From Candidatus Bathyarchaeia archaeon (GTDB taxonomy: Archaea; Thermoproteota; Bathyarchaeia; TCS64), in assembly GCA_050014495.1 (NCBI GenBank), contig JBEKDF010000010.1:1-64000 (forward strand): DNA of 64,000 nt, written 5' to 3'. How positions within the stretch are numbered: the first letter of the stretch is position 1; each line of letters opens with the position of its first letter. A program made the position numbers and the translations under genes. Positions 1-64,000 of this stretch are shown here, piece after piece. A model generated the notes under the pieces. That model saw nothing but the letters and a program-made list of their open reading frames with translations, did not search any database and was not told the origin of the DNA.

Positions 1-85
1 GACAGGAGGGTTCAGGATTGAAGAGGTTATCGAGCTCGACCCCTTCGAAGTGGATCATGCGTTGGCACTAGCTAACCTCGTCTGA
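1..85 (+). CDS. flpA: Fibrillarin-like rRNA 2'-O-methyltransferase, C-terminal end only (truncated by window)
   Basis: Frame 2 reads TGGFRIEEVIELDPFEVDHALALANLV*, resembling the fibrillarin C-terminal LEPY-x-x-DH motif; converges on rnhB. Confidence 0.6.
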   Translation, partial: TGGFRIEEVIELDPFEVDHALALANLV

Positions 86-723
86 GTAGAGTCGAGGCGT
101 ATTCTTTTTACAGGTTCCCAGCTGTGGCGAACAATACTAGGCCAACTACTATGCTCTCTGAACCATGCCTTGAGCCAATCTATCGCCCTTTCGTCGCTCG
201 GATAGCCAGAGTTGAAGTCTCCGTACTCCTCTCGGAGAGTAGCGATTATTGTGTCTCTTCTCACTTTCGCTAGGATGGACGCCGCAGACACTACGGGATA
301 AGTAGAGTCTGCTTTATGCTCACTTATCAGTCGTGGCTTGGCAGGGAGAAGTCGTAGGATCGTCTTGCCATATCTTGCCTCATCCACGTCTGAGGCATCG
401 ACGTATACTTCCTCTGGATCGAGTTCTCTTATTACCCTCGCCATCGCGGCGGCTTCGAGATAGTTAAGCCTCTTCAACTTGATGCCACGGTTTACGACTG
501 AATCAATTGAACCAGGTTGGAGGTCGAAATAGCTGATACGTGTGGCGAGTACCTCGATCTCGGGTGCGAGCTCCTCCCGCCTCTTGGCGGTAAGCTGCTT
601 AGAATCTTTGACTCCGATCTCTACGAGGGCCTCTATATGATTCGATGGAAACAAGGCGCCCGCTACAATTAGTGGACCGATGACGCTGCCCCTGCCCGCC
701 TCGTCGACTCCTGCGACCCTCAT
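55..723 (-). CDS. rnhB: Ribonuclease HII
   Basis: MRVAGVDEAGRGSVIGP, DSKQL, HKAD...VSAASILAKV, SGYPSD motifs; start placed at ATG 723. Confidence 0.95.
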   Translation of the reverse strand: MRVAGVDEAGRGSVIGPLIVAGALFPSNHIEALVEIGVKDSKQLTAKRREELAPEIEVLATRISYFDLQPGSIDSVVNRGIKLKRLNYLEAAAMARVIRELDPEEVYVDASDVDEARYGKTILRLLPAKPRLISEHKADSTYPVVSAASILAKVRRDTIIATLREEYGDFNSGYPSDERAIDWLKAWFREHSSWPSIVRHSWEPVKRIRLDSTQTRLASANA

Positions 724-951
724 GGCTGAGAGATAGGTCAACTTCGATAAAAGGCTGGCCAGTCGAGATAGGGGAGACCTATTCTGTGACCATCTAAACA
801 TAAAGGTCTTCGACTTTAATCTCCCTTGTCCTTAACCAATATTAAAACACTCAAATTGTTCAACATGTCAGCTAAGCTGGTCCACATGAATATAGGAAAC
901 TATTGGCGGGTGCCAAGAGGTTGGGGTTGGCCAGATATTAGAGGATCCTCT

Positions 952-2463
952 TTACTCCTCGTCCATAGTCTTGAGCTCGGTTATGCCCAGCATCTCGAAG
1001 TCTAGTGGGAAGATGGGGCGTCTAATCTTGCTAAACTTAAAGCCACTTAGGCGCGGCGAAGTCAGGCCGGGTGTATCGAGTTCGATAATCTCTTTGGCGA
1101 TTGGCTCGTGGCTGGCTCGGTAGTGAACGCTCGACTTCACGACTATGAACTTCGCCTCGGTCGGTTCTATCCCCTGACTGCGATAGAGTTGGAGGTCTAG
1201 CGGCTGTAGCCTAAGTGATGTGACTATCAAGGAATTGCCTGAGATGCTTAAGACAGCTGTGAGACCCATCTCTGTAAGTGAGCCAGTTCCCATCGGTCCC
1301 TTCACGATCCATTTGCCATCGCTTACACTCTTTACGTACGCCTTGACTCGGATCGACTTTCCATGAAGCCTATCTGTGTGCCCACCGAGGTTGACTTCTA
1401 TCTCCTTTCCTGGTCCGGCCTTGGCTGCCTTCGCTGCGGCGGCCGGGTCCCAGATGACTCCGAAGACCCCTCCGGACAAACCTTCCTCCAGGACTGCCTT
1501 GAGAACAAATGTGCCGTCGCAGGGAGTACCACCACCGGGGTTGTCCCCGATGTCGGCAAGTATTATAGGCCTCTTATCCGTGGCCTTGACTTTCAATAGG
1601 GCTTCCCTAATGGGAATTGGTCTAACGAGGAAGTCCTTCCGGATAGCCCAAGCGAGATCACTGAGTTCCTGGGCGAGGGAGTCGGCGAGCCTCTGATCGT
1701 TGTTTGTTATGACTATAAAGCTCATGCCAGCTTCCTTAATGTCGCTCCAAGGGAAACCTGCGGCAACCGTGACTGCTTCGACGCCGAGAATCTGCTCCAT
1801 CCTATGGGCTTCTTCAAGGAGTTTTTTCATTGGATATTTCCCCGTGAACTGTGACTGAAGAGCAGGAAGCATCGGTGGTTGTCGAAGTGCCCTAGTTGGC
1901 TTCAATTTACCTTCTAGTATCTTGTAAAGTAGATCGACCGACTCCATAGCGCGCTCGTACTCGTCTATATGGGGATAGGTATCATAGCCGACTAGAATGT
2001 CGGCCTCCTTGACCATCTTCTCTGTGTAATTGGCGTGGAGGTCTAAGCTGGCTACCAGAGGCTTCTTCCCTATTATTTTCCTAACTTCACCGAGGACATC
2101 CCCCTCCACGTCGTCGTGTCCCTCGGCGACTGCTGCCCCATGGAGATGAAGAGCAATTGCGTCAAAGGGTTCCGCCGACCTGATACCTTCTAGTATTGAG
2201 CCAAGGATATTCTCGTAGGCCTCTCTAGTAATTGTGCCACTAGGCGTCGCCGATGCATGGATGGTCTCTATGAACTCGAAACCATTCTTCTCGCACCCAT
2301 CGATCAAGCCACCCGCGGCGGTCTTCGTCCCACGAAAGTGAAGTGATATTTCCTCACCGTGGAATAGATGCCTCTTGTGGAACTCGGAGAGGTCTGTCTT
2401 AATATTTGATAGAACGTTCGTCTCGTGGCTGAAGGTGCCAAGCACAATCCTCTTGGTGGTCAT
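952..2463 (-). CDS. M81 family metallopeptidase (MlrC-like)
   Basis: HETN, LHLHGA, DLHAN, TYPHID, DNPGGG, VKSSVHYRA motifs. Confidence 0.9.
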   Translation of the reverse strand: MTTKRIVLGTFSHETNVLSNIKTDLSEFHKRHLFHGEEISLHFRGTKTAAGGLIDGCEKNGFEFIETIHASATPSGTITREAYENILGSILEGIRSAEPFDAIALHLHGAAVAEGHDDVEGDVLGEVRKIIGKKPLVASLDLHANYTEKMVKEADILVGYDTYPHIDEYERAMESVDLLYKILEGKLKPTRALRQPPMLPALQSQFTGKYPMKKLLEEAHRMEQILGVEAVTVAAGFPWSDIKEAGMSFIVITNNDQRLADSLAQELSDLAWAIRKDFLVRPIPIREALLKVKATDKRPIILADIGDNPGGGTPCDGTFVLKAVLEEGLSGGVFGVIWDPAAAAKAAKAGPGKEIEVNLGGHTDRLHGKSIRVKAYVKSVSDGKWIVKGPMGTGSLTEMGLTAVLSISGNSLIVTSLRLQPLDLQLYRSQGIEPTEAKFIVVKSSVHYRASHEPIAKEIIELDTPGLTSPRLSGFKFSKIRRPIFPLDFEMLGITELKTMDEE

Positions 2464-2500
2464 GGAGGAGGATCACCTCGATAAGGGAAAATACTAGCGA

Positions 2501-3052
2501 TCACCTGAAGAATCGGCGAAGGTCGACACTCTTCTCAGGTTTGCCATCGGGGGACTCGAAAATGCCTTCCTGTTTAAGGAGCTTCCTCTTCAGTTCAAGG
2601 CCGCCACCGAAACCGCCTATTCCACCATTTGATGAGACTACGCGGTGGCAGGGGACGACTAGGCCCATTGGATTGTCCCCGACAGCGTTACCTACGGCTC
2701 GAACCGCTTTAGGACGGCCAATCTGCTTTGCAATTCCACCGTAGCTTGTGAGCTTCCCGTAGGGTATAGAGTAAATGGCTTTCCATACATCGATTTGGAA
2801 TGGTGTTCCCCTCATGTCGAACGGACCCTTAAATTTGAGCTTCTCACCCTTGAAATAGTGTTCGAGCTGCGTCTTTAGCTCCTTGAACTTCCTTGGATCT
2901 TCTACGTAATCCGCTCTTATGCGTCTTCTGAGTTCCGAGAGGAAGCCCTCCTTATCATCTGAGAGATGGAATTGGACGAGTCCCTTCTCCGATGCGGCAG
3001 CCCACATCCTTCCGAATGGTGTATCAAATGCAGTATAGTATATTTTCTCCAT
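2501..3052 (-). CDS. ogt: Methylated-DNA--protein-cysteine S-methyltransferase
   Basis: PCHRV active site, RAVG, GTPFQ; start taken at MEKIYY (ORF extends to 3100). Confidence 0.93.
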   Translation of the reverse strand: MEKIYYTAFDTPFGRMWAAASEKGLVQFHLSDDKEGFLSELRRRIRADYVEDPRKFKELKTQLEHYFKGEKLKFKGPFDMRGTPFQIDVWKAIYSIPYGKLTSYGGIAKQIGRPKAVRAVGNAVGDNPMGLVVPCHRVVSSNGGIGGFGGGLELKRKLLKQEGIFESPDGKPEKSVDLRRFFR

Positions 3053-3131
3053 TATATTCACCCTTATACCCTCGGGGTTCCCTATCTCAGTGAATCCCAC
3101 GGCTGGGATAAAACGCTGAGGGTGATAATGT

Positions 3132-3722
3132 TTGAACCATCAAGTGCTAGTTCTTGCCTCAACCTCCCCCCGAAGGATATCATTAATCAAACAGTTGGGA
3201 ATCGACTTTGAGGTCGTAGATCCGGGCGACGCCGAGAACAGCGAGTCAGCTGATCCGATCACACGTGTGAGGGAGAATGCTCTAAGGAAGGCTGAAGCTG
3301 TTTCGTCAAGATATCCAAATCGACTAGTCGTGGCTGCTGATACAATTGTAGTCCTGAACGGAAGAATAATCGAGAAGCCAAAAAGTGTCGAGGATGCCAA
3401 GGAAATGCTTCTAACTCTCACGGGAAAAACACACACAGTAGTTTCAGCGGTAGCTTTGATCATGAAGAAAAAAGGTCTTCAAGATATTAGAACCGAGGAG
3501 ACGAAAGTGAGGATGTGCCGACTAAGCAATGACGAGATCGACGCCTACGTCGCGACGGGTGAACCCATGGACAAAGCGGGCGCATATGCGGCCCAAGGAA
3601 TAGGCGCTGTTATAATCGAGGGCGTGGAGGGCTGCTTCTACAATGTCGTGGGCCTCCCCTTGAGCCTACTTCACGATATGCTCAAATCAGCAGACTTTAA
3701 CACATTAAAGATTAGGAAATAG
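3132..3722 (+). CDS. maf: Maf-family nucleotide pyrophosphatase
   Basis: LASTSPRR, AADTIV, EKP, DKAGAY, NVVGLP. Confidence 0.95.
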   Translation: MNHQVLVLASTSPRRISLIKQLGIDFEVVDPGDAENSESADPITRVRENALRKAEAVSSRYPNRLVVAADTIVVLNGRIIEKPKSVEDAKEMLLTLTGKTHTVVSAVALIMKKKGLQDIRTEETKVRMCRLSNDEIDAYVATGEPMDKAGAYAAQGIGAVIIEGVEGCFYNVVGLPLSLLHDMLKSADFNTLKIRK

Positions 3723-3812
3723 AAACTCTTTGGAAAATCACCGAAAAAGTAGTATTATCTAAGCTGAGGTTCGCCAAAAGACGGGATTTAGAAACAACCG
3801 AGTTTCTCGATT

Positions 3813-3995
3813 TTATGGCTCGACAGTTATGGCTTGTGTTGGGCAGCTATTGACGCACGCCATGCAGGCTATGCAGTCGGTAGCCCGAGTGGGTTCAGAT
3901 TTTTCTCCGACCATGTCATAGACGTTCATAGGGCAGACGTCCACGCATGTGCCCTCTCCATCACACTTGGTCTTATCTACTGTAACTGTAGGCAT
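3813..3995 (-). CDS. Dicluster ferredoxin (probable 3Fe-4S/4Fe-4S)
   Basis: CDGEGTCVDVCP (second Cys replaced by Glu) and CIACMACVNSCP; GGAGAGGTG-like RBS upstream. Confidence 0.92.
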   Translation of the reverse strand: MPTVTVDKTKCDGEGTCVDVCPMNVYDMVGEKSEPTRATDCIACMACVNSCPTQAITVEP

Positions 3996-4103
3996 ATTTA
4001 CACCTCTCCTAACCGGGGGGTCGAGGCTTTAAAACCATTTCCTTGGTGGAAGTACTCCGTACAGTCCTCTTGTACTAGTTTATGTCCTCTAGAATTGACA
4101 TTT

Positions 4104-5060
4104 TTATACTACTCTGTTCCTCGGCTCCTTTCCCTCAAGTACGTCTATGACGCCCTGAGCGACCTGCGTTGCCATCCTTTGCATTGCCTCCAGACTACTG
4201 GCGCCTAGATGGGGAGCGAGGACTACATTATCCATACCTAGAAGGGGGTTGTTGGGTTTCACTGGTTCTTGCTCGAAGACGTCGAGGGCCGCACCCGCTA
4301 CCCTTCCGCTCCTTAGGGCTTCGATGAGGGCGGTTTCGTCGATTATGTTGCCTCTTGCGGTATTCACGATCATTGCACCCCTCTTCATGGAAGCAAGCTC
4401 TCGAGCGCCTATGAGGTGGTGGGTTTCAGGTGCTCTTGGGACGTGTAGGCTCACAATATCGCTAATCTCGAGGAGTTCATGGAGATTCATCCACTCGAGT
4501 CCAAGTTCATGCTCTAGGTCTGGATGGCGGGTCCGGCTCCAGTAAATCAACCTGACATCAAATGCCTTTAGCCGCCTTGCAGTGGCTGCCCCTATCCTAC
4601 CTAGGCCGATGAGACCCACGTTTTTCCTATGGAGTTCTATTCCAATCAGGTCGGTGTACTTCCTGTCCCAACCCCCACTCCTGACAGCTCTATCTGCTAT
4701 TGCTATCCTTCTCGTCAAGGAAAGCATCATCGCAATTGCCATCTCAGCTACGGTTACTGAGAGGGCTTCAGGTGTGTTGAGTACAACTTTTCCCAGTTCC
4801 CTGGCAGCGATTAGATCGACGTGATCGCATCCTATACCGTGGACACCGATGGCTCTGAGGCGGGGGCTAGAGGCCATAATAACGCGGGTTACTCTTATTC
4901 CACCGCGCGTGATGAGGCCATCGGCTTCAGAAGCAATAGCCGATAGGGCATCTTCCTTGCTCCCTAATGGGAGATGAATTATCTTAACCCCCCTGGACTC
5001 GAGGAGCTGTACACCTGCGTAGTTGATGGGCTCTGTGACGACAACTGTCCACTCGGACAA
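4104..5060 (-). CDS. D-2-hydroxyacid dehydrogenase (SerA-like, no ACT domain)
   Basis: GLGRIG, NTARG, LDVFEQEP, PHLGASS. Confidence 0.9.
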   Translation of the reverse strand: MSEWTVVVTEPINYAGVQLLESRGVKIIHLPLGSKEDALSAIASEADGLITRGGIRVTRVIMASSPRLRAIGVHGIGCDHVDLIAARELGKVVLNTPEALSVTVAEMAIAMMLSLTRRIAIADRAVRSGGWDRKYTDLIGIELHRKNVGLIGLGRIGAATARRLKAFDVRLIYWSRTRHPDLEHELGLEWMNLHELLEISDIVSLHVPRAPETHHLIGARELASMKRGAMIVNTARGNIIDETALIEALRSGRVAGAALDVFEQEPVKPNNPLLGMDNVVLAPHLGASSLEAMQRMATQVAQGVIDVLEGKEPRNRVV

Positions 5061-5098
5061 CTTGATCCAAAAAGAATTCGTTGGTCAGGTTAAGAAGG

Positions 5099-6262
5099 TT
5101 AGGAGCGTCCCCTTCCGCGGCGTGTGACCTTCTTTGGCTCGTGTTTTGCCTGCTTGAACTCCTTCTCGAGGGAGGCCATTAAACCGTCGAAGGTTTTCAC
5201 GAGATCGTATCCGGCATTAGACGCTTGGAACTGCTCGGTGGGACTGAGGGCACGCGCCGTCATTTCGTATCGCTCGTTATCGCCTCCTTTATCCGATTTT
5301 TTGATTCTCACCTGTACATCATTGATGTGGGGGTGCATCTTCATGCCAAGGGAGATGACGCGCCTTATCTTCTCCTCGGCGAGGCTCCTCGCGAGGAATT
5401 CCTCGTTCGCCAGACCGACTATGGAGATGGGCATCTCAAGCTCCTCAGAGGGCTCGGCCATGAGAGCGAGGAGTTCCTTTGGCGTCAAGATTCCCAAGAC
5501 CTCCTCATTTTCGTCGATTAGGATGGCCGCGCTCTTCCCCTGATCCCTGAAGCCCCTGGCTATGTCGAGTGCTGAGGCGTTCATCGAAACTGTAAAGGGG
5601 TGCTTGTCCATGATTCCGTCCACGTTTCCGGGGTACTTGGAAACTTTTATGCCGGCCCTCTCCCCAGTCTTTGCCCTTCCGATGCCCTGTGAAAAGTATT
5701 GCACGAGCTCTGCGGCTGTAACGATTCCAGCTAGTTTTCCATCCTTTGTTATTGGTACGTGACTGATTCCTCTATCGAGCATGAGCTTCCTCGCCTCAGC
5801 GACCTTCGCCCCGACCTCGAGCGTGACGGGAGCCATTTTTGCTAGATCTTTCGCAAACGTCTTCTTCAAGTCATTGCAGTCAGCCATTGCACCGACTATG
5901 TCGACCTGTGAAATGATGCCTATTGGCTTCATGTCCTCGACGACAGGGAGGGCCCTCACGTTGATCCTGACAAGCTCGGTTGCAACGCCACGTACCCAGC
6001 TGTCGGCTGTAACAGGAGTCTGCCACTGGGATTTCCAGAGCTTCTCGACTTTTGTCTGCTCTAGAGGCTCGACGCCGAGGAGGTCTCGAATTGTCACCAT
6101 CCCCAGTTTCCCCCCGCCGACGACTATAGCCTCGTAGCGACCCGTCTTTTCGAGCTCGCCTTTTACCTTACTCGCCGTGTCTTCGGGTGTGAAGATGCTG
6201 ATTCGTGTGTTTATGAGTTCAGATATCATAGTCTGCGAAAGTTCCTCGATTGTCTTTGCCAA
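5099..6262 (-). CDS. Four-CBS-domain protein with C-terminal HPF/RaiA-like domain (candidate ribosome hibernation factor)
   Basis: CBS repeats (ALPVVE..IGIISQVD; HVPIT..GIVTAAE; LGILTPKE), then about 105 aa with an HPF-like beta-alpha-beta-beta-beta-alpha pattern (ISIVGL...EEKI...VQVRIKK...YEMTARA...ASNAGYDLVKTFDGLMASLEKE). Confidence 0.75.
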   Translation of the reverse strand: MAKTIEELSQTMISELINTRISIFTPEDTASKVKGELEKTGRYEAIVVGGGKLGMVTIRDLLGVEPLEQTKVEKLWKSQWQTPVTADSWVRGVATELVRINVRALPVVEDMKPIGIISQVDIVGAMADCNDLKKTFAKDLAKMAPVTLEVGAKVAEARKLMLDRGISHVPITKDGKLAGIVTAAELVQYFSQGIGRAKTGERAGIKVSKYPGNVDGIMDKHPFTVSMNASALDIARGFRDQGKSAAILIDENEEVLGILTPKELLALMAEPSEELEMPISIVGLANEEFLARSLAEEKIRRVISLGMKMHPHINDVQVRIKKSDKGGDNERYEMTARALSPTEQFQASNAGYDLVKTFDGLMASLEKEFKQAKHEPKKVTRRGRGRS

Positions 6263-6483
6263 GTAGAATTCCTCAACGATTAATCAGCTTGGCTGGTTAA
6301 ATAGTTGCACTTGCGTGGGTTAATTTATACTAGGATCGCGCGAGAGGTTACCACGATTTGTTCGTGTAAAAGGCAGACGGGTACTAATATTCTGACCGTT
6401 GGCTCAGAATGTGGTGATTTTTAATTATTTGCTCTTAACCCCTGTGAGATCGACTTCAGGGACTTAATAATTAAGGAGGATAC

Positions 6484-7467
6484 CTAGTTTGGTAGGTCCT
6501 TGCCGATCTTCTTCTTTACAGCGAGTTCGTAGACCTTGGCTCCGGTTCCTACATCCTGTATGGCTAAGCCAGTTGCTTTGTAGAGTGTTATTTCGTCGGA
6601 GCTTATTCGCCCCTTCTTATGTCCGGCGACGATCTCACCGATCTCAGCGTAGATGTCCTTCTCAGAAACTGCACCCTCCTCCTTTGGCTTGGCAAAGTCG
6701 CCAACAACGAAGGCCTGCGGCATGAAGTCTACGACAAGCTTGTTAGCCTTCTTTATGACGCTAGTCTCCAGCTCGCGTTTGGTAGCTGTGTCGGCTCCAA
6801 TGGCTGAGACATGTGCGCCCTTCTTGAGCCATTCACCCTTAAGGAAGGGGGTCGGGCTTGGAGTGCATGTGATAATAATGTCGCTGTTCTTCGCAGCTTC
6901 CTCTGCAGATTTGGCTGGGATGAAGTTAACCCCGGGGTACATAGCCTTCATCTCCTTGATGAAGGGCTCAATAGCCTCAGGGATTATGTCATATATCTTG
7001 ACCTTCTTGACTTTGGGGCGGACGAGCATAAGACCCATTATTTGGCTCCTACCCTGAACGCCTAGGCCGCAGATACCAACCTCCGTCACATCCTCCCTAC
7101 TGAGGTATTTGATACCTACTGCACCAGCAGCGCCAGTGCGTAGGGCAGTGATGTAAGTACCATCCATTATTGCGAGAGGGGATCCATTTTCTGGGGTATT
7201 GATCACTATTTTCGCTTGTACAGCAGGTAGATTGTAATTCTTCTTGTTATCTGGATGTACTGTAACGAGCTTTGTACCCGCTGCATTCAAATTCGGCATA
7301 TACGCGGGCATAGCGATGAGTACACCCTTAGGGAAATGAAGGTAGACCCTGGGAGGCATCTCAATAGCCTTATTTCCCATCTCTCGGAAGCCGTTCTCGA
7401 CAGCCTCGAAGGCACTCTTCATATCTAGAACCTGTTTGACATCATCCTGCGTGAGGTAAAGTACCAT
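6484..7467 (-). CDS. ala: Ornithine cyclodeaminase/mu-crystallin family (archaeal alanine dehydrogenase-like)
   Basis: AMPAY, KLVTVHPDN, TALRTGAAG, GLGVQG, AIGAD, TGLAIQD. Confidence 0.88.
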   Translation of the reverse strand: MVLYLTQDDVKQVLDMKSAFEAVENGFREMGNKAIEMPPRVYLHFPKGVLIAMPAYMPNLNAAGTKLVTVHPDNKKNYNLPAVQAKIVINTPENGSPLAIMDGTYITALRTGAAGAVGIKYLSREDVTEVGICGLGVQGRSQIMGLMLVRPKVKKVKIYDIIPEAIEPFIKEMKAMYPGVNFIPAKSAEEAAKNSDIIITCTPSPTPFLKGEWLKKGAHVSAIGADTATKRELETSVIKKANKLVVDFMPQAFVVGDFAKPKEEGAVSEKDIYAEIGEIVAGHKKGRISSDEITLYKATGLAIQDVGTGAKVYELAVKKKIGKDLPN

Positions 7468-7519
7468 GATTATCTCCTAGGAGATAGGCACTCGTATGCC
7501 ATATTAACGATTTTCGAGA

Positions 7520-8281
7520 CTAGGGGGTGAATTTCTCCCCGCCTGTGAAGACACGCTGCAGCTCCGAGTAGAGAACATGGAACCCATCGTTCGTCTTCGC
7601 TGAGACCGCTATGGGGTTGAACTCGACTCCCATCCGCTCAATGATCTCCAACATATCCTGACTCATCTCCTTGTTCATTCCGCTTAGGCGGGCGTCCACC
7701 GCTGCCCTGAGAACATCTGGATCCTCGGCCCAGCTCATCATCTCCTCCAACTCCTTCTCTTTTAGAAGGTCAATCTTACTAAAGACCTGAAACTGAGGAA
7801 GTTGGAATCTGATGTTTATCGCAGATGCCAGGAACATGTTCATGACATAGTTCAAAGGGTCTCGGCAGAAGCCGGCATCAAAGAGGTACACGAGCCCCTT
7901 ATCAGCGTCCGTGAGCTTCTCAGCTACCTGAGCGCCTATATCTCGGAAAGCAAAGAGCTCCATTTGCCCCGGCGTATCAACTATACAAATGTCGGGTGTG
8001 AAGTCCTCGATGTCCTGGCTCACATCTTCCACGACATCCTTTATCATGTCAGTGGCAGCGACTAAGCCACCATTGGGGCCGAGACCGTATTCCTCCATCA
8101 CGTCTTCAACCTTGATGTAATCGCGGATGTCAACATTGGCGGAGTAGGGGAGGCTCGGGGCACCGGGATCCAAATTAACTGCCATGACATCTTCGCGCTG
8201 CATTTCCATCCATCGAGTGAAAGCCGCGGTGAGGCTTGACTTACCGCTTCCGGCGGTCCCCACCATGAATATCATGTGCAC
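7520..8281 (-). CDS. GPN-loop GTPase
   Basis: GTAGSGKS, NLDP, GLGPNGG, DTPGQME, SKID. Confidence 0.95.
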   Translation of the reverse strand: MHMIFMVGTAGSGKSSLTAAFTRWMEMQREDVMAVNLDPGAPSLPYSANVDIRDYIKVEDVMEEYGLGPNGGLVAATDMIKDVVEDVSQDIEDFTPDICIVDTPGQMELFAFRDIGAQVAEKLTDADKGLVYLFDAGFCRDPLNYVMNMFLASAINIRFQLPQFQVFSKIDLLKEKELEEMMSWAEDPDVLRAAVDARLSGMNKEMSQDMLEIIERMGVEFNPIAVSAKTNDGFHVLYSELQRVFTGGEKFTP

Positions 8282-8286
8282 AACGA

Positions 8287-9342
8287 CTACCCCGTCAGGT
8301 CCCTGAAAGCTTTGTACGCGGTGGCGAGGCTTGTGCGCTCTGCTCTCTTGAATGCATAACCACAGATCGGAGAAACAAGACCCTTTGCGCCCTTATCTTT
8401 AGCGATCTTCATACCTCTGATCGCATCGAGGAGTATAGAACCGCCGTTAGGGGCATCCTCACTGCTCAGCTTCAGATCCATAGTGAAGGGTACACCTCCG
8501 AAGTAACGTCCCTTCACCCAAAAGAAGCTATCACGTCCGTTGCCGAGGAAGTCGACGAAATCAGTGGAACCCGAGACTAAAGAAAACTTGTAGGGGAGAT
8601 GCCCTGTGACGGCTGCAGTCTTTATACTCCTTTTCATATCCTTCGTTTTCTCCAGTGTACTGATGGACTCTGCACCGCCTCCGACATCAAGCTGGTAGCT
8701 TTCGTCTATGTGAGCACCACGGCTATGGAGGAATTCGAGAATACCGATATGGAGGGCAGTGGCACCAACCTGATCTAGGAGATCATCACCCGCAATTGGA
8801 AGCTTAGCTACTGTGAATTTTTTCACTAATTCAGTGTCACCAGCGACGTTCGATGGAGTAGTGTTGAGATAGGCGCAATTCGCGTCGATAGCAGCTTTAG
8901 CATATAGCAGGGAGGCTTTATCGCTACCCCCAGAGACCATGTATATGAGCATATCCGCTTTCGCCTTCTGTAGCTCAACAGCAACATCAACGGAATCCAC
9001 CGAAGCCACCTTGATACTACTTAGAGTGCCCTCCACAATGAGGTCAGGGGCTGGACCCATTTTGACAGTCACCTTTAGATTAGGCACGTCGACGACCTTG
9101 GGAGCCTGGTTAGGTTTAGCGAATATAGCTTCTGAGAGATCCTTGCCGACCTTAGCCTCGCTTATGTCGAAGGCGGCGACGTATCTTATGTCGGACGGCT
9201 TATAACCCCCAAGCTCTTGGTGGAGGAGCCCAAGGGGCTCCTTCGCCTTGACGTAGAAGTGTGTTCCCTGTACTAGGCTTGAGCAGAGGTTCCCTGTACC
9301 AGCAATAGCGACCCGTATCTCACCCATGGTTCCACCTGCCAA
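8287..9342 (-). CDS. ino1: myo-inositol-1-phosphate synthase family protein
   Basis: IRVAIAGTGNLCSSLVQG, AAFDI..KVGKDLSEAIF, GDD..QVGAT, EDAPN. Confidence 0.85.
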   Translation of the reverse strand: MAGGTMGEIRVAIAGTGNLCSSLVQGTHFYVKAKEPLGLLHQELGGYKPSDIRYVAAFDISEAKVGKDLSEAIFAKPNQAPKVVDVPNLKVTVKMGPAPDLIVEGTLSSIKVASVDSVDVAVELQKAKADMLIYMVSGGSDKASLLYAKAAIDANCAYLNTTPSNVAGDTELVKKFTVAKLPIAGDDLLDQVGATALHIGILEFLHSRGAHIDESYQLDVGGGAESISTLEKTKDMKRSIKTAAVTGHLPYKFSLVSGSTDFVDFLGNGRDSFFWVKGRYFGGVPFTMDLKLSSEDAPNGGSILLDAIRGMKIAKDKGAKGLVSPICGYAFKRAERTSLATAYKAFRDLTG

Positions 9343-9376
9343 GTGAGGGCGGCTACAGGTATAGAAGTGTAACGTT

Positions 9377-9826
9377 TCAGTTTAGGGACTTCTCCATAGC
9401 GAGGCCGTCCTCGTCCCTGTAGTATCGGGGTAGAATACTGAGGTCAGAGTATCCTCTCTTCCGATAGAGACGCTGGGCGGACCCGTTGCTGACCCTGACC
9501 TCAAGGTAGACAAACTCAGCACCCCGTTCCATGAACCTTCGCTCAAGCTCATCAAGCAGCCTACCCGCAATACCCTTGCGCCTCCACACCTCGGAGACAG
9601 CTATATTCATTACGTGTCCCACCCTGACACCACGCCTCCACTCCATCTCTCCTATAGTGTAGGCGACAACTTCGCCGTCGGATTCAGCTATGAGGAATAG
9701 GTCTGGGGCTCGCCCCTGCATAAGATGGAAGATCGAGCGCGGCCAGGGGTCGGGGTAGCTCCCCACCTCGATCTCGTGGATGGTGCTGAGGTCCGCGGTC
9801 GCCGTGGTTCGTATAATAAGCTCCAA
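9377..9826 (-). CDS. RimI/Ard1-type N-acetyltransferase (GNAT)
   Basis: GHVMNIAV..WRRKGIA, LEVRVSN..AQRLY, RYYRDEDG. Confidence 0.92.
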   Translation of the reverse strand: MELIIRTTATADLSTIHEIEVGSYPDPWPRSIFHLMQGRAPDLFLIAESDGEVVAYTIGEMEWRRGVRVGHVMNIAVSEVWRRKGIAGRLLDELERRFMERGAEFVYLEVRVSNGSAQRLYRKRGYSDLSILPRYYRDEDGLAMEKSLN

Positions 9827-9950
9827 CTCAGCGTGGAGGAGGTCGCAACATTATTTATGGTTTGAGGCAGTTCCAGCTGCGATTTCAAGTTCCTACCAAA
9901 ATACCTCATCAGGTAGCAACTATTTAACGGGGGCGAGGGTACTTCCAAAT

Positions 9951-10943
9951 ATGCTCCGCCTTGGTCTAATTGGCTGCGGGAGGGTAACCACGATGTTCCA
10001 CCTCAAGGCAATAGAGGCCTCGGGTGTCGTGGAGCTCGTAAGCATCTCGGATAAGAATGAGAAGCAGCTTGCTGAGGTAAAGAGCGCTACCGGTGTAAAC
10101 CATGCCTGCAGCGACTACAAGGAGACACTTGCCAATCCGGAAATCGAAGCTGTATCCATCAATACACCTCCAAGGTTACACGAGGAGATGACCCTTGAAT
10201 CTCTGAAGGCGGGGAAGCACGTTCTATGCGAGAAGCCACTCGCTCAGACGGTTGAGGGCTGCGAGAGGATCAAGCACGCGAAGGAAAGCCTCGTCGTTCT
10301 CCCCGCGCACAACTACGTTTATACTCCCTCCCTCTATAGGATCGAGGAGAAGATCAATCAGGGGGCCATTGGGGAGGTTAGACATGTAAAACTCAATTTT
10401 GAGAACAACCTCGGAATGTACGGCTCCAAAACAGACTTTCGCACAAAGGACCCACGAGGCATAGTGGAAGATGTTATGCCTCACATCCTAAGCGTCGCAG
10501 GCATATTAGCGGGACAACCAAATAGGGTGGTCGATGTATCCGGTTTCTGCAAGAAGTATGAGGTTTGCGACAACCTCCACGCCACGATTGAGACGGTGCG
10601 AGGAGTTACCCTAGATTGTACGGCGAGTTGGACCCGTACAGTCCCAACCTTCGCCATCGTCATCGAGGGGGAGAAGGGCACAATTAGGAGCGACTTCGCA
10701 TTAAATCCTTACAGCTATTCCCTTGAAAATCAAGGTGGCAAGACTAAGATCAGTGAGAGGGGTGTAAGCTGGTATTTTGACATGATTCAGTTCAAACATC
10801 CAAGCTTCCCCGAGCAGTATAGGCACCTAGAGCAGCTAATTCACAGAGGAGGGAAGCCCCGCATCACTGTTGATGATGAAATAGCTATGCTCAGGGTGAT
10901 GCAGGAGATGGGTGATAGACTCGTGGGGGGAAAGTTGGACTAA
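9951..10943 (+). CDS. Gfo/Idh/MocA oxidoreductase
   Basis: GLIGCG, TPPRLH, GKHVLCEKP; start at MLRLG. Confidence 0.9.
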   Translation: MLRLGLIGCGRVTTMFHLKAIEASGVVELVSISDKNEKQLAEVKSATGVNHACSDYKETLANPEIEAVSINTPPRLHEEMTLESLKAGKHVLCEKPLAQTVEGCERIKHAKESLVVLPAHNYVYTPSLYRIEEKINQGAIGEVRHVKLNFENNLGMYGSKTDFRTKDPRGIVEDVMPHILSVAGILAGQPNRVVDVSGFCKKYEVCDNLHATIETVRGVTLDCTASWTRTVPTFAIVIEGEKGTIRSDFALNPYSYSLENQGGKTKISERGVSWYFDMIQFKHPSFPEQYRHLEQLIHRGGKPRITVDDEIAMLRVMQEMGDRLVGGKLD

Positions 10944-11813
10944 TTGGCTAAAGTAGCATTGGTGAAGAGGATAGACGACACCGAGTTAGCTGTGAGGAGA
11001 GTAGTAGACCTCGCTGAAGGACTAAAGATCAAACCTGGAATGAAGGTCGTCATTAAGCCGAATATATGTAATTCGAAGAACCCTCGGGGCATGGTCTTGA
11101 CCGACTTCACTATAATTGAGGCCGTCGTGAAGATGGTCCGCGAAAATGGGTGCGAACCCTTAGTGGTAGAGTCCGATAACATAGCTGACACAGCTGACAA
11201 TCGGGTAAGGGACTCAGGACTCATGGCGAAGCTGGAGGAGTGGAGAGTTCCGTTCCTTAACTTGAGTAAAGACGAATGCATCTCCAATGAAGTCGACGGC
11301 ACGGAGATAATGATCCCGAGGACAATGACCAGTGCCGACTACGTCCTTAACCTTGCCAAGATGAAAACGTGTGCCCACACAATAGTAACGCTGGGTATAA
11401 AGAATCTCTACGGCTGCTTCCAAGAGGCGAAGAAGAGCCGCCTCCATAAGAAGCTCGACTCGGTCCTACCCTTCCTCGCGAAGAAAATAAGGACCGATAT
11501 GACGATAGTCGATGGCCTCACATGCATGGAAGGAAACGGCCCGGTAGTTGGTAACCCTCGAAGGATGGATATAGTGGTTGCTGGTCCTGATGTCGTAGCC
11601 GTTGACAGCTTTTGCATAAAGTTGATGGGCTTTAAGCCAGAGGAGATCAGGCATGTAACAAACACTGCGTCTCTTGGCGTCGGGCAGATAATCGGCTATG
11701 AGGTTGTTGGCGACCCGTGGGAGGGGTTTGTCTGTCACTTTGAACGCCCGTACTCGCTTAAGGCCAACATAAAGTCCCTTGGAGCTGTTAGGGATATCTA
11801 CCTAAAGCACTGA
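10944..11813 (+). CDS. DUF362 family Fe-S protein
   Basis: VVIKPN, AKMKT, TLGIKNLYG, DGLTCMEGNGP, DVVAVD. Confidence 0.88.
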   Translation: MAKVALVKRIDDTELAVRRVVDLAEGLKIKPGMKVVIKPNICNSKNPRGMVLTDFTIIEAVVKMVRENGCEPLVVESDNIADTADNRVRDSGLMAKLEEWRVPFLNLSKDECISNEVDGTEIMIPRTMTSADYVLNLAKMKTCAHTIVTLGIKNLYGCFQEAKKSRLHKKLDSVLPFLAKKIRTDMTIVDGLTCMEGNGPVVGNPRRMDIVVAGPDVVAVDSFCIKLMGFKPEEIRHVTNTASLGVGQIIGYEVVGDPWEGFVCHFERPYSLKANIKSLGAVRDIYLKH

Positions 11814-11908
11814 TCTAATCGTCTCCCGTCGATGAATCAATCGATCCATGTCGATTTGCTTATATAGAAACCTGTTAACTTACTCCTAGTTTCCGGATAG
11901 GGGTAGAT

Positions 11909-12943
11909 ATGAAAACTCTAATCAGGGTCGGCATATCGGGCTATGGTGCCTATGTGCCGATGTATAGGCTCAAGGCCGCCGAGGTAAACCGCATGTGGAG
12001 TACTTCGGGGGAGCCCGTCGAGGAGAAGGCCGTCGTCGCCCTCGATGAGGATACTGTCACTATTGCGGTCGAGTGTGCGCGCCAGGCGGTTAGACGCTCC
12101 GGGGTCGACCCTGCCAAGATAGGCGCTGTGTACGTAGGCACAGAATCGAAGCCCTACGCCGTCAAGCCCTCGGGCACAATAGTCGCGGAGGCAATAGGTG
12201 CCACCCCCAGCGTATCCACAGCTGATTATGAGTTTGCCTGCAAAGCCGGCACCGAGGCGATGCAGGCCTGCATCGGCTTCGTTGGTAGCGGGATGCAGAA
12301 ATACGCAATGGGAATAGGCGCAGATACCGCGCAGGGTAAACCAGCTGACGCACTAGAGTATACCGCAGCCTGCGGCGGCGCTGCTTACCTATTCGGTCCG
12401 GCGGACGAGGGTGTCGCCGAGCTCGAGGCATCATACAGCTTCGTTACGGATACCCCCGACTTCTGGCGCAGACCAAAAGAGATGTACCCACGTCACGGCA
12501 ACAGGTTCACAGGGGAACCAGCCTATTTCAAGCACATCACAAGCGCGGGAAAGGCGTTGCTCGCCGAGACAGGTTACAAACCAACAGACTTTAAGTGGGC
12601 AGTCTTCCACCAGCCAAATGCAAAGTTCCCCATTAACGTCGCTAAGATGCTTGGATTTGGCATGGATCAGATCAACCCCGGCCTCGTCTCACCCGTAGTA
12701 GGTAACACCTACGCGGGCAGCAGCCCGCTTGGCCTCGCCGCGACTCTAGATATTGCCGAGCCCGGCGACAGAATATTTATGGTCAGCTACGGTAGCGGCT
12801 CAGGAAGCGATGCTTTCGTATGGAAGGTCAGGGAGTCCATAAAGCATCGTCGCGGTGGACCGAAGGTCAAGAGCTACATAGATAGGAAGAGGTACGTCGA
12901 CTACGCGACCTACCTCCGTCACAGGGGGCAGATAATAGTATGA
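11909..12943 (+). CDS. Hydroxymethylglutaryl-CoA synthase (archaeal)
   Basis: [18 protein letters not shown] (catalytic Cys), [29 protein letters not shown]. Confidence 0.95.
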
Positions 12944-14082
12944 GAAAGGTAGCAATCGCCGGAATAGGCTTCACAAAGATCGGTGAGCCCTGGGAGAGGA
13001 ACATAAAGGAGCTCTTCGCGGAGGCCGCACTTAACGCAATGAAGGACTCGACATGCAATGAGATTGATCAGCTTTACGTCGCTAATATGATGGGTGCTCA
13101 CCTACAAGGACAGATAGGTATGGGTGCCATGATGGCGGAGGCTATAGGTAGACCTGGCATACCTGCGGTGAGGATCGAAGCCGGACAGGCAAGCGGAGGG
13201 GTCGCTTTCAATGAGGGTGTAAAAGCTGTTGCCTCAGGGTTCAGCGACTGGGTTCTCGTAGGTGGCGTCGAGAAGATGAGCGACCTCCTCCCAGAAGCCG
13301 TAACGACAGCTCTCACATACGCCGAGGATCAGGAATATACGGCGTATACCGGCGTCACAAAAATTGGGCTTTCAGCAATTCTCCATAGGCTCTACAGCCA
13401 CGAGTACGGTGTCACACCCGATGAAATAGGATGGTTCGCAGTGAGAAGCCATGACAATGCCGTCGGCGTTTCGCACGCTCAATACCCTTTCAAACTCAGC
13501 ATCGAACGCGTGATGACAAGCCCAATGGAAGCCGACCCCATCCGGATGATGGAGTGCGCGGCGGTGGCAGATGGTGCAGCAGCCGTGATCCTTGGACCTG
13601 CAGACAGTGTTGCCAATGGAATCGAGGTTGCAGCCTCTTCGGTCGCTACCGACCACTTATCCCTAGCATCCCGCAAACACCCACTCACTCTAGAAGCTGT
13701 CAAGAAGGCAGCAGCCAAAGCGTATGAGATCGCCAAGGTTAATCCTAAAGACATCGACGTGCTCGAGGTAAATGACGACACAACAATTGACGGTGTTCTT
13801 AGCCTCGAGGACCTAGGATTCGCTGAGAAAGGAAAGGGGGCAAAATTCGTGACGCAGGGATATACTACACGTACGGGTGAGATCCCAACGAACAACTTTG
13901 GCGGTCTCAAAGCCCGTGGTAACCCCATAGGAGCGACTGGCCTTTACCAGATCGCAGAGACTGTGATTCAGCTCCGCGGGAAGGCTGGGGCGAATCAGGT
14001 CCCCAATGCGAAGATTGGAATGGCCCAAAGCATGGCGGGGGTAGGTTCAACATGCTCCGTGGCTATCCTCAGAAGGGTCTGA
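12940..14082 (+). CDS. Thiolase-family protein (archaeal acetoacetyl-CoA thiolase fold; catalytic residues substituted)
   Basis: [33 protein letters not shown] overlap with [18 protein letters not shown] and RGNP replace the canonical Cys/His/His motifs. Confidence 0.9.
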
Positions 14083-14083
14083 T

Positions 14084-14476
14084 ATGAGTGTGCCTAGATA
14101 TTGGCGCGAGGAGAAGCCCCGTTATAGGCTGATGGGCGAAGAATGCGTAAAATGCGGAGCCAAATATTACCCAAGGACACCCATTTGCAGCTGCGGTGGG
14201 GCTGAGTTTAAACCATACAAACTCGCGGAAACGGGAAAAGTCAAAAGCTGGACCGTGATAAGAAACGCCCCCATTGGCTACGAAAGGTTCACCCCTTACA
14301 TAGTAGCGCTCATAGAATTGGATGATGGCGTCCAGATCCTTAGCCAAGTTGTTGATGTCGAGCCTGAGGCTGTCAAGAGTGGGATGAGGGTCGAGTTCAC
14401 CTTCCGAAAGGTTACAGAGGACGGGCAGGCAGGACTTATTCAGTATGGCTATAAATTCCGTCCCATGGTCGAGTAA
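14084..14476 (+). CDS. DUF35 Zn-ribbon/OB-fold scaffold protein
   Basis: CxxC...CxC, PYIVALIELDDG, YGYKFRP; canonical third gene of the HMGCS-thiolase operon. Confidence 0.93.
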   Translation: MSVPRYWREEKPRYRLMGEECVKCGAKYYPRTPICSCGGAEFKPYKLAETGKVKSWTVIRNAPIGYERFTPYIVALIELDDGVQILSQVVDVEPEAVKSGMRVEFTFRKVTEDGQAGLIQYGYKFRPMVE

Positions 14477-14585
14477 TCTTTCCTGGTGCGCAACGACCTC
14501 GAAAAGCTCTCGAAGAGGATAGGGATGGACCTGATCAAACATTAGCAGTGGTAATGCTTATTCGCGTCGCGGTTTACGGCCTCGT

Positions 14586-15290
14586 ATGCCAAAGAAGTTA
14601 TCTGTTGGCGTTATCGGTGATTTTCAACCAACTTATGAGACACACATCGCCACGAACCAGGCTTTTCACAACTCCGCGGATCGACTCGGGGTAGAAGTGA
14701 AAGTTGAGTGGCTTCCTACCCTTACACTCTATGGAAACACCGAGGAGCAGATGGAACATTTCGACGCATTCCTTTGCGCCCCTGGCAGTCCCTACAAGAG
14801 TGCAGAAGGGGCTCTGAATGGGATCAGGCTCGCCAGGGAGAATGATCACCCCTTCCTCGGCACATGTGGTGGGTGCCAGCATGCGATCATTGAGTTTGCG
14901 AGAAATGTTATGGGAATAGAGGATGCGGAGCACGCAGAGGAACATCCTGGTGCGACTAACCTCTTTGTCACCCCACTCACTTGCTCGTTGGTGGGCAAGA
15001 TTGAGGAGGTGAAGATCATGGCAGGATCACAAGCATTCAAGGTCTACTCTGCCCTGAGTACGAATGAAAAGTTTTACTGCAACTATGGTTTGAACCCTTC
15101 CCGGAGGGCTGAGGTTGAGGAAGCGGGGTTAAAAGTCTCTGGCCTAGACGCTAGTGGGGAGGTTAGGATACTCGAGCTTCCGAAGGCACGTTTCTTCTTT
15201 GCTACACTCTTCGTCCCGCAGGCTACTTCCACACCAGAGTACCCACATCCCATGATAACGGGTCTACTGCGCTCCGCCCTCACGACATAG
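14586..15290 (+). CDS. Stand-alone CTP-synthase-type glutamine amidotransferase domain protein
   Basis: PGSPYKS, PFLGTCGGCQH, CNYGLNP, FFFATLFVPQ; no synthase domain. Confidence 0.85.
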   Translation: MPKKLSVGVIGDFQPTYETHIATNQAFHNSADRLGVEVKVEWLPTLTLYGNTEEQMEHFDAFLCAPGSPYKSAEGALNGIRLARENDHPFLGTCGGCQHAIIEFARNVMGIEDAEHAEEHPGATNLFVTPLTCSLVGKIEEVKIMAGSQAFKVYSALSTNEKFYCNYGLNPSRRAEVEEAGLKVSGLDASGEVRILELPKARFFFATLFVPQATSTPEYPHPMITGLLRSALTT

Positions 15291-15339
15291 CCCCGCCCTT
15301 TATATTTTGCACCCACAGATTCGTTTAGGGCTGAAAGGC

Positions 15340-16884
15340 ATGTCCACGGGCAGCATCTACGAATCTATCACAGAGGTCGCAAAGCGTCGCGGCTTCTTCT
15401 GGCCGAGCTTCGAGATATACGGTAACATTGCAGGTTTCACCACATACGGGGATGTCGGAGTGAAACTCAAGCGCAATATCGAATCCCTTTGGAGGGAGTA
15501 TTTCGTTAGGAGGCAGGGCTTCTTCGAGATAGAGGATCCCATAGTGAATAGTAGTAAGGTCTTTGAGGCTAGTGGCCACCTCGCCAACTTCAAGGAGTAC
15601 GCGACGACGTGCAGCCAGTGTGGAAGGGGTTTCCGAGCAGACCACCTCATCGAGGAGAAGACGGGGATGGAGCATGTTGAGGCTCTGGGCGGAGAGGCGA
15701 TGAGGAGATTGCTCGTCGAGAATAATATCAAGTGCCCCGTTTGTGGCAGCACCCTTAAGGAACCCACTCTCGTCCTCACGATGTTCCAGACCCAGATCGG
15801 AGCTACTGGTGCAGAAGTTGGGTATATGCGCCCCGAGGCGGCCCAGGGGATGTTCACCAATTTTAAACGCTGTTTTCAGGCGAATAGGGAGCGCATTCCC
15901 TTCGCCATAAGTCAACAGGGGAAAGTGATGAGGAATGAAGTCAGTCCACGTCGTGGCATGCACAGACTCCGTGAGTTTACCATAATGGAGTTGGAATTAT
16001 TCTTTGACCCCCTCAACTCATCTTGCCAGTGGCTGAATGATGTGGAGAGTGAGAGGGTACACCTAATTACTGAGGAGATGGAGGAAAAGGGCATCAAAGA
16101 GCCCTTGGAGATAACAATCAAGGAGGCTGTGGACAAGGGACTCGTTCTCACGGAATGGCAGGGCTACTTCATGGGCATAGGCAAGAAGTTTATGGAGAGT
16201 CTCGGCGTCTCACCGGAGAGACAGCAATTCCGCGCACACCTACCCCAAGAAAGAAGTCACTACAGCAGCCAAACCTTCGACCATGAGGTTTACACGAAGA
16301 GCTGGGGATGGATAGAAATTGCGGGCCACGCTAACAGGACTGACTATGACCTTAATGCTCATCAGAAGGGAAGCGGCATCGAAATGAGTGTCCTTCGCAA
16401 GGATGGAACCCGCTTTATACCACATGTCATTGAGCCTAGCTACGGCCTCGATAGGTTAACATTCGTCGCCATTGAAACCGCTTGGGAGCAGAGAGATGCA
16501 GGGAAGGAGAAGCGGAATATCTTACATTTCCCAAGGAACATCGCCCCCTACCAAGTCTCTGTCCAGCCTCTCGTTACGAAGGATGGGCTTCAAGAGAAGG
16601 CTATTGAAGTCTACGACATGGTCATAGCTGAAGGCTTTAGGGCAATTTTTGACGACGGTGGTAGCATAGGGCGCCGATACGCTAGACAAGACGAGGTTGG
16701 GACACCACTCGCAGTCACAATAGACTATACAACGATGGAGAAGAATATACTCACACTCCGAGATAGGGACAGCTGGGAACAGGTCACAGTCCATGTCGAT
16801 GAGCTCCCCACGAAGCTTCACTCATACTTCAAAACCGCGGAGTTCAGGAGCCTTGGCCCACTGGTTGTCCGTGGTGCAGAATGA
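15340..16884 (+). CDS. glyS: Glycine--tRNA ligase (archaeal/eukaryal type)
   Basis: KRRGFFWPSFEIYG, ASGH, RPEAAQG, RNEVSPR, RLREFTIMELE, HVIEPSYGLDR, SIGRRYARQDEVGTP. Confidence 0.96.
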   Translation: MSTGSIYESITEVAKRRGFFWPSFEIYGNIAGFTTYGDVGVKLKRNIESLWREYFVRRQGFFEIEDPIVNSSKVFEASGHLANFKEYATTCSQCGRGFRADHLIEEKTGMEHVEALGGEAMRRLLVENNIKCPVCGSTLKEPTLVLTMFQTQIGATGAEVGYMRPEAAQGMFTNFKRCFQANRERIPFAISQQGKVMRNEVSPRRGMHRLREFTIMELELFFDPLNSSCQWLNDVESERVHLITEEMEEKGIKEPLEITIKEAVDKGLVLTEWQGYFMGIGKKFMESLGVSPERQQFRAHLPQERSHYSSQTFDHEVYTKSWGWIEIAGHANRTDYDLNAHQKGSGIEMSVLRKDGTRFIPHVIEPSYGLDRLTFVAIETAWEQRDAGKEKRNILHFPRNIAPYQVSVQPLVTKDGLQEKAIEVYDMVIAEGFRAIFDDGGSIGRRYARQDEVGTPLAVTIDYTTMEKNILTLRDRDSWEQVTVHVDELPTKLHSYFKTAEFRSLGPLVVRGAE

Positions 16885-17041
16885 CATACCCAGCAACGCC
16901 TTCCATCTCTGCGATGTAGACACCGTCGATTACTTGTGATATACCCTTGTCGTCCTTCAGCGCGACTCCCTCTTGAGTCCCCTTGATAAGTCTAACTTTC
17001 TCCATAACAAGCTCTTTTTCGACGTAGACGCGGAACAGCAT
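16844..17041 (-). CDS. Short hypothetical protein or gene remnant
   Basis: 53-65 aa ORF filling the gap between glyS and the cinA-like gene; no motif. Confidence 0.25.
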   Translation of the reverse strand: MLFRVYVEKELVMEKVRLIKGTQEGVALKDDKGISQVIDGVYIAEMEGVAGYVILHHGQPVGQGS

Positions 17042-17088
17042 CTCGAGTCAGCTGAGAAATAGTGTTTTCTAGGTAAAATGTTTCGGGG

Positions 17089-17904
17089 CTAAATGCGGCG
17101 GATAGTGCCACCACCAGCGGCTTCGACGCGCCGCTTATACTCGGCCATGAAGGCTTCCATCTTCTCCTCAGCATCCAGCTTCGTGGCGCCTTGGACGACA
17201 ATGTCCACTTTAATCTCTTTGACCTTGGCTCGTTCCTCCTCCGCCTCGGGAGGCGTCGCAGCGTTCTTAATATAAATCTCAGGATAGTCGATCTGCAGCT
17301 CCGTGTAGACGGGGAAGAAGTCCTTCCACACCATTGAGACCCCGTAGGTGTGGCCGAGGAGCTTGTGCTTAGCCTCAGCCTCGATGACCGGGGCTATGTG
17401 TTCATTAAACATACCCTCCATCTCCTGAGGCACCCCTTGGAGGGTGAAGATTAGCTTACCATTAATTAGAATCTTCATACCAACACTCATGCCAACGTGG
17501 TTTTGGATGCCCTCGCTACCCTCTAGAATGCGTGCCATTCGAGCGCCACGCTTCAGGTCACTTCCTCGCTTCTCGTAGATCCCCTTAATCTTCTGGAATC
17601 CGATTGGATCGGTGATTACTGCTCTTTGCAGAGCGCGGCCTAAGGCGTCGACGGTGAAATCGTCCTCGGATGGGCCGAGACCGCCCGTGAAAATAATTAT
17701 CTCAGAATCCCTATCGAGAGCGCTAAGAAGGGCGTCCTTCATGTCATTGAAGTCGTCACCTACCATTGTCACCCGGCGTAGCTCCGCGCCCATCTCAGTG
17801 AGGCGCTTCGCAAGCCAGTTGCTGTTAGTGTCCAATATACGACCGTAGATGAGTTCGTCCCCAGTAGCGACCACTTCGACACGGGGGCTCCCTTTGTGCT
17901 TCAC
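17089..17904 (-). CDS. CinA N-terminal/molybdopterin-binding domain protein
   Basis: TGDELIYGRILDTNSNWLA, VGDD, TGGLGPSEDDFT, GVPQEM. Confidence 0.88.
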   Translation of the reverse strand: MKHKGSPRVEVVATGDELIYGRILDTNSNWLAKRLTEMGAELRRVTMVGDDFNDMKDALLSALDRDSEIIIFTGGLGPSEDDFTVDALGRALQRAVITDPIGFQKIKGIYEKRGSDLKRGARMARILEGSEGIQNHVGMSVGMKILINGKLIFTLQGVPQEMEGMFNEHIAPVIEAEAKHKLLGHTYGVSMVWKDFFPVYTELQIDYPEIYIKNAATPPEAEEERAKVKEIKVDIVVQGATKLDAEEKMEAFMAEYKRRVEAAGGGTIRRI

Positions 17905-17978
17905 GCCTAGTCTCAGTGAGGGGGGTCTCTTATATTGCCTTGCGTGCCATCAGGGGACATGATAAGAACTATATTCTC

Positions 17979-18896
17979 ATGCGTGAAGGGGAGTACGTGG
18001 TTCTTAAACTCGAACGCTACGTTTCCATGCCACAACACGCTCAAGGTGGATTCGACCACGGAGACGTATATTTAGGGAACGGGTTCGTCTACGTCGCTCA
18101 CACTGCTGCTGGGACCGTGGAGGTTGTAGATGGCATCAAAGGTATACTCCAAAAAACGATATCAGGGTGCCCGGAGGCTAGCGGTGTGGTCTGCGCCCAA
18201 GTTGAAGGCTTAGTTTTTGCAGCCTCTAGAGGGACTGGAAAAGTTCTAGTCATACATGCGGTAAAGGGAACACTTTCTAAAACAATTCAGGTTGGGTCAA
18301 AGCCGAACGGAATGGCATGGGACGATGACCACGGCGTGCTCATGGTAGCGGATGTGGCGGACATCCACGCCCGGTTAGTCGACCCAGAGAGGGGGGAAGT
18401 CTTGAAGGCATCGAGACTCCCGGGGAGGCCCCGCTGGTGCAAGTACTCAGCTTACCTAGATAGATTCGTGATCAACCTCCGTGACCCCGCAGGGTATGTG
18501 ACACTCTCGCCGAGGAACGGCGAAGTCTCTTCGGTAATCCCGATTAAAGCCTCGGGTCCCCATGGCTTAGACCTAAGCACAGATGGCAGAGAGGCATACA
18601 TAGCCTGCGACGGGGGCGCAGTTATAGCAATGGATTTAGAGAAGGGAATAGAGACCTGCAGGGCCAAAATACCTGGCGAACCAGATGTGACCTGGCTTAA
18701 TCCAAGGAGGAAGTTCCTTTACTGTGCCCTACCCAAGCCTGGTCTCCTAGTTACTATCGACCTCGTTGAGATGAAGGTGATGCAGCAGTTGAAGACGGAG
18801 GAGGGGGCAGGTACTTTCGCATTCGACCAATCCCGCCAGAGGCTCTACTCGTTCCTCCCCAAGAGTTGCAGAGTAGCAACCTATATCGAGTCGTGA
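17979..18896 (+). CDS. YncE-like beta-propeller protein
   Basis: GGFDHGDV, repeated beta-propeller-like blades (KPNGMAWD, GPHGLDL). Confidence 0.75.
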   Translation: MREGEYVVLKLERYVSMPQHAQGGFDHGDVYLGNGFVYVAHTAAGTVEVVDGIKGILQKTISGCPEASGVVCAQVEGLVFAASRGTGKVLVIHAVKGTLSKTIQVGSKPNGMAWDDDHGVLMVADVADIHARLVDPERGEVLKASRLPGRPRWCKYSAYLDRFVINLRDPAGYVTLSPRNGEVSSVIPIKASGPHGLDLSTDGREAYIACDGGAVIAMDLEKGIETCRAKIPGEPDVTWLNPRRKFLYCALPKPGLLVTIDLVEMKVMQQLKTEEGAGTFAFDQSRQRLYSFLPKSCRVATYIES

Positions 18897-18898
18897 GG

Positions 18899-19183
18899 CT
18901 AGTCGGGGAGGTTAGACTCGTGTCTCCATCGTAGATTGAACATGTCTGCGAGGCCTCTGATTACGCTGGGGTGGGAGGTTATCGCGGCCTCCCTAAGGTG
19001 GTAGGGGACGCCGACCTCTTCGACTAGGAACATAGCTCTACCACCTTCCTTGACATCCACTATGCAGCCTCTGATGATCAAGTCGTCGGTGATACGTGCC
19101 TCGACTTCTCCGCCGAGGGCCACCAGGGATTTAAGTGTAATATCCCTCTTCTCCGCGTCCTCTGGATTAAGGCGCGTGCGCAT
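18899..19183 (-). pseudogene. Fragment resembling the C-terminal effector domain of a TrmB-type regulator
   Basis: RGCIVD...AAITSHPSVIRGLADMFNLRW pattern; no N-terminal HTH upstream. Confidence 0.4.
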
Positions 19184-19303
19184 TGAAAGATTGCATTAAG
19201 TAAGAGAAGAGGGATCCTTAAAGGTAAGGTGTGCAAGAACCGTCAATCGGGCTAATTTGTAGACTATTTTTATATGTGCCGTAAGTGAGTAAACCAGATC
19301 AAT

Positions 19304-19780
19304 ATGAGCATTGATGGATGGACGGTGGAGAAGGCCCTCAAGGTCGGCGTTACTATGGAAACTGGCGCCTACAATCTCTACACTGAGACTGCGAAGAAGG
19401 TGAAGAATCCCGGCTCTAGGCAGCTATTGAAGGAGCTTGCGGCTGATGAGGCTAAGCATAGGGAGTATTTTGAGACTGCTCTTAAGGACCCGAAGAAGGT
19501 GATGAATGAAAGTAAGGGCGGTGATCTGAAGAAGGTCATAGATTTGGGAATCTCTGATCCGCTCAAGGATGCCCCATTGAATCCGGATGCTTCCTATCAG
19601 GATACTCTTATCTTTGCTGCGAAGAGTGAGCAGACCGCTGTGGATTTCTACACTTCGCTCTCTAAGGCCTACTCGGTGCACCCGCTTGGTAAGATGTGGG
19701 CGGAGTTCGCCCGGATGGAGCAGGGGCATAAGCTCAAGATCGAGAAGGAGTACGACGATGTCGTACTTGCTGATAATTAG
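19304..19780 (+). CDS. Rubrerythrin/ferritin-like diiron protein
   Basis: E..AYNLY, DEAKH, EQTAVDFY, MEQGH diiron motifs. Confidence 0.9.
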   Translation: MSIDGWTVEKALKVGVTMETGAYNLYTETAKKVKNPGSRQLLKELAADEAKHREYFETALKDPKKVMNESKGGDLKKVIDLGISDPLKDAPLNPDASYQDTLIFAAKSEQTAVDFYTSLSKAYSVHPLGKMWAEFARMEQGHKLKIEKEYDDVVLADN

Positions 19781-19792
19781 TTTAACAAAGGG

Positions 19793-20968
19793 TTAGCAGT
19801 GACCAAGCATGTGCTCGGCTGCCCTGCTTCTGCAGAAGACTATATAGTCGCGGTAGCCGAGGGCCTCGGCCTTCGTCTTCTTGCCGTTGGCGGTGTCGAT
19901 TATAGTCTGGTAGATGTGTTGACCGACGTTGTTTAGGCTCTCGGAGCCGTCGAGGATGGTTCCAGCGTTTATGTCCATGTTGTCCTCCATCTGTTGGTAG
20001 GTGACGGGGTTGCCGGTGATCTTTATGACGGGGGCGATTGCGTGGCCAGTTGTGCTGCCTTGTCCACTGGTGAAGCAGACTACCTGTGCGCCGGCGGCTA
20101 CCATGTGGGTGACTGATGGGACGTCCCAGCCCGTGCCGTCCTGTAGCCAGAGGCCTGGGTGGGTGGGGCGGTCGAATCGCTCCCAGTTGTTCTGGAGTAC
20201 GCCCTGTATGGGGCGGGTTCCCCCCTTTCTGATGGCGCCTAAACTCTTCTCCTCAATGGTTGTGAGGCCGCCATCTATGTTTCCGGCGCTCATCCACCTG
20301 CTGTCGATGCCTATGGCTTTGAGGCGCTCTTCGTCCTGGTCGATCATCTTGTAAACGTCTGCTGCGACCTTTTTGTTAACTGCCCTGCGTGCGAGGATGT
20401 GTTGGGTTCCGATCATCTCTTGAGGCTCGCTGAAGATTACTGTGCCACCTTCGTCAATGAGTTTGTCGCAGGCGACTCCGACTGCAGGATTGGCTGCGAG
20501 GCCGCTTGTGGCGTCGCTGCCGCCGCACTCTACGGCGAGGATGAGCTTGCTCACTGGGAAGGGCTCGGGCTTATACTCAGCTGTCTGCTGCGCCCAACGC
20601 TGGAGGATGCGGACCGCCTTCTCCTTTGTCTTGAGGGTACCGCCCTCCTGTTGGATGACGAGGGTCTCCACGGGCTTACCACTCGGCTTTACCCCGTCAG
20701 CCACGTTGTTGACGGTGAGGGACTCGCATCCTAGCCCTAGGATCAGGACAGCGGCGACGTTAGGGTTGAGAGCGGTTCCGACGAGGTTGTTAACGATGAC
20801 GGGGTCGCTACCGCAACCGTGGTACTGAGTAATAGCTACTGCTCCGTCTACCTGAGCAGCTATCTTCTTCGCTGGCTCGAAGCTGCAGTCGATAGGGGCG
20901 AGGACAAGTAGGTGATTACGGACACCTACAGACTTGTCGGGGCGTGCGTAGCCCATGAACTGGGTCAC
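19793..20968 (-). CDS. UxaA/GarD/SuyB-family dehydratase, large subunit
   Basis: GYARPD..VGVRN, GLGCE, ECGGSD..SG..ANP, GNIDGGLTTIEEKSLG. Confidence 0.92.
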   Translation of the reverse strand: MTQFMGYARPDKSVGVRNHLLVLAPIDCSFEPAKKIAAQVDGAVAITQYHGCGSDPVIVNNLVGTALNPNVAAVLILGLGCESLTVNNVADGVKPSGKPVETLVIQQEGGTLKTKEKAVRILQRWAQQTAEYKPEPFPVSKLILAVECGGSDATSGLAANPAVGVACDKLIDEGGTVIFSEPQEMIGTQHILARRAVNKKVAADVYKMIDQDEERLKAIGIDSRWMSAGNIDGGLTTIEEKSLGAIRKGGTRPIQGVLQNNWERFDRPTHPGLWLQDGTGWDVPSVTHMVAAGAQVVCFTSGQGSTTGHAIAPVIKITGNPVTYQQMEDNMDINAGTILDGSESLNNVGQHIYQTIIDTANGKKTKAEALGYRDYIVFCRSRAAEHMLGHC

Positions 20969-21276
20969 AGTATCTCAGCCTCCTTACCGCTTGTAGGCAT
21001 ACGTGCGCTGCCAACGTTGTGGGTATTCACCCAGGCCCCTGACTTTATGGGCTGTGTTGCGACGCCTATGACCTCGCCGTACTTGACGATGTTCTCACCC
21101 TTCTTAATTGTTTTAATAGCGAGCTTGTGACCGAAGGGAATGGGTTCCACTACCTTGGGCTTCAGTATCACAACCCCGTTGGGACTGATGACCTCAAGAT
21201 TCTCCCCCATCTCAACCTCGCTGGTTGATGTGGCGACGTTGTCTTTCTCGTCGATCTGTATCGCCTTCTTGACCAT
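20965..21276 (-). CDS. SAF-domain small subunit of the UxaA-family dehydratase
   Basis: KDNVAT, IPFGHKLA, VKYGEVIGVA..I..GAWVNTHN. Confidence 0.9.
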   Translation of the reverse strand: MVKKAIQIDEKDNVATSTSEVEMGENLEVISPNGVVILKPKVVEPIPFGHKLAIKTIKKGENIVKYGEVIGVATQPIKSGAWVNTHNVGSARMPTSGKEAEIL

Positions 21277-21316
21277 AACGAGTCTATTGGGGTCCCTCGC
21301 TTCTAAATAATTGTAC

Positions 21317-21589
21317 CTAGTAGCCACCATCGATTACAGCACGGAGGATCTGAGTCCCCTTCTCTGTGAGATACAGCACCTTTCCATTTCTGTAGGTGCG
21401 ACGGGAGTTGATTATGCCGAGGAGTCGAAGTTGCCTCAAGACACCGGGGGGAATGGTCTTGGTTAGGCGACGCACATCGATGTTACGGAGGTCATCCGAG
21501 TAGAAGGCAACGAGGTTCCTAGTGCTCATCTCGGTGATCTGCTTCTCCAATTCGGGGGTTAGTTCAGCTAATGATTGGCCAGTCTCCAT
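21317..21589 (-). CDS. Small hypothetical protein, winged-helix-like
   Basis: LRQLRLLGII...LYLTEKG wing signature. Confidence 0.55.
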   Translation of the reverse strand: METGQSLAELTPELEKQITEMSTRNLVAFYSDDLRNIDVRRLTKTIPPGVLRQLRLLGIINSRRTYRNGKVLYLTEKGTQILRAVIDGGY

Positions 21590-21599
21590 GTTATTTCAC

Positions 21600-21992
21600 C
21601 TAGACTATATTCAGGGAACACGAGCAGCCCCTCACATCGATGAGACTGGGCATCGATTCCCTGTGTAGTTTGCAAACGAGCCCCTCGGAGCGAGCGACTG
21701 CACACGCCCTGCAGAGCTTGAGGAGTAGGACGTCGAGTGGGCTCTCCCCCGCTGCGATGTCTCGTGACAGCTCGTCGACTAGCTCCATAACCTTCCCACT
21801 GCCCTCGAGGAGGGTTGTGGCGGAGCCTCCTCTGACGTGGCTGAGGTACTGGGTAACAGCTGCTGGGGTGATGCCCATCTTCGCTGCTGCGTCGGACCTC
21901 TTCATCCCATATTTTTCGACAAGTTCCCTAGTGATCTCCAGTCGGAGTGCGGGGAGGATGTGTTGTACTACGACCATGCAGGGGGGCTTCAT
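21600..21992 (-). CDS. HTH transcriptional regulator (archaeal, Cys-rich C-terminus)
   Basis: MKPPC..ILPALR..LV...AAKMGITPAAVTQYL...RG; CxxC and CxxH. Confidence 0.85.
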   Translation of the reverse strand: MKPPCMVVVQHILPALRLEITRELVEKYGMKRSDAAAKMGITPAAVTQYLSHVRGGSATTLLEGSGKVMELVDELSRDIAAGESPLDVLLLKLCRACAVARSEGLVCKLHRESMPSLIDVRGCSCSLNIV

Positions 21993-22102
21993 CGCCGCAT
22001 GTTTACTTAACGGCGTTAATATACCTGATGGCGTTAAAACGACTTCTGTCGCAACCACTAAGTAATTTAAGGTAAAAGGTCGACGCTTCATCTGGTGTAA
22101 AC

Positions 22103-22984
22103 ATGAAGTCCCTCAGCGGTGTCATACCCCTCCCACCCACTCCCCTTACGAAGAAGGGGAGCGTGGATTCCGAGGACCTGAAGAAGCTCATCGACTATCA
22201 GTTCGAAAATGGCTGCGATGGCGTTGGTGTCCTTGCCGGCATAGGCGAGGGCTACCTGATGGCACAGAAGGAATGGATGAATGTTGTAAAGATTGCTGTC
22301 GACCATGTCAATGGTAGGGGTCCCCTCATTGTTGGTGCCGCCGCCATGGGGACGGATGCCTCAGTCGACCTCATTAAAGAGGCTGCAGACATTGGTGCTG
22401 ATGCCATACTATCCTTTAACCCAATAGGGTATAGAAGGTATACGAATGAGGAGACTTATAGGCACTTTAAGACACAGGCAGAAGCAGCTGAGATTACACT
22501 TGTCCCTTACGCGAGGGAGGACGATCTTATCGCCCCCGAGGTAATGAAGAGGCTCGTAGACGAAGGGCTCGTCAGCCACATGAAGTGGGCCTATAGGAGC
22601 TGTAGCATACTCCAGCAACTTATCGCTACCAATGGTGATAAGCTATACCTGTTCTGCGGTGCCGACTCGTGGACACTCCGATACATCCTCCTGGGTTGCC
22701 AGGGGATAATGACGGCGACGGCCGCCGTCCTCCCCGCTGAGAACGTTGAGTTACTAAGACTGGTGAAGGCGAAGAAGATCAAAGAGGCACGGGAGTACTG
22801 GTATAAGAAATTCCTTCCATGGAACGATTCAGGCTTCTACGAGAATTGGCAGTGGGCGCATAAGTACGCGATGAAGCTGATGGGTGTCATGAAGACGGAT
22901 GAGATGGTGGTCCCACAGGCGAAAGGTGCCGACTACCAGAAGGCGGAGATCGTGGCTTTGATGAAGTATCTTGATAAGATCTAA
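22103..22984 (+). CDS. Dihydrodipicolinate synthase family aldolase/dehydratase (non-DapA)
   Basis: PTPL..GSVD, AGIGEG (no TT), Schiff-base Lys in HMKW, GAD. Confidence 0.85.
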   Translation: MKSLSGVIPLPPTPLTKKGSVDSEDLKKLIDYQFENGCDGVGVLAGIGEGYLMAQKEWMNVVKIAVDHVNGRGPLIVGAAAMGTDASVDLIKEAADIGADAILSFNPIGYRRYTNEETYRHFKTQAEAAEITLVPYAREDDLIAPEVMKRLVDEGLVSHMKWAYRSCSILQQLIATNGDKLYLFCGADSWTLRYILLGCQGIMTATAAVLPAENVELLRLVKAKKIKEAREYWYKKFLPWNDSGFYENWQWAHKYAMKLMGVMKTDEMVVPQAKGADYQKAEIVALMKYLDKI

Positions 22985-23094
22985 CATCCTTTTCTGTCTC
23001 CCCATCGTAAACAAGATAAAATGAGGTGCTTGCACATCATTTGGTTGGTCTAGGATGAATTGAACCTATATTGCTTACCCGGATAGAGGATTGG

Positions 23095-24390
23095 TTAAGG
23101 TTCATATGTATTTGACGGGTCAGAGTTGGGACTAACTAGGTAGGAGGCCGGGATTCCACTTGTTCCATCGGGAAGGACCGCGACCCTTGGACTCCCTTTG
23201 TGGTACATCTTCAGCTCCTCTAAGACCTCGTCCCATCTCTTACACCATATAACTGTTCCCGGTGTACCCAACCTGTATTCCAGTGTCTTCATAGGGTAGG
23301 GGCTAAAGACGATGAGACGAGCGCCGCGGGTAAGGTTTCGTGCCTTGCCGCTCCAGAGGCTTGCTGCGGCGTACTTGCCGTGGTTGTTGAATATCCAGTG
23401 GTTAATGTCACCCTCGGGGTCGTTACAGATCAGGACGACGGAGCCATCCTGCTTTACGGATTCCTGGGCAGGCCAAAGGCCGAGGTAGGGCTCGTTAGGG
23501 CGCATGTAACTGTTGACGACTACTATATCCATCTCCTTGGGGGACTCGGTGCTGTGCCAACGTTTGACGCCCTCGGAGGCCCTTCTGTGGGTCTGTACAA
23601 AGTCACCTGCATATGTTTCTATAGGGTCCCTCTTGAGGTTGAGTACGGAGTCTATCTTGAAGTCTAGGCCGGCGATGCGGGCGGTCTCCTCGACGTCGAG
23701 ACGAAGCACGTTCTCGTCGTTGCAGAGGTAGCCGGTTGTAGGGTGGGGCTTAAGACCAGGGCCGAATCCGCCGAGGGATCCATGGTTGGTACGGATTGTC
23801 TCAATCCCAGCAACGCCTGGGCTGATTATCTTGCCACCGCCACTGAAACCGCTCATCCTGTGGTAAAGGACGCTGCCTACACCTATCTTTAGGTCGCAGG
23901 CCATCACCTCAGAGTTAACCCATACTGGTGTCCCATAGCTTGTTGTGCCGATGTGTTTGCACATCTCGTAGGGATTGTGGTTGTAGACTGGGTACCTGTC
24001 GAGTATATCCTCACCGAGTTTCTTAGCGAAGAACCGACGACTGAATGTTCCGTGGCTCCCCGGGGCGACTATAAACCGGATACAATCGTCCTTGATGCCG
24101 GCTTTCTTAATCTCCTCTAGCACAATGGGGGCGTATTGGTGGGTCTTCGTGGGTCGGGTGGAGTCGTCAAAGATAATTACCGCTTCTTTTCGGTCCTTCG
24201 CGAGCTTGGCTAAGGGTTTCGTACCGAGGGGGTTCCTGATCGCTTTCCTTATATGAGCCTTCGTGAGCCCCTTCTGATCCTCCCCTGCCATCCTGCACCG
24301 CTGGACCTTCCAGCTGAGTGGGAATGTGAGCTGGAGGGGTTTGTCCTTAAACCAAGGCTGACCAGGTACCTCAACGATTGTTTCTACCAA
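23095..24390 (-). CDS. LarA-family nickel-pincer racemase/epimerase
   Basis: IIFDDSTRPT, GSHG, GTTSYGTPV, HRMSGFSGGGKII.PG, NH. Confidence 0.88.
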   Translation of the reverse strand: MVETIVEVPGQPWFKDKPLQLTFPLSWKVQRCRMAGEDQKGLTKAHIRKAIRNPLGTKPLAKLAKDRKEAVIIFDDSTRPTKTHQYAPIVLEEIKKAGIKDDCIRFIVAPGSHGTFSRRFFAKKLGEDILDRYPVYNHNPYEMCKHIGTTSYGTPVWVNSEVMACDLKIGVGSVLYHRMSGFSGGGKIISPGVAGIETIRTNHGSLGGFGPGLKPHPTTGYLCNDENVLRLDVEETARIAGLDFKIDSVLNLKRDPIETYAGDFVQTHRRASEGVKRWHSTESPKEMDIVVVNSYMRPNEPYLGLWPAQESVKQDGSVVLICNDPEGDINHWIFNNHGKYAAASLWSGKARNLTRGARLIVFSPYPMKTLEYRLGTPGTVIWCKRWDEVLEELKMYHKGSPRVAVLPDGTSGIPASYLVSPNSDPSNTYEP

Positions 24391-24453
24391 ATCAGTTCCT
24401 CACGGAATCTTACGAAGAAGATGCTACGTTGAGGGATATAATACCCTCTGGCA

Positions 24454-25056
24454 TCAGTCGTTGTACCGCTTTCTAAGGCTAGGGGTGGTTCTGAGAATGA
24501 TTAGGGTTCGTTCAACGGCGTCGACCCACTCGACCAACTCAGTTTGCCTTGCAGCTGGGCTGAGGACGCCGTGATCTTTGCCTCTACCGATTTCCCGCGC
24601 CATACGACTTCGGTAGACACTGAGACTGCGATCACCTAGTCGATCTACCTCGAACCAGTCCTCGCTAAGGATGACGACTCGTGGTATCCTTGGAGCACCC
24701 ATGATCTTAAGCTCGTCTCTTAGCTCATTGGAAGTGTCTCGGTCGATGATGCGCAGCTCCGCCTTCTCCCCAATGACTCCAACTATCCCCTTCAGGTAGG
24801 GGGCGACCCGTGCGCAATCAAGGCACCAAGGGGCACCCAGCATGAGCACATTGAGAGTCCGATTGTAGCCCTGCAGACGTGCTCTCTGATCAGTGGAAAG
24901 CTCCGGGGCTCTTTTAGCAGACTCCGCCCAACGCTGTACCTGGTCATGCGGCGCGCCTACGAGGAACTCGTCGATGGTCTTAGCTGCCTCCCAGCTCCTT
25001 CTCCACAGATCGGCGTGTATATCATAGTAAGCAGGATTTTCTCCCTGACCACTCAT
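24454..25056 (-). CDS. Thioredoxin-family protein
   Basis: WCLDC and GAPRIP cis-Pro loop. Confidence 0.85.
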   Translation of the reverse strand: MSGQGENPAYYDIHADLWRRSWEAAKTIDEFLVGAPHDQVQRWAESAKRAPELSTDQRARLQGYNRTLNVLMLGAPWCLDCARVAPYLKGIVGVIGEKAELRIIDRDTSNELRDELKIMGAPRIPRVVILSEDWFEVDRLGDRSLSVYRSRMAREIGRGKDHGVLSPAARQTELVEWVDAVERTLIILRTTPSLRKRYND

Positions 25057-25093
25057 AATCGAAAAAAGGATACACGGGGATTATTAGGATTCC

Positions 25094-25834
25094 TTAAATT
25101 TCCGGTGGGACGAGCCTGCTTAAGCTTCTCTTCAGCCATCCCTCGTAGAGGATGTCAAGGGGACTCGGTATCATCTGGTCATGCCTTGCGTATGTCTCGA
25201 AGATGGCACGCTTCCTATGGTAGGTGACATCTGGCAGGTTCGGGTGGGCTAAGTCGCAGTTGTAGCCCCTGAAAAGCATCTGATAAACTCCCGTCCTCCT
25301 TGCGGCTTCGACCGCAAAAAGCCCAGTGTAAAGGTGATCAATATGGTCACAGCCGGCGATCCAGCCATCTGGGTCATGTGTAGAGACCACATCGGCGTCA
25401 GCGAGGCGGATTATTTCGGCTAGAGCTGTGATCAGTCCCTCCCGCGTGTATTTTTCAGAGTAGTCCAAGGCATCCACCTCCTCACCGCCCATATTCTCTC
25501 AAGCGCCTTGCTTGGTATCCGCTCTATGCTCATGCAGCCGCCGTCGGGAAGGCGAAGGAAAACTAGCCTGACCTCTCCATTGGCTGAGACAGATGTCGCT
25601 ATACTCCTCCCAGCAATGTGGAGTGTCTCGTCCCTCCATCCAAAGGATCCCATCGCAGAGTAGGCGACCCGCTCCCCCTCCTCACGCTCCCGCCAGTAAT
25701 CCTCCAAGTCCCGCATCCCCCGCCATCACATAAACCGTCCACACACCTACACCGGATGCAAGATCCTCCATTAAGCACGGGCTCATGAAGATCAGATCAT
25801 CATCCTGGTGCGCGGAGACATAGAGATGGGCCAT
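25094..25834 (-). pseudogene. PIG-L family deacetylase, broken by two frameshifts
   Basis: ATG 25834 gives MAHLYVSAHQDDDLIFM...AGDAG; the next frame gives YWREREEG...FLRLPDG; a third gives THDP...DHIDH. Confidence 0.8.
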
Positions 25835-25981
25835 AAAAGAGAATACGACTCCAAACTATCTAAGGATGACCTAGAAACCCAAACCCCCGGAAAAAATCAT
25901 TTCTGAAGAATCGCATATGTAAGAAAAACAACAAGACGGGTAAATTGCGTTCTAAGAGCCTAGAAGGCCTCCTGAGCGCGT

Positions 25982-26836
25982 ATGCAAAATCTCTTAACCA
26001 TCGCATCCATTGTGTCTGAGATACCTTTGATCGAGATTCGCTTCCATGGCAGGGGAGGGCAGGGGGCCGTAACAGCCTCAAGGGTCCTCGCTATAGCTGC
26101 TTTCCTGGAGGGGCATCATAGCCAATCAATCCCCATGTATGGGACCGAGAGGCGTGGGGCTCCTGTTACTGCCTTCGTCCGCATAGGGGAGAAGAGTAGG
26201 ATGATCAGGAGTCTTGTCCACGAGCCTGATTATGTTGTCGTACTCGATTCCCTCCTCAGGAATACTGTGAACATAACAGAGGGATTGAAACCGGGTGGAA
26301 TGATAATCATAAACAGTACCACTCCACCAGAGGAAATGGAGTTCACCTCAGAGTATAGGGTGGCCACAGTTGACGCCACAAAAGTGGCGCTCGAAACCAT
26401 CGGCCGCCCAATCACTAACACTGCAATACTCGGCGCCTTCGCAAAGGGCACCGGCGAGGTAAAGCTCGAGTCACTGCTTAAAGCGGTTAAGACTGAGATG
26501 TCGGGCCGCATGGCAGACACAAACGCCAAGGCAGTCGAGCAGGCGTATAACTCCACAATTGTTGGGAAGAACAAAGTCGTCAAGGAGCTGAAAAAGGTCG
26601 CCCAAGCCCCCGCAAACAGCCGAGCTGACTGGCGTACCTTCCGTCCAGTCGTAGACGCTTCCAAGTGCACAGGATGCCAAATCTGTTGGACCTTCTGTCC
26701 AGAGCACAGCATCAATATGGTGGAGAAGAAGAGCGCTATTGACTACATCTACTGCAAGGGCTGCGGTATCTGCGCTGAAGAGTGCCCAACGAAGGCCATC
26801 ACCATGGTGATGGAGAGCGAGAAGAAGGAGGATTAG
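25982..26836 (+). CDS. 2-oxoacid:ferredoxin oxidoreductase gamma-delta fusion
   Basis: [19 protein letters not shown], then WRTFRP and two CxxCxxCxxxCP clusters; true start may be about 26012-26027. Confidence 0.92.
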
Positions 26837-26839
26837 ACG

Positions 26840-28006
26840 ATGCCACACACTGAGCTTATGGTTGGAAACAAAGCTGTCGCGTATGGTGCTAAACTAGCAC
26901 GGGTCCAAGTGATATCTGCCTACCCGATTACGCCGCAGACGACTATTGTCCAGTACCTCGCAGAATTCATCGCCAACGGGGAGCTGAAAGCCAAGTTCAT
27001 AGAGGTCGAATCTGAGCTTAGCGCTATGGTTGCTGTGCAGGGTGCAAGCTTCGCGGGCGCTCGCGTATTTACCGCAACCTCTGGTCCTGGCTTATTCTTC
27101 ATGCACCACCCTATGATGGAGGGGGCAGACCTCCCCGTCGTCATGGGTGTTGTTCACAGAAGTAATAAGAGCATGCAGCCCGACCACACTGACCTCATGG
27201 CGCAGAGGGACAATGGCTGGATACAGCTTTACTGTGAGAATAACCAGGAGGCTCTTGATACAGCTCTTATGAGTTACAAGATTGCAGAGGATCCTCGTCT
27301 CTCAACGCCAACTGTCTTTGGCATAGACGGATATATCCTCAGCTACACAGCAGAGCCAGTTGAGATTCCTGACCAAGAGGCCGTCGATGAATGGTTACCA
27401 CCCCTCAACGCCCCTTGGGCTCCAGATATCCATCTCCCAGTACAAGAGTGGAAGAAGAGGCAGGGACGCATGTATGGTAACCAAATGGCGTGGCTTAACC
27501 ACGACACGAAATTTAGGAGCAGTCTCAAGGTGATCAATGAGGTAAACGCAGACTTCGAGAAGACCTTCGGACGAGGCTATGGCAATGGTCTCATCGAAGA
27601 GCACAACTGCGATGGGGCCGAAGCGGTGATAATCGCTATGGGTACAATAGCATCGACTGCACGCGTGGTCATAGACGACATGAAGGCAGAGGGAAAGAAG
27701 GTAGGGCTCATCAAGCTCAAGTGCTATCGCCCATTCCCAGTCGACGAAATAAGAAATCTAGCCAAGAAGTATTACTCCATCGGAGTCATCGACAGAAACG
27801 TCAGCCTTGGAGGAGGTGGCAACGTTCTCAACGAGACCAGGAGCGCCCTCTATGACATGTCGGAGAGGCCAAAGGTCCTCGGATTCCATACCGGCATGGC
27901 AGGAGATGAGGTCACACCACAGATGATCAAGAGAATAGCCGAGAAGACTCTCAAGGCAGTCAGGGATCCAGTTCCCACTGCCGTCGAGTGGATAGGAGGC
28001 GCATAA
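26840..28006 (+). CDS. 2-oxoacid:ferredoxin oxidoreductase alpha subunit
   Basis: AYPITPQT, VESE, TATSGPG, YRPFP. Confidence 0.92.
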   Translation: MPHTELMVGNKAVAYGAKLARVQVISAYPITPQTTIVQYLAEFIANGELKAKFIEVESELSAMVAVQGASFAGARVFTATSGPGLFFMHHPMMEGADLPVVMGVVHRSNKSMQPDHTDLMAQRDNGWIQLYCENNQEALDTALMSYKIAEDPRLSTPTVFGIDGYILSYTAEPVEIPDQEAVDEWLPPLNAPWAPDIHLPVQEWKKRQGRMYGNQMAWLNHDTKFRSSLKVINEVNADFEKTFGRGYGNGLIEEHNCDGAEAVIIAMGTIASTARVVIDDMKAEGKKVGLIKLKCYRPFPVDEIRNLAKKYYSIGVIDRNVSLGGGGNVLNETRSALYDMSERPKVLGFHTGMAGDEVTPQMIKRIAEKTLKAVRDPVPTAVEWIGGA

Positions 28007-28007
28007 A

Positions 28008-28907
28008 ATGAGTAAACCAACACCTCTCCAGCGTGTCGAAGGCGAGGAGATCATGGCACTAGGCAATAGCAGCTGCCAAGGTTGTGGCCACGCTACGCTG
28101 GCTAGAATCACCTTCAGAGTGCTGGGGAGAAATACCGTCTACACATCTGTCCCCGGCTGCATCTGGATAGCTCTCCAAGGGAGTATCCCTCTATACTGGC
28201 GGGGAACCGTCTTCGAGGGTGGAGGCGCCCTCATTAGTGGCATAACCAACGGCCTCGAAGCAGTGGGGAAGGATATGACCGTAGTAGGATTCTATGGCGA
28301 TGGCGGGACAGCGGATATTGGCCTCCAAGCCATGAGTGCGGCAGCGGAGAGGAATGAGAACGTCCTCTGGATATGCGCCGACAACGAAGCATATATGAAT
28401 ACGGGAGGACAGCGTAGTGGCTTGACGCCCATATATGCGTCCACTACGACGACACCCGTCGCATCACAGAGCAGGGGGAAGAAGTCGAATAAGAAGAATG
28501 TTCCCTTCATCATGGCGGCTCACAACATCCCCTATGTCGCAACGGCCAGTATAGCTTACCCCAACGATCTCATTGGGAAACTCCAATACGCTAAGGGGCT
28601 AAAGGGCTTCAAGTACATTCACGTTCAGAGCCCCTGCCCAACGGGGTGGGGTTTTGACCCAGCTCGCACAATAAAGGTAGCGCGCCTAATGGTCGAGTCC
28701 GGGATATGGCCACTTTATGAGGTCACCGAGGGCAACAACTTCAAACTCACATACAAGCCCCGTGAGCTGAAGCCGGTAAGGGAGGCGCTTAGCTTACAGG
28801 GCAGGTTCAGACATCTTGATGACTCGGAGTACGAGTACATTCAGGGGCAAACCGTCGATAGGTGGAGACAGCTTCTCGACGTCGACGGTAAGAGACTCCC
28901 CATGTAA
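28008..28907 (+). CDS. 2-oxoacid:ferredoxin oxidoreductase beta subunit
   Basis: CQGCG, GDGGTADIG, DNEAYMNTGGQRS, SPCPTGW. Confidence 0.93.
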   Translation: MSKPTPLQRVEGEEIMALGNSSCQGCGHATLARITFRVLGRNTVYTSVPGCIWIALQGSIPLYWRGTVFEGGGALISGITNGLEAVGKDMTVVGFYGDGGTADIGLQAMSAAAERNENVLWICADNEAYMNTGGQRSGLTPIYASTTTTPVASQSRGKKSNKKNVPFIMAAHNIPYVATASIAYPNDLIGKLQYAKGLKGFKYIHVQSPCPTGWGFDPARTIKVARLMVESGIWPLYEVTEGNNFKLTYKPRELKPVREALSLQGRFRHLDDSEYEYIQGQTVDRWRQLLDVDGKRLPM

Positions 28908-28948
28908 TCTCTTTGACTGCATATCCTATTATTAGACACGTCTTAACT

Positions 28949-30040
28949 CTATTTTACTAGGTACCCTTCTAGGGCGTCCTCTCTCGGCTCGAGGCCGAGC
29001 CCAGGCTCCTCAGAGAGGGTTACCCATCCCTTCACCGGACTGGGTGGATCCTTGTAGATCGCGTCCCCGACTTTCCACATGAGATAGTGGAACTCGACTC
29101 GCCACCCGTTTGGAGCTGCGGCCTGGAGGTGCATGTTATGATGGGGCCAACCGCCACCGTTAGCTATCAGTAGGTTAAATGCCTGTGCCATCGCCGCCAC
29201 CTTCATACCCTCCGTATAGCCACCAACGTAGCAGACATTGGGCTGAAGGATGTCGACAGAGCTGTTTAGAAGAAGTTCGAGGTGGCGGAACTTTGAGCCT
29301 TCGTTCTGCCCAGCGGAGATCGGAATACTAGTTTTCCTGCGAAGGTCAGCGAGTAGACGCGGGTCGTTCCCATATAGGGGCTCCTCGAACCAACTAATTT
29401 TATACGGTTCAGCTTTTTTCGCTAGCTCAAGCGCCCTGTTAAATGAAAAGAGGTAATTGGCGTCTATCATAAGCTGTACTTTATCGCCGATTGCGTCCCT
29501 AACCGCCTTAATACGGGAGGCGTCTTCTGCTGGGTCATCGGCGTCGTTGATGGCGACGACCATTTTAAGCTTGTCCTGCCCCTCCTTGACGAAGCGTGTA
29601 GCCATCTCGACGAGCTGATCCCTATCGAATTCGAGTAGACCGAAGGTGACGTAGGCTGGGACCTTCTTCTTTGCCCCCCCAAGTAGTCTCCAAACAGGCT
29701 CGTCGTAGTGTTTTCCCTTCACGTCCCAGAGAGCAATGTCTATGGCGCTTATTGCGGAGCTCCACATCCCCGTTTGACTACGAGGATTGTGTGTGAGATA
29801 CATCTGATTCCATAGAGCCTCGGTCTCAAGCGGGTTCTTCCCCTTCAGAAAGGGGGCTAGTTCCTTGTTGATGAATTCCTTTACCCCGTAGCGTTGTATG
29901 GCCCCAGTAAGGCCATACCCCGTTATTCCCTCGTCAGTCTCCAACCTGACGAATACTATTGGGCGATCATATTCTCTCTCTATGATCGGCACATGGATGG
30001 GCACGTTGTAAATCTCAGCCTTAATCGAGGTAATCTTCAT
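28949..30040 (-). CDS. Mandelate racemase/muconate lactonizing enzyme family
   Basis: AIDIALWD, KLKM, DAN, WFEEP, AGQNE, PGLG. Confidence 0.92.
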   Translation of the reverse strand: MKITSIKAEIYNVPIHVPIIEREYDRPIVFVRLETDEGITGYGLTGAIQRYGVKEFINKELAPFLKGKNPLETEALWNQMYLTHNPRSQTGMWSSAISAIDIALWDVKGKHYDEPVWRLLGGAKKKVPAYVTFGLLEFDRDQLVEMATRFVKEGQDKLKMVVAINDADDPAEDASRIKAVRDAIGDKVQLMIDANYLFSFNRALELAKKAEPYKISWFEEPLYGNDPRLLADLRRKTSIPISAGQNEGSKFRHLELLLNSSVDILQPNVCYVGGYTEGMKVAAMAQAFNLLIANGGGWPHHNMHLQAAAPNGWRVEFHYLMWKVGDAIYKDPPSPVKGWVTLSEEPGLGLEPREDALEGYLVK

Positions 30041-30136
30041 CCGAGGACACACTCGGATCAGTAATCAATCAACAACGGTTTATCACCTTCCACGATATGG
30101 GTGATCTTTTCTACCCCGCTTAACCCTCTGCATATT

Positions 30137-31672
30137 ATGTCTGGAAGAGTCATCCTCGTGGTTAGAGACGGTTGGGGATACTCCGAGGAAACATTCGGGA
30201 ACGCCGTCCGGCAGGCGAAGGTACCCAATGATACGCGTTACATGTTAGAGTATCCCTGGACCCTGCTGAAGTGCACCGGGAACGCTGTCGGACTCCCAGA
30301 GGGGACTCAGGGTGGCTCCGAGCCCGGCCACCTAACCATGGGTGTGGGTAGGATCGTCTGGCAGCCCTTAGAGGAGATTAACCAGGCCATTTACAATGGC
30401 ACATTCTACGAAAACCCAGCTCTAATGAGTGCGATCGATAATTGCAGGAAAAAGGAATCCGCCCTTCATCTCATGGGGCTACTTAGCGACCAGGGCATAC
30501 ATGGCTCAACCTTTCATCTTTACTCCCTGCTAGAACTTGCCAAGCGCCACGCCATCACCGAGGTATATATTCACTGCTTCCTTGATGGCCGTGACGTCCC
30601 CGAGCGCTCAGCGAAAGGATTCATTGAGGAAACGCAGAGGCAGATTAAAGCAAAGGGTGTAGGTAGAATCGCAACCATGGTGGGCCGCTACTACGCTATG
30701 GATCGGGACACAAACTGGGACAGGACCCTGAAGGCCTACGACCTCCTCACGTTGGGTGAGGGATGGAAGGAGACCAGCCCACTCGAAGCCATCGACCACG
30801 CCTATCAGAGAGGAGACCCAACCGATTATTACATCCAACCAATCGCGATGGTGGAGGACGGCAAACCAATCGCCACAATCGACGCCGAGGATGCTGTAAT
30901 CTTCTGGAACTTCAGAAGCGACCGCGCAAGGCAAATAACTTACGCCCTGACACAGAATGGTTTCGACCATTTCCCACGTAAGAAATTCCCGCGAGTCCAC
31001 TTCGTATGCATGAGCGGATACGACAAGCATCTCAACCTCCCTGTCGCCTTCCCACAGAATACTGTGGAAAATAACCTCGCTCAGATTCTCGCTATAAATG
31101 GTCTCAGACAACTCCGGATTGCTGAGACAGAGAAGTACGCCCACGTCACATTCTTCTTTAATAGTCAAATTGAGGATCCCGTCCCCGGGGAAGACAGGAT
31201 ACTAGTCCCTAGCCCTAAAGTCCCGAGCTACGAGGAGAAGCCGGAGATGAGCGCAGGTGAGATAACGAAGAAACTCCTCCCCGAGATAGCGAAGGGCATC
31301 TACGACTTCATCCTGGTTAACTACGCTAATTGTGACCTTGTCGGCCATTCTGCGAATATGTTCGCGGGGATTAAGGCATGCGAGGTTGTGGATGATTGCG
31401 TGGGGCAAGTAGTCGACTCTGGGCTCTTAAAGGGATACACGATCCTAATTACTGGCGACCATGGCAACATCGAGACAATGTTCTACCCTAATGGAGAGCC
31501 TAACCCAAGCCATGGTACAAACCTAGTCCCATTCATACTCGTTAGTGATGATCCTAACCTACGAAAGGTCAAGCTCAAGGATGGTCTGGGCCTAAGCTGC
31601 GTATCGCCGACGATTCTCAAACTGATGGACATAAGGAAACCCCCTGAGATGACAGCTGATAGCCTTCTCTGA
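30137..31672 (+). CDS. gpmI: 2,3-bisphosphoglycerate-independent phosphoglycerate mutase (bacterial type)
   Basis: DGWG, GSEPGH, DGRD, GRYYAMDRD, AETEKYAHVTFF, DLVGH, DHGN. Confidence 0.95.
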   Translation: MSGRVILVVRDGWGYSEETFGNAVRQAKVPNDTRYMLEYPWTLLKCTGNAVGLPEGTQGGSEPGHLTMGVGRIVWQPLEEINQAIYNGTFYENPALMSAIDNCRKKESALHLMGLLSDQGIHGSTFHLYSLLELAKRHAITEVYIHCFLDGRDVPERSAKGFIEETQRQIKAKGVGRIATMVGRYYAMDRDTNWDRTLKAYDLLTLGEGWKETSPLEAIDHAYQRGDPTDYYIQPIAMVEDGKPIATIDAEDAVIFWNFRSDRARQITYALTQNGFDHFPRKKFPRVHFVCMSGYDKHLNLPVAFPQNTVENNLAQILAINGLRQLRIAETEKYAHVTFFFNSQIEDPVPGEDRILVPSPKVPSYEEKPEMSAGEITKKLLPEIAKGIYDFILVNYANCDLVGHSANMFAGIKACEVVDDCVGQVVDSGLLKGYTILITGDHGNIETMFYPNGEPNPSHGTNLVPFILVSDDPNLRKVKLKDGLGLSCVSPTILKLMDIRKPPEMTADSLL

Positions 31673-31705
31673 AAGCTTTAGAACTGTAGATCCCCAACAT
31701 CACCC

Positions 31706-32232
31706 ATGAAGTTTCACTTGAGATGTGTAGACCGTGAAATCGAGGACACAAAAGCGCTCAAACGGATCCTACACTACTCGAAGCATTTCATCCTCAGCCT
31801 CGCCGACGGAGGAGAGCCCTATGCGGTACCGTTGGTTATGTCTACCACGAGGAAAATGCCGTCTACTTTCACTGCGCCAAGGATGGGAAGGAGATCGAAT
31901 TTATCAAGAGAAACCCGCGCGCCTTGGGACTTGTCGTGGTTGACAAGGGTATCATAGAGGGTGCATGCGTGAGCATGTACGCTTCAGCCATGTTCTCGGG
32001 CAGAGTCGAGTTCGTCGAAGATACTTCTGAGAAGATAAAAATTATGAATCTCTTCGCCGAGAGACTGAGTTCTGACGTCGAAGGCGCTAAGTCAAGGGTT
32101 CAGAAACTGTTCGGAGGTGATGGATCTGCACTTGGGAACGTTATTTTTGGTAAAATCAAGCTGGAGGAGCTAACTGGGAAGCGTTCCACGGAGATGAGTA
32201 TCGAGAAACTCCTCAAGATCACTGGGAAGTAG
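31706..32232 (+). pseudogene. Pyridoxamine 5'-phosphate oxidase/NimA-like flavin-binding protein, frameshifted near 31834
   Basis: DREI...EPYAVPL in one frame continues as GYVYHEENAVYFHCAKDGKEIEFIKRNP...YASAMFSG...ELTGK in the -1 frame. Confidence 0.8.
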
Positions 32233-32339
32233 CGAGGAACACATAGATCGCATTATTTTACACGCCTTTGTTATTTCACGACGAAGGGTTTATAATCACG
32301 CCCTTTCCACGTTTGGTTCATTATGGGCAGGTCTCCCCC

Positions 32340-33968
32340 TTGACGAAGTACGTTTTTATTACCGGTGGGGTGCTCAGCGGTATAGGTAAGGGCTTAGTCA
32401 CCTGCAGCGTCGGAAAGATGCTCCAGGTTCGTGGATTCGAAGTATCTGCGATAAAGTGCGACCCGTACCTGAACGTCGACGCGGGCACGATGAACCCATA
32501 CATCCACGGCGAGGTCTTCGTCCTCGACGACGGATATGAGGCGGACATGGACCTCGGCTCCTATGAGAGATTCCTAGGGGTCGAGCTAGGTGGGCTGAAT
32601 AACATTACTAGCGGGCAGTTATACCAGCAGGTCATACGCCGCGAGCGTGAGGGTGGCTACCTTGGCAGATGCGTCCAGATAATCCCACATATTACTGATG
32701 AGGTGAAACGCCGTATACGTCTAGTCGCGGAGAAGAGTAAAGCGGACGTCGTACTAGTTGAGTGTGGCGGAACCGTGGGTGACATCGAGAGTCTCCCCTT
32801 CCTTGAGGCGTTCCGCCAGATGAGACAGGAGGAAAAGCGCGGCGACACTCTCCTAATACATGTCACTCTCGTCCCAATCCTCGAGGCAGTGGGTGAACCA
32901 AAAACAAAGCCAACGCAGCATAGCGTCAAAGAGTTACGCGCCATCGGCCTTCAACCAGATATCATTGCGGCCAGATGCGAGGATGGCGAACTTCCGGTGG
33001 GGGCGAAGCAAAAAATCGCTCTATACTGCAGCGTTGAGGAGCGAGCTGTTTTTACAAGTGTAAACGTCCAGTCCATATACGAGCTTCCACTAGTCCTAGA
33101 AGGGCAGGGAATGGGCGACGTCGTCTCGGAGTATCTGGGCCTAGACAAGCCAAAGGCTGAATGGGAGGACTGGAGAAAGATGGTCACCAAGTACAAGGAG
33201 CCGGAAGACTATGTCCGCATCGCAATGTGCGGTAAATATGCTGAGCTCAGGGACTGCTATGTAAGCGTAAATGAGGCCCTCCGCCATGCCGCGGCCGCGT
33301 CAGGCTGCAAGATAAACATCGATTGGATAGAAACCGAGGAGTTTGAGAAGCACCCCGAAAATGTGAAGGCACTCGAGGGCTTCGATGGTGTCATCGTTCC
33401 TGGCGGCTTCGGTAAGCGTGGCGCTCTCGGAAAGGTGCGAACGATCGAGTATTGCAGGACACATGACAAACCATTCCTCGGCATCTGCTACGGTCTCCAG
33501 CTCAGCATAGTCGAGACGAGTCGAGATGTCCTCGGTCTCAAGGACGCGGATAGCACCGAGTGCGAGCCCCACACAACCAACCCTGTAATCGATCTCCTCC
33601 CCGAACAGATAGGAGTGAACGAGATGGGAGGCACGATGCGCCTCGGCGCTCACCCGGTCCACATAAAGCCGGGCACAATCGCACACAAGCTCTACGGCTC
33701 CGAGCTCATACACGAGCGTCACCGCCACAGGTGGGAGGTCAACCCTGAGTACTGGGAGCAACTTGAGAAAGCAGGTATAGTCTTCAGTGCATGGAGCACT
33801 GACGGACGCCGCAAGGAGATGATAGAGCTGCCGAGCAACTACTTCTTCTTTGGTACTCAATTCCACCCAGAGTTTAAGAGCCGCCCGTGGAAGCCGAGCC
33901 CCCCCTATTATGGGTTGGTAAAAGCGAGTTACGATAAGAAGAGGGGCAAACCACGCCCCGAGTTCTAG
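32340..33968 (+). CDS. pyrG: CTP synthase
   Basis: KYVFITGGVLSGIGKG, DPYLNVDAGTM, GGTVGDIE, KTKPTQ, GICYG, ERHRHR, QFHPE. Confidence 0.97.
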   Translation: MTKYVFITGGVLSGIGKGLVTCSVGKMLQVRGFEVSAIKCDPYLNVDAGTMNPYIHGEVFVLDDGYEADMDLGSYERFLGVELGGLNNITSGQLYQQVIRREREGGYLGRCVQIIPHITDEVKRRIRLVAEKSKADVVLVECGGTVGDIESLPFLEAFRQMRQEEKRGDTLLIHVTLVPILEAVGEPKTKPTQHSVKELRAIGLQPDIIAARCEDGELPVGAKQKIALYCSVEERAVFTSVNVQSIYELPLVLEGQGMGDVVSEYLGLDKPKAEWEDWRKMVTKYKEPEDYVRIAMCGKYAELRDCYVSVNEALRHAAAASGCKINIDWIETEEFEKHPENVKALEGFDGVIVPGGFGKRGALGKVRTIEYCRTHDKPFLGICYGLQLSIVETSRDVLGLKDADSTECEPHTTNPVIDLLPEQIGVNEMGGTMRLGAHPVHIKPGTIAHKLYGSELIHERHRHRWEVNPEYWEQLEKAGIVFSAWSTDGRRKEMIELPSNYFFFGTQFHPEFKSRPWKPSPPYYGLVKASYDKKRGKPRPEF

Positions 33969-34678
33969 TCCACGAAGTGTTTGTAGGTACCTTCTAGGAG
34001 CTTTTTGTAGACCGCATCGAGGACATCTGGTGGTGCCACCTTGAGCGCTTCAACGCCTATGGGTTGAGGAGTCCCCTTAAGGGTGCCCTTCGTCCACTGG
34101 TCTACCGCATACACCATGAGCTCGCCAGCGAGGGCGATGGTCTCCCAGCACAGCTTCTCATATGTGTCACCTCTATGAACGGGGATGATTTGCTTCTTGA
34201 TTATTGGTCCAGTATCTATGTTCGGGTCAATGAAGTGGACGGTGCACCCTATTGGTATGTCAAAGTAGATACTCCAAGCTACGCTGGCGGAGCCCCTGCA
34301 CTCTGGGAGTAGACCCGGGTGGCTGTTGACCATCCCATCCTTCGGAATGGATATGATAGATGGCTTTATGATCCTGGTCCCGCCTAGAACGATAAAGTCT
34401 GGTTTTAACCCCTCAAGCATCTCCCGTGACTCTCTCTTGTTGTGATGGGGCACTGCATAACGCTCTATACTTCTATCCTTGAGCTGCTCCGTGAATGTCG
34501 AGGCAACGGGGAACCCCTTGATGCGGGTTAGAAACTTCTCCCTTTCCTCGTCCGCGATGGGTGAATCCTCCTCCACGATGGCCCTCGGCTCATAACCTGA
34601 TACGAGGAGCTGCCTAAGCATTTCCCTTCCATAGGGATGCTCTTTCAGCACCATGAAGACATAATTGAGCTTGGTCAT
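33965..34678 (-). CDS. Formyltransferase-family protein (N-terminal formyl_trans domain only)
   Basis: NSHPGLLPECRGS, CTVHFIDPNIDTGPII. Confidence 0.85.
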   Translation of the reverse strand: MTKLNYVFMVLKEHPYGREMLRQLLVSGYEPRAIVEEDSPIADEEREKFLTRIKGFPVASTFTEQLKDRSIERYAVPHHNKRESREMLEGLKPDFIVLGGTRIIKPSIISIPKDGMVNSHPGLLPECRGSASVAWSIYFDIPIGCTVHFIDPNIDTGPIIKKQIIPVHRGDTYEKLCWETIALAGELMVYAVDQWTKGTLKGTPQPIGVEALKVAPPDVLDAVYKKLLEGTYKHFVD

Positions 34679-34716
34679 GAAATAAATGGAGCTGGAAACG
34701 AATAAGAAGATTCCCG

Positions 34717-35514
34717 CTACAGCAACGCGAACTTAAGTGCGTCACAACAGCCACAGCTACGCTCCTGGGGCATATTAGGTAGGGCACCCATTACGAGTTT
34801 TTTAAAGTTTGAAGCGTTCCGCTGCATAGTATCAATGACCTCAGCTGTCGACACGGGTTTTTCAGCCCAGACATCATAGTCCGTAACCATGGCAACTGTG
34901 ACATAACAGATTTCCTGCTCTCGTGCGAGTACGACCTCTGGGTAAAGAGTCATACCGATAATATCACAGTTCCACTGTCTGAAGAGTCGGGACTCCGCTC
35001 GCGTGCTAAATCTGGGACCCTGGACGCAGACATAAGTTCCCTTCTCGTGGACTGGTAGTTTGAGCTTCTTCGCGTAGCTGTAGAAGTAGTCGTGGAGTGT
35101 GGGGCAGATAGGATCAGCGCTACTTATGTGGCAGAGCTGCCCCCCTTCGTAGAAGGTATCTGGCCTGCTGTTCGTCCTGTCTATGAACTGGTCTGTGAGG
35201 ACGAAGTCGCCTGGTTTGTAGTCTTCTCGGAGGCTTCCTACTGCACTCGAGGCTACTATCTGTTTGACCCCAAGCTCCTTAAGAGCCCAGATATTCGCCC
35301 TCGAGTTGATCGCGTGTGGTGGAATAATGTGCCCTCTCCCATGCCGGGGGAGGAAGGCGACTCGCCTCCCCTTAAGGGTGCCAAGGGTTATCATGTCCGA
35401 GGGCGACCCATAAGGGGTGTAAACTTTGACTTCCCTACGATCCTCAAGCATCTCGGGGTCGTAGACTCCAGTGCCTCCGATCACACCTATCTCTGCTCTA
35501 TTGTCTCTTGACAC
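34717..35514 (-). CDS. mtnP: S-methyl-5'-thioadenosine phosphorylase
   Basis: IGGTG, RHGRGH, ANIWAL, GPRFSTRAES, GMT, TDYDVW. Confidence 0.94.
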   Translation of the reverse strand: MSRDNRAEIGVIGGTGVYDPEMLEDRREVKVYTPYGSPSDMITLGTLKGRRVAFLPRHGRGHIIPPHAINSRANIWALKELGVKQIVASSAVGSLREDYKPGDFVLTDQFIDRTNSRPDTFYEGGQLCHISSADPICPTLHDYFYSYAKKLKLPVHEKGTYVCVQGPRFSTRAESRLFRQWNCDIIGMTLYPEVVLAREQEICYVTVAMVTDYDVWAEKPVSTAEVIDTMQRNASNFKKLVMGALPNMPQERSCGCCDALKFALL

Positions 35515-35615
35515 ACAATGGTAATGTATGGTATTTATGATAAGTTTTTCACTTCAACCCCCATCGATAATCCTTAAGAAGAACATTAACATCCACATGC
35601 GTCCTAGTGGCAAGA

Positions 35616-36827
35616 ATGGAGAACAAACGCTGGTTCGCACTTGTACTACTCTTCTCCATCTGCATATCGTACTATGGGGAAAACTTCCTCAAGAGTGCTG
35701 CATCAGCGTTGTCTCCCGTCCTCATCCAGGAGTTGGGGATAAACAAGGGCACTATGGGTCTGCTAATCACTGCGTTTTACATTATCTACGGCATAATGCA
35801 GATACCCGCTGGAATGTTCACGAATATTCTCGGGCCAAGGAAGACCATTCTTAGTTTTACAGCGCTCACCCTCACCGGAGTCTTCCTCTTCTGGATCAGC
35901 TTCAGGTTCGAGATGCTAGTCGTTGCCCAAATAATCATGGGCATAGGATGTAGTGTCTTCTACATCAATGCCGTCAGCCTAATCACGCAGTGGTTCCCTA
36001 TCGAGCGGAAGGCAACAGCGATAGGGATCCTCAGCGCTGCTAGTGGCCTAGGTGGTTTTACAAGCTACATGGGATTTCCTCTCGCCAATGCCAACTTCGG
36101 AGGGTGGAGAAACCTCTACATAATAATGGCAATAGTACTCCTAGCAAACTATGTCATGAACTTCTTTATTCTAAAAAACAACCCAAAAGGTAATGAAATA
36201 GAGCACAAGTCCAATAAAAACCTCCTCAAGTCATTTGGCGACGTTCTAAGAGACAGAAGAATATACCCATTCATAGCGGGTTATATGCTTCTCAGCTTTG
36301 GCTGGGTTCTGATGGCGTGGATGCCAGCGTTCCTAACAGAGACTAAGGGCTTCACATACGTCGAAGCAGGCCTCATATCCAGCCTAGGGGGAATAGCTGC
36401 GATACCTGGCTGTATCGCGATGGGTGCCATCTCAGACAGGCTCAGAAAGAGGAAGTTACCGCTTATTATATTCAGCTGCCTCTATGTCGTCGCAATCACA
36501 ACGTTCATCTTCGCACCAGCTGGATTTCCGCTCGCCTTAATTGCCACACTCTCATTTAGCATGAGCTTCTGCTCCTCTATATGGGTCCTATTCTTCAGCA
36601 TGGTACCTGAGGTCCTCCCGATGGAAAAGGCGAGCATTGGACTCGGATTAGTAAACGGGATCGGGACCATCGGCTACTCACTTATAACCCCGTTCTATGG
36701 TAGCCTAATAGATTCGACGGGCAGCTACTTCGCATCCAACATGGTCATCATAGCCACTTCCATCATCATGATGTTGACTATGGTCTTTTTCACGAAGGAG
36801 ACCTATGGGGGGTCTCAAGAAGACTAA
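35616..36827 (+). CDS. MFS transporter
   Basis: About 12 hydrophobic segments; QIPAG..LGPRK, WFP..RKATAIG, SDRLRKRK. Confidence 0.92.
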   Translation: MENKRWFALVLLFSICISYYGENFLKSAASALSPVLIQELGINKGTMGLLITAFYIIYGIMQIPAGMFTNILGPRKTILSFTALTLTGVFLFWISFRFEMLVVAQIIMGIGCSVFYINAVSLITQWFPIERKATAIGILSAASGLGGFTSYMGFPLANANFGGWRNLYIIMAIVLLANYVMNFFILKNNPKGNEIEHKSNKNLLKSFGDVLRDRRIYPFIAGYMLLSFGWVLMAWMPAFLTETKGFTYVEAGLISSLGGIAAIPGCIAMGAISDRLRKRKLPLIIFSCLYVVAITTFIFAPAGFPLALIATLSFSMSFCSSIWVLFFSMVPEVLPMEKASIGLGLVNGIGTIGYSLITPFYGSLIDSTGSYFASNMVIIATSIIMMLTMVFFTKETYGGSQED

Positions 36828-36854
36828 TTAGTCGAAGCACGCTCATCCCTCGTA

Positions 36855-37880
36855 ATGGACAAAAGCGAGACTATCAAGCGCCTCCCTAAGATCGAGCAAC
36901 ATGTACACATCGTGGGCTCGACTAAACCGGAGACCCTACTGAGCATAATCGAGGATAGCGGAGCAAAGACTCCCTTCAACTCCCTCGAGGACATCCGTCA
37001 ATTCTTTCAGTATCGAGACTTCCCTCACTTCATCTCGGTCTACAGTACTGTAAACGATTGCATAACGGATGAGAAGTATTACGAGAGGATCACATTTGAG
37101 ATGCTGGAATCCGATGTCTCTTCCAACGTGAAGCATGTTGAGGCAATATTCTCCCCCAATGACCATGTGCGGCGTGGCCTCGATTATGGTAAGATGCTCG
37201 ACGCCGTGAACAAGGGCATCAGGAGAGCCAAGAAGAAGTTCGGAATAACCTGTACAATTAGGGTCGACCTCGTCCGGAATTATGGGCCGGAGACGGCTAT
37301 GAAGGAGCTCGATTGGATAAGGAAGAAGGGAGACAACATCGTCGCTATCGATATAGGTGGGAGTGAGGACGGCTTCCCACCAGAACCATATGATCTGGTG
37401 TATAAAAAAGCGAAAGACCTTGGACTCCACCTTGTTGCCCACGCCGGTGAAGCAGCAGGACCAGAGAGCGTCTGGGGAGCGGTGAAGACACTAGATGTTG
37501 AGAGAATAGGACACGCAACAACCGCCGTCAAGGACCTCTCCCTTCTCAGGGAGATCAGAAAGAGGGGGATAACTATCGAAACATGCCCGGTCAGCAATCT
37601 GAGGACAGGAGCGATAAAGACGATAAAAGAGCACCCCATCAGGAGCTTCATTAGGCACGGCATAAGAGTCAGCGTCAACAGCGATGACCCGCCCATGTTC
37701 AACACCGATATGAACAACGAATACCTTCAACTCCATAGTGAACTCGGCTTTTCAGTTGACGAATTGATGAGAATAGGTTTAGACTCGGTGGAGACGAGCT
37801 TCCTCCCAGCGAAGAAGAAGGGAGAACTGAGAGAGGAGTTCCTTAAAGAGTACCGTGAGTTAATTTCTCGGAAGTCCTAG
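36855..37880 (+). CDS. add: Adenosine/adenine deaminase
   Basis: LPKIEQHVHI, AHAGE, RIGH, ETCPVSN, NSDDP. Confidence 0.93.
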   Translation: MDKSETIKRLPKIEQHVHIVGSTKPETLLSIIEDSGAKTPFNSLEDIRQFFQYRDFPHFISVYSTVNDCITDEKYYERITFEMLESDVSSNVKHVEAIFSPNDHVRRGLDYGKMLDAVNKGIRRAKKKFGITCTIRVDLVRNYGPETAMKELDWIRKKGDNIVAIDIGGSEDGFPPEPYDLVYKKAKDLGLHLVAHAGEAAGPESVWGAVKTLDVERIGHATTAVKDLSLLREIRKRGITIETCPVSNLRTGAIKTIKEHPIRSFIRHGIRVSVNSDDPPMFNTDMNNEYLQLHSELGFSVDELMRIGLDSVETSFLPAKKKGELREEFLKEYRELISRKS

Positions 37881-38272
37881 ATCTCGAAGTGCATCGATGA
37901 GAAGTCTAGGGGTATGGAGTAGTTCTGGGTGAGGTCCTCTCCTGTTGAGTGAATCGCCTTCACCTGCTCCTCAATCGTCTCAAAGATGTTATCGATGTAT
38001 AGCGTGGGTGGGACAAATTTATTGTAGAGTATGCCAGCGGCTATAATCCCACAGCCGATCACATCCGAGACCAAGAACGGCTCAGGTATCATTACAAGGG
38101 TGATGCCGAAGGATACTAGGCTCTTACCCGCCCCAGCATAGCCGTGATCATAGAGCTGGTTAACCTCACTCATCACCCCGTTCATCCCACTAAGTAGTCC
38201 AGCGGACTCAGAGTAGGTCTCGCCGAGCTCACTCGCTGCCTCGACTACATAATCCGTCCTCGGTTTATTCAT
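37877..38272 (-). CDS. Hypothetical membrane-associated protein, downstream of vps4
   Basis: Hydrophobic hairpin (LVSFGITLVMIPEPFLVSDVIGCGIIAAG); 9 bp from the vps4 stop, same strand. Confidence 0.65.
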   Translation of the reverse strand: MNKPRTDYVVEAASELGETYSESAGLLSGMNGVMSEVNQLYDHGYAGAGKSLVSFGITLVMIPEPFLVSDVIGCGIIAAGILYNKFVPPTLYIDNIFETIEEQVKAIHSTGEDLTQNYSIPLDFSSMHFEI

Positions 38273-38281
38273 CTCGTCACC

Positions 38282-39445
38282 CTAGAGCGCCTTGAATTGC
38301 TCGAACCACTTATCATACTCCTTAATCATCTCCCTACTCACACTCGGCTTCCTATTCACAATCGAACGCCTAAAATCCTCCATCGAAAGCGGACGAGGCC
38401 TACAACTAACATCCTCCGCCCTACCCGACTCAAACAACTCCCGAATAACCTCCTGACGCACAACCTGACAAATATCCTTAATATCACTCCCAGTATAACC
38501 ATCCGTCAACTGAGTCAAAACGTGCAGATCCACATCAGGAGTCAACTCAAGCTGCGAACTATTGATCTCAAACATCTGCAACCGCGTCGCATAATCCGGC
38601 AACGGCACCATAATCCTCTTCTGGAAACGCCGGATAAACGCCCAATCCAGGTCCCACGGCTTATTCGTCGCCGCCACCACGTAGAGGTGATAATTCTTCC
38701 CCTTATCCTGGAGACCATCCATCTCCTTCAGGAACTGGTTCCGCATCCGAACCTCACCACCCACCTCATTCGTGTGGACCCCCAGTATGCTATCCACCTC
38801 ATCCATGAAGATGATGACGGGCCTACCACCGATCGCGGTTCGCCTCGCGCCGCCGAAGACCTTCGCGACGTTCTGCTCCGCGGCGCCGAGCCACTTCGAC
38901 ATTATGTTGGCGGGGTCGATCTGTATGAACTGGGCCTCGATCTCGTTTGCGACCGCGGCGGCGAGCAGCGTCTTGCCGCAGCCCGGTGGACCGAATAGTA
39001 GTAGTCCCCTTGACCACCCGAGTGGGAAGAGGTCGGGGCGCTTCACGGGGTAGACGATGACCTCCTTGATGGCCCTCTTCGCGTCCTCGAGGCCGGCGAC
39101 CTCGCCCCACGTGACGTTGGGCTTCTCGGCTGGCTCCGACTCCTCGGCCTCCTCCGACGTCGTGGTGCCAGTCTGCTTGGTCTCGTAGCTGGTGAATTTC
39201 TCGATGCCGGTCTCCTCGCCGTCCTCTGATTTGAGGAATCGGATCCGCTCCTGGTACGTTGTGACTTTTTCTACGTAGAATTTGTTGAATGTGTAGTCTG
39301 GGTAGAGTTTTATGAGTCGCGTCAGTTGTTCTACTGCCCGTTTGTAGCTCTCTGCTGCCTTGTCCTTGTCTCCTAGTTTATCGTATTTGACGGCGTCTGC
39401 GGCGTACTTCATCGCCTCGTTTTCGAGCATTGTTGCTACGCTCAT
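38282..39445 (-). CDS. cdvC: Vps4/CdvC AAA+ ATPase with N-terminal MIT domain
   Basis: MIT (AMKYAADAVKYD..YKRAVE.L..LYPD), GPPGCGKT, IIFMDEVD, ATNKPWDLD..FIRRFQKRI, C-terminal FKAL. Confidence 0.95.
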   Translation of the reverse strand: MSVATMLENEAMKYAADAVKYDKLGDKDKAAESYKRAVEQLTRLIKLYPDYTFNKFYVEKVTTYQERIRFLKSEDGEETGIEKFTSYETKQTGTTTSEEAEESEPAEKPNVTWGEVAGLEDAKRAIKEVIVYPVKRPDLFPLGWSRGLLLFGPPGCGKTLLAAAVANEIEAQFIQIDPANIMSKWLGAAEQNVAKVFGGARRTAIGGRPVIIFMDEVDSILGVHTNEVGGEVRMRNQFLKEMDGLQDKGKNYHLYVVAATNKPWDLDWAFIRRFQKRIMVPLPDYATRLQMFEINSSQLELTPDVDLHVLTQLTDGYTGSDIKDICQVVRQEVIRELFESGRAEDVSCRPRPLSMEDFRRSIVNRKPSVSREMIKEYDKWFEQFKAL

Positions 39446-40188
39446 GCTATTATCTCCTCCATCTTGAGGCGTCCCTTGGAGCCGATCTGGTCAAGCATCC
39501 TCACCACATCATCAGACAACACACTCCAATCGTTTGTGGTCTCGTTGGCCTTCGCGGAGCGTGGTGCGAACGTTTGTTCATAGCCGAAGGCGACTTCCTC
39601 GGATTGCCTCTCATCAACCTTAGCCACCGCGACTGTGACAGGTGGCTCGGGGAAGCTCTCGTGGAGACTGTTCTCGACCATGCTGGAGACCTCCCTGAGG
39701 ATGTCGGCACTCTCCTGGCTCTTGACACTAAACATTTCATCCAGGGCGGGTTGGCGGAAATCGATCGTCGTCTGCATCAAGGTCTCGTTTGCGACTATGT
39801 TCAGCTGCTCGATACCAGATGCGAACTGAGGCATGACCTTCTGTACGTCGGCGGAGACCTCCTTGACGACTTCGGAGATGGGTTTCATTTCCTGTACGAC
39901 CTGGTAGAGGTCTAGGAAGTTCTCCAGTCTGATCGTGATGCAGTCTATAGCGAGCTGACTCTGGGATATCACCTGTTTTATGTGGCGCACCCTACTGAGT
40001 TCGGTCGCATAGATCTGTGCTCGTGCAGCATCTTTCTTCTGAACCGCTTTTCCAACCATGTCAAACAATACGCGGTCACGATCCCTAAGCTTGGAGTTGA
40101 CCTGCTCGAGTCTCATGCTCTGACGCTTGAGCTCGTTTATTGATTCTGGGGTTGGAAGGATACTCTGCTGGCGGTTCAGTATGCCCAT
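39442..40188 (-). CDS. ESCRT-III/CdvB-like protein
   Basis: Snf7 core (RDRVLF...AQIYATELSRVR...LAIDCITIRLE); 4-bp overlap with cdvC. Confidence 0.88.
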   Translation of the reverse strand: MGILNRQQSILPTPESINELKRQSMRLEQVNSKLRDRDRVLFDMVGKAVQKKDAARAQIYATELSRVRHIKQVISQSQLAIDCITIRLENFLDLYQVVQEMKPISEVVKEVSADVQKVMPQFASGIEQLNIVANETLMQTTIDFRQPALDEMFSVKSQESADILREVSSMVENSLHESFPEPPVTVAVAKVDERQSEEVAFGYEQTFAPRSAKANETTNDWSVLSDDVVRMLDQIGSKGRLKMEEIIA

Positions 40189-40315
40189 TCCTTCTATCTC
40201 CTTTAACAGATTAGGCTAGAAACTGGCCTGGTCACGCCCAGGCTGGGCGCCCCATCTAGTGGGGTGTTTAAAAAAGAGGGGGAGGGACGGTTTTCCATTT
40301 TTGACTCGCTCCTTT

Positions 40316-40960
40316 TTACACTCTGTCGCCTAGGCCTGTGCCGACCTTGCTCTGGCCGCCTGGCAGTTCTGGGAAGGTGTCCTTCATCCTTGATTCGGCG
40401 ATGGTCTGTGCCTCGTCCAATATCTTGGCAGAGTCCTCGTTCACCGACTCGAAGTTGATGGTCATTCCCGTCACTGCGCCTGCGTCGACGACGATGCCAC
40501 TGAGGAGGTTACCGATCTCACCAAGCTCCTTCTCGGCTTGTGGGCTGATTGCCGCCATGCCTGTCTTGATGTCGCTAATGACACCTACGACCGGTAGGAG
40601 GGTGACTGCGACGTCACCTAGTTCCGTGACGGTCTTGAGGCGTAGCGTGATCTGCTCCAAGGCGAGTTTTGCATGGAATATCATCTTCTCCATCTTGCGG
40701 ATCTCGGCGAGCTCATTTGCGAAGACGTTTGCGCGTGCTGTGTCGTGCTTGGCGTATGCGTCGACGATCCTGTTGAAAATGGTCTTGTCGCGTTCCTGGA
40801 AGCGGTTGCTGGCCTGGTCGAGGCGCTGGATCTGCATCTCGATCCGCTTAGTGGCCGCGTCGAGGCGGGGCTTGAGTGGGCCCGGTGGCCTGACTGCGTC
40901 CTTTACCTTGTTTGATAAGGACGGGTCGTTGTTCTTCTCCCATCTGTTAGCAAAACTCAT
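40316..40960 (-). CDS. ESCRT-III/CdvB1-B2-like (Snf7 family)
   Basis: ANVFANELAEIRK...LALEQITLRLKTVTELGD, AKILDEA...FPELP. Confidence 0.92.
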   Translation of the reverse strand: MSFANRWEKNNDPSLSNKVKDAVRPPGPLKPRLDAATKRIEMQIQRLDQASNRFQERDKTIFNRIVDAYAKHDTARANVFANELAEIRKMEKMIFHAKLALEQITLRLKTVTELGDVAVTLLPVVGVISDIKTGMAAISPQAEKELGEIGNLLSGIVVDAGAVTGMTINFESVNEDSAKILDEAQTIAESRMKDTFPELPGGQSKVGTGLGDRV

Positions 40961-41216
40961 TATCTATTACGCTCAAAGATACAAGCGAGCATAAAGAGCA
41001 TCAAACTGTTGTCTCAACAATGTTATCAAATGCGTAGATTGTACTCTTATTTCATGGATGTTTTAACCTCTTTTTGTAATAGAACCTTTGGGCGGTGAGA
41101 GTAACTATTGCATCATTAAATCAAAAAACATAAGGGAGGTTATTCTTTTTTAATAAAATAAACATTTTCACTATACGGCACCCTTAATATATAAATAGGC
41201 TCATCCTTGACCAAGG

Positions 41217-41435
41217 TTGAATAGCATGGCAGGTAGATTTACCGTTTTAGTGGTTTTCGCTGTTCTTGGCTTCGTCGGTGGTATAGTTGCAAAAATGGTG
41301 TACACACCACTAAGTCAATGGATATTGCAAATGTGGCCCAATTTCGGGTTAGATTGGATACTATCTGGCGCAGCCGGTACAGTGCTCACCCTACTGATAG
41401 TGGTCATCTGGGCATCGTTCTCCCCTGATAAGTGA
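41217..41435 (+). CDS. Small two-TM membrane protein
   Basis: Two hydrophobic helices; TATA-like TTAATATATA about 30 bp upstream. Confidence 0.7.
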   Translation: MNSMAGRFTVLVVFAVLGFVGGIVAKMVYTPLSQWILQMWPNFGLDWILSGAAGTVLTLLIVVIWASFSPDK

Positions 41436-41517
41436 ATCATTGGGGAACCTATTTTTTCTCACCATTGTTTATTGGAAACATTTAATGGAGCCCCGCCGCT
41501 GTTCAATTGTCGTGGGC

Positions 41518-42174
41518 ATGGACAGGATATCTTTAAAGATTGATCTCCACGTTCACACTCGCTTTAGCAGAGATGCTATCAACTGTTTTTCTGATATTAA
41601 TGCAGCTTGTAAACGACTTGGCCTCGATGGATACGCCGTCTGCGATCACGATACCATAGAGGGTTTGAGGTCAAATGAGTCTGAAGGACTGGTTCTTGTT
41701 CCAGGGTTAGAGGTGTCGGCCCGAGGTGCTCATGTTCTCTGTCTTGACCCAGTAGAGGTCGTGCCTAGTGGGCTATCCATCGTTGAGACGGTTGAGAGAA
41801 TTCACTCCCAGGGGGCTACCGCGGTTCTCGCCCATCCGAGGGCATTTCCTAGGAGTTTTGTCAGTCTCAGGAATGCGAGTGAGGTGGGTTTTGATGCGGT
41901 GGAGGTTGCTAATGCCGCTCAGATCCCCTTCGGGTTGGTCATGAAATGGAATAGAGATTTAGCAAAAAAGCTTGGGTTGCCGGAGACGGGTGGGAGTGAT
42001 GCTCACTTTCCTGAGACGATTGGAAGGTCGTATACGGTTATAGAGTCGGACTCGAGAAGTCCGGTGGATGTCATTCGTGCGATTAGGGAGGGGAGAACAC
42101 GGGTCTTCGGTTCGGGGACCAAAGTGGGGGAGCGGCTTCTGAGGCTTGGGTATTCTTTGGGTAGCGATGTGTAG
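41518..42174 (+). CDS. PHP-domain phosphoesterase
   Basis: DLHVHT..S.D, CDHD, GLEVS, AHP, GGSDAH. Confidence 0.92.
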   Translation: MDRISLKIDLHVHTRFSRDAINCFSDINAACKRLGLDGYAVCDHDTIEGLRSNESEGLVLVPGLEVSARGAHVLCLDPVEVVPSGLSIVETVERIHSQGATAVLAHPRAFPRSFVSLRNASEVGFDAVEVANAAQIPFGLVMKWNRDLAKKLGLPETGGSDAHFPETIGRSYTVIESDSRSPVDVIRAIREGRTRVFGSGTKVGERLLRLGYSLGSDV

Positions 42175-42213
42175 GGTTATATTGTGGGTGTATCCTCGTC
42201 TGTCTGAGGCGGC

Positions 42214-43497
42214 TTGGCTAGGGTTTATGTAGAGGTCTATGGGTGCAGCGCCAACAGGGCGGATGCCGAGATCGCTTCAGGCCTCCTCCTCGAGGCTGGG
42301 CACGAGATCGTTGACTTGGTTGACGACGCGGATGTCTCCGTGTTGCTGACCTGCATTGTTAAGACGCCAACTGAGCGTAAGGTGGTCAGGAGACTCAGAG
42401 AACTAGGGGACAGGCATATCGTGGTCGCAGGCTGTATGCCAAAGGCTCAAAGGAGTCTTGTTGAAGAGGTTTCACCCAACGCTTGCCTGGTAGGACCAGA
42501 TGATGTTGCGAGAATACCGGATGCCGTCTCCGCTGCTGCTGCTGGGGAGAAGATTGTGTGTCTCGACGGGACCTCACCGGACCGCACATGCTTACCCAGG
42601 TTGAGGTTTAGTGGATTAGTTCACATCGCTCCAATTTCTGCTGGCTGCCTCGGTAACTGTAGCTATTGCATAGTCAAGTTGGCTCGCGGGAGACTTAGAT
42701 CATTCCCCGTGGAGAGAATCGTGAGAGACGCGGAGGAGGCAATCTCATCGGGGTGTAAGGAGATCTGGGTCACTGCGGAGGACACCGCAGCTTATGATTA
42801 CAGTGGAGTAAGGCTACCAGACCTGCTTAGGAGTCTGGAGAAGATTGATGGTGACTTCATGATACGTGTCGGCATGATGACTCCCAACTCGGCGCTGCCT
42901 ATAGTGGATGACCTCGTCGACGCCTTCAGGGGAGAGAAGGTTTTCCAATTTCTCCATGCACCAGTTCAGGCGGGGAGCGACGACGTTCTGGCGAGGATGC
43001 GGAGGAGATACAGTGTCACCGATTTCAAGGAGCTAGTCACACGCTTCAGGGAAGGAGTGCCCGGCATCGGTGTTTCTACGGATATCATATGTGGCTTCCC
43101 AGGGGAGTCTGAGGAGCAGTTCAAGGAGAGTCTGTTCCTAGTCGAGTGGCTCCGCCCTGATGCATTGAATATGAATAGGTTTTGGCCAAGGCCTGGGACG
43201 GAGGCCGTAGAGCTTGAGGGGCAGCTGAACGGACGCATCACGAAGTATAGATCGAGGAGACTCGACGAGCTGTGGACGAAGGTTGGGAGAGAAGCGAATA
43301 AGTCGTGGCTCGGTTGGGAAGGGGAGATTCTACTCGACGAATTAGGTCATAGTGGCGCGAAGATGGGCAGGACTCGCTCGTATAAGGCAGTCACCGTTGT
43401 GACGAAGGCTCGCATCGGGGAGTGGATCAGAGTAAAGATCACAGGTGCTGAGAGGGCGTACCTGTTTGGTGAGGATATTAGGAATAAAATTAAGTAG
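42214..43497 (+). CDS. tRNA methylthiotransferase (archaeal MtaB/CDKAL1-like radical SAM)
   Basis: YGCSAN, TCIVK, AGC, CLGNCSYC, DIICGFPGE, PRPGT, C-terminal TRAM domain. Confidence 0.92.
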   Translation: MARVYVEVYGCSANRADAEIASGLLLEAGHEIVDLVDDADVSVLLTCIVKTPTERKVVRRLRELGDRHIVVAGCMPKAQRSLVEEVSPNACLVGPDDVARIPDAVSAAAAGEKIVCLDGTSPDRTCLPRLRFSGLVHIAPISAGCLGNCSYCIVKLARGRLRSFPVERIVRDAEEAISSGCKEIWVTAEDTAAYDYSGVRLPDLLRSLEKIDGDFMIRVGMMTPNSALPIVDDLVDAFRGEKVFQFLHAPVQAGSDDVLARMRRRYSVTDFKELVTRFREGVPGIGVSTDIICGFPGESEEQFKESLFLVEWLRPDALNMNRFWPRPGTEAVELEGQLNGRITKYRSRRLDELWTKVGREANKSWLGWEGEILLDELGHSGAKMGRTRSYKAVTVVTKARIGEWIRVKITGAERAYLFGEDIRNKIK

Positions 43498-43547
43498 CTA
43501 TGGATGCGCAGACGACTGTAAGTCTACCCAATTCATGCTGGTTAAGA

Positions 43548-43820
43548 CTATTTGGCTTTCTTCAGGGGACTAGTGCTAAGGATAACTCCGAGTATTAGAT
43601 AGAGAATGAACGTCCAGAAGGCGACGTCGAGTGCGAGGTTTAGCCAGTCGTAACTGGGGAACTGTGTTGGGATTACTCGGGTTGAGTACGCTAGTGGGGC
43701 TCCGTAGCTCACGATGTCGATCTGTATTCTCACGAATGGAGTTGGAAACATGCCTGTGCCCCAAGTAAGGAGAATCCCAAGGAGAACGGATAAGGCCGCA
43801 GCGAATAGTCTGCTTGCCAT
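43548..43820 (-). CDS. Small membrane protein
   Basis: MASRLF.. N-terminal TM, YGAPLAY, NLALDVAFW C-terminal TM. Confidence 0.65.
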   Translation of the reverse strand: MASRLFAAALSVLLGILLTWGTGMFPTPFVRIQIDIVSYGAPLAYSTRVIPTQFPSYDWLNLALDVAFWTFILYLILGVILSTSPLKKAK

Positions 43821-43889
43821 ATTTCTCGCGACTTCGAAGCGAGCCGTCTTGGATAAACCTTGGTCGCTTAAGCGCCTATTTATTAGAGG

Positions 43890-44081
43890 ATGGGCATCGA
43901 TATTGTGACCATGAGCGCTGCGAGTAGGCAGGGAGTGGGGAAGAAATGCGGGCAGTGTAGGAAGTATTCGCGGAACACATTCTACTGCTCTAGGGAGCAT
44001 AAGGTGCTCGATCAGAATAAGGAGGCGTGTGCTTCATTTGCGCCTAGGGAGTCACATCGCCCAAGGATGAGAAAGTTCTAG
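43890..44081 (+). CDS. Small Cys-rich (zinc-finger-like) protein
   Basis: CGQCRKY...YC...ACASF. Confidence 0.55.
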   Translation: MGIDIVTMSAASRQGVGKKCGQCRKYSRNTFYCSREHKVLDQNKEACASFAPRESHRPRMRKF

Positions 44082-44087
44082 AGAAAA

Positions 44088-44438
44088 TCAGTGGTTATCA
44101 GCGAGATGTAGATTTGCAACTATCGGTTCCTGCAAGATACATAAGATGCCCCTAATCTTAGTAGAGATTCTCCTACCTCTATCAGTCAGCCTAATCATTT
44201 TCAATCTACGTTTCCTTACCTTCCTATCGGTGACCTCAACTAAACCGGCATCCAGCAACGCCTTATAGGAAGAATTTGTGGCTGGTCTCCCGACTCCAAA
44301 TCTCTCACTCATTTCACCATATAGTGCCGTCACGTTCAGCCCCTCAGAATGAATGCTTAACTGAATCAGAACCCTAAGCGCCGCCTTCGGTTCATCAAGG
44401 GGATCCATAATTGGGCGCACGCGTGTTTGTTTTTCCAT
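44088..44438 (-). CDS. Winged-helix DNA-binding protein
   Basis: LRVLIQL...LNVTAL...ALLDAGLV...IRLTDRGRRI. Confidence 0.75.
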   Translation of the reverse strand: MEKQTRVRPIMDPLDEPKAALRVLIQLSIHSEGLNVTALYGEMSERFGVGRPATNSSYKALLDAGLVEVTDRKVRKRRLKMIRLTDRGRRISTKIRGILCILQEPIVANLHLADNH

Positions 44439-44551
44439 AGATTAGCTATCGTGTGAAGTTAATTAAATTCTATCGTCAAAGTCAAGGATTCAGACAATTA
44501 TGTACAATGCATGATACCGATATTAGACATTCTATCTCTTAATACACTTCT

Positions 44552-44580
44552 TATGTAATAGAATGATTGTCTATTACATA
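44552..44580. promoter_or_regulatory. Perfect 11-bp inverted repeat, candidate operator
   Basis: TATGTAATAGA-N7-TCTATTACATA in AT-rich DNA about 115 bp upstream of the wHTH gene. Confidence 0.6.
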
Positions 44581-44638
44581 CATCGTACATTACTAGCAAT
44601 TTATTTGATCCATGCGTGAGCATCAATCGCGTTCTTAA

Positions 44639-45244
44639 TCATCCACTGCTGGAGCGCATCACTGCCCAGCGCCTCGAAGCGTTCACCTCCGGGACCAGGT
44701 GCACTGTTAATCCTGTTAAGTGTTTTTTGTTCGGGTGTTGTGTGCACCTCATCACCTTCATCGTGCACATCACGCACATCGTGCACATTAGCTGTAGTAT
44801 CTCTGGACCCCTTACTATAGCGTGCTTTCCAGCAGGCGTAGCTGCAGAGAGTACGCGTTGTGCATGCTGTGTTGTGCTACCTGCACCTGCTACCTGCTCA
44901 AGAGGTACAACCCAATCAGATATCTGACTGCCAACGAAGCGTGTGCACGCGTGTTAAATTTGTGGAAGCATCCTGAGCAGGCAGAGCATGCACAGCAGGC
45001 TCACCTCCTCCGCACCCTGCTCTATAGCAGGGGTTCCAACAGGTATGGCTGCAGGTGGTGCACGCTGTGCTTGCTCAGCTATGCTACCTGCACCCGCTCC
45101 CGCTCCTGCAACAGATACCCGCTCAAGAGGCGCTACCCATTTAGGTATCTGCTTATCAAGGAAGCCGAGATCATGCAGCTCCTTCCGCTTCGAGCCGCTC
45201 GTCTTCAGCGTCGTGATGTAGCCACCCAGAGCACACGCGCGCAA
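44639..45244 (-). pseudogene. Decayed reading frame with an internal tandem duplication and one in-frame TAA (44954-44956)
   Basis: KQIPKWVAPLERV..AGAGSIAEQAQRAPPAAIPVGTPAI aligns with SQISDWVVPLEQVAGAGSTTQHAQRVLSAATPAGKHAI in the same frame across the stop. Confidence 0.5.
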
Positions 45245-45277
45245 CGGGAGTCGACAAAGGGGGCCCTATTCAGTAAA

Positions 45278-45292
45278 TGGCGGGCCCGGTGG
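45278..45292 (-). repeat. Copy of tRNA-Arg 3' end (att-like site 3)
   Basis: TGGCGGGCCCGGTGG identical to 52432-52446. Confidence 0.8.
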
Positions 45293-45379
45293 TATCCACC
45301 TAAAAGATTATTCCATAAGTATGCACGCGCGCGCAAGTACACGCTAGGGTTAAAAAAGGCATTAATCTAACTGTAGTTT

Positions 45380-46537
45380 ATGGCATCGATGAAGATTCTG
45401 GACGACATTCGAGTCGTGGATCTAACTGATCACTGGTTTGGCCCATGGTGCACCCTCCTCCTAGCAGAACTAGGGGCTGATGTGATTAAAGTTGAGCCGA
45501 CGTGGGGAGCCACGGCGAGAATCGGAGGTGGACAACGCCTGGGTGGTTCAGACCCAGTCTTTCACTACCTGAATATGAACAAGAAGAGCCTCTCCATCAA
45601 CCTGAAGGCAGATCAGGGCCACATGATCTTCATGGAGCTCGTGAAGAGGTCAGACATCGTTGTCCAGAACTATCTCCCCGGCGTAATGGAGAGACTCGGC
45701 CTAGGATACGACGCCCTCAGGGAGGCTAATCCTAGAATCATCTATGCAGCCCTCAGTGGCTTCGGTCAGTACGGGCCCTACTCAAATAGAGCCTCATTCG
45801 ACGTCGTAGCTGAGGCCATGAGCGGCCACACTCGCTTGACCGGGGACCTAGTTGACCCAAATGGTCCGCCTCTTAACATGGCTGAGAGCTATGGGGACCT
45901 CGGACCTGGAACCGTTGCAGCTTATTGCATCATGGCAGCGATCCGAAACAGGGATAGAAAGGGAATCGGGCAGATGTTGGATGTAGCGCAGGCCGATTGC
46001 ATGGTCGCCTTGAACCCGGCTATAGTTGAATATTCGATGACGGGTCTGCTGCCGTGGCAGATCCGTGAGAGGTACCCTACGACTCATATCAGCGGGATAG
46101 TTAAGGCGAGTGATGGGTGGGTTCAGGTAGCCGGATTCAGACCGAGGGCCCTCGACGCCCTCAAGGAGAAGCTGGGTGTGGAGGTTGTGACGCTGGCTGC
46201 TGTGAAGGAGATGGTGAGCGGTATGACGCGAGATGAGGCTGTGGAGTACTTCGTGGATATCGGCATGCCCGTCGCCCCCGTTTACCAGGTGAACGAGAGC
46301 CTTGAAGACCCTCATCTTAATGCGAGAGGCATGTTCATCGAGGTTGAGCATAGTAAGGTGGGGAAATTTAGGACGGTGAACTTCCCCGTCAAGTTCTCTG
46401 ACACGCCAGGTGAGGTGAAGTCCGCCGCCCCGCTCATTGGGCAGCATAACAGGGAGATCCTCAAGGGGCTGCTGGGCTACGATGAAGAGCGAATCGTGGA
46501 GCTTGAGAAAGGAGGCATCATCTATACGGACAAATAG
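45380..46537 (+). CDS. CaiB/BaiF family III CoA-transferase
   Basis: VVDLT..GP...LGADVIKVEP, NMNKKS, NY.PG..ERLGLGY, GFGQYGPY, SYGDL. Confidence 0.93.
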   Translation: MASMKILDDIRVVDLTDHWFGPWCTLLLAELGADVIKVEPTWGATARIGGGQRLGGSDPVFHYLNMNKKSLSINLKADQGHMIFMELVKRSDIVVQNYLPGVMERLGLGYDALREANPRIIYAALSGFGQYGPYSNRASFDVVAEAMSGHTRLTGDLVDPNGPPLNMAESYGDLGPGTVAAYCIMAAIRNRDRKGIGQMLDVAQADCMVALNPAIVEYSMTGLLPWQIRERYPTTHISGIVKASDGWVQVAGFRPRALDALKEKLGVEVVTLAAVKEMVSGMTRDEAVEYFVDIGMPVAPVYQVNESLEDPHLNARGMFIEVEHSKVGKFRTVNFPVKFSDTPGEVKSAAPLIGQHNREILKGLLGYDEERIVELEKGGIIYTDK

Positions 46538-47058
46538 AGGACAAAAGCGTATTTTATACCCTATTTCGGGGATTTTTTCTGTGTGTTTTTCAGCCCTATA
46601 TATCATTAACTAACATTACACAAGAGTGTGTGCGCGCATGTCAAGCATTAATCTTCACAGTTGAGCATCAAATGGAAGTGAGGATAAGCGCGCGCGGGGA
46701 GTGCTTAGAGTTTATCAGTGAATTTGCAGACTTTTGGTCAACTTGTCGTTGTAAGCATTTTAAGCGGGTTTATACCGTAGACCGTAAGAATAATAAGTGC
46801 CATTCAAAGCTTTCATCTATAAAGATACTAGAATAAGAATGAGGAAAAGGAGCTCGATAAGAAAATAAGAAAAATGTTTAAACAGAATATCCGGAAAAAG
46901 AAGCATAGCAGGACCAGGGTTAACGTAATTGTTGCAGCGAGGGTTGCCACAGCCAAAACCCTGACAAAAAATGATGCGCTCAGCCTCGGACAATAATGAA
47001 AAAGCGTTATGTGGAGCTACGAGAGTGTCTCATGGGAGTCTTAGAGGAGGGCTGAGAG

Positions 47059-47631
47059 ATGAGTGAAACAAGTCCTTATGATGTGGAGATACAGAACGTC
47101 GTCGCGTCGGTGACCCTCGACCAGAAGATAAACCTTCTCGACATCATGAAGGTCTTCAGGAACGTGGAGTATAGGCCAAAGCAATTCCCTGGACTCGTCT
47201 TCAGGCTTAAGCGGCCGAAGACAGCGACCCTCATATTCGGCAGTGGTAAGATGGTCTGCACGGGGGCGAAGTCGGAGAAGCAGGCGAGGAGCGCGGTGAA
47301 GAAGGTGGTCAGGGAGCTGAAGACGAACGGGATCATCATACTCGGGAAGCCAAAGATAGTGATCCAGAACATGGTCGCCTCCGCGAACCTCCACGGCAAA
47401 GTAGACCTGGAGACGATGTCTGACGTCCTGGAGCACGTTATGTACGAGCCTGAGCAGTTCCCCGGCGCCATCTATAGGATGACGGAGCCCAAGGTGGTCC
47501 TGCTGGTATTCGCCTCGGGGAAGCTCGTGATCACCGGGGCCAAGAGGGAGGAGCAGGTTCATGAGGCCGCTGACAAGATCAGAGCCATCCTGATCGATTA
47601 CGATCTGCTTTTCTTGGGAGAAGATCTCTAG
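47059..47631 (+). CDS. tbp: TATA-box-binding protein
   Basis: Two repeats: QNVVAS..YRPKQFPGLVFR..LIFGSGKMVCTGAK and QNMVAS..YEPEQFPG..LVFASGKLVITGAK; GGAGG RBS. Confidence 0.97.
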   Translation: MSETSPYDVEIQNVVASVTLDQKINLLDIMKVFRNVEYRPKQFPGLVFRLKRPKTATLIFGSGKMVCTGAKSEKQARSAVKKVVRELKTNGIIILGKPKIVIQNMVASANLHGKVDLETMSDVLEHVMYEPEQFPGAIYRMTEPKVVLLVFASGKLVITGAKREEQVHEAADKIRAILIDYDLLFLGEDL

Positions 47632-47764
47632 TACTAGCTCGCGTGCACCCATTCTTTATCTATGAATCAGAGTACTCTCACCTAAGAAGTTGAGGCTCTT
47701 CATGCGCGCGCGATTCTCGCCTGCCTTGAAAATACCCTGATCATGAACTGAGGTGTAGGATTAG

Positions 47765-47788
47765 TGGCGGGCTCGGTGGGATTTGAAC
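47765..47788 (-). repeat. Copy of tRNA-Arg 3' end (att-like site 2)
   Basis: TGGCGGGCTCGGTGGGATTTGAAC, 23/24 identical to 52432-52455. Confidence 0.88.
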
Positions 47789-47868
47789 GCGTAGATTCGT
47801 GGAGATGTCACCCGCAAATCCCATTTTTTTTATTATTCTGAATAAATAATCAGCGTATTTTACCACGG

Positions 47869-49959
47869 TTAAATAGGTGTCACCTGGCATAGCTGCGATT
47901 TATATGCGGGGAAACCTGATATCGGGTCCAAGTTTTTATCATCGCATAGAAGATTCACGTTTAATTCGTCTGGCCATAGATGGGGTAGATGCACTACACC
48001 TGGTAATGTCGTGTCTGTTATGTTGGCCTTTACTATTACGCTGCCCCTAGAAGAGCTGACCATTACCCTTTGTCTTTGCTCGATTTTTCTCTTCTCGGCG
48101 TCATCGGGGTGGATCTCTAGGAGTGGCTCTGGTACCATTTCTCGAAGCTTCTTTATGTTTCTATACTGGGAGTTGGTGAAGTTGACCGTCCGTGCCCCTG
48201 TTGTGAGCACCAGCGGATATTTTTCCGCTAACTTTGGTGTACTTATGGGGCTCTCAGCTGGTTCCCTATAGATGGGTAGGGGTTCGTACCCATGCTTTCT
48301 TAATATGCTGGACTCGATCTCAACCTTCCCTGAAGGTGTCTTGAAGCCCGTCGCTTCATATTGTTTAATCGACTTAGCTGGCATAGGGTACATGATCCCG
48401 TCGGGAGTTTTCCTGAGTTTCTTCACGGTGAGCCCTATCGGCTCTAGAATTTCATTGAAGCACTTCTCTATGTCGCCGTTCCAGTACTCATCGTCTAATC
48501 CTAGTCGTTTCGCCAACTCATAGTATATTTTCCACTCCGGCCAGGATTCGCCTACTGGCTCTATAGAGGGTTCGATGAGCCATACATGTCCCCCTTCTCT
48601 GGTTAAGAGTATGTCTCGTTCTAGCCATGTGGATATTGGCAGAACTATATCGCTAATTCGTGTGGCGGGTGTGTGGAAGAAGTCGATGTCGACGATTAGT
48701 TCTAGTTGTTTTAGTGTGTCTTCTAGCCTACGGCTGTTGGGGAAGAACTGTAGATTCAATCCCGCTGCCACTAGGGCTCTTATTGGGTAGGGTTTGCTGG
48801 TTAGGATCTGTTCCACTATTGCGTTCGCCTGCATCTCCTCAAAGAGCTCTGTGAAGACTGGGAAACGCTGTGCCCCAACCCCTTGAGGCATGTCTTTTAC
48901 CTTCTCTTGCAGGGTGATCTGCTTTGTTGGTGGTTTTTCGGGGGAGCTTCTGTTACCTCCCGGGACTTCAATGTTTCCTAGTATGGCCGGTATCAGGTAG
49001 ATTGCTCGAGTGTTCTGCACTCCATTCTGGTGGTGTACAGTGGCTTCCGGACTCGTCATGATCTTGCTTGGAGTATTTTTAGCGAACATCAAAGCTGCTT
49101 CTCGGATTTTTTCTGCTGGGACCCAGGTGATTTTCTCCACTTTCTTTGGTGGATAGTCCTGTACGAGTTCTCTAAGTTTATCGAAGCCCACCGTCCATTT
49201 GTTCACGAATTCTTTGTCGTAAAGATTTTCGTTTATGATGATATTCATCATTCCGAGTGCAAGGGCGCCATCTGTTCCCGGGCGCAGCTGGAGATGTATG
49301 TCGGCGATGCCTGCTATCTGAGTCTTCCTGGGATCAACGACGATGTATTTTAGTCTCCTCTCCTTAGCGTCGAGGCAGTTCTTCCAGTTGAGTGGAGTAG
49401 AGTGTCTCACGGCGGAGCCCCAAATCATCATGCATTTACATTCCGGATCTATCTGCCTCGAGTTTACGAGGAAGTTCCCATAGTCTTTACCGAAGTTCAG
49501 TGTAGCGGCGAGCCAGGTCGCCGAGAAGCAGCTGCTTGTCTCAGTAGTGTAGTTAGGGGACCCGTAGGCGTGTACGAGGCGGCGAAGGTATGGTCGTGGC
49601 TCCTTGGTATATGCCACGTAGAAGACAGTTTCCTCTGGTCCACTCTCCTTTTTAATTTCCAGTAATTTTTTGGCGACTGTATCCAGGGCTTCACTCCACG
49701 AGATTTCTTTAAACTCCCCTGTCCCTCTCTCGCCTACTCGCTTCAAGGGATGTAGAATGCGTTCAGGATGATAGACGAAGTCAAGCTGCGCCTTCCATCT
49801 AGGACAGAACTCTCTCGCTTGTTCGTTAAGCATCTCAATTTTTTTCGCTTTCCCATTGACTACATGGACTTTTATTGGGCAATAGCTGTCACACATGTAG
49901 CAGGCGCCTGGCTTAAGTGAGGTGCCTAGCTTCTCCAGAGGCGACTTTTCATTTGCCAT
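47869..49959 (-). CDS. Mo/W-bisPGD oxidoreductase, acetylene-hydratase-like
   Basis: CYMCDSYC...CPR Fe-S motif, HPERILHPLKR, GSPN..SSC, VDPR.T, RPGTDGALAL, EIHPDDA; no Tat signal seen. Confidence 0.9.
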   Translation of the reverse strand: MANEKSPLEKLGTSLKPGACYMCDSYCPIKVHVVNGKAKKIEMLNEQAREFCPRWKAQLDFVYHPERILHPLKRVGERGTGEFKEISWSEALDTVAKKLLEIKKESGPEETVFYVAYTKEPRPYLRRLVHAYGSPNYTTETSSCFSATWLAATLNFGKDYGNFLVNSRQIDPECKCMMIWGSAVRHSTPLNWKNCLDAKERRLKYIVVDPRKTQIAGIADIHLQLRPGTDGALALGMMNIIINENLYDKEFVNKWTVGFDKLRELVQDYPPKKVEKITWVPAEKIREAALMFAKNTPSKIMTSPEATVHHQNGVQNTRAIYLIPAILGNIEVPGGNRSSPEKPPTKQITLQEKVKDMPQGVGAQRFPVFTELFEEMQANAIVEQILTSKPYPIRALVAAGLNLQFFPNSRRLEDTLKQLELIVDIDFFHTPATRISDIVLPISTWLERDILLTREGGHVWLIEPSIEPVGESWPEWKIYYELAKRLGLDDEYWNGDIEKCFNEILEPIGLTVKKLRKTPDGIMYPMPAKSIKQYEATGFKTPSGKVEIESSILRKHGYEPLPIYREPAESPISTPKLAEKYPLVLTTGARTVNFTNSQYRNIKKLREMVPEPLLEIHPDDAEKRKIEQRQRVMVSSSRGSVIVKANITDTTLPGVVHLPHLWPDELNVNLLCDDKNLDPISGFPAYKSQLCQVTPI

Positions 49960-50021
49960 AGTTAATGATTAACGTGGTCTAGTAATTATTTACTTTGCGC
50001 GCGCATAGTGTGAGGATAAGA

Positions 50022-50312
50022 TTATTGAGTAGAAGGAGTTTCAGTTTTAAAGGTATCCTGAGAAGGAGAAGCAAAAAGCATCTCTGGGTGATCCTTCTCA
50101 TACTCTTTTAATCGATTATAGAGGTACTCAGTATCATAGCCAATCCGCGGAAAATTGTATTCCTTCCTTATCGCCTTAATCCCCTTTTCTATATGCTCCC
50201 AAACATTAACCGTGCTACCCCCCATCAGCTTAGCCACGAACCTTATGTCTATGAGACCCTCGCCGACACGCGCACGATGGCAGTCGAATAAAACAAGCCT
50301 TGTCCCGTACAA
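50022..50312 (-). CDS. Hypothetical protein or remnant next to an att-like site (possible HTH)
   Basis: IRFVAKLMGGSTVNVWEHI is HTH-like; starts about 30 bp from the att copy; start codon uncertain. Confidence 0.4.
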   Translation of the reverse strand: MYGTRLVLFDCHRARVGEGLIDIRFVAKLMGGSTVNVWEHIEKGIKAIRKEYNFPRIGYDTEYLYNRLKEYEKDHPEMLFASPSQDTFKTETPSTQ

Positions 50313-50343
50313 ACGTCATTGAAAGCGGGTCCTGTTCAGTAAA

Positions 50344-50368
50344 TAGCGGGCCTGGTGGGATTCGAACC
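50344..50368 (-). repeat. Copy of tRNA-Arg 3' end (att-like site 1)
   Basis: TAGCGGGCCTGGTGGGATTCGAACC, 22/25 identical to 52432-52456. Confidence 0.85.
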
Positions 50369-50436
50369 GCGCGCGCACATGCGAGCTAATTTACAAATAG
50401 ACGCTTTAAAAAGTGGTAAAATCAATGGCACCCGTA

Positions 50437-51222
50437 TTATTTTTTACCTGCAAATCTTTCCATTTTTTTAAGGATCCTTTGCATTTCTAATTCCGGATTA
50501 GAAATTCTCTCTTTAATACTCTTCACTATGCTTTTTAAATCATCACTTTTCAGAGTGTATGGTTCAACACCATTAGAGTATGATCTTGTATACATAAATG
50601 AATCACCCATTAACTCATCTGCAACGGTTTTCTTCACTGAAGCATTTTCAATCATTAAGTGATAATAATCAGGATTTTTATCCCAATTAATATGTTTAAG
50701 TAAAAGCATTTTTAATCTATTAGGTATTTCCTGCACCAAATTATAGAGAAATATATTCAAAGCCAACGTTTCCTTAGTGATGACCATATAATAATTATCG
50801 CCATCAAAATCTAACTTCTCTGATTTAGGTAAAGATAAGCTTTCTAGAATTATATAATCAACATGTGATCTTAGTGAAATCTCCTCAAACTGTTTATTCT
50901 TAACTTTAATCTCATTATTTAATAATGATATTTTAAAATCTCTATTTGATAACTCTCTCTTTAGCTCATCTATAATTGAACCGCTAATATCTACTAAGTT
51001 ACCGCTATTGATGAACATGTTGTATAGTTGCGCAACCCTATTTGCGATAATTGGAGTAATCTCTGTGTCACCTAAAATCGAGTACGACTCACCCTTTGCG
51101 AAACCTTTTGGCCTTCCAAGACTTCTAAAACTAATTACTTTCAAATCCAGATCTATGGCATCTGGGTTTAGAGTCGATAACGCCGCGTATTTTCCGCATA
51201 GAGGGCAGACTAGGTGACTCAT
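50437..51222 (-). CDS. AT-rich hypothetical protein with N-terminal CxxC knuckle
   Basis: MSHLVCPLCGK; coiled-coil segment; visibly more AT-rich than core genes. Confidence 0.7.
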   Translation of the reverse strand: MSHLVCPLCGKYAALSTLNPDAIDLDLKVISFRSLGRPKGFAKGESYSILGDTEITPIIANRVAQLYNMFINSGNLVDISGSIIDELKRELSNRDFKISLLNNEIKVKNKQFEEISLRSHVDYIILESLSLPKSEKLDFDGDNYYMVITKETLALNIFLYNLVQEIPNRLKMLLLKHINWDKNPDYYHLMIENASVKKTVADELMGDSFMYTRSYSNGVEPYTLKSDDLKSIVKSIKERISNPELEMQRILKKMERFAGKK

Positions 51223-51304
51223 GAAGGAGATGTTAAGTAATCTGGAATAAATCATTTCTAATATTTATCTTCAATTTGGAAAATTATAATAGTTGAAAAA
51301 GATA

Positions 51305-51856
51305 TTACCCGGTTTTTTGCTTTATATGTGAATTTAGATAGGCAAGTATCGCTTCATCAAGAAAGGCAGGGCAGACCTCGCAAACAACTGCGTTGGACAT
51401 CATAAGCCACACAGGAGTTTTATCGCCCGATCCCTTCACCTTTTTTAACAACATTTTCAATTCTTTCTCATTAAGCTCTTCAGAATACTTGGGTGGTCTA
51501 TCCATACGCCAGTAATCGCAGAACCCATCAGCATCTATATGTAGACATCGAATCATTTTATGCTTAATTAAATCGTCCTTTATATTTTCCAAGAACTTGA
51601 TAAATGGATCATATTTTTCATCTGGTTTTATTTGAGTATTAACGGGCTCCTTAGTAAACTCGTTGCGACCAGTTGGATTTCGGGTCGCATCCTCGATCAA
51701 GGTCCATAATTCGTCACTATAACGCCCAAGTCCATACTCCTTCGTTCCCTTACGTCTACTAATATATTGAATACCTTTTCGCATTTTTTTCCTAAACGTC
51801 CAACCTTCAACAACGAATGCTCGTAAATCCTCCTTACTGACGAGTCGTTTAGACAT
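51305..51856 (-). CDS. Hypothetical protein: basic N-terminal beta-hairpin plus Cys-rich C-terminus
   Basis: WTFRKKMRKGIQYISRRKGTKEYGLGRY; CLH..GFCDYW...CEVCP. Confidence 0.72.
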   Translation of the reverse strand: MSKRLVSKEDLRAFVVEGWTFRKKMRKGIQYISRRKGTKEYGLGRYSDELWTLIEDATRNPTGRNEFTKEPVNTQIKPDEKYDPFIKFLENIKDDLIKHKMIRCLHIDADGFCDYWRMDRPPKYSEELNEKELKMLLKKVKGSGDKTPVWLMMSNAVVCEVCPAFLDEAILAYLNSHIKQKTG

Positions 51857-51952
51857 AGAGATTCAATGTAGATTATTAACCGATGCCGATTAAAAGTTGA
51901 TCAGATATATAAAACACAGTTCACTTCGCTCTCCTGAAAAGCCGATCTATCA

Positions 51953-52300
51953 GTCCCCCCTTGTCTCCCAGAGTCCCCCAATGATATTATTAAGAATTAC
52001 AAGGTACTGAAGTCGTTGTACAAATGTAATAGAATTCAGCTTTCACTTTTACGTCCCCCTGATTCCCCGGACATTATGGGGGACAACGCCGATCATATGG
52101 AGGAGAAGAACATATTTTTTTCTTATTCCGGTCCCCCAATACGGGGGGCTAGAATAAATAGGGTACCCTAAATTTATTTTAGGCTGGGGGACAACTAGGG
52201 GTTCTACAAAAAAATTTCAAACAGTTTAAATTTAGTACGGGGAAGCGTACATATATAACGAGTAAATATTTAACATGGATTTTAGTCCCCCATGTCCCCC
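51953..52300. repeat. Cluster of GTCCCCC/GGGGGAC repeats (iteron-like) with a central palindrome
   Basis: GTCCCCC at 51953, 51973, 52053, 52131, 52285, 52294; GGGGGAC at 52078, 52186; TAGGGTACCCTA at 52159-52170; AT-rich spacers. Confidence 0.75.
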
Positions 52301-52431
52301 GATGTCTTAAGAGAAAATCGAATATATTATACCGAGAAGGAAACTAATGTGATAAGTTAGGTGGTTTGAATCCTATCTCATTATTCTTTGTTTTAGGTGC
52401 AAATTTTAGATTGTAAATGGGACAATTTTGA

Positions 52432-52509
52432 TGGCGGGCCCGGTGGGATTTGAACCCACGACCCCAGACTTAGGAGGCCTGTGCTCTATCCGTGCTGAGC
52501 TACGGGTCC
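52432..52509 (-). tRNA. tRNA-Arg(CCT), encoded CCA, no intron
   Basis: GGACCCG TA GCTC AGCACGGATA GAGC A CAGGC CTCCTAA GTCTG GGGTC GTGGG TTCAAAT CCCAC CGGGCCC G CCA cloverleaf; A3-C70 mismatch. Confidence 0.95.
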
Positions 52510-52527
52510 ACGAACCCGCCTAACCTA

Positions 52528-54375
52528 CTAACTGCCCCAATTTAAAAATAGCCCTGCAGGAGCCACACGAACCCCACCGCCTCCTCCACCGAATCCACCG
52601 CCACCACCGAACCCGCCTCCGCCACCGTGGAACCCTCCACCGCTTCCGCTACGACTAGCCGGCGGTGTAGCGATGATGATTGGCCTAAACCACAGCGGCA
52701 TTATGGGGGCAAATCGAGCCATGTCGATATTGACGTTGAGTTCCCTCATGGCCTGCGCGACTCGATCACCCACCCCAAGGGCCGTCCCATAGACGAGCCA
52801 GTCACCCCACATTGAGATGTCCTCCGTCGGATACTTTCTCAGCTGCGCTAGGTCCCCAAGGTGGTTTCTGAAGGCGCCCCACTCGAGCTTCTCCTTGAAC
52901 ATCCCTGGACGCCACTTGCCAAAGAGTGTCGAGGGGAAGACGAGGGCAATGACGCATTGCACCACTGCTATCGTCCCGAGAACGAACGGAGTCACTAGAA
53001 GGTAGCCAACAATTGGTGATGTCGCGATAATTAGGATAGATGCCGCGAAGACTGCGACACCTAGGAGGGCAACTGGAAGGATCTTGAGCCTGCCACCTAC
53101 AGCGAAGTCCTTAACGACGCTCCCATCAACGTGGTGCGTCAAACCGTCGAGGTCGTCCTTGATCACTAGGGCCTGCGTCTCGCTTCCCCTACCATTGCTG
53201 ATGTCATGGGCAAGGTCGCGGAGAGTATCGGTGTCAAACACACCGTTAACCGCGAGCTTCTGGAGGAATCCAATCACTCTACCCTCATAGGGGTCGTCCA
53301 CGTTCCCGTCGAGTATGTGGATCTTCATGCCATGCTCCCTAGGCTCCAGCTGCAGCTTCTTCCTCAGGTGCAGGTCCAGTAGCGTGGCGTAGAAACCGTC
53401 CTCATCGAAATCGTAGATCTCCTTCCTGAAGATGAGGTTGACTAACCAGGGTTTCCGATCCTTGTTCGGAACAGTGCTCAGGTAGGTTGGTACAGTCGCC
53501 TCCTCTTCGCGCCCGAATCTCATGTATACCCAGATTAGCAGGAGTGGCACTGCGAAGACAACTATAATCGCAGCGTAGCCGAGCCAATTCGCCGCGCTGT
53601 ACTGGAGACTGGTCCAGAAGTTGGCGCTATCGGTCTTCCCCTTAACGTCTGGTACAGGTGACCTGAACGCGTCGAAGTGGCTCGCCCCCGGGGTCATCAG
53701 CAGCTCGACCTCGAGCAACTCGTTCTCCGCCGAGCTACCCGTTATTATAATCTGATCGCCGGTTCGGGTCACGCTTAGGCTAGGCGGATGCTGATAAACT
53801 TCTACCACATAGGAGGCGTTCTCGATGACAATCTTCACATTATTGTAAGGGACGTGAACATCTGCGAATAGCAGGTTTAGGTGGTCATAGCTTGAGTCAT
53901 ACTCTATAGGGGGGTATAGGTTGAAAGTGTATCCTATATGGTAGCTACCCGGGAGAAACTGTTGGGGATAGAAACAGCCAATTTCATTCAAATCGGCCAA
54001 GCTGTCGATCGTGTCGCTCACGATCGGGCCTGCATTGGGTGACTCTACAGTGACTTGCCCCAACCAGTCCTTTACATACGCCACCGACCCCGCCGGCGGA
54101 TCTATTTTCACGGGCTTGATGTATGGTTGATCCAGAGACGTAAGGGAAACCGGAGCCTCCCAGCTACGGTACAGCATCCTGTACTGCTGCACAGTGAAGG
54201 TGTATGTGTAATCCTCCCTGAGGGTTCCGTTGCTCATGAAGTGGGCCTCGTAGCTACTCACAACAGCAGGCCCCGTCTTTGTGTAACCCTCGAGCGCCGA
54301 TGTGGCCGCTACCCCAACTATTGCGAGGGCGAGACCCAACACGACGATTATAGCTATCTGTCTGCTCTCATCCAT
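52528..54375 (-). CDS. DUF2207 membrane protein
   Basis: N-terminal TM, ATLLDL..K, WGAFRNHL.D, WLVYGTALGV, Gly-rich tail; paired with lemA. Confidence 0.88.
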   Translation of the reverse strand: MDESRQIAIIVVLGLALAIVGVAATSALEGYTKTGPAVVSSYEAHFMSNGTLREDYTYTFTVQQYRMLYRSWEAPVSLTSLDQPYIKPVKIDPPAGSVAYVKDWLGQVTVESPNAGPIVSDTIDSLADLNEIGCFYPQQFLPGSYHIGYTFNLYPPIEYDSSYDHLNLLFADVHVPYNNVKIVIENASYVVEVYQHPPSLSVTRTGDQIIITGSSAENELLEVELLMTPGASHFDAFRSPVPDVKGKTDSANFWTSLQYSAANWLGYAAIIVVFAVPLLLIWVYMRFGREEEATVPTYLSTVPNKDRKPWLVNLIFRKEIYDFDEDGFYATLLDLHLRKKLQLEPREHGMKIHILDGNVDDPYEGRVIGFLQKLAVNGVFDTDTLRDLAHDISNGRGSETQALVIKDDLDGLTHHVDGSVVKDFAVGGRLKILPVALLGVAVFAASILIIATSPIVGYLLVTPFVLGTIAVVQCVIALVFPSTLFGKWRPGMFKEKLEWGAFRNHLGDLAQLRKYPTEDISMWGDWLVYGTALGVGDRVAQAMRELNVNIDMARFAPIMPLWFRPIIIATPPASRSGSGGGFHGGGGGFGGGGGFGGGGGGVRVAPAGLFLNWGS

Positions 54376-54946
54376 TCGGACCAATCCCCGTTGCCTTTGG
54401 TGGAGTCTCTATCTCGTCGCCAAACTTCAGATAGTCAAGTTTCTTCAAGCCTAGGGCTCCTGCGACGAAGTTGGTGGGGATCGTGTCGACCATCGTGTTG
54501 AACTCCTGCACTACATTATTGTAGGTGTACCTCTGTCGCCCGATCTCCTCCTCAAGACTCGCAATAGCGTCCATCAGCTTCTTCACAGTCTCCGAGGCCT
54601 TGAGGTCGGGATAGGCCTCAGCTACGGCGCGAATGCTTCCGAAGAGGTTTGCGCTCTCCTTCTGTATGTCGGCTAGATTCGCTGGCCCAGCGTTCACAAC
54701 CTGTGCACGAAGTTCCGCGACTTTTTCAAATACATCCCTCTCGAACTTCGTGTACCCCTGAACTGCCCCTAGGAGCTGTTCGATCATGTCGAACCTCTTC
54801 TTCATTGCGACCCTGATCTGGCCCAGCTCAGCATCAGCTGCGTTCCTGAAACGGAATAGGCGGTTGTAAGCAGAAATGAAGAGCCATATGATGGCTAGTA
54901 GTATGACTAAAATTACTCCGATTAGGATCAAAGTAAAAGTATCCAC
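54368..54946 (-). CDS. lemA: LemA family protein
   Basis: N-terminal TM, YNRL, AEAYPDLKAS, RYTYN..V..FN...IPTNFVA. Confidence 0.93.
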   Translation of the reverse strand: MDTFTLILIGVILVILLAIIWLFISAYNRLFRFRNAADAELGQIRVAMKKRFDMIEQLLGAVQGYTKFERDVFEKVAELRAQVVNAGPANLADIQKESANLFGSIRAVAEAYPDLKASETVKKLMDAIASLEEEIGRQRYTYNNVVQEFNTMVDTIPTNFVAGALGLKKLDYLKFGDEIETPPKATGIGPNG

Positions 54947-55130
54947 GGTTATCCCCCGATGTTATATAGTTGTTCATATGTTAAAAGCGATACGCATTAC
55001 TCATTTGCAATTTGATAACTGAACCATCTAAAACGTGAAATATTTAACTAATTTCACTTCAATCTTCATCGATCTGAGCAATTTCAGTATAATTAAAGCC
55101 TAATAAGGCTGAGAGGCCTAAGGAGTCGAC

Positions 55131-55424
55131 ATGGAGCCTGCTCTGAGGGGCATCATAGAGAAGGTAATTGATGAGGAACTCAGCGAGGACAAGCTTAGCA
55201 GTAACTTCGGCGTCTTCACAGCCTTCATGAACCGCGGCCTCATTGATTCAGTCAGCAGCGCCATGTTCGGTCGCGTCTACATGCGTGCCTACCAAGCATG
55301 GCTAGACTACAAGGCGAACCACGCCGAGGAGCCACGCCCAGAGGAAGCAGTGGAACTCGTCAGAATATTTGAGTCTCGAGCCATAGAGATCAAATCAAAA
55401 ATAAGTGAGATAGCGAGCCTCTAA
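55131..55424 (+). CDS. Hypothetical protein
   Basis: 97-aa ORF with GGAG RBS and host-like codon usage. Confidence 0.7.
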   Translation: MEPALRGIIEKVIDEELSEDKLSSNFGVFTAFMNRGLIDSVSSAMFGRVYMRAYQAWLDYKANHAEEPRPEEAVELVRIFESRAIEIKSKISEIASL

Positions 55425-55468
55425 AAGGAAAGCGTTAATCACGATCATTCATCTTACTAATAATAACC

Positions 55469-56248
55469 TTGGCTCTCGAGGAGAAGTACGTCCCTGAGGG
55501 GGATTATGAGGATTACGCATCCAGGCTTGATGGGCTCAGGGCTAGGGTCGTCGCAGTGCTACCTCTCGAGCCGAGGATGAGGGTCCTCGATGTCGCGACT
55601 GGTTCGGCGCTCTTTGCTATCGAGCTCGCGAAACGAGACCCAACCCTAAAGATCGTGGCCATAGACGTATCCGATAAGGCTATCAAAATCGCGGACCGCC
55701 GCATCAGGGAGAGGTGGCTTGACCCACATGTCACCACCATGAAGATGGATGCCACCCGTCTAGAGTTCCAGGGTGGAAGCTTTGGTCTAGCCACTAATTT
55801 CATGGGACTCGACGACGTGGACATGACCCGGGGTGATCAGGGGGTTCGGCAGGCGTTTCACGAGGTGGCGCGTGTCCTCAAGCCAAGGGGATTCTTCTGC
55901 TTCACCGTGATCCCTCCTGAGGAGGCCGAGACTGCAGCGCAGAGACTGGAATCTGAGGTCTACGCCTACGCATCTGGTGCGAAGTGGCTCCCAGCTATCC
56001 GCTATCAAGAGTATCTGAGGGGCGCTGGCTTCACCCTAGTAAAGAGGGAGGTCTTCTACACCGGTAAGAAGCTAGGTGCAGCACAGGCACGTCTGGAGAT
56101 CGAGGCTTCAATAGAGAACGCGAGGAGCCACGACGTGGAAGCTCTACCATTTGAGGAGGTGTGGAAGAAGTACGGTAAAGAAATTGAGAAGAATGGCCTC
56201 GGCCACGCTTCCCGAGTCGTCCTCATGATAACTAGGAGGAACATCTAG
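55469..56248 (+). CDS. Class I SAM-dependent methyltransferase
   Basis: VLDVATGSA, AIDVS, MDA, EVARVLKPRG. Confidence 0.9.
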   Translation: MALEEKYVPEGDYEDYASRLDGLRARVVAVLPLEPRMRVLDVATGSALFAIELAKRDPTLKIVAIDVSDKAIKIADRRIRERWLDPHVTTMKMDATRLEFQGGSFGLATNFMGLDDVDMTRGDQGVRQAFHEVARVLKPRGFFCFTVIPPEEAETAAQRLESEVYAYASGAKWLPAIRYQEYLRGAGFTLVKREVFYTGKKLGAAQARLEIEASIENARSHDVEALPFEEVWKKYGKEIEKNGLGHASRVVLMITRRNI

Positions 56249-57423
56249 AGCAAGTAGATTGTTCTCTCGGTATTCGTTAGGAGCTTTAACCCCTTCTTAG
56301 TCACCATGACCGTGTCCTCCATCTCTATCCCTCCCCAACCTAGATCTAGGAACGGCACGTCGATGTTCAGCACCATCCCCTCCTCTATCTTGGTCTTTTC
56401 TCCCAGACACACCCAAGGCCGCTCGTTGGCTTCTGTACCTAAACAGTGGCCAAGGCTCATGCTACACTCCTTCACACCACCCTTCTCGAGTTCCTTCTGG
56501 GCGCTTGCATAGACATCGCCGAAGGTGGCACCGGGACGTGCGGAGTCGAAAGCGGCCTCCTGAGCGTCTATGACGGTCTTTAACCTCTTCTCGACCTCTG
56601 GAGAGGCCTTCCCCATTACCGCGGTTCGGGTCACATTGCCGTTGTAGTGGCCCCAATCGGATCCGAGGCTCATCCGGATCAGGTCCCCTTTTCTGAGCTG
56701 AAGCGTGGTCGGTATAGGGTTCGGGTAAGCACTCCTCTCCCCAAAACCTATTTGACCACTGGTCACGATCCCACCATCCTCAGCGACACTGTAGCTGTAC
56801 ATCTTGCTCATGTCGAGCTCCATAATATCCGGTTGAGCAATCTCGAGGGCATCCTCCATCGACTTCTCCGTTACCTCTACTGCCTTCTTTATGAGATCTA
56901 TCTCCTCGAAGGTCTTCACAGCTCTAATCTCATCGAGGATCGCAGAACCTTCGACGATCTTTGCATCAGGAAGGTTGCGTTTTATGTTCTCCCAGCGGAT
57001 AGAGTTTATGCCACGATTGTCAACAGCTATTGTCTTTTTAGCAAGACCCCTGTTAGTGACAGCTATTACAAGGGAGTCGCAAGGGGTCTGCTCAGCACTC
57101 GCCTTAGTCGCCTCAATTATCATCCGCGTTATATCTGATGCCGTCGAGTTCTCGGAGGTATTTACCTTAAGACAACCGTACCAGTGGATATCCTTAATCC
57201 AGCTTCTGCTCTCGGCAACTAGGTCGGCCTCGGAGAGCGGGGCCATGAGAGCAGGCTCAGCATCTAGTGGGAGGAGGGCGTAACCCTGCGATCCGCACCC
57301 AAGTTGCATACCAGTACCAAAATAGTCTGAGACATAGAACACATTCGCCGGGGAGGCAGCGAGGATGGCATCCACACCCACCCTCTCCATGACCTGCTTG
57401 GCTCTCTCTTTATTTAGGGGCAT
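56245..57423 (-). CDS. M24 family Xaa-Pro peptidase-like protein
   Basis: NVFYVS, RAVKT.EEI, VTRT, GHCLG..NERP, EDTVMVT; several metal-ligand positions look divergent. Confidence 0.85.
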   Translation of the reverse strand: MPLNKERAKQVMERVGVDAILAASPANVFYVSDYFGTGMQLGCGSQGYALLPLDAEPALMAPLSEADLVAESRSWIKDIHWYGCLKVNTSENSTASDITRMIIEATKASAEQTPCDSLVIAVTNRGLAKKTIAVDNRGINSIRWENIKRNLPDAKIVEGSAILDEIRAVKTFEEIDLIKKAVEVTEKSMEDALEIAQPDIMELDMSKMYSYSVAEDGGIVTSGQIGFGERSAYPNPIPTTLQLRKGDLIRMSLGSDWGHYNGNVTRTAVMGKASPEVEKRLKTVIDAQEAAFDSARPGATFGDVYASAQKELEKGGVKECSMSLGHCLGTEANERPWVCLGEKTKIEEGMVLNIDVPFLDLGWGGIEMEDTVMVTKKGLKLLTNTERTIYLL

Positions 57424-58014
57424 TGCTGGACATCTACTTGTTACCTCGATAGTTTTTAAAATAAGCGCCAAGAAAATCGGTTTAAAACTATTTCAGAACC
57501 CAATCCGAGCCTCTCTCCGTCCACACGATAAGGCTTTAGGATCCTTAGAGATGAGCGCGCAAAAAAAAGGGTCGCGATTCAATAACTTTTAGCTTGGATA
57601 GAGTAGGGTCTATAGCGAGAAAATGTCTTCATTACACGATTTTGCTTCGAAAGGTCTCCTAATCGGGTTCATTTTTTAGCCTATTTTAGTAAATAGAGTC
57701 TTTAATGCGCGATTTAGGGTACACCCTACTACACTTTTTAAAACACGGCATTTTCAAGCTTTCCTAACGACCTCTAAATATTGAATGAGGAATGCAGAAG
57801 GCTATAATAATTTTCGGTGCCGCGCGCGCAAGCCTAGATAGCCACAAACATGGACACAAAGCCGGATGACTCAAGCACTAAGGAGCTTCTCAACATTCCG
57901 TCGACTCCTATGGCTACCCACACCGATAATAGAGGGAATATTTTTTTCGACACCTTTTGTTTTGACATATCCATTATGTTAAATCTACTCCTCGCCTTCA
58001 TCGACGGCTCATCA

Positions 58015-59043
58015 TCATAATATGGGTGAAGGATCACTCTCAGAGTGAGTGACCCCTCCCTCATACCTTCCGTGGGCACCCTCATTGAGGATCCTCTCCA
58101 TGAGTTCAGTGACCTCATTGGAATTAGACGTTGAATGGATGTCCTCACGGAGGCTCCTTAGGTTCTTACACCCAGAGAAGTACTTCGGAAGTATCCTTCG
58201 CATCCTAACCGCTCCGCCTTTGTCTCCGTAATACTCGCAGAGATACTTCATGTGGAGCAGGCAGGTTTCCTTCCTATCCTCTATGGTTGGTTGATTGTAG
58301 TCCTTACCGTTGAGGGCAGCGGTTATCTCGAGGGCTATCCAAGGGTTCCCAATTAGCCCTCTCCCCGGCATAACTCCTGCGGCTCCTGTCTTCTCTATCA
58401 TTTTCTTGGCGTCCTCGCCATTGAATACGCCACCGTTTCCCAAAACCGGGATTCCAAGCGCTGCTACTACTTGTTTAATTCCATTGTAGTCGACGGGCAA
58501 GCCCCACTTCTTCTCCCCACTCCTACCATGGATCGTTAAAGCAGCGACACCTATTTCCTCCAACCTCTTTGAAAGGTTCACTGCGTTGAGACTACTCCTG
58601 TTCATCCCAAGTCTCATCTTGCAGGTTACGGGGATGTGGACCATGTCTATAATTGCAGAGGCGACCCTACAGGCTCTATCCACATCCCCCATGAGAGAGA
58701 TCCCAGCCCCCTGTCTGGCAACTTTGTTTATGGTGCACCCCATGTTTATATCGACGTAATCAAACCCGAGTTCCTCCACCATTCTCGCGGCTGAGGCCAT
58801 CGAGTCCGGCTCGGCACCAACCAGCTGAACACCTTCACATCTGACCCCAACGACTTTCGCTAACATCCGACGCGTCTTCGCACCACCATGAATTAGGGCG
58901 TTAGCACTGATCATCTCGGTAACGATAAAGGGTGGGTCAAACTTTGCCATAACGCGGCGAAAGGGGTAATCCGTGTAATCGGCGAGGGGTGGTAGCATAA
59001 GCCTCGCCTCCCTAATGCTAGTCTCGAATTCTTTGATATTCAT
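58015..59043 (-). CDS. tRNA-dihydrouridine synthase (DusB-like)
   Basis: TEMI, VQLVG, DINMGC, KMRLG, IHGR, NGG, GRG.IGNPW. Confidence 0.92.
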   Translation of the reverse strand: MNIKEFETSIREARLMLPPLADYTDYPFRRVMAKFDPPFIVTEMISANALIHGGAKTRRMLAKVVGVRCEGVQLVGAEPDSMASAARMVEELGFDYVDINMGCTINKVARQGAGISLMGDVDRACRVASAIIDMVHIPVTCKMRLGMNRSSLNAVNLSKRLEEIGVAALTIHGRSGEKKWGLPVDYNGIKQVVAALGIPVLGNGGVFNGEDAKKMIEKTGAAGVMPGRGLIGNPWIALEITAALNGKDYNQPTIEDRKETCLLHMKYLCEYYGDKGGAVRMRRILPKYFSGCKNLRSLREDIHSTSNSNEVTELMERILNEGAHGRYEGGVTHSESDPSPIL

Positions 59044-59272
59044 TTCATGAGCACGGCGTCTCTCTTAATCGCTGTGAAGCTCAAATATAACCGGGTTGCT
59101 CAACTGCTCCGAAACATTAACGCCATTCCAAACTTTTGCTTCATTCTCGAAAAAGAGATTATTCGCATCAACAAACATTTGATTAAATTGCGAGCGCGCA
59201 ATGAGTAAGGATTCTCCGAAAGTATAGTCGAGTGATTAGGTTCTCGCTAAATTATTTAGAAAAACCTAGTTT

Positions 59273-59446
59273 CTAAGCTGGTCTATGCTTCGAGAAACAA
59301 TCTCTACAATACACTGGCCGACCTGCTGTAGGCTTGAACGGAACTTCGCAAACCTTACCACAATCCGAACATGTTACCTTCGTTGCTTCACGGGAACGTT
59401 CCCTGGGTTCACTGCCAGGCTTTCTTTTATCAAAGTATACTGTCAT
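59273..59446 (-). CDS. CxxC-x17-CxxC domain small protein (57 aa, below the ORF-track cutoff)
   Basis: Hand translation: MTVYFDKRKPGSEPRERSREATKVTCSDCGKVCEVPFKPTAGRPVYCRDCFSKHRPA*. Confidence 0.92.
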   Translation of the reverse strand: MTVYFDKRKPGSEPRERSREATKVTCSDCGKVCEVPFKPTAGRPVYCRDCFSKHRPA

Positions 59447-59699
59447 TTTCACATTTCACCGCATATAGGTTACCCCTGAGGCTCCCTGTAGCAGAGTACG
59501 GAGGCGTGCTAGAGGTTAAACCTATGTAATTTACCAACGCGCGCACTTTGAGCCAACGAGACTCAATATGCTGGTTAGGATGATATGGATGGGCATAACA
59601 AGTTCATTTTTCTTAAAAGAATAACAAAAACATTCCGCAAGTTTCTTTTATAAAAAGAGGTTTTTTTAACTTCGGCTACAGAGAAAGACGTGATCAAGT

Positions 59700-60164
59700 T
59701 TGAACCTCGATAAACCAATCAGGGAGTTCATGAAGCAGAAACCAATCTTCGTAACCACCACCAACACCCTTGGCGAGGTCGCCAAGGCCATGAGCAATGG
59801 GCGAAAGGATGTCGCAGTCGTAAAGGACAAGAAGGGTGAAGTTCAGGGCATAGTCACAAGCCACGACCTCTTCGATGCAATGGTAACTTGGGTTCTTCAG
59901 AAGGATATGCTCGAGCAGATACCACGCGATATCAGGGAGCTTAAGGTCACAAGCATCCTCAAGGGAGCCTATACTAAGGAGTTCATGGAGGCTTGCGGTC
60001 TCACCGGCACTAACGTCTGCATTACCCTCGGTGAGGATGACAAGCTCGCCAATGCAATAAGGGTCATGGCAGTCACCGGCCTCGACCACATACTCATAAA
60101 TGGCGAGGGCGGCGTCGTTGGAACATTAAGTGACGATGACCTAATCAAGGCATTCGAGGATTAG
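59700..60164 (+). CDS. CBS-domain protein
   Basis: GIVTSHDL, GTLSDDDL CBS pair. Confidence 0.85.
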   Translation: MNLDKPIREFMKQKPIFVTTTNTLGEVAKAMSNGRKDVAVVKDKKGEVQGIVTSHDLFDAMVTWVLQKDMLEQIPRDIRELKVTSILKGAYTKEFMEACGLTGTNVCITLGEDDKLANAIRVMAVTGLDHILINGEGGVVGTLSDDDLIKAFED

Positions 60165-60171
60165 AGAACGA

Positions 60172-61488
60172 TTATAGGGCCAATATTCCCGCGCCTTCCC
60201 TATAGTTGACTTCGGTCCCATAGAGGCTGGATAAGTGCGCGAGATCCTCGATTATCTTCTTAGCCTGTTTTCCCCTTGCGAGTCGAGGGACACCCGCAGT
60301 CGTTCTCTGCTCACTCAGTGGCTTCTTCTGATCGTAGTCAAGGATGATAGGGATCAAGCGTATTTCACTCAGTTTTCCCTCCTCATAATCGACTTCAGCG
60401 ATGAAACTCTCCCAGTAAGAGGGGTCGTCAAAGAATACCGCTGGAGGCGCCTCCCGCTTCTCATAGAGCTCAACAGTTGACCGCTCCCCCGTTAGGCCCC
60501 AAAGGTCGAAGAGGTCGCTTGGCTGCCTCCTGATGAGGGTACTCTGGAAGACGAAGTTACCAAGACTGTAGAATATTGGTTTACCCTTGTAGATCTCGAT
60601 CCCCCTCATGACATGGGGGCCGTGACCCAGATAGGCATCGGCACCGACGTCGATTACCTTATGCGCGAAGTCCCTGACCTCATCAGGCGGGAGGTCGAGG
60701 TTTCTATACCCCTTCGCGGCATGGACGCCCATGCAGTGATCGTGGAGACTAAAGAAGCTCCAGTCGCTAAGTGAGCGTGCGTCACTGACAGCGCGGAGGT
60801 TCCCCTCAACATCAACCTTCCTGGGCACATATTCCCTTCTCGTCTCCTCCCCCTTCAGAAACTTCGTCTCCCTATCCGGGAACCTAATGAGCTTGGGCTC
60901 AGCTACAAAGATGTCCGCTGCGTGGTCTAGCGCGCCAACAATTTCCTTGAACTGATCCCAGTGCTGGGGTTTAAGGTGATAGACTGTGTCGAGGTGTAGA
61001 GGGTTAATTCCCGGCCGCCCAGGGAGATTTTTACGCTGATGACTGGCTACGCCCAGATCCCAAGTGCACGCTGAGACGAGGCTAATAACGCCCTTGGGAG
61101 TGTCGAGGAAAGCAGGCTCTCTCGCCTCGGCTAGATTTATCCCCGAACCAGAATGAGCGAGGCCGACCCTGTCAAGGTTACTTATGGTGGTTCTGAGACC
61201 CCCCTCGCTGTAGTCCATCGCGTGATTGTTAGCGCAGCTGCAGATGTCGAAGCCTATCTCCTTCAAATCGTCCGCTACAACTGGGTCCGCCTGTCCATAG
61301 GCATCATACTTACCCTCACCAATGGGATATCCCTCGTAACTGTGTATGGCGATCTCTAGGTTGATGAATGAGACGTCAGCGTTCCTAATCCTTTTGAAGA
61401 GAGGAGCCACATCTGCCTCACCTCCATAGACGCCTATGCGGCGAGCGATAAAGGCGTCGCCGACGCATAGTAACCTAAGGTCCTTCAT
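60172..61488 (-). CDS. CapA-family metallophosphoesterase-fold protein
   Basis: VGD, NLE, ANNHAMDY, GHGPHV, YSLGNF. Confidence 0.9.
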   Translation of the reverse strand: MKDLRLLCVGDAFIARRIGVYGGEADVAPLFKRIRNADVSFINLEIAIHSYEGYPIGEGKYDAYGQADPVVADDLKEIGFDICSCANNHAMDYSEGGLRTTISNLDRVGLAHSGSGINLAEAREPAFLDTPKGVISLVSACTWDLGVASHQRKNLPGRPGINPLHLDTVYHLKPQHWDQFKEIVGALDHAADIFVAEPKLIRFPDRETKFLKGEETRREYVPRKVDVEGNLRAVSDARSLSDWSFFSLHDHCMGVHAAKGYRNLDLPPDEVRDFAHKVIDVGADAYLGHGPHVMRGIEIYKGKPIFYSLGNFVFQSTLIRRQPSDLFDLWGLTGERSTVELYEKREAPPAVFFDDPSYWESFIAEVDYEEGKLSEIRLIPIILDYDQKKPLSEQRTTAGVPRLARGKQAKKIIEDLAHLSSLYGTEVNYREGAGILAL

Positions 61489-61586
61489 GGCACAGCATAA
61501 TCCTCGTTGGAGTTAAAGGATATCTGATTGTCATCTTAAAACCATTAACGCAGAGTGTTCGCTCGTGGAGTGGGTTAACACTTCAC

Positions 61587-61926
61587 TTACCCACGATATC
61601 TCTCGTTTCTTCCTCGTTTGCGCTCGTCCTTCGCGTACTCCTGCTTCCTCTGCCCCTCAATACGTGCTCGCCTGAAGCTACTGCCCTTATCGGCTCCCTG
61701 TATGTGCTGGTTGATGATGTTGTAGAATAATCCATAGTCCATCTTGCCGTCGTGGAGCTTCGTGATGGTATCATTCAGCTCCCCCTTCACGGTTAGTTCC
61801 GCCCCGTCAAATGCTTTGCTGTAAGCCTCATAGGCGGCTGTGAATTTGAAATCGACTTTATCACTGAACGCTATCTTCTCGGGGGCTTGCTCTTCCGCCG
61901 ACACCCTGTCAGTCCTCACCCTCAAA
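61587..61926 (-). CDS. Hypothetical protein with basic C-terminus (start uncertain)
   Basis: 3' part of the 61587..62225 ORF that does not overlap hypD. Confidence 0.6.
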
Positions 61927-62004
61927 CTAGGGGTTTCATGATATAAACCCCTACCCCTCAGAGTATCGGGGAGGTTTATATTCGAAGGCTCTGAGGCTTC
62001 CTTG

Positions 62005-63090
62005 ATGTCGGGCATCTCGGACAGATTCAGGGACGGTGACACCGCGAAAAAGGTCGTCAAACTCATCAAGGAGTTGGCGGGCCAAAGACGCATAAGGATA
62101 GTCCACGTCTGTGGCACACACGAGGATGCTATAACAAAATATGGGCTTAGGAGTATGCTCCCCCGGAACGTGGAGGTCCTCATGGGACCTGGGTGTCCTG
62201 TATGTACCGTACCGCCAAATCGCATCGACTTCGCAATAAGACTCGCTGAATCCGGCGCCGTCCTGACTACCTTTGGGGATATGATTAGGGTCCCGTCGGG
62301 TCTTGGAAGTCTAGCCGACGCGAAGGCGAGAGGAGCCGACGTGAGGATCGTATACAGTATTCATGATGCCGCGAAGATGGCCACTTGTACAACTAAGGAT
62401 GTCGTCCACTTTGGTGTAGGCTTCGAGACGACAGCGCCGACCACCGCCTCCGAGCTGCTCGCTAACCCGCCCGATAATTTTAGCGTCTACAGCGCCCACA
62501 TTCTCATACCACCGGCCATGATACACCTCCTAAAATCTGGGGAGACACCAGTCGATGGTTTCATAGACCCTGGCCACGTCAGCGCCATAATAGGAGAGGT
62601 CGGGTACCACGAGGTCACAGATCACTACAAAGTACCGCAGGTCATCGCTGGTTTTGAGCCCCTCGACATCCTCTTCTCGGTGGCTATGATCTGCAGACAG
62701 TTGAAAGAGGGACGGGGAGAGCTGGAAAACGCTTACAAAAGAATAGTACGTCCTGAGGGAAACCCACACGCGATTAGCCTAATGGAAGAGGTGTTTGAGA
62801 GACGGGATGCACCATGGAGAGGAATTGGAACAATCCCGGACTCAGGCCTCGCCCTAAAGAAAGAGTTCGAGGACCACGATGCCTCAAAGAGGTTCGATTT
62901 CGAATCTGAGGCTAACTACGAGATGCCTCATGGTTGTCGCTGTGGCGAAGTCCTCAGAGCTGTCTGCTACCCATGGGACTGTCCACTCTTCAACAAGAGC
63001 TGTACACCCGAATCCCCTATAGGCCCATGCATGGTTAGCCATGAGGGGAGCTGCTTCATATCCGCGAAATACGGAGTTGAACAACCATGA
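62005..63090 (+). CDS. hypD: Hydrogenase maturation protein HypD
   Basis: VCGTHE, GPGCPVC, GFETT, PGHVS, GFEP, PCMVSHEGSC. Confidence 0.97.
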   Translation: MSGISDRFRDGDTAKKVVKLIKELAGQRRIRIVHVCGTHEDAITKYGLRSMLPRNVEVLMGPGCPVCTVPPNRIDFAIRLAESGAVLTTFGDMIRVPSGLGSLADAKARGADVRIVYSIHDAAKMATCTTKDVVHFGVGFETTAPTTASELLANPPDNFSVYSAHILIPPAMIHLLKSGETPVDGFIDPGHVSAIIGEVGYHEVTDHYKVPQVIAGFEPLDILFSVAMICRQLKEGRGELENAYKRIVRPEGNPHAISLMEEVFERRDAPWRGIGTIPDSGLALKKEFEDHDASKRFDFESEANYEMPHGCRCGEVLRAVCYPWDCPLFNKSCTPESPIGPCMVSHEGSCFISAKYGVEQP

Positions 63091-63356
63091 TCTCCGCCCA
63101 TATAACCGTATTAGGACGTGTCCAAGGTGTCGGATTCAGGGTCAACGCTAAAAGGAGAGCTGATCACCTCGGTCTAAACGGCTGGGTCAAAAACCTCCCC
63201 GATGGCTCCGTGGAGATAATTGCCGAGGGCCCTGAGGTGTATATTGAGGAGTTCATTAAGTGGTGCCGCGTCGGACCCTCGGGTGCCATCGTCGACAAAA
63301 TAGACGTTGAGAGGAAACCCGCGAAGGGTGAACTCAGCGGCTTCCAAAGAAACTAA
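63087..63356 (+). CDS. acyP: Acylphosphatase
   Basis: GRVQGVGFR, GWVKNLPDGSVE. Confidence 0.93.
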   Translation: MISAHITVLGRVQGVGFRVNAKRRADHLGLNGWVKNLPDGSVEIIAEGPEVYIEEFIKWCRVGPSGAIVDKIDVERKPAKGELSGFQRN

Positions 63357-63452
63357 AGTCATTGGGCTCAAAGGAATTCTTCCTTCGCACTCACGAAAAT
63401 GGGACTAATCTAGGAGTTAAGGCTTTAACGTTAGGGAGGGGGCTATCCCCCC

Positions 63453-63818
63453 ATGGAAAGGCCATTCGGAGTCACCCTACTCGCCTCCTTCTTCTTAATC
63501 CAGAGTGTCATCAACGTCGTTATAGTGTTTGGCTACTACACTGTAGGTGGGCCATTATATACAACGGGTTACTATGTGGTCGCCTCGATTGCGGGCTTCG
63601 CCATCGCTTACGGATTGTGGGGCGGTCATAAATGGGGGAAATTGGGTATGATGGCGTGGTCGGGTTGGGAGATACTACTTGGATTTCTTGAATTGTTTAT
63701 CACTCTGGGTATTGAGCCTGCGTCCCCCGTACAAGCGATGACGAAGGTGATCGTTTACGCCATAGTCATCTATTTCCTAAATAGGCCGGAGATAGCGGAT
63801 TATTTTAAGAGTAGTTGA
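63453..63818 (+). CDS. Small four-TM membrane protein
   Basis: RPFGVTLL, YGLW...WG, IYFLNRP. Confidence 0.75.
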   Translation: MERPFGVTLLASFFLIQSVINVVIVFGYYTVGGPLYTTGYYVVASIAGFAIAYGLWGGHKWGKLGMMAWSGWEILLGFLELFITLGIEPASPVQAMTKVIVYAIVIYFLNRPEIADYFKSS

Positions 63819-63820
63819 GG

Positions 63821-64000
63821 TTAAGGGCTAAGCTCCTTATAGACCTCTTTGAGAGCGTCGAGCATCTGGTTTATGCTCAGGTCAGGTATGTAGCCCATGT
63901 TACCTATTCGATAGGTTGTATCCTTGAGGGCTCCGTATCCCTGCGCTAGCTCGAACCCCTTTGCCCTCATAGCCTCATAGACCTTTGGGCCACTGGCGCT
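63821..64000 (-). CDS. Class V PLP aminotransferase, C-terminal end (truncated by window)
   Basis: GFELAQGYGALKDTTYRIGNMG..DALKE. Confidence 0.8.
   Translation of the reverse strand, partial: SASGPKVYEAMRAKGFELAQGYGALKDTTYRIGNMGYIPDLSINQMLDALKEVYKELSP

Follow-up and report, generated by a model that had tools for sequence, protein, structure and literature searches.

A predicted non-catalytic thiolase in the HMG-CoA synthase operon of Bathyarchaeia and the recurrent loss of its catalytic cysteine

Organization of the locus

The window, i.e., the whole stretch of 64,000 nucleotides of a Candidatus Bathyarchaeia archaeon that was analysed, contains three adjacent genes in the order HMG-CoA synthase (HMGCS), thiolase and DUF35, an order that is kept in the relatives. 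The reading frame of HMGCS runs 4 bases into that of the thiolase, and the start of DUF35 lies 1 base past the thiolase stop. The features considered here are as follows.

11909..12943, + strand: archaeal HMGCS, 344 aa, with the E79/C111/H234/N266 tetrad intact
12940..14082, + strand: 380-aa subunit of thiolase fold, lacking the catalytic Cys and both His
13186..13188, + strand: Gln83 (CAG), at the nucleophilic Cys of the CxS motif, placed by phmmer alignment
13555..13557, + strand: Cys206 (MECAA), an ordinary family residue that live enzymes also have, by sequence no substitute nucleophile
13771..13779, + strand: Asn278-Asp279-Asp280, at the HDxF motif, placed by alignment (Asn278 codon 13771-13773)
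13921..13923, + strand: Asn328 (ARGNPIG), at the His of the GHP motif, placed by alignment
14053..14055, + strand: Cys372 (GSTCS), frequent in this order, not fixed among dead thiolases
14084..14476, + strand: DUF35 adaptor, 130 aa, with a ChsH2-like zinc ribbon and OB fold

The HMGCS scores 523 bits against NCBIfam PRK04262 (cut-off 244) and is the sole HMGCS found in the genome, in which HMG-CoA reductase was also found. All four Cys of DUF35 are invariant among the aligned sequences. As regards the flanks, TTATATAG lies at 11860-11867, about 42 bases upstream of the HMGCS start, and looks TATA-box-like by eye; directly after the operon, at 14586-15290, there is a stand-alone glutamine amidotransferase related to the C-terminal part of CTP synthase (PRK06186, above cut-off).

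Loss of the catalytic residues

The original prediction was that all three catalytic positions of the thiolase are replaced while its reading frame is intact and the HMGCS keeps its Glu, Cys and His, and each of these points is borne out. The frame at 12940-14082 is unbroken, and the HMGCS tetrad is invariant in 28 of 28 aligned sequences. In the phmmer alignment Gln83 pairs with the Cys of EAACASG both in 7YVY (Pyrococcus furiosus) and in 6ESQ (Methanothermococcus), Asn328 pairs with the His of GHP/GHA in the same two proteins, and Asn278, as counted on that alignment, pairs with the His of EVHD, which is His284 of 6ESQ. The residues that mark an active thiolase, namely the CxS Cys, the HDxF His (here NDDT) and the GHP His (here GNP), are thus all replaced, and the scores fall below the NCBIfam thiolase cut-offs (363 of 600 and 393 of 420). 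The thiolase fold is retained, with the AlphaFold model having a pLDDT of 84 and the top Foldseek matches being 7YVY and 6ESQ at TM 0.90-0.94.

According to the available part of PMC12960953, which makes the comparison with 6ESQ, HMG-CoA was no longer formed from acetyl-CoA when the archaeal complex carried the mutation H284A. Since one single His-to-Ala change at the position of Asn278 is already enough to stop HMG-CoA formation, the operon thiolase is expected to be unable to condense or cleave. Judged by its three defining residues, it is not an active thiolase.

Spread through the lineage and beyond

The alignment consists of 151 partly redundant rows, made up of 120 database proteins and 31 loci, with one row being the live paralogue described below. 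Cys83 is missing in 147 of the 150 orthologue-like sequences, the position being occupied in these partly redundant rows by S (91), Q (40), A (6), E (4), T (4), C (3) and D (2). His278 is kept in 70 and His328 in 20 of the 150 rows (71 and 21 of 151 when the paralogue is counted), while Asp or Glu is present at position 280 in 141 and Asn at position 328 in 127 of the 151. The relatives at 57-65% identity are labelled Bathyarchaeia in the source databases. It is noted that the loss of all three residues, as originally predicted, holds in this genus, where the Cys and both His are gone, but not lineage-wide, where solely the Cys loss is near-universal; nor is the loss the peculiarity it had been taken for, being instead recurrent and widespread. 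By these counts the Cys was lost first, with the His residues eroding lineage by lineage. The three rows with Cys83 (P0081, P0092, P0115) are nested among Ser83 relatives and keep Asp280 and Asn328, which looks like drift back to Cys.

In the survey of the class, the HMGCS-linked thiolase could be read in part of a 161-genome sample, and 77 of the 95 genomes with a readable operon thiolase beside an intact HMGCS carry a dead copy. Among the type A operons (HMGCS, thiolase, DUF35) the copies are dead in families f1, f2, f4, f9, f12 and f14 and live in families f5, f10, f16, f20, f23 and f26. A second clade of dead copies, comprising 38 sequences whose Cys loop is shortened and whose motifs are YDQS and GNP, is found among the type B operons, in which the thiolase precedes an HMGCS-DUF35 fusion. 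Outside the class, dead copies were seen in three Chloroflexota records and in one record each of Thermoplasmata, of a Methanobacteriota-labelled lineage (MV2.Eury) and of Thermoproteota, amounting to 5 lineage labels and 6 of 80 loci, besides two Bathyarchaeia loci.

A FastTree tree of 236 rows, with the motif columns dropped, gives 7 changes of state, one of which is due to an unlinked pair. An AU test on 35 rows, with the long branch L049 excluded, rejects a tree in which the dead copies of Chloroflexota join those of the archaeal type A operons (p 3e-5), and does not reject a single clade for the latter (p 0.36). In these phylogenies the Chloroflexota group lost the Cys independently, and a single origin of all type A dead copies of the class is neither shown nor rejected. 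As read from these genomes, the dead operon thiolase is real, lineage-wide and recurrent.

Several other arrangements were observed in the survey. In one genome (L121, in G064:C52) a frameshift breaks the dead thiolase in two, which is either an assembly error or decay. At L217:853-3226 (G039:C7) there are tandem Cys-less thiolase-like genes with a DUF35, unlinked to HMGCS, whose motifs are NDLF/GYG and YDPF/GNP, with YDxF recalling the thiolase-like aldolases. Mirror-image operons of the same class (L145-L151, L260) have a live thiolase, an HMGCS-like gene without the catalytic Cys and a DUF35, and resemble the Pseudomonas fluorescens complex of PMC12960953. A different operon, whose HMGCS-DUF35 fusion is preceded by a live thiolase, occurs at L155, L158 and L161 (in G001, G010 and G007) and at L164, L169 and L152; of the carriers, three belong to the genus of the window, another two to its family and a further one to its order. 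In G001 and G010 no thiolase was found besides this live one.

Other thiolases and the supply of acetoacetyl-CoA

In the genome, which is 96% complete, exactly two thiolases were found, and the search for a Cys-retaining paralogue that the original prediction had proposed thus returned one:

Contig C37 of this genome, 9355-10587: second thiolase, with CASS/HDCF/GHP intact, above the PRK06064 cut-off

The C37 thiolase is followed by its own DUF35, with a 3-hydroxyacyl-CoA dehydrogenase-crotonase fusion gene on the opposite strand and ETF genes nearby. It is 36% identical to the operon thiolase and falls in a different clade. Among the loci of its relatives, DUF35 adjoins in 28 of 29 and the dehydrogenase-crotonase gene in 26 of 29.

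That acetoacetyl-CoA for mevalonate synthesis would have a different supply, as had been implied from the outset, is supported by this intact paralogue and by the class, in which another thiolase is present in 73 of the 77 dead-operon genomes vs. 4 of the 18 live-operon genomes, kin not being independent in this count, so that a Fisher test of it overstates the contrast. Of the 73 second thiolases, 48 are confirmed by motif and 25 by score alone; they were judged by place, score or motif, since matches can be halves of one gene, and the count excludes G079 (Cys region unread), thiolases running off the contig and operons with a dead HMGCS. Two dead-operon genomes without an archaeal-type spare carry a bacterial-type thiolase, a type present in 7 of the 161 class genomes. 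Another thiolase was not found in four of the 77, namely G017 (84% complete), G064 (86%), G054 (97%) and G100 (95%), the last two of which also gave no strong match to a 3-hydroxyacyl-CoA dehydrogenase. HMG-CoA reductase drops out in 7 of the 161 genomes, and the four genomes without a spare are near that miss rate; genomes such as G054 and G100 could mark another supply route. In the genome of the window no acetoacetate ligase (TIGR01217) and no bacterial-type thiolase scored over cut-off, and no separate KAS III/NphT7-like gene was found.

Selection and conservation

The substitution rates were calculated pairwise by NG86, with several dS values being saturated. In comparison with the four genomes of the same genus (85-91% identity) that gave a measurable dS, the operon thiolase has dN of 0.049-0.088 and dS of 1.7-2.6, the latter near saturation, and dN reaches up to 0.23 in more distant or saturated pairs. 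The dN of the live paralogue (0.064-0.108) is about equal to it, and that of HMGCS is about half of it. By these rates the operon thiolase is under strong purifying selection. A pseudogene is ruled out by this selection together with the loci of the same genus, and a sequencing error by the presence of Gln83 in 15 of 15 operon loci of that genus (L002-L015, L019).

C83, H278, C280, H328 and N364 of the live paralogue do not vary (21 of 21 genomes each), and the operon copy of the same 21 genomes is variable at all five columns. A wider entropy contrast, 1.17 vs. 0.21, is left aside as a test in favour of these five motif columns, since its sites were chosen partly for their variability in dead copies. 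When 34 dead type A sequences are set against 47 live ones, 68 of the 115 positions conserved in the live operon thiolases are kept in the dead ones and 47 are relaxed, including F141, P208, F281, E134 and H60. A further 16 positions are conserved in the dead copies and not across the live ones; because most of them are shared with the nearest live relatives, they are inherited rather than new.

A non-catalytic subunit of the HMGCS complex

Based on the above results, we consider it probable that the operon thiolase is a subunit without catalysis on which HMGCS depends for its CoA site and its folding, and that the complex receives its acetoacetyl-CoA from elsewhere. At the interface of HMGCS and thiolase in the solved complex there is a single CoA site common to the two, and archaeal HMGS is reported to be inactive alone, both in the available part of PMC12960953; archaeal HMGCS is also 50-100 residues shorter than the bacterial ones (PMC11522927, available part). 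Both sources cite the 2018 paper on the complex for this. Therefore, a genome with another acetoacetyl-CoA source may lose the chemistry of the thiolase and not the protein.

The mechanism would be as follows. The operon thiolase would have lost its chemistry, carrying out neither condensation nor cleavage, and would still assemble with HMGCS and DUF35, completing the shared CoA site, a role expected for it because archaeal HMGCS is reported inactive alone. Free acetoacetyl-CoA would be made by the intact C37 thiolase-DUF35 pair or, alternatively, would come from the degradative action of the neighbouring 3-hydroxyacyl-CoA dehydrogenase-crotonase fusion. Given such an outside supply, the chemistry of the operon thiolase would be redundant while its surface would not. 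The conserved body, the drifting pocket, the varied replacements and the spare thiolase all fit this role, and the scaffold option offered in the original prediction is the one consistent with all the evidence gathered. As a speculation, an active thiolase beside HMGCS would also cleave the incoming acetoacetyl-CoA, so that its loss could be favoured.

Several points count against the scaffold role, among them the four dead-operon genomes in which no other thiolase was found, the 25 second thiolases counted by score alone, the frequency of Asp/Glu280 in this order and the three Cys83 rows. In addition, because the thiolase residues are lost, the channelling of acetoacetyl-CoA from the thiolase to HMGCS is predicted to be absent, and with the channelling lost the uphill reaction would be without its pull. 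Moreover, seven loci have an HMGCS whose motifs look intact and no thiolase next to it, so a scaffold gene in the neighbourhood is not always required. An HMGCS of about 500 aa with Cys, HQP and GNTY motifs, and with no thiolase in the fetched flanks, occurs at L170, L254-L259 and L261.

Alternative explanations

A bolder form of the non-catalytic reading, which we regard as unlikely though worth stating, is that the disarmed thiolase is a capture device that binds catabolic acetoacetyl-CoA and shields it against thiolysis, or directly docks the degradative thiolase and dehydrogenase, so that in many archaea lipids would be fed by catabolism and not by acetyl-CoA condensation. If this were true, the entry to isoprenoid synthesis would be rewired in many archaea.

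A new catalytic job, using Asp280 and Asn328 either for a retro-aldol reaction as in Ltp2/Sal or for malonyl-CoA decarboxylation as in ketosynthases with Cys changed to Gln or Ser, seems to us improbable. The Cys-to-Gln ketosynthase gives a precedent for a decarboxylase, and Asp/Glu280 and Asn328 are frequent among the 151 rows, as counted above. In the available part of PMC12329534, Cys-less thiolase folds with DUF35 act as aldolases with their catalytic residues at the positions of 278 and 280, the latter being the position of the catalytic Cys of the aldolase Sal, and that of PMC11522927 describes polyketide beta-branching in which HMGS receives its substrate from a ketosynthase dead for condensation. 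However, H, Q, T, M, N and S all occur at position 278; position 280 is D or E in just 20 of the 34 sequences of the balanced dead set and is Ser in 3 of the 21 genomes of the order; there is no Sal-type Tyr278/Cys280 pair; malonyl-CoA is not evident, with no acyl-CoA carboxyltransferase found in the 96% complete genome; and the second dead lineage has different motifs (YDQS and the shortened Cys loop). With no catalytic residue fixed, new chemistry becomes less likely, and the variable replacements and the drift of the other pocket residues argue in the same direction.

A mixed dimer of dead subunit and live paralogue, or a docking of the paralogue on HMGCS through the dead subunit, with the channelling being kept, is a quite improbable arrangement, although it would agree with the presence of a live paralogue in 25 of the 27 dead-operon genomes of the order and with thiolases being dimeric within the solved complex (PMC11522927, in the part available). 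The paralogue is 36% identical, belongs to a different clade and lies at a separate locus with its own DUF35 (28 of 29 loci), and other dead-operon genomes have a spare thiolase from other subfamilies or of bacterial type, a variation not compatible with a fixed heterodimer. The heterodimer originally suggested finds no support here and is less likely, since the spare thiolase varies with the lineage and comes with its own DUF35. It is noted that different thiolase/DUF35 pairs within one genome are known (10.1101/2024.07.05.601840, in the part available).

We give very little weight to a ligand-binding or regulatory subunit that would hold acetoacetyl-CoA or CoA and tune HMGCS beyond passive scaffolding: E110-K111 (E111 K112 in window numbering), H171, D211, D279 and the GGLK...G.P.GATG stretch are kept, but the fold explains these residues equally well and the acyl-pocket positions drift freely. 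Finally, a still-working thiolase using Cys206 or Cys372 as nucleophile, the outcome that the original prediction had named as speaking against itself, is rejected by sequence as scarcely credible: within the order Cys206 is in 21 of 21 operon copies and Cys372 in 17 of 21 genomes, but neither behaves as a required residue, with Cys206 occurring in 36 of the 47 live type A thiolases and in 23 of the 34 dead ones, in 21 of 21 live paralogues and, beside the true nucleophile, in 6ESQ, with Cys372 present in 21 of the 34 dead ones (absent from 13), with dead sequences such as L030, L126, L127, L130 and L132 having neither, and with both His gone as well in the operon thiolase.

Significance

In the standard view, it is the thiolase/HMGCS/DUF35 complex that enables archaea to carry out the first, uphill step of the mevalonate pathway, and the literature consulted regards this complex as near-universal. 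In that literature, which was mostly without subscription papers, supplements and the 2018 complex paper, no description of a Cys-less thiolase in an HMGCS/thiolase/DUF35 operon was found. The 2018 complex paper, by Vogeli et al., reportedly includes a genome survey, in which Cys-less copies may be mentioned. In PMC11052028 the word "thiolase" is absent.

For the non-catalytic subunit proposed here, the annotation of such operon thiolase genes as EC 2.3.1.9 would be wrong, and the heterologous use of such HMGCS genes would need both the dead partner and another thiolase. These operons also offer a natural test of whether the structural role of the subunit is separable from channelling, and of the repeated birth of a pseudoenzyme in a core pathway.

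Comparison with known systems

By its gene context and fold, the operon thiolase belongs to the HMGCS/thiolase/DUF35 complex. The Methanothermococcus thermolithotrophicus complex (6ESQ/6ET9) has the same gene trio, gene order, HMGCS tetrad and DUF35 zinc ligands, and its thiolase has the same fold (TM 0.94, 38% identity), with Cys85, His284 and the His of GH being Gln, Asn and Asn in the operon thiolase. Unlike in that complex, acetoacetyl-CoA is predicted not to be makeable in place by the operon thiolase. The best match in both sequence and structure is 7YVY (Pyrococcus furiosus PFC_04095; 322 bits, 42% identity), a member of the HDAF-type subfamily that gave rise to the dead lineage; 7YVY keeps CAS, HDAF and GHP, whereas the operon thiolase does not. 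The decarboxylating Cys-less ketosynthases (KS0, KSQ) retain their His pair and use a malonyl donor. In the operon thiolase both His are gone, and no carboxyltransferase was found.

A Cys-less thiolase fold with a DUF35 partner, as here, is also present in Ltp2-ChsH2, Sal-Shy and TbSLP (6OK1, 5AB4; PMC12329534, available part). The Ltp2 and Sal aldolases, as described there, have a fixed new catalytic YDxF/Y and a hydratase partner, whereas the operon thiolase is 22% identical to them, has no fixed residue at that place and partners HMGCS; where the aldolases have Tyr at the HDxF His together with Cys or a second Tyr, it has Asn278 and Asp280, in a variable column.

PhlABC, MucABC and the Pseudomonas fluorescens ACAT/HMGS-DUF35 (PMC12960953) are the same tripartite complex, in which one dead enzyme is kept as a needed partner. 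As far as the available part of that source goes, these complexes are the mirror image of the present operon, with a dead HMGS-like subunit and a thiolase that has its Cys. The Friedel-Crafts acyltransferases PhlC/MucB keep CxS and GHx while their HMGS partner is dead; the operon thiolase shows the opposite pattern.
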